37,201 nt of DNA from Ministeria vibrans ATCC 50519. Its lineage: Eukaryota; Protista; Filasterea. Under the pieces are notes generated by a model that saw only the letters and a list, made by a program, of their open reading frames with translations, was not told where the DNA came from and made no database searches. Below are positions 1 to 37,201 of the stretch, piece by piece. The stretch is taken from the NCBI GenBank assembly GCA_943704425.1, contig CALSCP010000465.1, forward strand, positions 1 to 37,201. Direction: 5' to 3'. The first letter of the stretch is position 1, and every line of letters begins with the position of its first letter. A program made the translations under genes and the position numbers.

Positions 1-819
1 GTACACTCTCAGCCAGTCACAGCCACGAGTGAATACATCACTGTGCGATAGCAGCAGGTGGCGCTTAAACGCGTTTCTGTTTGATGCTACATCCTCCTTG
101 CACATCACACAGTTGACGCGGAACACACTCCGAGGATGGCACCCCGAGAAATGATGCCCCACCCACTCAGGCGCAAATCCCAGTCCAGCACACACTCGTC
201 CGTCCACAAGTCGACACCGACACCGCACCTTGCCATTCCCCAGCATCTCAAACACACTCGTGTCCTCCTCATCTTCCTTCTCGCCTCGTGCCATCGCCAA
301 CCAAGTCACAAATCCCATTGGGACTTGTTCCCACTCGCCACGACCAAACACCTTCGCCATTTCTCCCTCAACGTCCTCCTCTTCTCCGTTGCGCTCCAAT
401 GCCGCACGCACCTCTCTCAGGTAGACCGTCTTCCATCCTCCGTCCTCCAACGGACTGCGTTCCATGACGGTGGCTGTGAATGTGTTGCTGTGGTGTGAAG
501 CAACGTGACGTTTAAGGTGACTTGAACCAACAAACGAATTGCAGACGACACAGACAACGCGGTGCTTGCTCATGGGATGGTGCAAGGTAAAGTGTTTCCG
601 CACACCCTCGCCCACAAACCCCTGTGACCGACATGGCTCTCCATCGGCTGTAGGAAAGCGACACACAATCTTTCCGTTGGCGCCCAATGCAAAACAAGCG
701 CCAATCTCACTTGGCGGATCCGTCCGGCATCGTTCGCCCGTCTCCGACATCATCAGCTCCATGTTGGACGCGTACGCACGACCAGCGGCGACCGCGACGC
801 GATCCCACGGTTCGCTCAT
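1..819 (-). CDS. Zinc-finger repeat protein, paralogue of 11619..13001 (5' part only; runs off the window edge)
   Basis: ATG at 819 (minus) gives MSEPWDRVAV...; open frame to position 1; colinear with 11619..12437 with no indels; about 30 aa differences in 273 by manual alignment. Confidence 0.9.
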   Translation of the reverse strand, partial: MSEPWDRVAVAAGRAYASNMELMMSETGERCRTDPPSEIGACFALGANGKIVCRFPTADGEPCRSQGFVGEGVRKHFTLHHPMSKHRVVCVVCNSFVGSSHLKRHVASHHSNTFTATVMERSPLEDGGWKTVYLREVRAALERNGEEEDVEGEMAKVFGRGEWEQVPMGFVTWLAMARGEKEDEEDTSVFEMLGNGKVRCRCRLVDGRVCAGLGFAPEWVGHHFSGCHPRSVFRVNCVMCKEDVASNRNAFKRHLLLSHSDVFTRGCDWLRVY

Positions 820-1017
820 CAGTTGAAAAGAAGTGAGTGAGTGACAACTAGAAAAGTTCTCTAACTTCTGAGTTTAAGTGATAGCAATGATCGTGCAAAG
901 ATCTTCGTTGCACTGCGAGCCCGACATGCCGCACGCGGCGTTGCCGACCCATTTAGCCTTTGTCGGAGCTTGTTTTCCTCCCTGTAAGAATTACTTAGAG
1001 GTCATTAGACTTTCGTT

Positions 1018-2048
1018 TCATTGGTAGGCACTCCACATAGCAATCATGTCAGAATCACAATGGCCCTTCTTTCGCGCCTCAATAAACTTGGCATTGGCAG
1101 CCGATGCGCCCGGAAGTCCCAATTTCAACTACACACGCAATAATGATGATAAAGTTATCGGTCATTAAGTGTTTTTTTTTCCTCTTACGGAATCAGCCAG
1201 CGCAATGGCCAACCGCATATCCTTTTGCATATGTTTCAGAGGGAAATTCGCGTCAAATGTGCCCTTTGCAATCGCCTTTCCCTAAAAAGAGAGCAGTTCT
1301 AAACACACACTCACAATAACAACTACAACTACAACAAACTAGATTTACCTTTCCTGTGAAAAGAGGACTGTTCAACGCTCCTTGAGAAAACACCTACAAA
1401 ACGTCATAACAGAAAAAAAAAACATTAGAAAACAATAATAGTACTAATTCTTTTGATCTCACCTCATTTGTGAGTTCAGTGGAGAAGCCGGACGCATTGG
1501 CAAGTGAGAGACCTTCACAAAGTGCCTGGACACACGTGCCCATAGTCATGTTCACCACAAGCTATAGAGATACACAGTTAGTCAATCAAACCTCAAAACT
1601 GTTTCAAGTTCTAACCTTCATTTTCGCACCGGCTCCCACTGTCTCAGCCAGAGTGAACGTTTTCTTGCCCATCGCATCAAATGCGGGTTGGGCTTCCACA
1701 AGAAGAGCAGAATCGCCTGCGGCCAGAATGACCAGGGTGCCTTGCTCGGCGGGTCCCTTGCTGCCTGAGACGGGTGCTTCCGCTGCACGGCCGCCTTTGG
1801 CAATGATCGCTTCTGAGATCTTCTGGGCCGTCTCTGGATCGACAGTGGACTAGACATGGGTGTAAAAGTGAAGCAAAAAGTGAGAGAGAGAGAGGAGGGG
1901 GAGAAAGAGAGAGAGAGAGGAAGGGGAGAAAGAGAGAGAGAGGAGGGGGAGAAAGAGAGAGAGAGAGGAAGGGGAGAAAGAGAGAGAGAGAGGAGGGGGA
2001 GAAAGAGAGAGAGAGAGGAGGGGGAGAAAGAGAGAGAGAGAGGAGGGG

Positions 2049-2142
<94 letters not shown>

Positions 2143-2966
2143 NNNNNNNNNNNNNNNNNNNNNNNNNNNNNNNNNNNNNNNNNNNNNNNNNNNNNNNNNN
2201 NNNNNNNNNNNNNNNNNNNNNNNNNNNNNNNNNNNNNNNNNNNNNNNNNNNNNNNNNNNNNNGAGAGAAACAAACAAAGTGATAGAGAGAGAAACAAACA
2301 AAGTGATAGAGAGAGAAACAAACAAAGTGATAGAGAGAGAAACAAACAAAGTGATAGAGAGAGAAACAAACAAAGTGATAGAGAGAGAAACAAACAAAGT
2401 GATAGAGAGAGAAACAAACAAAGTGATAGAGAGAGAAACAAACAAAGTGATAGAGAGAGAAACAAACAAAGTGATAGAGAGAGAAACAAACAATGAGTGA
2501 TCAGTCTGGTCAGAAGAGAAGTCTCTTCTCGTACCATATCAACAAAGCCGCGCTTCTCGCCGATGCCGCTCAGCACCCCGTTAGGTTCGCTGAAGACAAG
2601 ATCAAGGGCGGCGGCAGGGTCGCTCACACATGCAAACTGAGGAATGTGAGAAACGAACGCACAAACGCACAAAAAAGCACTGACAGTCCATTTCATACCG
2701 TAATGGCACACGAACGGGCCACGTCGGCGGGCGTAGCGGCCACCTTGGCCCCCAACGCTGCCAGGGGAGCACACTTGTCGGCCGATCGGTTCCAGACGGT
2801 GACCTTAAAGTCACAAGAGCGAAAACATTATTATTAATTATTCATATTATTATCATTATTATATGTAATAGCGATAAGTTTTCAGTACCTGAAGTCCCGC
2901 CTTGATCATGTTGGTGGCCATGGCCTTACCCATGATGCCAAGGCCAAGGAATCCGTAGGTCGTCAT
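1018..2966 (-). CDS. NAD(P)-dependent beta-hydroxyacid dehydrogenase (glyoxylate/succinic semialdehyde reductase GLYR-like; 3-hydroxyisobutyrate dehydrogenase family), 8 exons
   Basis: Spliced exons 2966-2889, 2803-2699, 2636-2535, 1849-1616, 1561-1463, 1393-1349, 1281-1189, 1128-1018. Motifs YGFLGLGIMG (Rossmann), VWNRS, FVDMSTVD, EAPVSGSKGPAEQG, GAKMKLVVN (catalytic Lys), FPLKHMQKDMRLA. Confidence 0.92.
1880..2142. repeat. Purine-rich minisatellite grading into a (GA)n microsatellite, intronic, ending at an assembly gap
   Basis: Repeated gagagagaggagggggagaaa units followed by a pure (GA)n run. Confidence 0.95.
2143..2262. other. Assembly gap (N run)
   Basis: Run of n characters. Confidence 1.
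2263..2492. repeat. 24-bp tandem minisatellite (GAGAGAGAAACAAACAAAGTGATA, about 9.5 copies), intronic
   Basis: Perfect tandem units; produces spurious (RETNKVIE)n and (LFVSLSIT)n ORFs. Confidence 0.95.
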
Positions 2967-3232
2967 TAGGAAGAAGAAGAGCGAAAAAAGTGATAGTGAA
3001 AGTTAGTGAATAAGTGATTAGTTAGGTGATTTATTTCCCAATTTATTATCAATCACAAAATAATACAATGAGTCAGAAACAATCATCATAATAAATATAT
3101 CTTGTCAATTGCATGGCGCTCAAACTTCTCATAAAAATTAAGGCTTGAAAAGAGAACTGAGATGAAACCAGTAACCAGAGACGTAATCACAAATTCACAA
3201 TGTAGATAGAGTCACTTGATTACACATTCTTT

Positions 3233-4599
3233 TCAATCATTGCAGCGCGTACACAGTTTGCCTCCAACACGACACTCGGCGGCCTGTTGCGCCACCAAGA
3301 GGGAACGCAAGGGCGCAGCAGACACATATCCTTCGAGCACATGCACAAACTGAGTGCGGAGATGACTGACATCCGCTAGGACCGACACGGGACAGAGGTC
3401 CGCTGAGGTGCGTGCAGACGACGCGGCCAAGGCCAGAAGAAGCTGGTGGACAGTCGCAGTAGAGATTGGTAGTGCCTCTGCCTCTGTTGTGGAAATGGTG
3501 GTCTCGAGGCCCAGAGAGTGTGCGAGTGGTGCCAACGCCTGGGGGATAGGATTGCTGTCACCACTTGTGTAAGCGCTGATGAGTCGATGGGCGTTTGAAG
3601 GGAACAGCGCAAGTATAGAGCGCAGTTGCTCAAGTGCACTGGGGTTCTCTTCTTCATTGTCGTCCCTAGTATGTGTCTTGCGTATCGACTCAATGATCTC
3701 GGGCGCAGTAAGCTTCTCAAGCACCCCAAGTGCCTCGTCATGGAGAAACGACGCTGTGTAGTGCACTGGTGCGTGTTGGTGGAGTGGCGACGAAACGGTC
3801 GGGCGCGACAGTAGCAAGTAGCCGCGCGGCTGCGCTGTCTCAGTGTCGTTGTAGTCGCGCATCGCCTTCCAGACTGTCTCCAGTGGCGCCCAGTGAGGCG
3901 GTAACTTGAATCTATAACATGGGTGAGAGTGAGCTCTTTCAAACTTTGCTCTCTGTTGACCTTGCGACGTCGAGGATGAGAACCATGTCGCGTCCGGCGT
4001 GATACCCGCCAATAGGAGAGAAATGCCCGTCGCCTGTTTGCCCGAGTGCCTTTCGTGAGTAGGAAACAATCATTTTGGTCTCGTCATTGCGACTGCACTC
4101 CACGACGTCTCGTCTGAACTGCGCACACGAACTGGACAACACACATTCCCGTCAAACGCACGTTTCATCCGCCCCACGCCACAGTACCTATTCACTGCAT
4201 CATGCTGCACGGCTTGGGCGCCGTTGCAGCGTGCCAGACAGGCGACTTTGGAGAGAATAATTCCTTTGGAGCGGATTGTGTCGACGCGCTCACAACAGTC
4301 CAATAAGTACTCGTCAAACCAGCGCCACACCTACGCTGTAATAAGCCCCTGCGGCGTCCGCATGCGCAACGTACCCCTTTCCACTGCCGCCCCGGGTCGA
4401 TGTGCAGCGCGTTGAGGACCATGGAGAGCGATGCGAGCCCACAGAAGGACGGCTCGACCTGCGTTGTAAAGTGCGCCGACAGTTCAAAGAAACCCTCAGC
4501 CGTGCCGTCCGCAAGAGCCTCCCGGAAGATCGTGCGCCCTTCCTGCGATGAAAATTCAATCGATGGAAGCGGCAGGGGCCGTCGATAGAACGTCTTCAT
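3233..4599 (-). CDS. PCS: Phytochelatin synthase (glutathione gamma-glutamylcysteinyltransferase)
   Basis: [32 protein letters not shown] (catalytic Cys), [33 protein letters not shown] (His), LILDVAR (Asp), PPHW. Several short introns. An extra 5' exon near 4680-4800 is possible. Confidence 0.95.
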
Positions 4600-4840
4600 C
4601 GCCAGCACTGCAACAGAATGAGACAAAAAAGAATTAGATCAGTCTATTCAACTTTCACCACTTTTGTAATTTGTTACTGGTTCACAGTTTTTCTGCTGTT
4701 TTTCTTTGCGACGTCTTTCGTAGTCTGTGTCTCTGACTTGCTGCTTCTTGTGTCTCCTTTGTCCATTTAGTCGCCTTCTTTTCATTCGTCTCTTCATCAA
4801 TCATAATTATTATTGTTTATTCATTTGATACGTTTGTGTT

Positions 4841-5301
4841 ATGTCTTCTCTCATCGCTTCGAGAGTCGCCAATTTTCGACCGTCTGTCTTTGCACTGTAC
4901 ACGGGTCTTGCAGCCAAGGCAAATGCTGTTAATTTGGGACAGGGATTTCCCGATTTTAACGTAACTCCGTTTCCATATGAGACAAAATCCTTTTCTCCGT
5001 TGTGCCCTTCTCACTTGCGCTCCTGTAGCCGCCCGCCTTTGCCAGGCAGGCAGCGATCGATGCGTTCAGCGGATCGTACGGAAACCATCAGTACGCACGT
5101 ATGATGGGCCTGCCCTACCTGGTGGAGACGCTGGCACAGCACTACACACATCGCAACCAATTCCAGCAGACCCTCAGCGCCATGGAGAACATCTGCGTCA
5201 CGACTGGCGCCACCGAGGCTGGGTTTGCGTCGGTACAGGTACGGGCTGCCCGTCGGCCTTCCGCCGTGTGTGCTTTATGTGCTCTTGTGAACCTCAGTCA
5301 C

Positions 5302-5334
<33 letters not shown>

Positions 5335-6815
5335 CCATAGGCGATTGTCAATCCCGGCGACAAGGTGGTCCTTTTTGAGCCCTTCTACGACGCCTACCCC
5401 GCCTGGACACACATGGCAGGTGCGACGCCCTTGTACGTGCCTCTAGAGCCGCACACAATCAACGGCAACAATAGCGATAACAACGCACAAAGCGACGACG
5501 ACAACCACGAACGGTCGTCGGACGACTTTACATACGACCGTACGGCCTTTGAAGCGGCCATGAGCGACCCAGCCACGCGCCTGGTCATTCTCAACAACCC
5601 CCACAACCCCCTGGGCAAAGTATGGCGCCGCAGCGAACTCGCTCACATCGCAGAGACCGCTCAGCGTCACAATGTGGCCATTCTGAGCGACGAAGTCTAC
5701 GAAAAACTCATTTTTGAAGAGGAAGCACCAAACAGTCATATTAGCATCGCATCGCTCTCACAAGACGCATTTGATCGCACTCTGACCATTGGGTATCGAT
5801 TCTCACACAAGCAGCGTCAAGAGATTCAACTTCTTTGTATTACATTGCATTAGGAGTGCGGGTAAAACGTTCAGCGCGACGGGTTGGAAGGTCGGTTGGG
5901 CCATCGGTTCGGCTCAAATGATCAGTGCACTTTCAAGTACCCTAAAAAAACAGAAGAAATCAATTTTTGTCTTCATCCTAATCATTTTGTTTGCTCACTT
6001 TTACAGTGATTCATCAATGGATTCCGTTTTGTGTTTCTTCCGGACTTCAACGAGTAATTGATCATCGAGTTTTTCTTAATAATAATTATTATTATTACTA
6101 TACTATTTCTTTTTATTTCTGTGTTGTAGGCAACTGCAAAATCAATTGAACTGTCGGAAACAAATGGGTATTTTGATGAACTGCGCGCGACGATGCGAAC
6201 CCGGCGCGACCTGCTGATGGGAGGACTCACTGCAGCTCATCTGACTCCCTTTAAACCTCACGCTGGGTATTTTGTAATGGCTCAAACCCATTCGCTCGAT
6301 TCCCAAATCGACTCGTTTCAATCAGGTGTCCATTGGTTGTCTTAATTGTTGCATTTCATGAATAGCTTCACTTTTTCATTGCTTCTATTTTAATTGTTGA
6401 ATAGCATCACTGTTTTGTCTTTTATTTCCTTTTTTTTCTTTTCATTGGCTCTGTATTCTCGTCTCTTCTTCTTATATATATTATATCAACACAAATATAT
6501 TTTAATAATAAAATAAATATCATCTTGTTTTTCTTAGACGATAATCTGCTACGCGACGAAAAGGTGTGTCGCTATCTGACCGAAACAGTGCGAGTGGGGC
6601 CCATTCCTCCTTCTCCCTTTTATAGGTACGTTGCATGTGGTGTGTGTGTGTGTGTTGCGATCAGTTTAATTTTATTTATACTTTTTTGTCTTGTTTATTA
6701 TAGTGACCCGCATAAGCATTTAGCGTCGCATTTTGCTCGATTTGCATTTTGCAAGTCGGAGGAATCGATTGTTGAAGCTTCAAAACGACTCTCAGAGTCC
6801 CTCTCACACAAATAA
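4841..6815 (+). CDS. Kynurenine/glutamine aminotransferase (class I/II PLP-dependent, KYAT/CCBL-like), multi-exon
   Basis: AVNLGQGFPDF, VTTGATE, FEPFYDAY, ILNNPHNPLGKV, LSDEVYE, SAGKTFSATGWKVGW (PLP-Lys), RFAFCK. Confidence 0.93.
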
Positions 6816-6852
6816 AAACAAAACGAAAAAAAATGTAATTCTTTCGTCTCAT

Positions 6853-7317
6853 TCAAATAGCAATGGGAAAACGATTTGTTTTGACGCGTAAGATTCGAGT
6901 GTGAGCGGCAATGTAAAGAAATCCATCGCCACCCAACACCACGTTGCCCACTCGCCCACCTGTCACTATGCCCAACACTTGACGGGCACAGCCGGGAGAA
7001 GAAGGATCCGTATGACAGTCCGTGTGCTCTGCTTCAGATCGACGTTGAGTCGTTTGGTTTTTGTTGGTCATTGTGATGAGGTAGACTCCAGAGGGTCCTG
7101 TGGTCCAAATATCCCCTGTTTCATCCACAGTTAGCCCATCACACGCACCAGGTCCAGTCCATCCCACTATAATGGCAATAAAAATTGAATAATATTAAAA
7201 ACAATTAATAATAATTATTATTATTATTATTGTTATAATTAATACCAATCTCGATTAATCTCATTTTCACACACAATGACTCACTCCATCTCACTCATTT
7301 ATCCCTCAGCCACACAC

Positions 7318-7348
<31 letters not shown>

Positions 7349-8388
7349 CACACACACACTCAAATGTATTGTAAATTTCTTCTTCCTACGTGTTTGGGCG
7401 CTGGCAATGAGTCTCCCTTCCGACTCGATAGGTCGCTTAGCACTGTCCAAAGGAAACTCCCACACCCCATGTCGAGTCGTGTCCCGCGTGTCGCTGTTGC
7501 TCACGTACATTCGTGTCCCGTCTGGTGAAAATCCAATTCCGTTTGGCCGTGATATATTCCGCAATAAAAGCTCCTAACATCGTAACATTAATATTTTTTT
7601 TCTTCTCTCTTATTAATATTAATTTCTGTTACTGGTTCTCCACAGGGAACACCAAAGACGTGATTGAGCGGCAGACGGTAGACACCGTTGTAAGGGACCT
7701 GGCGAGAAGGATGTGTGTCGAGTGCCTCGGGTGAGTCGTGTGCGGTCTGACGCAGACCGTACGGAGGGTCCGTGAAGTACAGGTGGTTGTGAGCCAGGGC
7801 GAGGTCGTTGGGCGAGTTGTAACGATGTGAGAGGCTGGGGCCATAAGAAGTGCACGAGAGCCAGTTGGGCCAGGAGGAGTGAATGCGCACCGTCACCGAC
7901 ACGCGACGCCGTCCATGCTCACACGAGAAGAGTGTGTCCAGCAAGGGCGAGTACAGCAGCCCGTTGCTCCCAGGCTCGCGCGGCGACACGCCGTTGTCGA
8001 ATGTTTGGCCACTGCGACCACGCACAAGCTCCAGCCGACCCGCTGCAGTCCAGCGCCACAGCTTGTTGTCCACCACATCCGAAAAAAACAAGTCTCCCCC
8101 GTCGTGCGCGGTCCACGTGACGCCCTCGGCCCATTCAAGCCCCTCAGCAAGCACTTCCACGCGTCCTCCGTCAACCAACACCGCTTGCCAGTCGCCACGC
8201 AGCTCCACTTGGGCCGTGGGTGCCGTCGAAGGAGCGTAGCTAAACACCCTGCTTCCCGGGCCCTCCAACCCCGCCACGCCCAGCCACGCCGGCGGCGGAA
8301 GGCCAACCAGTGCGCCAATTAGGTCAAAGTAATACCACACAAGGACGCCCAGCACAGCCACAGAGACGCATGTGACGAGTTTGTTCAT
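6853..8388 (-). CDS. SMP-30/gluconolactonase/LRE-family beta-propeller protein with an N-terminal signal anchor
   Basis: WAEGVTW, LFFSDV, GSNGL, CEHGRRRVS, YNSPNDL, LYFTDPPYG, RPNGIGFSPDG..MYVSNSD, DGLTVDETGDIW; hydrophobic N-terminus MNKLVTCVSVAVLGVLVWYYF. Confidence 0.9.
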
Positions 8389-8510
8389 TGAAAAGTGAAA
8401 GAGAAAACAGTGATTGAACTTCAAAAGTTCACTCTTGGGGATTGGGGAATGTGATCTCTCTGACTCAAATTTATATTCATTTTTAAATCAGGTGATACGC
8501 GGTCGGCATC

Positions 8511-10251
8511 ATGATCCAGATTCAGCTCGTTGGAATCCTCGTCATCATCGGCATCTTCAAGCTGGTTGAGAAGAAGGCAGCCATGCGCGGGTGCAACCGC
8601 GCTCCCCTTCCCCGTACGCCGACGCCCCTGGCACACACTTGCGTCCCAATATGCAAACGTGTTGGTGTTGGTGGAATGTGAATGTGACGTGATTCTCTGC
8701 TGTTTTTGCAGCGTATCTCGACAAAGCACTTCGACTTGTCTTTCTGGGGTTTCTCGTGGGCCCTTCGTCGCTTTGGATCGACCTCAACCTGCTTCCCTTT
8801 CCTGTCTTGACTCCCTTACTGATGGTACGAGCAAACGCCGCGCTGATCGGAGCTCTTTCTGACGAGTGTGACTCTCTCATTGTGAATTCACACGTGAAAT
8901 TCGGAAATGCGACATCTCATCCGCTCTCACACTTCTGCGCAGTTGTACGCCATTCCTTACAGTGATCTGACGGAGCAACGTGGCGGTCGAAAGAACCTTG
9001 TGGTCCGCAAGTACGGCAAAAGTGTGTGTGTGTGTATGTATGGATGTGTGCACGTATGGATGTGTGTGTGTGTGTGACTGTGTGTGTGTGTGTGTGCGTG
9101 TGTGTGTGCGTGTGTGTGTGCTCAGTGTCATGTGCATATATAGACTGTCACTGTGGCGCTGGTTCTACCGCTACTTCGATTTGAAGCTGGAGCGCACTGT
9201 TCCCTTGCCTGCCGATCGTTCATACATTTTCGGCGCCCACCCACACTCTATTCTCCCCTTTGGCTCTCAAATCGCGTTGGGCGCTGATCTTGAAGGTACA
9301 ACACACACGTCTCTGTTTTTGTTGTTTGTGTATGGGTGTGTAATGTGCAAGAGTCGTTTGTATACAGGTGGATTCAGCGAGCTCTTTCCCGGCATCCAAT
9401 TTCGCGTTCTGGCCGCCACCTTTTGCTTCTACGTGCCCTTTTACCGCGACCTCCTCATGTTCGGCGGTGTCGTCGATGCGGCCCGCTACAGCGCCAACTA
9501 CATCCTCTCGAACGGCTACTCGCTCGCACTGGTCCCCGGGGGCGCCACTGAGGCTCTCCACTGTCATCCCGATTACGATGTCGTGTACATCCGTAAGCGC
9601 AGGGGCTTTGTCCGTCTTGCTCTTGTACGTAGCTGTCATTCCCATTCCATTTTTCTATCGTGTTGTTTATATCCATGCAATCCGCTCCACAACACATCAC
9701 ATCATCACTTACTCTTATCCATGGTCAAGCTCTACCTCTATCCCTAACCCTAACCCGAATGTAAACCTAATCTTAATGCCTTGCTACTTCACTAGGAACA
9801 CGGTGCGTCTCTAGTCCCCGTCTTCTCCTTCAATGAGAACAACACCTACTCTCAATTGGCCGTCGACTCCTCTTTTGTCAAATCCCTCAAGAAAAAATTC
9901 CAATCGCTGTTCGGTAAACACGAAAAGAAAAAAAATCACACACACTTGTCACACTAAAACACCCCTTTTTATATAATTATAGGAATTTCTCTACCGCTCA
10001 TTACCAATATCTTCCCCAAACGCACTGCAATTACAGTTCTTGTCGGTGCTCCCGTCCATTGCCCAAAAATCGAAAATCCCTCAAACGAACAGGTAGCAAA
10101 AATCCATAATTATAATTTGCTTAAACTGATTCATTTCTTTTAGATTGATTCGTATCTTGAACAGTATATTGACTCTCTTGAGACTCTCTATAACGAAAAT
10201 CGCGAAAAATATAATAACCCAAAAACCAAACCAAAACTTCAGATTCTTTGA
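8511..10251 (+). CDS. Diacylglycerol/monoacylglycerol acyltransferase (DGAT2/MOGAT family), multi-exon
   Basis: YIFGAHPHSILPFG, FYVPFYRDLL, LVPGGATEAL, RKRRGFVRLAL, HGASLVPVFSFNEN, VGAPV, YIDSLETLYNEN. The start and the first intron are less certain. Confidence 0.9.
9742..9776 (+). repeat. Short interstitial telomere-like (CCCTAA)n, intronic
   Basis: ccctaaccctaacccgaatgtaaacctaatc inside a DGAT2 intron. Confidence 0.6.
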
Positions 10252-10334
10252 AAGAAAAATACACTATCATCTCTTTTTTGTACACACTCGAATACGTTAC
10301 GACGCAATAAAAAAAGTTACAGTCCGATGAATAA

Positions 10335-11181
10335 TCACTTTTGGAAACTAGAAAAGAACAAAGCGAGAATAAGTAGCAATATATAAAGGACTTATAATAA
10401 CTATCATTGTGCCTGAGTACTTATTGGGATAGATTAAAGCGCCGTTTTGGTCACAATTCAGGCGAAAATGACGTAAGACGCTGCGACATCGATCGAGCTC
10501 ACTTCAAAAAAAAAAAGGAGTCAGTAAATCATTAAGACAAAAAGATGATCGTTTTGAAAAACTTGTTCATCAGTAAAAATACATAATTATAATGTATAGT
10601 TATTACTCGTCGGGTGCGCAAACTTTATCGCGATAGTAGCCAGCAGTGAAGAAAAAGGAGAGTGCTATTGCGCCACTTAAGAGCACATAATTGTCCATAA
10701 TCCCAACCTGAAAGACACGAAACAAGCGTTGGTTGAGACGGCTAAAGCGCAATTTGTCCTGTTACGCACCTGACGAACCATTGAATTCCAGAAGCCAATA
10801 ATGTTCCATATGATTAATACAATGAGAACCGCTACAAAAAGCCAAAAAAAAAAGCACAATGTGCAAAATAGGGTTAGGGTTAGGGTTAGGATTAGGGTTG
10901 CGCTGTACTCAGATATTTTCGCCGGAGCATCTTCAAGAAGGCAATGTCGCGTTGAAAGTGGTGTTGAAAGGTGGCGAGATCTAAAGAAAAGGAGAAGGGA
11001 GAAAGAAAAAAAAAAGAAGAAGAAAAAAAAATGAGGTGTGAAGCAGAGCCATAGGCAAAAGGAGCGGACCGTGTCGTTGCGTCTCAAGGAAAAGATTCGA
11101 CTGACGGTCTGTGTCCTCGTCTGGCGTTGTAAAGGGCGACGGCGTCCGTCTCCGTGTGACTGGGCCGTCATGGTGCGTCAT
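10335..11181 (-). CDS. CNEP1R1: Nuclear envelope phosphatase regulatory subunit (CNEP1R1/TMEM188/Spo7-like), about 6 small exons; not represented as a spliced gene in the ORF track
   Basis: The spliced product ...HDLATFQHHFQRDIAFLKMLRRKYL-TM1-...-TM2-FFTAGYYRDKVCAPDDELDRCRSVLRHFRLNCDQNGALIYP matches the CNEP1R1 pattern DL.AF....FF.G...V.AP.....RCR.VL..+...CD..G.LI..P. The last exon boundary is uncertain. Confidence 0.8.
10868..10899. repeat. Interstitial telomere-like (TTAGGG) x5, intronic
   Basis: tagggttagggttagggttaggattagggt inside a CNEP1R1 intron. Confidence 0.85.
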
Positions 11182-11618
11182 TCGTGCGGTGCTGGCAAAG
11201 CGACAGCGGAATGAGCGACACAGAAAAAAGACAGAGAAAACACAAAAGAGAGAGAGAGAGAGAGAGTGTGTGTGTGTGTGTGTGTGTGCTCAACGGGTCA
11301 GCTGGCCCCTGACGCGTCAGGATCCTTCGTCGACAGACTGGATCGGCTGAGTCGACGACACAGCAGTGCTGCTGTGCGTGACTGCAGCGTCCAGACGTCT
11401 TGGGAAAAGGAACAGTGCGAGAGTGTCACAAAGATGTGTTACGACTCGCCAAAGTCCCTTTCGAGCGTCGCTATCATCATCCCCAAAGCACCGTACAGCA
11501 ATACATCGCCTCTCCCAACATTGAAAAATACGTACAGGGACCCAAGAAGCGCAGCGCGTTGAGTGAGTGGAAAGAAAAGTAATAAAAATATTAAATTATA
11601 TTCAACTTTATTGAACTC

Positions 11619-13001
11619 ATGAGCGAACCGTGGGATCGCGTCGCGGTCGCCGCTGGTCGTGCGTACGCGTCCAACATGGAGCTGATGATGTCGGAGACGG
11701 GCGAACGATGCCGGACGGATCCGCCAAGTGAGATTGGCGCTTGTTTTGCATTGGGCGCCAACGGAAAGATTGTGTGTCGCTTTCCTACAGCCGATGGAGA
11801 GCCATGTCGGTCGAAGGGGTTTGTGGGCGAGGGTGTGCGGGATCATTTTATCATGTGCCATTGCACGAGCAAGCACCGCGTTGTCTGTGTCGTCTGCAAT
11901 TCGTTTGTTGGTGTGAGCAACCTCAAACGTCACGTTGCTTCACACCACAGCAACACATTCACAGCCACCGTCATGGAACGCAGTCCGTTGGAGGACGGAG
12001 GATGGAAGACGGTCTACCTGCGGGAGGTGCGTGCGGCATTGGAGCGCGACGGAGAAGAGGAGGACGTTGAGGGAGAAGTGGCGAAGGTGTTTGATCGTGG
12101 CGAGTTCGAGCGAGTCCCAATGGGATTTGTGACTTGGTTGGCGATGGCACGAGGCGAGAAGGAGGATGAGGAAGACACGAGTGTGTTTGAGATGCTGGGG
12201 AATGGCAAGGTGCGGTGTCGGTGTCGACTTGTGAACGGACGAGTGTGTGCTGGACTGGGATTTGCGCCTGAGGGGGTTGCGCAGCATTTCTCAAACTCCC
12301 ATCCTCGGAGTGTGTTCCGCGTCAACTGTGTGGTGTGCAAGGAGGATGCGGCGCCACACGGAAGCACATTGAAGCGCCACCTGCTGCAATCGCACAGTGA
12401 TGTATTCACTCGTGACTGTGACTGGCTGAGAGTGTACTCTTCACTTGTGCGCAGTGAGCTGGAGGAGCGCAATGCGAGTGAGTCTGTGATTGTGCGTGAG
12501 CTGCAGTTGTTGCGTGAGTGTGAGCGAGTGCCGTCGTCGTTTGGTGATTGGCTGTCGCGTGCGCAGAAGGAGAGGGAAGAGGGGAGTGGGTGTAGTGCGG
12601 TGGATCTCGACGCGTCGTTTGAGCGACTGGCCAATGGTCGGTTTAAATGTCGAATGGTGCGACCGGCGACGCGACAAGAGTGTGACTTTGCACCATTCAC
12701 AAAGGGGAATGTGAGTACTCATTTCAGTCGGCATCATGTGCTGAGTGTGTATCGCACTCGATGTGCCATCTGCTCGCAATCCGTGTCCGAGGCGGGCAGT
12801 CTGCGCAAACACCTGCGCTGCCGTCACTCTGCGTTGTTCACTTCCGCTGTGTTGGCGTCGACCTGGAAGAGTGTATACAGTGCGTGTGTGCAGAGTGCAA
12901 TGTTGCGAGAGGGAAAGAGTGAGAGTGCGATTGAGAGGGAACTGTCGATTTTGTATGAGTTTGGCAAAGTGCCGGCGAACTTCCACAAATGGGCCAAGTA
13001 A
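11619..13001 (+). CDS. Uncharacterised intronless protein with three ~130-150-aa modules, each with two C2H2/BED-like zinc fingers and a helical W..VY...VP..F..W segment
   Basis: 460-aa ORF. Each module has F..L.NG+..C-x9/10-C-x12-HF...H followed by C..C-x11/13-H-x4-H (LKRH, LKRH, LRKH). Confidence 0.88.
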   Translation: MSEPWDRVAVAAGRAYASNMELMMSETGERCRTDPPSEIGACFALGANGKIVCRFPTADGEPCRSKGFVGEGVRDHFIMCHCTSKHRVVCVVCNSFVGVSNLKRHVASHHSNTFTATVMERSPLEDGGWKTVYLREVRAALERDGEEEDVEGEVAKVFDRGEFERVPMGFVTWLAMARGEKEDEEDTSVFEMLGNGKVRCRCRLVNGRVCAGLGFAPEGVAQHFSNSHPRSVFRVNCVVCKEDAAPHGSTLKRHLLQSHSDVFTRDCDWLRVYSSLVRSELEERNASESVIVRELQLLRECERVPSSFGDWLSRAQKEREEGSGCSAVDLDASFERLANGRFKCRMVRPATRQECDFAPFTKGNVSTHFSRHHVLSVYRTRCAICSQSVSEAGSLRKHLRCRHSALFTSAVLASTWKSVYSACVQSAMLREGKSESAIERELSILYEFGKVPANFHKWAK

Positions 13002-13167
13002 AAAATCAACAAAAATAGTCTCTTTCATGTATTAATCACGTATTCCAAAGTTTGAATACGCCCTAATGCTTTGTAATAATATGAAAGCGAAAAAGCGTGA
13101 TTTATTTCATTTTTCACACATCAACTCCTCTCTCCACACACACACACACACACATACACATTGTCGA

Positions 13168-14969
13168 TCACTCGCGTCGCACTGACAGGTTAATGTGTCT
13201 CTGTGCATCGGCGACTTCACCTAGATGGTTTTCGGTGCGCGTGAGCCGTTCTTCCATGAGCGAGACTGTGCGCGTGAGCAGTTTGAGCTGACTGAGAATC
13301 TGTGCCAGAGCCGTCGCTTGTTCTGCGCCCGACGGAATTGCATCGACAGGCTCAGTGTGAAACGCGCTACCACTGCTGCTGTCACTACTACTAGTCGTTG
13401 TCGTAGTAGTCGTAGTGGCAGCAGCAGCAGCAGCAGCAGAAATGGCAGTGTGTGAGCCCTCGTGGCGTTGGTCAGTGCCAAAGTGCACTTTCTGTGCGAC
13501 AGTCGTCACGCGAGCCCCATCAAAGTCATCGCCTCTCCTTCCTCCGCTCCCAATCCCCCTCCTTCCTTCTGATCCTGATGCTGTTCCTAATGCTGCTCCT
13601 GATGCTGATCCCTTTGCGCGTCTCGGGCGCACCTCGGCCGACTCCACTGGGCCTGCCAGTGCCTCGTCAAAGTTGCTCTTCCACACCATCACCAGTGTGT
13701 CGTTGGCACCCGTCGCAAAGTAATCGCCACGCGGTGACCATGCCGCCGCTGTGCACGGGCCAGTGTGGCCGTGCAGCGTAAAGAACAGGTGACCCTCGCG
13801 CAGATCCCAGATGCGCAGTGTGCCGTCGGACGAGGCGCTGAGGAGGAAGTCGCCTGATGCCGGATGAAACGCAACCGAGTTGACTGCATCACCATGTGCC
13901 GGGTAGTGCTGCAACAAACGCATTGTGCGCACATCCCACACGTTGATGGTACGGTCTGTGCTACCTGACGCAACGCAAGTGCCGTCCGGATGGAACGCGA
14001 CCGTGTTCACCATGCCAACGTGCTCATGGAACACGTGAATGCACCGCTGCGTCGCCACGTCCCACAGGCGCACTGTTTTGTCGTCGCTCCCACTCACTGC
14101 CAGACGACCATCCGGCGAGAACACCGCACATCGCACCCAGTTAGTGTGGCCCACAAGCGAGCAGATGAACCGTCGTCGCTGCACGTCCCAAACCTGAGTC
14201 AAAAAAAAAAAAAAAGAACATGTTTCAACGATGCACTCCCAGCCTTCTCTTCGTACCTTGACTGTTTTGTCGTCTGACGCCGTGATAAGACGACGTCCGT
14301 CTGAGGAAAAGGCGACACTTCGAACTGACGCTGAGTGTGCGCGTATCACCGTGGACTGCCCTCGTACCGTTGGCACCCACAGCCTCACACAGCAGTCACT
14401 ACACACACCACAGAGAGACACACACAAAGACACACAAAGACATACAAAGACATATAAAGACATACAAAGACATACAAAGACACACATCAATACACACACA
14501 AATACACCCAATTAGCATTCAGCTCGTGACGCTTCGCCGTGGGCGTACCGACTCGCACTGGCAACAAGATGGCCTGAAGGCGAAAAGCACACACAAGTGA
14601 CAATGTCACTGTGTCCCACATAGCGAAAGGCTCGAAGGTTCTCTTTGAAATTCCACACCATCACTGTGTGGTCTGTAGAGCCACTCGCCACCTGCTTGAG
14701 CGTGGGCGAGAAGCTACACAAACGCCACAGTCAGTGATTTTTCGTTTTTTTCGTTTTTTTTTTTTTTGAATATTTGAAATTCAACATTGACAGGTCGTTG
14801 CAACAAAACACTGATTCATGCATGCCAGATGTCAATTCACGGCCATCCAAACATGCTCCGAAGAGGAAGGGACTCAACGCGCCGTCATTCAAATTCGCAA
14901 AGGTCACCTTGTACTCGTCACGGCGTTGCCATGGCCGCGAAAGGTTCTTTCCAACGTTGGGTCGTCCAT
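13168..14969 (-). CDS. POC1: Centriolar WD40 protein POC1
   Basis: [59 protein letters not shown], and a C-terminal Poc1 coiled coil [25 protein letters not shown]. Confidence 0.95.
14416..14486. repeat. 10-bp tandem repeat (GACATACAAA) in a POC1 intron
   Basis: About 7 imperfect copies. Confidence 0.85.
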
Positions 14970-15176
14970 CACACAGTATATTGACAGTTACAGTGGTTCA
15001 CCAGCAGAAAGAGTGACTGAGTGAGAAAAATGAAGATGTAAAATTAAAAATAAATTGTATTATTGTAAATGTATATCATCAGATTTGAGTTGGTCGCTTC
15101 CATCTTCCATTTGAAAAGAAATAACCTTAAAAGTTCAAATAAACTAAAATTGTTTTATCCCTTCTCTTCTTTTGTC

Positions 15177-18100
15177 ATGCACCGCGTGCTGGTCATACTC
15201 AGTCTCATCGCGGCTGCAGCTTCGGTCACAAACGCCTATGGTAAGATTCATTCCGTTTTGGAAATAGAGTACAAATTTTTTTAAAAAATATATATATATA
15301 AAAAAAACACTGTCCTGTTTGCTAACCACGCTTTGTCACGGCGTTGCAGTGTGCCACCAGTCGTACACGTTTGGAACGGGTATCGCCGAGACCACCGTGG
15401 CGTCTGAAATTGGGGGCTGTACGAACATCACTGGAAGCATTGCGCTGACGTCAACCAACCTGTTGACGCTTTCGGTCTTTGACAGTGTTGTCGCCATTGG
15501 CGGCTCGCTCACCGTCTCCTCCAACGCCCTTCTGACCAGCATTGGCATGCCGTCGCTGGCCCACCTCGGCGGCGCCCTCGTCATCGACGCCAACAGCCAA
15601 CTGCAGACCATTCACATGGACGCTCTCGTTGGCGTCCAAGGAAGCGTCTCTGTCGCCAACAACGCCGCCCTCGCCTCCATTGCCTGGACTCACCTTGTCA
15701 AGGTATCCCAAATCACAACCGCTTCGTCATCTCTGGAAACGAGAGAGAGAGTGAGTGTGTGTGTGTGAGAGAGAGAGAGTCAGTGCGAGAAAAATTTCAA
15801 CAAATTCAAAATAATATTAACAGACGGACAGACAGACAACACACTACAATATAAAAATAAATAAAAAAATATATTGTCATGTTAATGTTCTCTTTTATAG
15901 ATTGAAGGCGCAGATTTGTCGATCCGTCAAAACGCCCAACTTATCACTGTGGGGGCTTCCAACAGCGTCTTCAGTTCGCTGGGTCAGCTCTCGTCGGGCC
16001 CCGGCACCTACGTCGACCTTGAAATATCCGACAACTCCGCACTGAGCGCCTTGGGTCTCTTTAACCAGAGTACTCCCATTGCATTTCCCTCCAGTCGTCC
16101 CCTTCGTCTCCGCCTGCAAAACTATAATGTTGCACCAAACATGAAGGCGTTCTCGGGACTCTCGGGTGCACTTCACAGTCTCGAAATCATCAAGTGTAAC
16201 GCTCTCCAAACTCTCGACGGCCTGAACAGTTTCACCGAGGTGATCGTGGGTATCCATGTGGAAGACAATCCAGTGCTTACCAACGTCGACGGTCTCAACT
16301 TTATTGCCGTCACCAACGCGTCCGCCCTTGAGTACATCACATTCAAGAAATTGCCCTTGCTTGTCGACATTGACGGTCTCAACAACTGGCCCAACACCCC
16401 CACGTCACATCCCCAATTTACCCTTGAACTCTCCGACTTGGACATTCTTACCTCCATCGATCCTTTGTCTTTCCTCGACAATGCCGTTCTTTTCAGCCTG
16501 CGTCTCATCAACCTGCCTCTCCTAAACAAACTAGAGGGCCTCGAGGGTCTCACCCACATTATCGCCGAATTCTCTCTCGACAACGTCGACACCATCGACA
16601 CTGTCAACGACCTGGATACCGATATCACTCTCGGTACATCGTGCGTCGTGACCATTGCCAACAACGAAGTTCTGCGCAACATGCGCCGCTTTGATAGCGT
16701 CCTCACCATTTCCACGCTGCTCATCAGCGATAATCCTGCTCTGCTTCGCATTCCAGGCTTTGAAAGCCTCCAAACAATCACTTCTTCTTTCATCTTCAAT
16801 AACAACGACGAGCAGGACTCTTTTAGCGACTCGCTTGGCTTTCAGGCGCTCACCACCGTTGGCGGCTCTTTCACCATCAGCAACAATGCCAAAATTGAAC
16901 ACCTCGATGCATTTGCATCGCTCACCACGATCGGTGGTTCCCTCTCCATCAAGGCCAACGCGCTGCTTGATGACATATCAGGCCTTGCTGCAGTCACCTC
17001 CGTCGGTGGTCTCCTCGAGTTGTACAATCTCCCCGCCCTCGAAGAGCTCGACGGTGCCTTTGCCAACCTCGTCTCCTGCACAAAACTGCGCATCAATACC
17101 TGCAATTTGCTCACCAACTTTGACTCGTTCATGAGTGGCATCTCGGTCGCCGTTTCGCTCTCGGGCTTTCTTGAAATGATGGCTCTGCCTCAACTCACGT
17201 CGCTCAACGGTCTCCGCTGGATCAAGTCTGCTTCCTCCGTGACCCTCACCTCCCTCGGTTCCTCGACCGCATTTGCCTTTGGCTCACAGACCCTTGAACA
17301 TCTCGAGACTGTCTCCGGCTCCTTCATCGTTCAGAACACGGGTCTCACAGACATCGACTCGCTCGGTGCACTCGCCAGCTCCGGCCTTACCGTCTCTGGT
17401 GACTTTCGTCTTGTCTCCAACCCTTTCTTCACCAGCACCACTGGTCTGTCCGCCCTTTCATCCGTCGGCGGTGAGCTCCTCATCGATGGAAACGACGCAC
17501 TCGGTAAAAAAAAATCAATTTTAATCATATTATTATTTTTATTTTTTCTTACTCCTTATTTTTCTTTTTTTTTTTTTACCTCGCCCTTTTAGTCGACTTT
17601 GATGATATTACGAACCTCTCATTGACCGTGGCCGAACTGGGTGTGGAAGACAATGCCTTACTGAAAAACCTAAACGGACTCAGTGGCATCAATGTGAACA
17701 CCAAAATTGATATCCGCCGCAACGACGCACTCGTTTCGATTGCGGGCCTCAGCAGCGTGTCGGGCACGCTCTTTTCTATTTACATTGACAAAAACGACGC
17801 ACTGCTCTCCCTCGAGGGTCTCCAGGGCGTATCGGGCATTAGTTCGGCGGTCACCATCACAGACAATGCCCAGCTGGTACATGGCCTTGCGAGCAGCACC
17901 TTCACCAACACTGGCGAGTGCGTGTTCTCCCATCTCAACGAGGCGCTGTCGAGCTCAATCAACATTGACATTGAGGACAATGCCAACCTCGACTCTATCG
18001 ATTGCTTTCACCGCGTCAAGAATGCCCAAACGGTCACCGTCAAGAACAACAATGCCGTCACCAGCCTGAACATGTTCACCATTAGCAGCGAAAGCTCCAG

Positions 18101-21100
18101 CTCCATCACCATTGCTAATCTGCCCTCTCTTTTGATCATGACTATCGGTCGCTTCTCGGCTCCCTTTTGGATTAACGGCCATCTCACAGTAAACCACCTG
18201 CCGCTGCTTACGGGCGGCGCTGGTGTGCTCTCAAGCAAGGTCTCGGGCGACGTCACCATCCACGACCTTGACACCCTGCCCTTTCTCAATCTGCTTCCCA
18301 CTGCCACCGAAGCCGACCACATCCTCGTGTACAACCTGCCCGCCTGCGGAGGCGTCACAGGCTTGCACGCGCTCACCTCTGTCAAAAGCTTCACCCTTAA
18401 GCACTGCGCCAACATGACTTGGATCCAACTGCCGGCAAACCAGGCGACCGTCGAGGGCGACATTGTCTTCGAAGACCTCCCCTCTGCCACCAGCGTCAAT
18501 GCATTCCTTGGCACACCCACTGTTCAGACGATCAAGATTCTCAATTGCTACTCGCTTGTCAATGCTACGCTCGCTTCTACCGCCGTTAGCGCCAACACCG
18601 TCCTCGCCACCAACAACACGGTCCTTGAGCGTCTGCATCTTTTCGAGTCGGTTCCCGCTTCAACCGGCTTCACTATCGGCACCTTGCTCTATTTCGACTC
18701 CATGCCAAACCTTTTTGACGTTGGCAGTCTCTTTCAACGGGTCGTGTCGGTCACAGGCAGCCTCTACATTGCGGATACAAAGATCTCTTCTATGGACTTT
18801 GACGCTCTCACTTCGGTCGGTGACATCCTCGGCTTTCGTCTCAACAGCGCCGTTGCAAAGATCGAACTTCCCTTGCTCACCTCCATTGGCGGCTTCTTTG
18901 AAATCGGGCACAACGCGGCGCTCGTCTCCATCGCCATGCCCGTTCTCAGTGTCATTGCAAAGGACCTTCTTGTGCGCCACAACCCTCTATTGGAGTCGTT
19001 TAACATGACCAGTGCTACCGTGAGCATTGCCGCCTCCCCCGACCAGCCCAGCGCCGTCACGTCGTGTCTCGAGGAGTACTACTCGGCCGACTACAACCCA
19101 TCCTATTTTTGCCGTCCCGACGGAAGCATCCTTTTCCTTGCCAACCCATTGCTGCATGACTTCCGTCTCGGTCCTGACTACAGCAGCACCGCCGTCACCA
19201 TTCCCGGCAGTGTCTTAATCCTCGACACGCAAACGACGAGTCTGCGCGGCCTCGGCTTCATCTCGAGCATCCACGGTGGCATTGTCATTGCTCGCAATCC
19301 CCAGCTTCTCAGCTTTGTTGGCATGCAGTACCTCACGTCCGTGACGGGTCCTATCGACCTGCGCAACAACACCCGTGCCTGTGCCAACAGCATTCCCTTC
19401 ACGGTCTTTGCCGGTCAGTGGACCAGCGATTCCGGTGGCTTTGCCAGTGCCAACGACACGCGCTGTCTTGCCTGGGAAGTGTATCATGTGGCAAGCCCCG
19501 TCACGACGTTCACGCAGGAAATCCTCTCCAGTGTGCTCCCTTCCATTTTCGCTCTGACTTCCAACGGCGAGTGGCTTACGTTTGGCGAGGACCTCCCTTT
19601 TATTGGTCCCACCTTCCTGGACGCACTATTGGGCTCTCAGGATCCCGCAGAGCTGGCCAGCGTCGACGAGTGGTCGCTCGTGTTGGGATCGCTGGACAAC
19701 ATGATGGACGACCTCAAGTTGCTGTCGACGTACTCTACCGTGTCCTACCTGGACACGTTGACGTCCATGAGCGAGCGCATCATCCAGGCGTCCATTGCCT
19801 TGGCGACCACCGCCGAGCTCGTTGTCTGCGCACCGTCCGTGGGCACTCTCTATCCTGGCTACGAGGTGGACGCCAACAACGTCCCCATCGACAGCTCGCG
19901 CAACCTTGTTGTCGGTGCGTCGCTCTTCGATCCGCTTGTGCTCTCCGTCGACTCCCAGCCGCGTTACATGGGCGTCGAAGTGCAAATGAGTCTGTTGGCG
20001 GGCCCTGCGCCTCCATCGGGCTGCTCGCACCGCTCCGTCGTGTTCATGAAGGAAAACACGCTGACCACGACACAGAGCAACCAAACGGTTATCTCGCCCG
20101 TTGTCCAGCTGTCTGTGCGATCCGACTCGCCTGCCAACCCACTCACTCGCTTTGAGGGCGCCATGGCGTACTTTTACCACCAGCCGGCGCTCACCAAGGG
20201 CTCCGTGTGTGCCGTTCACGACACGACGAACCAGATCTGGGACACGACTGCGTGCGTCACCGTCTCCGCCAATGTGACCCTCACCGTCTGTCGGTGCACC
20301 ATCTACTACAACAAGGCACTCACGCTTGCCCTGCTCCAGGCCAATAATCCATCGGCGTTGATCGAAGCGGCGCTCACTGGAAATGTGACGGTGGCGAGCG
20401 AGGAGGCGGCGCAAGAGACCGCTGCGTCGCTGAATACGCTTGCCAACGGCAACGCATGGCTGAACTCAACGTCAACGCAGAACGGAGGAGGGGCCAAGAC
20501 CGTTGCCAAGGCGGTCGTCAACGTGCTCAAGTCTATGATGACGTGGTCGTTGACGAATGGAATGTCCAGTGAAAGCCAAACGAGCACACTCAATGCGCTC
20601 AATGGACTCTTTTCGCCTCAGAGTCTTGCGGTGATGAAGGACGCAGGTGAGTCCGACAACCTTGTTGGCGTGGTTGAGAACGTGGGCTTCTCGCTGTTGG
20701 TGGGCCTTCCATGCGGCTCGCAGTCAGCGCCTGCTGTCGATGCCTTTTCGCTGTTGGCGGCAAGTCAGGCGGCGCCCTCGGGGACGCTGGGAACGGGAAA
20801 TGTGTCGTTTACGCTGCCTGCTGCGTTTGCCGCAGCACTGCCTGCGGCTGCCTGCCACGCCATGAGTCTTGTTGAGTACACTGATAACCCCTTTGTGTCG
20901 TCGGACTCGGCGCAGACGGCCGACTCCTCCGTTGTCTCGTTTAGCGTGCAGGACACGGTTGTGTCGGGTCTCGACGATGATGCGAGTGTGGTGTTCACGC
21001 TGCAGCGCCTCAATGCATCGGCAGACACAGTCGAGACGGTGTGTGCATTCTGGAACACGGCCACGAGCATGTGGAGCACCGACGGCTGTGTGACTGTGTC

Positions 21101-22865
21101 GCGCAACGACTCGAGCACAACCTGCAAGTGCAATCACTTGACCAACTTTGCGCTCATTTTCGACGCACGTGGGTCTGTTCCAGCTGACGGCGGTGCGTTG
21201 GAAGTGCTCACGTACATTGCGTGTGTGTCCTCAATGCTGTGCTGTCTGCTCTTTGTGATCGTGTTTGCTTACCTGGAAAAACTGCGCTCAGGGCCGATTC
21301 TGCTAACGATGCAGCTGTGCGTTGTGCTGTTCCTTACCAACCTGGTTTTCCTCGTGGGCGTCGACAAGACGGCGAATGCGGCGGCGTGCACCGCCGTTGC
21401 CTTCCTGCTGTACTACCTGCTGCTCGTGTCGTTCATGTGGATGGCGTGCCTTGGCCATCGGCTGTTTGTCATGCTCGTGCGTGCCGAGCTGCAGTCTAAG
21501 AACACCGATATGGGTGCGCTTCGTCGCTACGCCTTTTACGCATGGGGGCTGCCCCTTGTCCTTGTCATCATCTGCCTCATTGTTGAGTTCACGACGGACA
21601 ACGCTATTGGGTTTGGCTCGAGCAAGAGCTGTTGGATCTCGACGACCAACGGCCTGGTAGGCGCCTTCCTGGTTCCCGTTGCTATCATCATGATCTTCAA
21701 TATCTCCGTCATGGTTCTCGTGGTGCGTGCGCTGCTAGCGAGCCAGGCCAACAACCGCTCGCAGAAGGGAGCACAGACGCACAAGGACCGCATTCGCCAG
21801 CTGGTCGTGTACGCGGGTCTGCTTGTGTCGCTCGGGCTAACCTGGCTCTTTGGCTTTCTGGCCATTGCCACCAACGAGATTGTTTTCTGGTACCTCTTTG
21901 TAATCTTTAATGGAGGCCAAGGCGTCCTACTGGCCTTTGTGTATGTGTTCCGTTCGCGTGTGCTCAAGGCGTACCGGGACAAGCGCGCGGCGACGCAGCG
22001 CAAGATTCAGATTGCCTCGAACCAGTCGGCGGGCACTGCCTCGACGGGTTTCTCCGACAGTAGTCCACATGTGGGGCGACGAGTGCGACGCGCCCTGAAC
22101 ACCATTCTGCGACCTGCCGATCGAGGTGAGAAGTACTCGGTGGAGCGCGAGGCAGTGCGCGAGCAGCAGGAGATGATTGCACTCGACACGCGCCTGTCGC
22201 CGTCGCTCAACAATTTGCGGACTGTCGCCCGCGCGCAGTCACTGCGACGCAACGTGAAGGGTTCGACGAGCACCGCACCCGGGGCGAGCGCGACCAGTCT
22301 TGCGTCAGTGTCGTCGATTGGCGACGACTCGCTCTTTTCTCCGTCGACATCGCGCGGAAGACTGTCGCGGGGCGACACGGCCTCCGGCTTCCAAGTTACC
22401 GAGTCGATGATGGAAGACGTTGAGGGTAACATGTCGATGTACATGGACCGCGAGGAAGAGCCCGTGTACCTTGACTCGCAAGTGGCGCACGGCGACGAAG
22501 ACGATGAGCAGGAGTCGGTGGATGACTTTGGGTCGCCCATTGGCTCGCCAACGCCCTTTCTCAAGGCGATGGATTGGAGCCAGGGGGTGAGCTTCCGCCA
22601 TGCGCCCAACTCGTCGACGGGCTCTGTGCGGCCGAATGGGCGTCGCAAGCGGCCGAGTGAGATGTCGATGCACTCGCAAGGGGCCGCCACGACGACTGCC
22701 AACGCGTGCCCCAGGGGCTCGACCGACCGTCTGAGTGTGGCCGACTTTGTCGATGACGAAGTGATGATTGACATGGACTCGGAGGGTGTCGAGGGCAACA
22801 CTGCGACGGACATGCCCGAGGCGGCAAAGTCCGAAGTGAGTCGTAGGAGAGCGAGTCTTGTCTGA
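15177..22865 (+). CDS. Adhesion GPCR: signal peptide, long receptor-L-domain/LRR-like ectodomain, two GPS motifs, secretin-like 7TM and long disordered tail (about 2430 aa)
   Basis: Exons 15177-15240, 15350-15702, 15901-17503, 17593-22865 join in frame (7293 nt). Repeats of the L..V.G.L.I..N..L type. Canonical GPS CAFWN...WSTDGC....TTCKCNHLTNFALIF. 7TM motifs CTAVAFLLYYLLLVSFMWM, AWGLP, CWI, LGLTWLFGFL, FNGGQG. Confidence 0.93.
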
Positions 22866-23160
22866 TTTTGATGAGAGTAGGAGTAGGGAGAGGTAGAGCG
22901 AGAGCGAGAGAATACATTTTGACTATCCCTTGTATTGGATTATATAATTATTATTTTAATAAATTTGACTGCGTTACCCAAAAAATCAAAAAGCAATAAT
23001 TAATTTTATGTGTTCTCCTGTTCACATCTATGACCTATGTGCCACGTTCAACACCCGTTGTAGTCGCACAGTGATGTGATTACTTGTGGGACTCTAAGAA
23101 GAAGTGAATAATACAATTATTAATATTTTGTTATTCACTTTTCTTTCTCTTTCTTCCGAC

Positions 23161-25632
23161 ATGTCTCGCTTAAGAAACCTTTCAAAACTTACAGCGTAAG
23201 CAATAAATAGGCATTGTGGGACTACGCTTTTGCACCCAAATTGTACCCCAACTTCCCTTTCGTGTTGCCATAGCGACCCTTTCTCATTTCTTCCTATTCA
23301 CCTTTCCCAGCGAGCCCCTTCAGTCTCCCCCCGGCTCTATCTGCGACGTGACTAGCTTGGTAGCCCCGTCCGTAGAAAATAGCGACGAGAGCGACGTCGA
23401 AGAATCCTCCAGTCTGGTGAGCAACTCTCACTAATCCGGTTTGCACACAACCATGACTCACTCACGGCTCCGTCCCAGGTGTACGTACGTCCTTTGAGCT
23501 CTCGCGTTGCCCTCTCGACGCCAATAGCTGCAGTCTCGACAACACTATATGCAAACCGGCCCTCGCGTGCGCCTGCCCTTCAAGTGCCCGACTTAGACAT
23601 GCGTCGAGTTCAAGCGCAACTCGTGTCGCTCGCTCAATCTCCGCCACCCGCCATCGCCCCAAAGGCACAATGTATCTGTTCAGCCAATGCCTCGGCAGTG
23701 ACGAACGACGAGGATAATGATCATGACCATGATCATGACGACGATGATGACGAGAAGCTATCTGCGCAAACCCGAATGCGGCTACGTCGTTCCAGCGGCA
23801 ACAAAACGAGGGTGTGTTTGTTTCAGGGGGAGTTTCTGACACACGTCAGTCGTCGACTTCCTTGCACCGTCTACCTGAACATTGTCGTTGTGGCGCTTCC
23901 CATGCTGACCCTTGCCGACATTCTGGTCTGGCTGCATCCTCTCCTGTCGGGCATGGCGCTCTTCAGTCGGAGCAACGAGTGTGCGCACCTTGCCGTCGCG
24001 TTGCACTGTCGCTCACTCAAGCACCTTCGAGGACTTTTGAAGGAGAAAAAACTCACTCACGACCCATCCACATCACTCCTCTCCCTCTGCACCTCCATCC
24101 GTACCATTTCTACGCGCAGCGCCGCTGAAACCTCTCTCCTGCCCGTCTCGGACATTGCCAGTGCGCCCTTATTTCATCCACTCTTCTCCTCCTCTCTTCT
24201 CTGGTCGTCGTCCTTTGACGAAAATGTTCCTCCCGACTATAATGCACTGTTTCAATGGGCCGCTTTGCACGGCCACTTTCTATCAGCACTCCGCACAGCC
24301 ACTGTGCGCGCCAGTCATAGTCGTGTCATTGGGCTCGTCACTCCTCTTTCCTCCTTCCACACTCCTCCTCCTCCTCCTCCTCCTCCACTCGACGTCCTAC
24401 CACTCACCGAAGCACATCTCTCCCAATGGTTCTACAACAACGTCAATGTCAATGACCCCTGTACATCGACTCTTCGCCTCTCCCTCACTCCCACGCAGTT
24501 CATTGGTCCGTCAACAAAAAGTTCTCCTTCGACTTTACACCTGTCAATTCCCGTGAATGACCCTCACCAGCTTCTCAGTGTCCTCTCCATCTCTATGCAA
24601 CTGAATCTCCAACCGCGCCACATCCAAATTATTAATGACACACGTGTGGTTCTCTCAGTTGAGTCCAGCGAGTCATACACTGAGTGGCTCACGCAGCACA
24701 TCACTATGTGTCAAACCGACACGCAAATTACTGAACATCTTTTAAACTCTGACACCCATACTGGCTCAGTCGATTTCTCACAGCATCTCACTGTCTCGCG
24801 TGTGCCCGACTGCCCTTCGGACGTCCCTCACACTCTGATTATGGCACTCCGTCTCAACCAACCGGCAACTATTCACACAGCCCAGCAACTGCTCGCAACT
24901 CTCGATCGCTCGACAGTGTCTCTCGTTGGCACTGCGCTTGTCCACACGTTCCCTCCACTCCACATCACAGAAACGCCCACCCTTCTCCTCGTTCTGCACG
25001 GACCCCATCTCGCACCCACCTTAATGAGCTGCCTCTCCACCACCACCACATCACCACTCAACACTCTCCACACACTCGCGCGTCTTGCCCTCCTCTCCCC
25101 TTCCTTCTCCTTCTCTCCCTCCACTCTCCCTTCTCTCGTCGCCCGTCTCCGCCACGGCCCTCCACTCCACACAGCACACCTTTCCATCTCATCAAGTTCC
25201 CCCCGTCTTCTCTCCACCGTCCTACAACGCGCCCCATCGCCTCCATTCCACCTCCGTCTTACACACGCACACCTCAGCCCAAACACGCAGGACATCATTC
25301 TCTCCTTCTCTCACCCTTCCGCATTTTGCCGCCTCTCCTCTCTCATCACAGACTCCCTTACACACCTCTTCCCTTCCACTGCTTTCTCTCTCTCTTCTCG
25401 CTACACTCAACAGCATCCCAATGTCACGTACAGTGCCAACACCTCCGCCCTTCTTCTCGTCAGCGAATGGGCGCTTCGCTCCGAGTCAGACCCCTCTCTC
25501 ACACGCCTCTTTACCTCACTCGGCTCTCTCTCCATCCAATCACTCTCAATGGGCTTTCCGTCAATCGTCAAACAGCTTGTTGACTCTCATTTCACAATCT
25601 GTCAATCCGTACCGGAACACAAAAAGAGGTAA
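23161..25632 (+). CDS. Uncharacterised Ser/Leu/Thr/His-rich protein (>700 aa)
   Basis: 717-codon open frame 23479..25632 with probable small 5' exons from ATG 23161 (donor GTAAG at about 23196). No confident family. A 3' intron may extend it to about 25711. Confidence 0.65.
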
Positions 25633-25824
25633 AATAACAATCTCACCCTATTTTCTTTGTAGCACAAATCCATTTTCAACAAAGCAGAAACTCTCATTGT
25701 GTCATTTTTAAACAGTGACAGACCATTCATTGTACAAACTCTCACCAATCACTGTACAAACTCACTGCACATTCTTCTCTTGTAACAAAAATACGGATAA
25801 AATCAATGTACAAACTTGTGAGTT

Positions 25825-28800
25825 TTAGTGGCGAGGGTGTTTCTTAGCTTCAGCTTCAATGTGACGTCGAGTGACCGTTTCGAGAAGGAGCGGATTGTGC
25901 TCCATGAGAACAGACAGGACAATGTCAATGTACTCGCGAAGTTCTTCGTTGTCCTCGACAAGAGCTAAGAGAGAGAAAAAAAAGCGAGAGGGAAAGGAAA
26001 CGAATGAGAAAAGTTGTGAAAATGAAACCAGTGAGATGCAGAAGGAGTGAAAATTGTAATACGTAAATAGAAACAGTGAATCAAATTAATTACACACAAA
26101 TAATGCTCACTCACAAACACAAATGCAGACCGATAGACAAACAATCAGAGACAACAAAAAACCACATAAATTAATTTATTTAAATTACTATCAATGTATT
26201 TTTCTCTTCCTCGCTCCGTTTGTTCTTACCTTGATGGCCTTTCTTCAAGGCAATAATTTCCGCTTCAAGACCCTGTCTGGACACATTGCCATTGCCCATG
26301 GTCCGCTGAGAGTCTGTTTGAAGAGAATATCCTAAAACGGAGTGTGATATAGTGTCTTGAATTTAGACTTGTCAACTCAAACCTGATTCGCTGGTACTAA
26401 TGTAAGTAAAGTCAGTAGGACTGCGACCAACGACTCCCTTTGTCATTGCAATTACAACTGGACCACTGCCTCTGCCGGGCCCTAATAGAGAGAGTGAGAG
26501 AAGAGAGAGAAACATATTACGTGAGCTCAATCATAGACCGCCACGAAAATCACTCTGATACTCACTCACCCTCACGATAATAATATAACCCCTCTCTATC
26601 ACTTTGTTTCTTTTCTCTCACACACATTCTCTCTATTACTTTCGCTTCTTTCCCCTCTTCTCTTCTCTTCTCTCTCTCTCTCTCTATCACTTTATTCTTT
26701 CTCCCTCCTTTCAGTCTATCACTTTATTCTTTCTCCCGTTCTTTCTCTCTTTCTCTCTCACTTTGTTTCTCTCTCTCACTTTGTTTCTTTCTCCCTCCTC
26801 TCTCTCTCTTCTCTCTCTTTCTCTTTCAATTACCAGTCACCACTTTGATGGTCGAGTTTTCAACTGAAACAATGTTCTCGCGACAGTCCACACCAGCAAT
26901 TTTCAATGACGCAATATCATCGGGATTTGAGCCAAAGTGCTGACCGCGAATGGTGATGGTGTCACCGCCATCGGATGAGCCATTGATGGGCGAGAGGCCG
27001 GTGATTTCGGGGGGAAGAGGAACGGTGTCTGGCTTAGCGAGTGCTGGAGGGACAAACTTGATGTCGGGCACAGTGGAAGTGCGACGGAATGAGCCAACAA
27101 GACGCGACGCAATGTTGGAATGGGATGTGCTGCTGGACATGGACTGATGGTCCGAGGGGCTCTGAGGCTGCGATGTTGGTTCATAGAGAAATTTGAGAGT
27201 GTTATGTGATTTTCCGCCCTTAGTGGTCTTCACGCTGACGTAGACGGAATTTTGACCGGGGGGAGCAACGCACGTGAGGCGGGTAGAGGATTCCCAGCAG
27301 AGGGAGGATGAAACGTCGGTTGAGCCGACTGAGACGCGCGAAATGTCTTCAATAGACGCGCCAAAGTGAGCGCCCGTAACGATGATGCGAGTGCCCCCGG
27401 TGTCTGGGCCGTGCGCGGGAGAGAGCGCTTTGATTTCGGGGCGTGGGGTCCGCTGGCTGCCTTGGCGGGAGGAGGACGACAGGGAGGTGACAGAGGAGGA
27501 CCGACTGTGGGTCACGACGGCGGGTTGACTGGCTTCGGTAGTGGTGGTGAGGTGAGGGGAAGAGGGAGAGCTCAAGTCACCGTTGGAGGGAGTGGTAGAC
27601 GACGGTGGTGGGGGTGCTGCACCACGTTGTGGGGGCTGCTGCTGCTGCTGTGAAGATGATTGTTGCTGTTGTTGTAGCTGTGGCGGTGGTGCTTGTTGTT
27701 CGGTGGAGGGCTCAGGAGGCGCACTCTGCGTCTCTTGTGGCTGTGCTGGCGGCGACGGCTGAGACTCTTCCGCTGCGGGTGATGCCGTTGTGGGTTTCGG
27801 GTTGGACTTGCGAAAGGAAAGACGGCGGTGTGAACGAACTTCTTCGCCAGTGGTATCGCCTGGAGGGGATTCTCCCGCTGCTGCTGCTGCTGCTGCTGGT
27901 GTGTCTCCATCGCCCTTTTTGTGCTTCCGAAGCGACGGAGTGCGCAACAGTTTGCCCAACCCTTTCTTTTCCTTGTCCTTGTCCTTATCTTTTTCGTCGT
28001 CGTGAGGATGATGATCATCATCGCCAGTAGCTGCTGTTGATGCGGCGCTGGCCCCGCCACGTTTGGAGTGTGATCGCAAAAGTGAAGGAGTGCGCAAAAT
28101 GTTGCCGAGTGTTGACGTGTGCTTTTCCGCGTCTTCCACGTCCGTCTCGCTGTACTTGGAGATGAAAAAGTCGCAACAGAGTTCGCCACGCTTGATAGTG
28201 GTGCTAGACGGATCAAACTTGCCAGGCTACACATGACAAACAACAAAAGTTCAACACTACATTGCAAGTACGTTATTTTCTGTCTACCTTATCAAAGAGT
28301 GTGATCCATCGTTCTCCTCGCGACGCCGTTGGCAACATGGAGACTGGAATGTGGAAGACGCCTAGTGCCTCTTTGTCCTTTTCCTTGACGCGGATTTCGA
28401 GATCGCGCGAATAGTCTTTATCTTTGATCTTACTGAAATGAAAATTAATATGTTTGTGAACAAAAACAAAAAACAAAAAAAAACAAAACAAAAAAGAGAG
28501 AGAAGAGAAGAAGAAAAGGGTTGAGAGAGGGTAGACACAAGGGACAGCAGCGTACAGAATGCACTCTTCGTTCCAGATAGGTGAGTCTGATTTTGAGCTC
28601 GTTTCCGTTTTGAACTTGACATCGCCGATTTCGACCTGATATGGGCAAGAGAGGCGGTCAGGGAACATGAGGGGGTGGCAGTGTCATCGCCTGCGCGACT
28701 GTAGCGGTCCGTTGCAGAGCCACAAAAGGAGATGAATGTTTTTTTTTCCTCTCTCTGTCTCTCGCACTTTCTACCTTGACATATGCGGCCACAGAGGCAC

Positions 28801-28869
28801 CGTGCTTCTTGTGTTGAAAGCCACGCCCTCGGTAGACTGCAGAGGGGGAGTAGCGCGAAGAAAGATGTT

Positions 28870-28906
<37 letters not shown>

Positions 28907-28981
28907 ATCATATTTTGATGATATGATGATGATTGGCTTACGTCGAACAATGACTTCAGAGGGTGTTTTCTTGCCACTCAT
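25825..28981 (-). CDS. Rab11-FIP class I-like protein: N-terminal C2 domain, disordered linker, two Sec5-type IPT/TIG domains, C-terminal coiled coil and FIP Rab-binding domain
   Basis: C2: AYVKVEIGDVKFKTE..KSDSPIWNEEC, LEIRVKEKD, WITLFDK..RGEL. IPTs: PEIKALSPAHGPDTGGTRIIVTGAHFG and PEITGLSPINGSSDGGDTITIRGQHFG. Last exon LVEDNEELREYIDIVLSVLMEHNPLLLE resembles the RBD motif L..YID.LL..IME..P.+LE. Confidence 0.8.
26590..26826. repeat. Pyrimidine-rich intronic repeat containing CTCTCTATCACTTT units
   Basis: Same core motif as 2263-2492 and 32330-32480. Confidence 0.75.
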
Positions 28982-29075
28982 GGCTATCAAAGTAGACAGA
29001 GAAGAACAAAAAAAGTGTTAAATAAATCACTTAAATATAAAGAGATTAATTCATTTCCACTTTCACTTTTATTGA

Positions 29076-30120
29076 ATGATCAGAAGGCTGATCAGGGCCT
29101 CTCATCTCCCTCGGTTGCCATTCCATCCAGAACCCATCTCACCAGCTCCCCGCCGCGCCATGGCAACAGCAGCCACTAAGGTATTTGCTGTGTTTTGCGC
29201 TACTTTGTCACTCGACAGCTCATTTTCGCACTTGAGCAGCCACGTCTTCTCGGGCAACGCGAGTCACAGGGTAGGTGGTTGGACGGAGGACGTTGCGTTG
29301 GAATGTCCGTGTGTTGTATGGTGTAGAGATTGATGAGGAGCTCTTTGATCGATATCGCTTCTCTCTTGATCAGCTGATGGAACTCGCTGGTCTGTCGGTC
29401 GCCCAAGCCGTCTTCCGTGCCTACCCTCCACCGACCGCAACAGGTACACCCGTCTCTGGACAAACTCAGCAAGAAGAAGAAGAAAAAGAACCGCAACAAC
29501 AACAACAACAATTAGTACATCATCATCATCAACAACAACAACAACAACAGCAGTCCAAGCGGGTGCTTGTGCTTGCAGGCCCTGGCAACAACGGCGGAGA
29601 CGGCCTGGTCGCCGCGCGTCACTTGCAACTTCTTGGCTTCACTGTCTCTGTGGTCTACCCCAAACGACCCGCACGCGCACCCTTTCCTTCCCTTGTTCAG
29701 CAATGCGAGCTCAGCGGCATCCCAGTTGCGTCGGACATGCCCCCGCCCGAATCGCTGCGTGACGCCTATGACATTCTCGTCGACGCTCTCTTTGGCTTCT
29801 CCTTCCATCCGCCCATCCGTGACCCCTTCGTCGCTGTCATTGAGTCCATGCGACTCTCTAAGCTTCCCATTGTCTCGGTCGACATCCCCTCCGGATGGGA
29901 TGTCGAGCAGGGCAATCTCATGGGCGAGACGGGGCTGAGACCTGACACCCTTGTCTCACTCACTGCCCCCAAAAAGTGCGCACAGCACTTTGAGGGTACT
30001 CATCACTTTCTGGGCGGTCGCTTTGTGCCACGCGCAATGGAACGCGAACGAATCCTCAATCTACCGTCGTACCCCGGTCTTGATTCCATTGTCGCATTGG
30101 AAGTGCGCTCGCACCAATGA
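29076..30120 (+). CDS. NAXE: NAD(P)H-hydrate epimerase (YjeF_N)
   Basis: IDEELF..YRFSLDQLMELAGLSVAQAV, VLAGPGNNGGDGLVAARHL, VDALFGFSF, SVDIPSGWDVE, VSLTAPKKCA..F.G.HHFLGGRFVP; two short 5' introns. Confidence 0.96.
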
Positions 30121-30246
30121 GTTGTACCGAAGAAAGATGTGAAGATTAAAAAAGTAACTGATAAGGTCTGAATACGTTTTGTCTAGGATGTTACTGAATA
30201 CTGATAACAACATTATTTTACATATTCCGTTGATTTTCTTGTCATC

Positions 30247-32480
30247 ATGGCCGAAGAAGCGCCTCAAGAGATTGCCATGGTGCCAATGGTACGAATGGCG
30301 ACGCGCACGCTGTCCCAGCTAACGCCCACGGGCCGTAGGAAACGCTGCAACGGCGTCGGTCGTACGAGGACGCTCTCGCGCACGCAGACAAGCCGGAGGG
30401 GGCCGCATCGGATGCGCTGGCCGTCACACAAGCCATCAGTGCCGCCCGCGCCCTCTCGCTCTCCACCGCTGCTAAGGTATACGCTCTTTTAGCTTTTTTT
30501 TGTTGTCTTCGTTTTTTAAATTTCTCTCTCTCACTCTCTCACTCTCTCACTCTCACTCACACACATTTTTTTTTTTCGCTCTCTGTGCATTAAACCGAAA
30601 CCGACGTAGGCGATGGACAAGCCAGTTGTGATCACGTTCAACAAGGTCTCGTACAGTGTGGACATGCCAGTGAAGCGCATGTCGGCCATGCAAAAGCTGC
30701 GTGGCTTCTCACTGCGCGGCTTCCCCAAGCCCGAAGTCAAGCGCAAGTTTCTCCTGACTGACGTGAGCGGCACTATGCTGCCTGGCACTATGACTTCACT
30801 TATGGGTCCATCTGTAAGCAGAAGATTGGTTTGTGTGTGTGTGTGTGTGTGTGTGTGAATGTGTGTGTGTGTGAATGTGTCCTTGGTTAGCTTATGGGTA
30901 ATGACTGTTGTGTTGTGTTTTTATAATATTATTGTATATAACCATGTGTGTTGTTTGCAGGGAGCGGGAAAGTCAACACTGTTGGATGTGTTGTCAGGCC
31001 GCAAAAACACAGGATACATTGACGGCGACATTCTCTTCAATGGTCATCCCATGACGGCGGACATCAAGCGAAACCTTGGTACTCTACAATATCCACACAA
31101 AACAGTCCAAGCTAGTATTGAGTACTTTTTCGTTGCAGGTTATGTTGAACAGACCAACACACTGATTGAGACACTGACAGTGCGTCAGCTGCTGACGTAC
31201 ACAGCGCGGTTGCGACTTCCGGACTGGTGGACTGACGAACGTCGAAAACAGCGTGTAAGCACAAAAAAAAGCAATATTATACTGATAGATAATGAGTGGT
31301 TGGTGATTAATTGTCTGTGTGTTGCTGTTGGTTTTTGTTTTAGGTGAATGATGTGATTGAGGAACTGGGACTGGCGAGTTGCGCTGATACAATGATTGGC
31401 GGAGAGACACTGCGGGGAGTGAGTGGAGGACAGGCGAAACGGGTGAACATCGGAGTGGAGCTCATTACCAATCCCAGAGTGCTCTTTCTCGATGAACCTA
31501 CAACGTACCCAATCTCAATTTATGTGTGTGTATATATATGTATGTGTCTTGTGCAAATGATTGCCTGAGTGTGTTTTGTTTTTCTTTCTGTCCGCTGTCT
31601 GTGAATGGTGGATTGATTTGTTACTGTTTGAACAGGGGACTGGATGCAGCAACGTCGTTTGAAGTGATGTCGGTGATGCGTCACATTGCAGACGGAGGAC
31701 GCAGTATCATTGCCACAATCCGTATAATATTATCCATCTTACCATGTTGCACTAGGATGATATCAATTTAACAATCGTTTTTTTTTTGTAGATCAACCTA
31801 GCACGGATGTTTTTTTGCTTTTCAATCGGTATGCACTCGCAGATTGACACTATGTCTCTGTCACTCTTGCATTACAACTGACTTTCCCATTGACGCTCTC
31901 GCACTCCCTTACTCAATTGCCTCATACCATTCCTCTATTTCTCTTGTTTAGCCTTCTTCTTCTTGTGAGTGGCGAGGTCACTTACTTGGGCCCAATCAAT
32001 TTGGCTGTCTCTCACTTTACAAACTTTGGCTTTGTCTATGATTCCAAGGAAAATCCCGCTGATTTCATTGGTACCACACACCTCATTATTTCATCTCTGG
32101 ATTCTTAATCATTACGATTAAACTCTTTTTGTGTGTGTCAATTTACACAAGCCACTGACATTCTCTCTCATCTCTTTTTTGTGTGCTTATCAGTTGCTGT
32201 GACTGGACAGGACAATGATGACGAAAACAAACAGATTGCCGGTCCAAAAGTGCACAAAGTAAGTCCTTTACGTCTCTTTGTCGTTGCCTTACCTTTCGAT
32301 TTCACCCATTTTCTCATTCTTCTCTCTCCCTCTATCTCTCTCTATCACTTTGTTTCTCTCTCTCTCTCTCTCTCTATCACTTTGTTTCTCTCTATCACTT
32401 TGTTTCTCTCTATCACTTTGTTTCTCTCTCTCTCTATCACTTTGTTTCTCTCTCTCTCTTGTCTCTCTCTCTCTATCACT

Positions 32481-32562
<82 letters not shown>

Positions 32563-34554
32563 TCCCTTTTTTCAGCGTTTTTTTGCTGAGAAGTATCGCG
32601 AGTCAGCCATTTACGGCGAGCGAATGCTAAGCATGGCTAAGGCTCAGCAGGAAGTCGGTCAAGCAAGCTCAGTGTAAGTTATCTACCTCTTTGTTAGTTT
32701 CTCCTTTCTCTCTCTATCCCTTTATTCCTCTCTCAATCACTTTGTTTCTTTCTCTCTCCTTTCTCAATCTCCTCTCTCAAACTCTTTAAAATGTTCCACC
32801 TCATTTCTTTCTCTCTCTTTTACAATACATTTACTCACTGCCACTGCCCTGTTTTTTTTATTCCTTTCTCACTCCTGTTTTCTCATTCCTGTTTTCAGTT
32901 CCACTCTGACGCGCAAACCAGTTCAATTCGAAAACACACGATGGCACAATTTCAAGGTTCTGCTCTCGCGCCATTGGCTGCAGAAGAAGAATGACAAAGC
33001 CTATTGGGTGGCCCGCCTTTCAAAGATCATCTTTATGGATTTCATCATTGCCACTCTCTTTAACAACCTTCCAAAAGAGTAATTTAATCCTACGCCTCCT
33101 CTTTGTTTTTGACTAATTTTTTATTGATAGTGAAACGGGAGTTTACTCGACAGTTTCTGTCCTGTAAGAACGAAGTAATTATTTGAAATGAGTCTGATCC
33201 TTTGATTTTGCGTAGTCAAATGTCCGTGATGACCTTTGGATTTGCCGCAATGGGAAATATCGGAGAAGGTACAATTCTACTTGTGATCTTCATGTGATTT
33301 TTCACTTCATTTATTCCTACAATTGTGTGTCTTTGGAATGTTTATTCTTCTCATTGTCTTGTCTCTACCGCACTATTGCTCAGATGTCTCCCAGAAAGCA
33401 TTCTTCCAGCGCGAGCGCAGCTCCGGCACCTACCAAGTGAGTGCGTGGTTCTTCAGCTATGTCCTCAGTGACATTCCTGCGCTGCTCATGCAACTCCTAC
33501 TATGGGCGCTTGTGCTCTACTGGTCTGTCGGTTTGCGTGATGATGCGGCTGCCTTCTTCATCTTTACTGGTGTGCTCTTCGTCACACAGCTCTTGGGTTC
33601 TGCTATGGGTCTGGTACACACGAATTTATCATTTTGTCCTTTCTCCACTCTCTTTTCTTTCTTTCTCACGTTGTCCTCGTTTTCTCTTTCTCTTTCGAAC
33701 TTAAACTCAAACTCTATCACTTTGATTTTTTTTCCCTCTCCGTCGTCCTTTTTCTTTTCTTCTTTTCTGTGTCTTTCCTGATTCATTGATTCTTAGACGT
33801 TTGCCTTCCTGATGCCCACGTTTGAGACTGCCATTGCCTTTGGGTTTCCCATTATCATTCTCACATTTGTTTTCTCTGGGTTCTACGTGCGACGTCCACT
33901 CATTCCGGATTACTTTGTGTGGCTCTACTACATTTCCTACATGACGGTACGCGCCATTGAATCTCTCTCACACACAACACGTCGAATCTCACGTCACATG
34001 TCAATGTAGTACACTCTAAATGCGCTTGCGATCAACCAGTTCAGCGGATCTACCGTGTACACGCAAACGACAACGTGCGACGCGTGTGTTGCTGAGTTCC
34101 CTTGTCCCGCCAATGCTACTGCTGCTCTCAACAACACTGTCTGCTGTGTGTCGACCGATCAAGTTGTCCCTTGGCCCAACGACGACATCCTCACTTATTG
34201 GGGCTTTGGCAGTGAAGTAAGAATCCTATAATAATTACAATTATATACACTCGCTTCCCTTTTCTCGCCCCACCTGCACTGTCTTTTTACTGTTTACTCG
34301 CTCTCTCACTCACTGCTTTTCACCCTTTTTTCTCACTGCTCTTCGCTCACTCCCACTCCTTTTACTCTTTACTCGTTCTCTCTCTCTCACTGCTTTTCAC
34401 TCTTTTTTCTCACTGCTCTTCGCTCACTCCCACTCCTTTTCAGGGTCCCATCAACAACGTGTGGGGCAATGTTGTCGTCATTGTGTCACTCTTTTGCTTT
34501 TGGTTATGTCTTGCCTACTCTGCTCTTCGCTTCCGCAAGATTGGAAACCGCTGA
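30247..34554 (+). CDS. ABCG (White/BCRP-like) half transporter, NBD-TMD order, many exons
   Basis: Walker A MGPS|GAGKSTLLD (split by an intron), [18 protein letters not shown], signature [13 protein letters not shown], Walker [35 protein letters not shown]...[13 protein letters not shown]. Confidence 0.93.
32325..32560. repeat. CTCTATCACTTTGTTT minisatellite plus (CT)n, in an ABCG intron
   Basis: About 6 imperfect units followed by a long (CT)n run. Confidence 0.9.
34311..34440. repeat. Intronic duplication of about 53 bp with about 77-bp period, in the last ABCG intron
   Basis: cactgcttttcac.cttttttctcactgctcttcgctcactcccactcctttt occurs at about 34311 and about 34388. Confidence 0.85.
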
Positions 34555-34574
34555 TTTTTTTTCAACCCCCCCCC

Positions 34575-34609
34575 NNNNNNNNNNNNNNNNNNNNNNNNNN
34601 NNNNNNNNN
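34575..34609. other. Assembly gap flanked by poly-C
   Basis: N run inside a C homopolymer between two convergent genes. Confidence 1.
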
Positions 34610-34678
34610 CCCCCCCCCCCCCCTTTTTATCTGATGTATGTCTTTTAATTTTAAAATAAAAGAAGACGTATTATTATT

Positions 34679-37061
34679 TTACTTTCCTTTCCGACGAAAC
34701 TTGAGCACACCCGAAAGCACAGTGCTTGCCGTGGACGTGAGTTTGGTGCGGTTGTACTGGTCGCCCAATTGACGAAGAGCCTCCGCTGACGTCGGATACT
34801 AAAATACACAGAGAGAGGTGAGTGAATGAGAGGCATCACTCAGGGCTCAACGTTTCACACACTTACGGGATGAATGACAGTGGAGAGTTTACTGAGATTG
34901 ACACCAGCCTGAATGGCCAGCGTCAATTCGGAGATCATGTTGCCGGCCTGGGCGCCGACAATGGTGGCACCCAGGATGTCGCCGGAGCCGCCACTCTTGG
35001 TGACCACACTGGCGAATCCCGTGGAGCTTCCGTCAAGCACTGCACGATCAACATCACTAAAGGGCTGCTTGAAGATGACGGCTGCGTCGCCAATGTCACG
35101 CGCATACGCACCAACATGGGCTACTTCCGGGTCGGTGTAGGTGCACCAGGGCACGGTGAGGCTGGACACGCGCGCACGCCCAAAGAAAAGCGCATTGCGC
35201 ACGACAATGCGCGCCATGGCATCCGCCATATGCGTAAACAGATACGACCCACACACATCGCCACACGCAAAGATGCGCGCATTGCTTGTCGCTAAATGAT
35301 CGTTCACTTCCACCCCTTTTGTCGTGTAATTCACTCCGGCCGCAGTCAGTCCGAGCCCGTTTACATTGGCAACCCGTCCCGCCGCAATCAGAATCTCATC
35401 CACTTCAAAGCGTCGGGTTACCGTCTCGGCGCCGCGCTGATGCTGCGTGTGAATCACCTTGGCCCCCGTCGCAGCGTCCACCTCCACCCGCACGTACTTG
35501 GTCACGTCGAGCGCCAGTGTGATCCCTTCACGCTCAAACTGCGCCTGCAACACGGCTGTCGCGTCTTCGTCTTCGTTGGTCAACAGTCGTCCGGAACGCG
35601 CAAACAGCGTCACCTCGCTGCCAAAGCGTCGCATCGCCTGCGCCATCTCACACCCAATCGAACCGGCCGCAATCACCGCCAGACGACGCGGCAGCACCGT
35701 CAGATTGAACAGCGTCTCGTGCGTCAAATATCCCGCCTCAAGCAAGCCTGGAATGCGCGGTGTCCCCGCACGCCCACCCGTCGCAATGCACGCCCGGTGG
35801 AACGTCAGTGTCTGATCCCCAACGCTCACCGTCTGCTTGCTCGTGAACCTATGACACACACACACACACACAAAATGACAGTAAGATAATGTGAGACTGG
35901 CCCATCTACAATCATCAGAGAGTATCGTCGTACTTTCCATGGCCAAAGAAGACGTCGACGCCAGCGTCGCGAAAGCGCTGGACCGAGTCGTGTGCGCTAA
36001 TGTCGGCGCGCAGTCGCCGCATGCGCTCCATGACACGCGCAAAGTCCACGTGCACTTCGGCACCCACGTCCACACCGTAGTCGCTTGCGTGTCGTGCCCG
36101 GTAGGCCATGGTCGCACTGGCGATAAGCGCCTTGCTGGGCACACATCCCGTCGTGAGACAGTCGCCGCCCATTGCGTTCTTCTCGATGAGCGCCACACGT
36201 CCGCCCAGCCCCGCACAGATGATCGCCGTAATCAATCCGGCCGCGCCCGCTCCAATCACAACCATGTTGTATCGCTCAGTGCCGACCGTCGGCGCGCTCC
36301 AGTCGGCCGGGTGAATGTGCTCCAGCATTCGCACGTTGTGTTCGTCGAGCGGCGAAAACCCCCACTGCTCCGCCGGCTCCTCTTCCACCGGTGCGACTTT
36401 CTCCCCATCTCCACTGCCACTTTCCCCACGATGTTCGGGATCTTCCGAGCGCACAAAGCTGTTGCGAAGATCGTGGCGACGACGGGGCGGTCGCGTGCGA
36501 GTGTGTGCAGACGCAGTCGGCGACGATTCAGTCGACGAAGGGGTCGCCAGAGCGGCCGTAAGCGAGCCCTGCGACGGTAGAATCTGTGCCAGGTGATGGT
36601 CGGAGCCCTCTTCAAAGCGATAAAACAAATACTTGTCCTGCGGTGAAAAAGAGAGTCAGTTGGACGACACACACACACACAGAAAATAATAGTGCACCTC
36701 GAAAAGATGTTCGCCCGTTACATGCGCAAACACCCCCGCCTGCTGGATGCGAAGGCCCACCTCGACAGCACGTGCCCGCGTGATGCCCAGAGCCTCACTC
36801 AGCCAGAACACAGCCTCACTTCCTGCGTGTGCGACGAGTTTTTCGTCAAATGCGCTCACTTTTGTTTTTTATGGTTTTTATGGCGTGACACTTTTATATT
36901 ATTTTGATTGTGTGAAAATTCATTAGTTAGATATAATGACACTCACCAACAAAGCACTGGGGGTACGTTTTAAAGTGGTACTTTCGGTCCTCAACAGAGA
37001 TTTCCTCGCGAAATCGCTGGCAGACGCCCTCCATTTCAGTGTCATCAATTGTGTCACACAT
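34679..37061 (-). CDS. DEP domain fused to a mercuric-reductase-like / dihydrolipoamide dehydrogenase-family pyridine nucleotide-disulfide oxidoreductase
   Basis: Exons 37061-36947, 36822-36698, 36637-35934, 35848-34867, 34798-34679. DEP: ISVEDRKYHFKTYPQCFVGSEAVFWL...RARAVEVGLRIQQAGVFAHVTGEHLFEDKYLFYRF. Reductase: VIGAGAAGL, GGDCLTTGCVPSK (redox CxxxxC), IATG, IFACGDV, PWCTYTDPEVA, IHPYPTSAE. Confidence 0.9.
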
Positions 37062-37201
37062 AACTCCCAAAAGACGGACAAAAATAATAATGAATTATAT
37101 TATTATAATATAATTTATATTATTATTATTATTATGAATTTTTATGATCAAGTAATTTATTCATCTGATCACTCCTTGCTTTGGTTCGCGGGGGGGGGGG
37201 G

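Follow-up and report, generated by a model that had tools for sequence, protein, structure and literature searches.

We found that two zinc-finger genes lying in opposite orientation on one contig of Ministeria vibrans belong to a family of about 35–40 dispersed loci, and we favour, with a probability of roughly 0.6, a lineage-restricted family whose scaffold is conserved, whose finger helices are diversified by selection and by exchange between copies, and which acts as a repertoire of binders. In this reading, the family evolves through gain and loss of copies. In each protein, three modules come after an N-terminal peptide that is strongly conserved, and each module comprises two C2H2-type fingers and a small helical bundle. 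Purifying selection maintains the scaffold and the zinc ligands, and a limited number of finger-helix residues, together with a few at the ends of the helical tails, are driven to change. Segments including whole helix "cassettes" are swapped among the dispersed copies through ectopic gene conversion or recombination, and therefore nearly every copy carries its own six-helix combination. The fingers putatively serve for recognition, with DNA or RNA sequence as their most likely target, and the conserved N-terminal peptide and scaffold may provide a common effector function; such an arrangement would yield binders differing in specificity. Binding of DNA by the fingers and a role in an arms race are inferred, and the transposon or virus surveillance and self/non-self recognition proposed in the initial annotation would be candidate functions.

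Copies A and B and the Architecture of the Protein

The window (the whole stretch of DNA analyzed, which is the entire contig C465 of 37,201 nt) contained two copies, designated A and B (table 1). A repeat search of the window recovered them as inverted arms (1–836 and 11602–12437, 93%). Copy A, read from 819 to 1 on the minus strand, was aligned without gaps to 11619–12437 of the plus strand over 819 nt, with 52 nucleotide differences (93.65% identity; dS 0.06–0.09). The two copies were identical over 194 nt from the start, and nucleotide 195 was the first to differ. At the protein level, 30 of 273 residues differed, none of them a Cys/His ligand, and 11 further codons showed synonymous changes only. 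This recount agreed with the initial annotation, which had reported the gapless alignment, an identical start of about 190 nt, 30 amino acid differences, and retention of every ligand; all four peptide pairs quoted there were also found in A and B. Its description of the genes as twins did not hold, since A and B are two members of a family with many pseudogenes.

The same annotation had noted that the differences were concentrated in and around the finger helices and wanted a formal test. Helix windows were fixed beforehand by a motif rule, starting in each finger seven residues ahead of the first His and ending two past the last His, with the ligands excluded. These windows comprised 51 of the 273 codons and contained 19 of the 30 differences (Fisher P = 7.6e-9), which bears out the enrichment; with a narrower window of only the seven residues preceding the first His, the count was 11/28 (P = 2.8e-5). 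Synonymous changes, also said to cluster in these patches, were indeed denser there (dS 0.19 vs. 0.063), and with only about 6 versus 9 changes the difference was borderline.

Copy A is open at its 3′ end, where the contig stops. Its 3′ remainder was not found; several contigs begin at about codon 267–273, none of them assignable to A. Both ORF–flank junctions of copy B were present in contigs of independent runs. An assembly gap (2143–2262) lies outside both copies, in an intronic microsatellite of a dehydrogenase gene on the minus strand. The NAD_binding_2 domain of this dehydrogenase spans the gap colinearly (profile positions 2–26 at 2862–2966 and 93–157 at 1616–1849), and thus the scaffold join that places A 10.8 kb from B is supported. 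A recent inverted segmental duplication was rejected, because A and B share no flanking similarity past 17 nt and a comparison of nine full-length copies revealed nothing shared in their flanks.

Table 1. Positions in the window of copies A and B, of the parts of copy B, and of its finger helix patches
Feature	Position	Strand	Description
Copy A	1..819	minus	Codons 1–273 of a family member; 16/16 zinc ligands kept; without stop codon
A/B upstream similarity	820..836	minus	About 17 nt with a loose TTTCAAYT-like motif; flanks unrelated beyond
Copy B	11619..13001	plus	Intact intronless ORF, 460 aa and stop codon
N-terminal 38 residues	11619..11732	plus	Predicted disordered; protein of first 20 codons near-invariant among copies (dN 0.04)
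Module 1 (aa 40–186)	11736..12176	plus	C-x9-C-x12-H-x4-H finger, C-x2-C-x11-H-x4-H finger, helical tail with acidic linker
Finger 1 helix patch (aa 69–83)	11823..11867	plus	Fast sites 75, 78, 79, 80; 19 distinct variants in 21 copies
Finger 2 helix patch (aa 97–111)	11907..11951	plus	Fast sites 99, 100, 101 (helix +1, +2, +3); 17 variants in 20 copies; second His ligand H110
Module 2 (aa 187–331)	12177..12611	plus	Layout as module 1; 33–37% identity to modules 1 and 3
Finger 3 helix patch (aa 216–230)	12264..12308	plus	Fast site 222; 18 variants in 22 copies
Finger 4 helix patch (aa 243–261)	12345..12401	plus	Fast sites 247, 249, 250 (helix −1, +2, +3); 18 variants in 22 copies
Module 3 (aa 332–460)	12612..12998	plus	Modelled alone: compact domain, pLDDT 95.6, pTM 0.84
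Finger 5 helix patch (aa 361–375)	12699..12743	plus	Fast site 371; 21 variants in 26 copies
Finger 6 helix patch (aa 387–405)	12777..12833	plus	Fast sites 391, 394, 397 (helix −1, +3, +6); 23 variants in 26 copies

Copy B is built of three modules of 130–145 aa, each with two C2H2-like fingers and a helical tail, so that about 60–70 aa of helices separate the finger pairs and the protein has six fingers in total. Taking C-x2-4-C-x12-H-x3-5-H as the classical spacing, the second finger of each module (C-x2-C-x11-13-H-x4-H) falls within this range, and the first (C-x9-10-C followed by x12-H-x4-H) has a C–C spacing outside it. In the predicted models, every finger consisted of short strands followed by a helix bearing both His (pLDDT 80–97), which points to a beta-beta-alpha finger fold with the ligands on hairpin and helix. 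The modules were predicted to be compact globules rather than beads on a string, so that classical wrapping of the DNA major groove is not assured.

The double zinc finger zf-Di19 (PF05605) was the only Pfam model above its cut-off on copy B (31.5 vs. 27.5 bits). Three stretches matched overall, and the match covered the finger pair of module 3. Unlike in plant Di19, nothing matched beyond the finger pair, and the triple-module layout with its helical tail had no Pfam or PDB counterpart. The model zf-C2H2_4 remained under its cut-off (23.3 vs. 27 bits). The BED finger (PF02892) had no match in B; it reached 20.9 bits in locus L039 (cut-off 20.6) with no single stretch passing, and 17 bits in the others. 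The module profile was also aligned in register with a CTCF finger pair (PDB 5k5h and others; E = 0.001), with which it shares the H-x4-H spacing. However, this similarity was weak and limited to the fingers, the first finger being a C-x9-10-C knuckle here. No significant fold match was obtained, CTCF included, either with Foldseek for the whole protein or with Foldseek and VIA-align wide for module 3. KRAB, SCAN, BTB, and ZAD domains were not found by Pfam in B and seven paralogues, and a PR/SET methyltransferase domain had no Pfam match in B.

A Dispersed Family, Selection on Its Helices, and Exchange between Copies

The collection of paralogues, proposed in the initial annotation, gave 87 matching places in the M. 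vibrans genome, which correspond to the loci counted above. Only three complete intact ORFs exist in the present assembly, and a large share of the family may therefore be dead. Many copies contain stops or frameshifts, and several are interrupted by assembly gaps or contig ends. Two copies seemed to have long open frames (760 and 913 aa); these were due to runs of N and are not fusions. Outside M. vibrans and a few metagenome scaffolds, which bear intact relatives, no relatives were detected in a word-indexed search of 5.8 billion proteins (3 matches) or in a profile search of 1.84 billion representatives (6 family members, the remainder being generic fingers). An atlas feature search returned unnamed or generic C2H2 clusters only. 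As for expression, run X17 contains a spliced contig of the neighboring gene and is thus cDNA-derived; it covers the family ORF, and one of its contigs links the upstream flank of locus L002 to the ORF. Transcription is assignable to the family and to L002, not specifically to B.

The pattern of a conserved scaffold with hypervariable helix residues, originally seen between A and B, extended to about 25 copies. The majority of the fast sites (16 of 25) were located inside the predefined helix partition, which makes up 17% of the protein, and the same positions were fast in all three independent modules. In the CxxC fingers, they occupied helix positions −1, +1, +2, +3, and +6; in the modules' first fingers, they were mostly between the two His, off the classical DNA-contact positions. 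A few further fast residues were situated where each helical tail ends. Ligand changes affected 3.5% of cells (vs. 19% elsewhere), mostly in stop-bearing copies.

For the scaffold, omega was 0.35 (0.30–0.42) at dS ~0.3, which indicates purifying selection. In codon site models, M2a was favored over M1a in three data sets (LRT 219.6, 104.4, and 68.5), with omega2 of 2.9–3.6 for about 9% of sites. The signal persisted both when separate trees were used for each 50-codon segment and when stop-bearing copies were left out; the nine-segment fit used one shared tree scale. Null simulations with extreme recombination gave LRT values of 0–7.1. Positive selection, for which the initial annotation had asked for site-model tests, was recovered by these models, and tree-free pairwise estimates of omega were about 1, not above it.

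Copies were mosaics of segments 98–100% identical to other paralogues. For example, the module 1 helices of copy A showed 98–100% nucleotide identity to tandem copies on contig C1339, and its module 2 helices matched copies on contig C905 at 100%. Nearest-neighbor profiles were likewise mosaic, and a four-gamete/PHI-type test was significant (P ≤ 0.001). Exchange between copies, or patch conversion, as had been suspected, is therefore supported. The accompanying idea that gene conversion homogenizes the scaffold was right as regards exchange but incomplete, since the scaffold omega at dS ~0.3 indicates that purifying selection also acts.

Three other explanations were weighed against selection and exchange. 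It is unlikely that the helices reflect relaxed constraint, namely that the fingers are structural or protein-binding, that their helix residues drift almost neutrally, and that conversion and purifying selection unify the rest. Many copies are indeed pseudogenes, and tree-free pairwise omega was 0.8–1.0 for whole helices and 1.3–1.5 for canonical positions (CI 0.8–2.9). At the hot-spot positions that the other modules predict, a conservative estimate made without trees was 0.91 (0.64–1.32), and because of this value neutrality at the cross-predicted sites was not excluded by every measure. However, M1a already contains a neutral class, and M2a was still better by an LRT of 68–220 against a null maximum of about 7. 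Moreover, the helices average near 1 even though they contain Phe, Leu, Lys, and Arg positions that never vary; some helix sites must therefore exceed 1. In the tandem pair L010/L018, the scaffold dS was only 0.03, yet the helices differed by 8 nonsynonymous versus 1 synonymous changes.

We regard as quite improbable a selfish or mobile ORF family, that is, retrocopies or the passenger of an unrecognized element, whose own spread sets the copy number and most of whose copies decay neutrally. The intronless genes in an intron-rich genome, the dozens of dispersed copies with many stop-bearing or truncated, several isolated old fragments restricted to the 3′ end of the ORF, and the confinement of similarity to the ORF would suit such an origin. 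Nevertheless, neither common terminal repeats nor poly(A) tails nor a common 3′ UTR were found, and Pfam searches of the protein and its distant paralogues revealed no domain of a reverse transcriptase, transposase, or integrase. In addition, purifying selection acts on the scaffold, and the sites that change fast are specific ones, recurring in each of the three modules. A transposon or retrocopy was rejected on the absence of termini, poly(A) tail, and enzyme domain; homology among copies, A and B included, stops right at the ATG and at the stop codon. Still more improbable is a family that is largely an assembly artefact, in which collapsed, mis-joined alleles or a few copies give chimeric contigs and an apparent patchwork. 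Copy A and at least 12 others stop at contig ends, N gaps interrupt L004, L007, L014, and L037, and the contigs built from reads over B are k-mer-length pieces too short to prove its internal linkage; given this fragmented assembly, some mosaics could be chimeras. Against this, in three independent data sets (runs of 2011, 2022, and 2025) reads covered the family ORF 20–50× as deeply as its flanks, each finger had 17–23 distinct helix variants, at least 20 distinct unique upstream flanks were attached to one common start codon, and one independently assembled metagenome scaffold bears an intact mosaic copy.

Relation to Animal Zinc-Finger Systems

Fast-evolving zinc-finger families with positively selected recognition residues are known mainly from animals, in which they are linked to the control of transposons and the positioning of recombination hot spots. 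In the literature searched, no equivalent family was found in a unicellular eukaryote. The M. vibrans family resembles PRDM9 in the rapid turnover of finger recognition residues and in the recombination-driven reshuffling of finger units. Unlike PRDM9, it has neither a PR/SET domain nor a minisatellite-like finger array, and its reshuffling involves dispersed paralogues instead of repeats within a single gene.

In animals, poly-zinc-finger genes have expanded in a lineage-specific manner, as in KRAB-ZFPs and similar families (Emerson & Thomas 2009, PMC2604467; Wells et al. 2023, PMC10547256). Like these, the present family is large and young, with gain and loss and many pseudogenes; it joins a conserved non-finger part to C2H2 fingers, and it shows raised dN/dS in finger-helix residues, here at −1, +2, +3, and +6 of the CxxC fingers. 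Selection on recognition residues is thus a functional resemblance to KRAB-ZFPs and not proof of membership. In contrast to KRAB-ZFPs, KRAB, SCAN, BTB, or other known effector domains are absent, and the copies are dispersed instead of lying in large clusters. There is no tandem array of 28-aa fingers with TGEKP-type linkers either, the six fingers being set in three modules with a helical bundle, and the host is a marine protist, not an animal. The architecture of the family is different from that of the animal systems: a known effector domain is lacking, and the module matches no solved fold.

More tentatively, and with considerable doubt, the family might represent an adaptive repertoire of a protist, independent of that of animals, in which six sequence-specific helices of a novel three-module protein, under positive selection and cassette shuffling through gene conversion between dispersed copies, are directed against rapidly changing targets, for instance transposons, viruses, or satellite DNA. 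If it were a true equivalent, the strategy would arise repeatedly outside animals, and the six helices of such a small intronless gene would allow the relation of helix sequence to target to be read out directly. The mosaic structure of the copies offers a natural case for the interplay of gene conversion and diversity selection in a dispersed family.

Size, range and architecture of the family

Copies A and B had been described in the initial annotation as twin genes, a framing that proved wrong. When protein B was searched against the organism's genome (29.7 Mb, 2860 contigs), 87 matching places were found and grouped into about 35-40 loci, nine of them near full length. Complete open ORFs were limited in the assembly to B, L002, and L005, and a fourth intact ORF, L031, was located on a metagenome scaffold. 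Runs of N interrupted L004, L007, L014, and L037; contig ends cut at least 13 copies, including A, for which the window is the whole contig, C465; and the remaining copies carried stops or frameshifts. Depth was checked by comparing the contigs of four public runs along B. It was 20-50 times higher over the B ORF than over the flanks (400-2400 vs. 34 in a 2011 run; 4000-16000 vs. 225 in a 2022 run), so the high copy number belongs to the organism and not to this assembly. Both junctions between B and its unique flanks were present in independent runs.

The family was confined to this organism and a few metagenome scaffolds. We found 3 matches among 5.8 billion proteins, and a profile search of 1.84 billion representatives recovered 6 family members, every further match being to generic fingers. 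Distant paralogues with two or three modules (29-57% identity) exist in the same genome; L027, L039, L044, and L045, 29-47% identical and likewise with two or three modules, may be older, slower-evolving members. In L027, module 1 is followed by a long insert that carries acidic runs and a K/R-rich basic stretch resembling a nuclear localisation signal. Some family members were clustered locally, as a tandem pair 4.3 kb apart on C1339 and as at least three loci on C905.

B is an intronless ORF of 460 aa in which shifts of about 145 aa bring the protein into alignment with itself (33-37% identity); it thus comprises three modules. Each module contains a wide-knuckle finger (C-x9-10-C-x12-H-x4-H), a classical finger (C-x2-C-x11-13-H-x4-H) and about 60 residues of helices with a V-P-x2-F-x2-W motif at the end. 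For finger 2, the second ligand was placed at H110 rather than H109. Residues F3, C13, C24, F29, F38, H42, S45, C51, C54, H67, Y89, P121, and W127 (module 3 numbering) were invariant in the module alignment. In Pfam, zf-Di19 scored above the cut-off and all generic C2H2 matches were sub-threshold, while the module profile aligned in register with a CTCF finger pair (E=0.001). AlphaFold2 predicted whole B with a pLDDT of 79, the N-terminal 37 residues and the linkers being disordered, and module 3 alone with a pLDDT of 95.6 and a pTM of 0.84; module 3 is thus predicted to be a compact domain. No solved structure resembling the module was found with Foldseek (E>2) or VIA-align (Z<4).

Coordinates of features on C465 and of family members on other contigs of the genome
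Feature	Contig	Position	Strand	Remark
Inverted repeat, first arm	C465	1-836		93% (repeat search)
Inverted repeat, second arm	C465	11602-12437		93% (repeat search)
A, gapless alignment	C465	819-1	-	codon-by-codon count
B, gapless alignment	C465	11619-12437	+	codon-by-codon count
Beta-hydroxyacid-dehydrogenase-like gene	C465	1616-2966	-	
NAD_binding_2, profile positions 93-157	C465	1616-1849	-	profile match
NAD_binding_2, profile positions 2-26	C465	2862-2966	-	profile match
Assembly gap	C465	2143-2262		
24-nt minisatellite	C465	2263-2496		in dehydrogenase-gene intron
Minisatellite counterpart	C465	32331-32459		inverted, 76% similar
TTAGGG repeats	C465	10870-10900		telomere type
ATG of neighbour gene	C465	11171	-	
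Intron of neighbour gene	C465	11192-11535	-	
5' UTR exon of neighbour gene	C465	11536 to about 11640	-	
Tandem pair (L010/L018)	C1339	7287-8664; 11629-13005		
Clustered loci	C905	about 20, 48, 96 kb		
L027	C2206	82335-83894		distant paralogue, 655 aa
L039	C2859			distant paralogue
L044	C1414			distant paralogue
L045	C524			distant paralogue

Exchange between copies

The suggestion that patches may be shuffled between copies was supported. Over 192 informative sites, a four-gamete/PHI-type statistic fell below all 1000 site-order permutations (p<=0.001), and the nearest-neighbour profiles of the copies were mosaics. In A, codons 46-105 were 98-100% identical to the C1339 copies and codons 211-270 were 100% identical to copies on C905; in B, identity of 100% was found with L010 (codons 106-210), L018 (226-255), and L017/L033 (346-435). 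The clustered copies on C1339 and C905 were the closest donors of segments in A and B, and the metagenomic L031 combined helices from three different genomic copies. Considering that the assembly is fragmented, some of these mosaics may be assembly chimeras, the contigs available being short. Similarity between copies ended at the ATG and the stop codon, even for A and B at a dS of 0.06-0.09. Such a restriction to the ORF would be given by ectopic conversion between old dispersed paralogues, and is not expected from recent segmental duplication.

The only upstream element common to many copies was a loose TTTCAAYT-like motif 15 nt before the ATG (L001, L004, L010, L012, L033, L040, L051, and others), which could be a promoter or initiator element, or else mark where conversion tracts end. 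(ATT)n/(AAT)n microsatellites directly adjoin L005, L006, L018, L019, L025, and L038, upstream or downstream.

Variation and probable selection at the finger helices

The observation on A and B that underlay the twin description was sound, and both a codon-by-codon count and windows set by rule agreed with it. The two copies aligned without gaps over 819 nt, the first 194 nt being the same. They carried 52 nucleotide differences, and 30 of the 273 encoded residues were changed, none of them a Cys/His ligand; 11 codons had a synonymous change only. Since the original windows had been drawn after the differences were seen, they were redefined for each finger as the 7 residues before the first His to 2 after the last His, with ligands removed. 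Of the 30 differences, 19 fell in these 51 codons (Fisher p=7.6e-9), with a dN of 0.25 inside vs. 0.024 outside. Synonymous changes were also denser in the same patches, as had been noticed (dS 0.19 vs. 0.063), a figure underlain by few changes.

The same pattern extended to 25 copies placed in B coordinates: the scaffold scarcely varied, and the hypervariable columns were those within and next to the six finger helices. Each helix existed in 17-23 distinct versions among 20-26 copies, compared with 5 for control stretches such as V-P-M-G-F...A-R-G-E. Zinc ligands were unlike those of B in 3.5% of cells vs. 19% at other sites, and their losses occurred mostly in stop-bearing copies. In L031 and L006 (on C473), the first His was lost in both module 2 fingers (H223D and H254R). 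L031 is nevertheless an intact ORF of 478 aa; loss of two working fingers may therefore not stop a copy from being maintained.

Selection was estimated from pairwise omega (Nei-Gojobori) and from a site-class model with our own GY94 likelihood, F3x4 codon frequencies, and one IQ-TREE tree per segment with the tree scale left free.

Pairwise omega and M2a vs. M1a likelihood-ratio tests (LRT)
Codons or data set	LRT	omega or omega2	95% interval	Share of sites
Scaffold codons		0.35	0.30-0.42	
Predefined helix partition		0.8-1.0		
Canonical positions -1, +2, +3, +6		1.3-1.5	0.8-2.9	
24 sequences, 3 module trees	219.6	3.6		9.7%
24 sequences, 9 segment trees	104.4	2.9		9.0%
13 stop-free copies, 6 trees	68.5	3.6		9.2%

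Because recombination can inflate this test, M1a null data in which every 10 codons had their own independent genealogy were simulated and analysed like the real data; six replicates gave an LRT of 0-7.1, far below every observed value. Sites with a posterior above 0.95 were 66, 75, 78-80, 99-101, 161, 163, 165, 213, 222, 247, 249, 250, 309, 357, 371, 391, 394, 397, 405, 409, and 454, and 16 of these 25 fell within the helix partition, which makes up 17% of the protein. Those in the three CxxC fingers occupied helix positions -1, +1, +2, +3, and +6, which include the base-contacting positions of Zif268-type complexes. In the wide-knuckle fingers they were at +6 and, non-canonically, between the two His residues, and a small extra cluster immediately preceded the V-P-x2-F-x2-W motif in every module.

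Neutral drift at the variable helix residues is the main remaining alternative. When sites predicted from two modules were mapped on the third, their dN was 2.5-3.6 times that of other sites; the hot spots were therefore reproducible across modules, yet the conservative, tree-free omega (0.91, 0.64-1.32) did not by itself exceed 1. In the tandem pair L010/L018, with a scaffold dS of 0.03, the helices had 8 nonsynonymous changes vs. 1 synonymous. Diversifying selection likely acts on a subset of helix residues, as the initial annotation had proposed. In animals, positive selection shifts DNA-binding specificity among recent paralogues of lineage-specific poly-zinc-finger expansions (PMC2604467), and such expansions have been linked to transposons (PMC10547256). 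The Ministeria family resembles them in its evolutionary behaviour. It does not belong to those families, however: it has neither a KRAB-like domain nor a tandem finger array, and its modular fold differs. No comparable protist case was found in the literature searched, of which coverage was incomplete. Diversification and shuffling of the copies are supported by these results; sequence recognition is a putative function of the family, and what it would recognise is likewise a matter of inference.

Transcription and neighbouring genes

In run X17, one contig runs straight from 11191 to 11536. The segment left out begins with CT and finishes with AC when read on the plus strand, and is thus a GT-AG intron in the neighbour gene on the minus strand; X17 is therefore at least partly cDNA. 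Its depth was 0-7 over the B flanks and 22-360 over the ORF, and in another contig the family ORF is preceded by 135 nt of unique sequence from upstream of L002. These data show the family to be transcribed, L002 probably included; X17 transcripts were assignable to the family and none to B itself. Given the splice, the 5' UTR exon of the neighbour meets the start of B, which it abuts or overlaps, in a head-to-head arrangement.

The assembly gap is flanked by a (GA)n tract and the minisatellite, distant from A and B, and splits the NAD_binding_2 domain of the dehydrogenase-like gene. As the two halves of the domain are in order on the same strand, both sides of the gap belong to one gene and the gap falls within an intron, together with the (GA)n tract and the minisatellite. 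This continuity supports the join that places A beside the rest of C465 as real. The telomere-type repeats are located within the region of the neighbouring gene.
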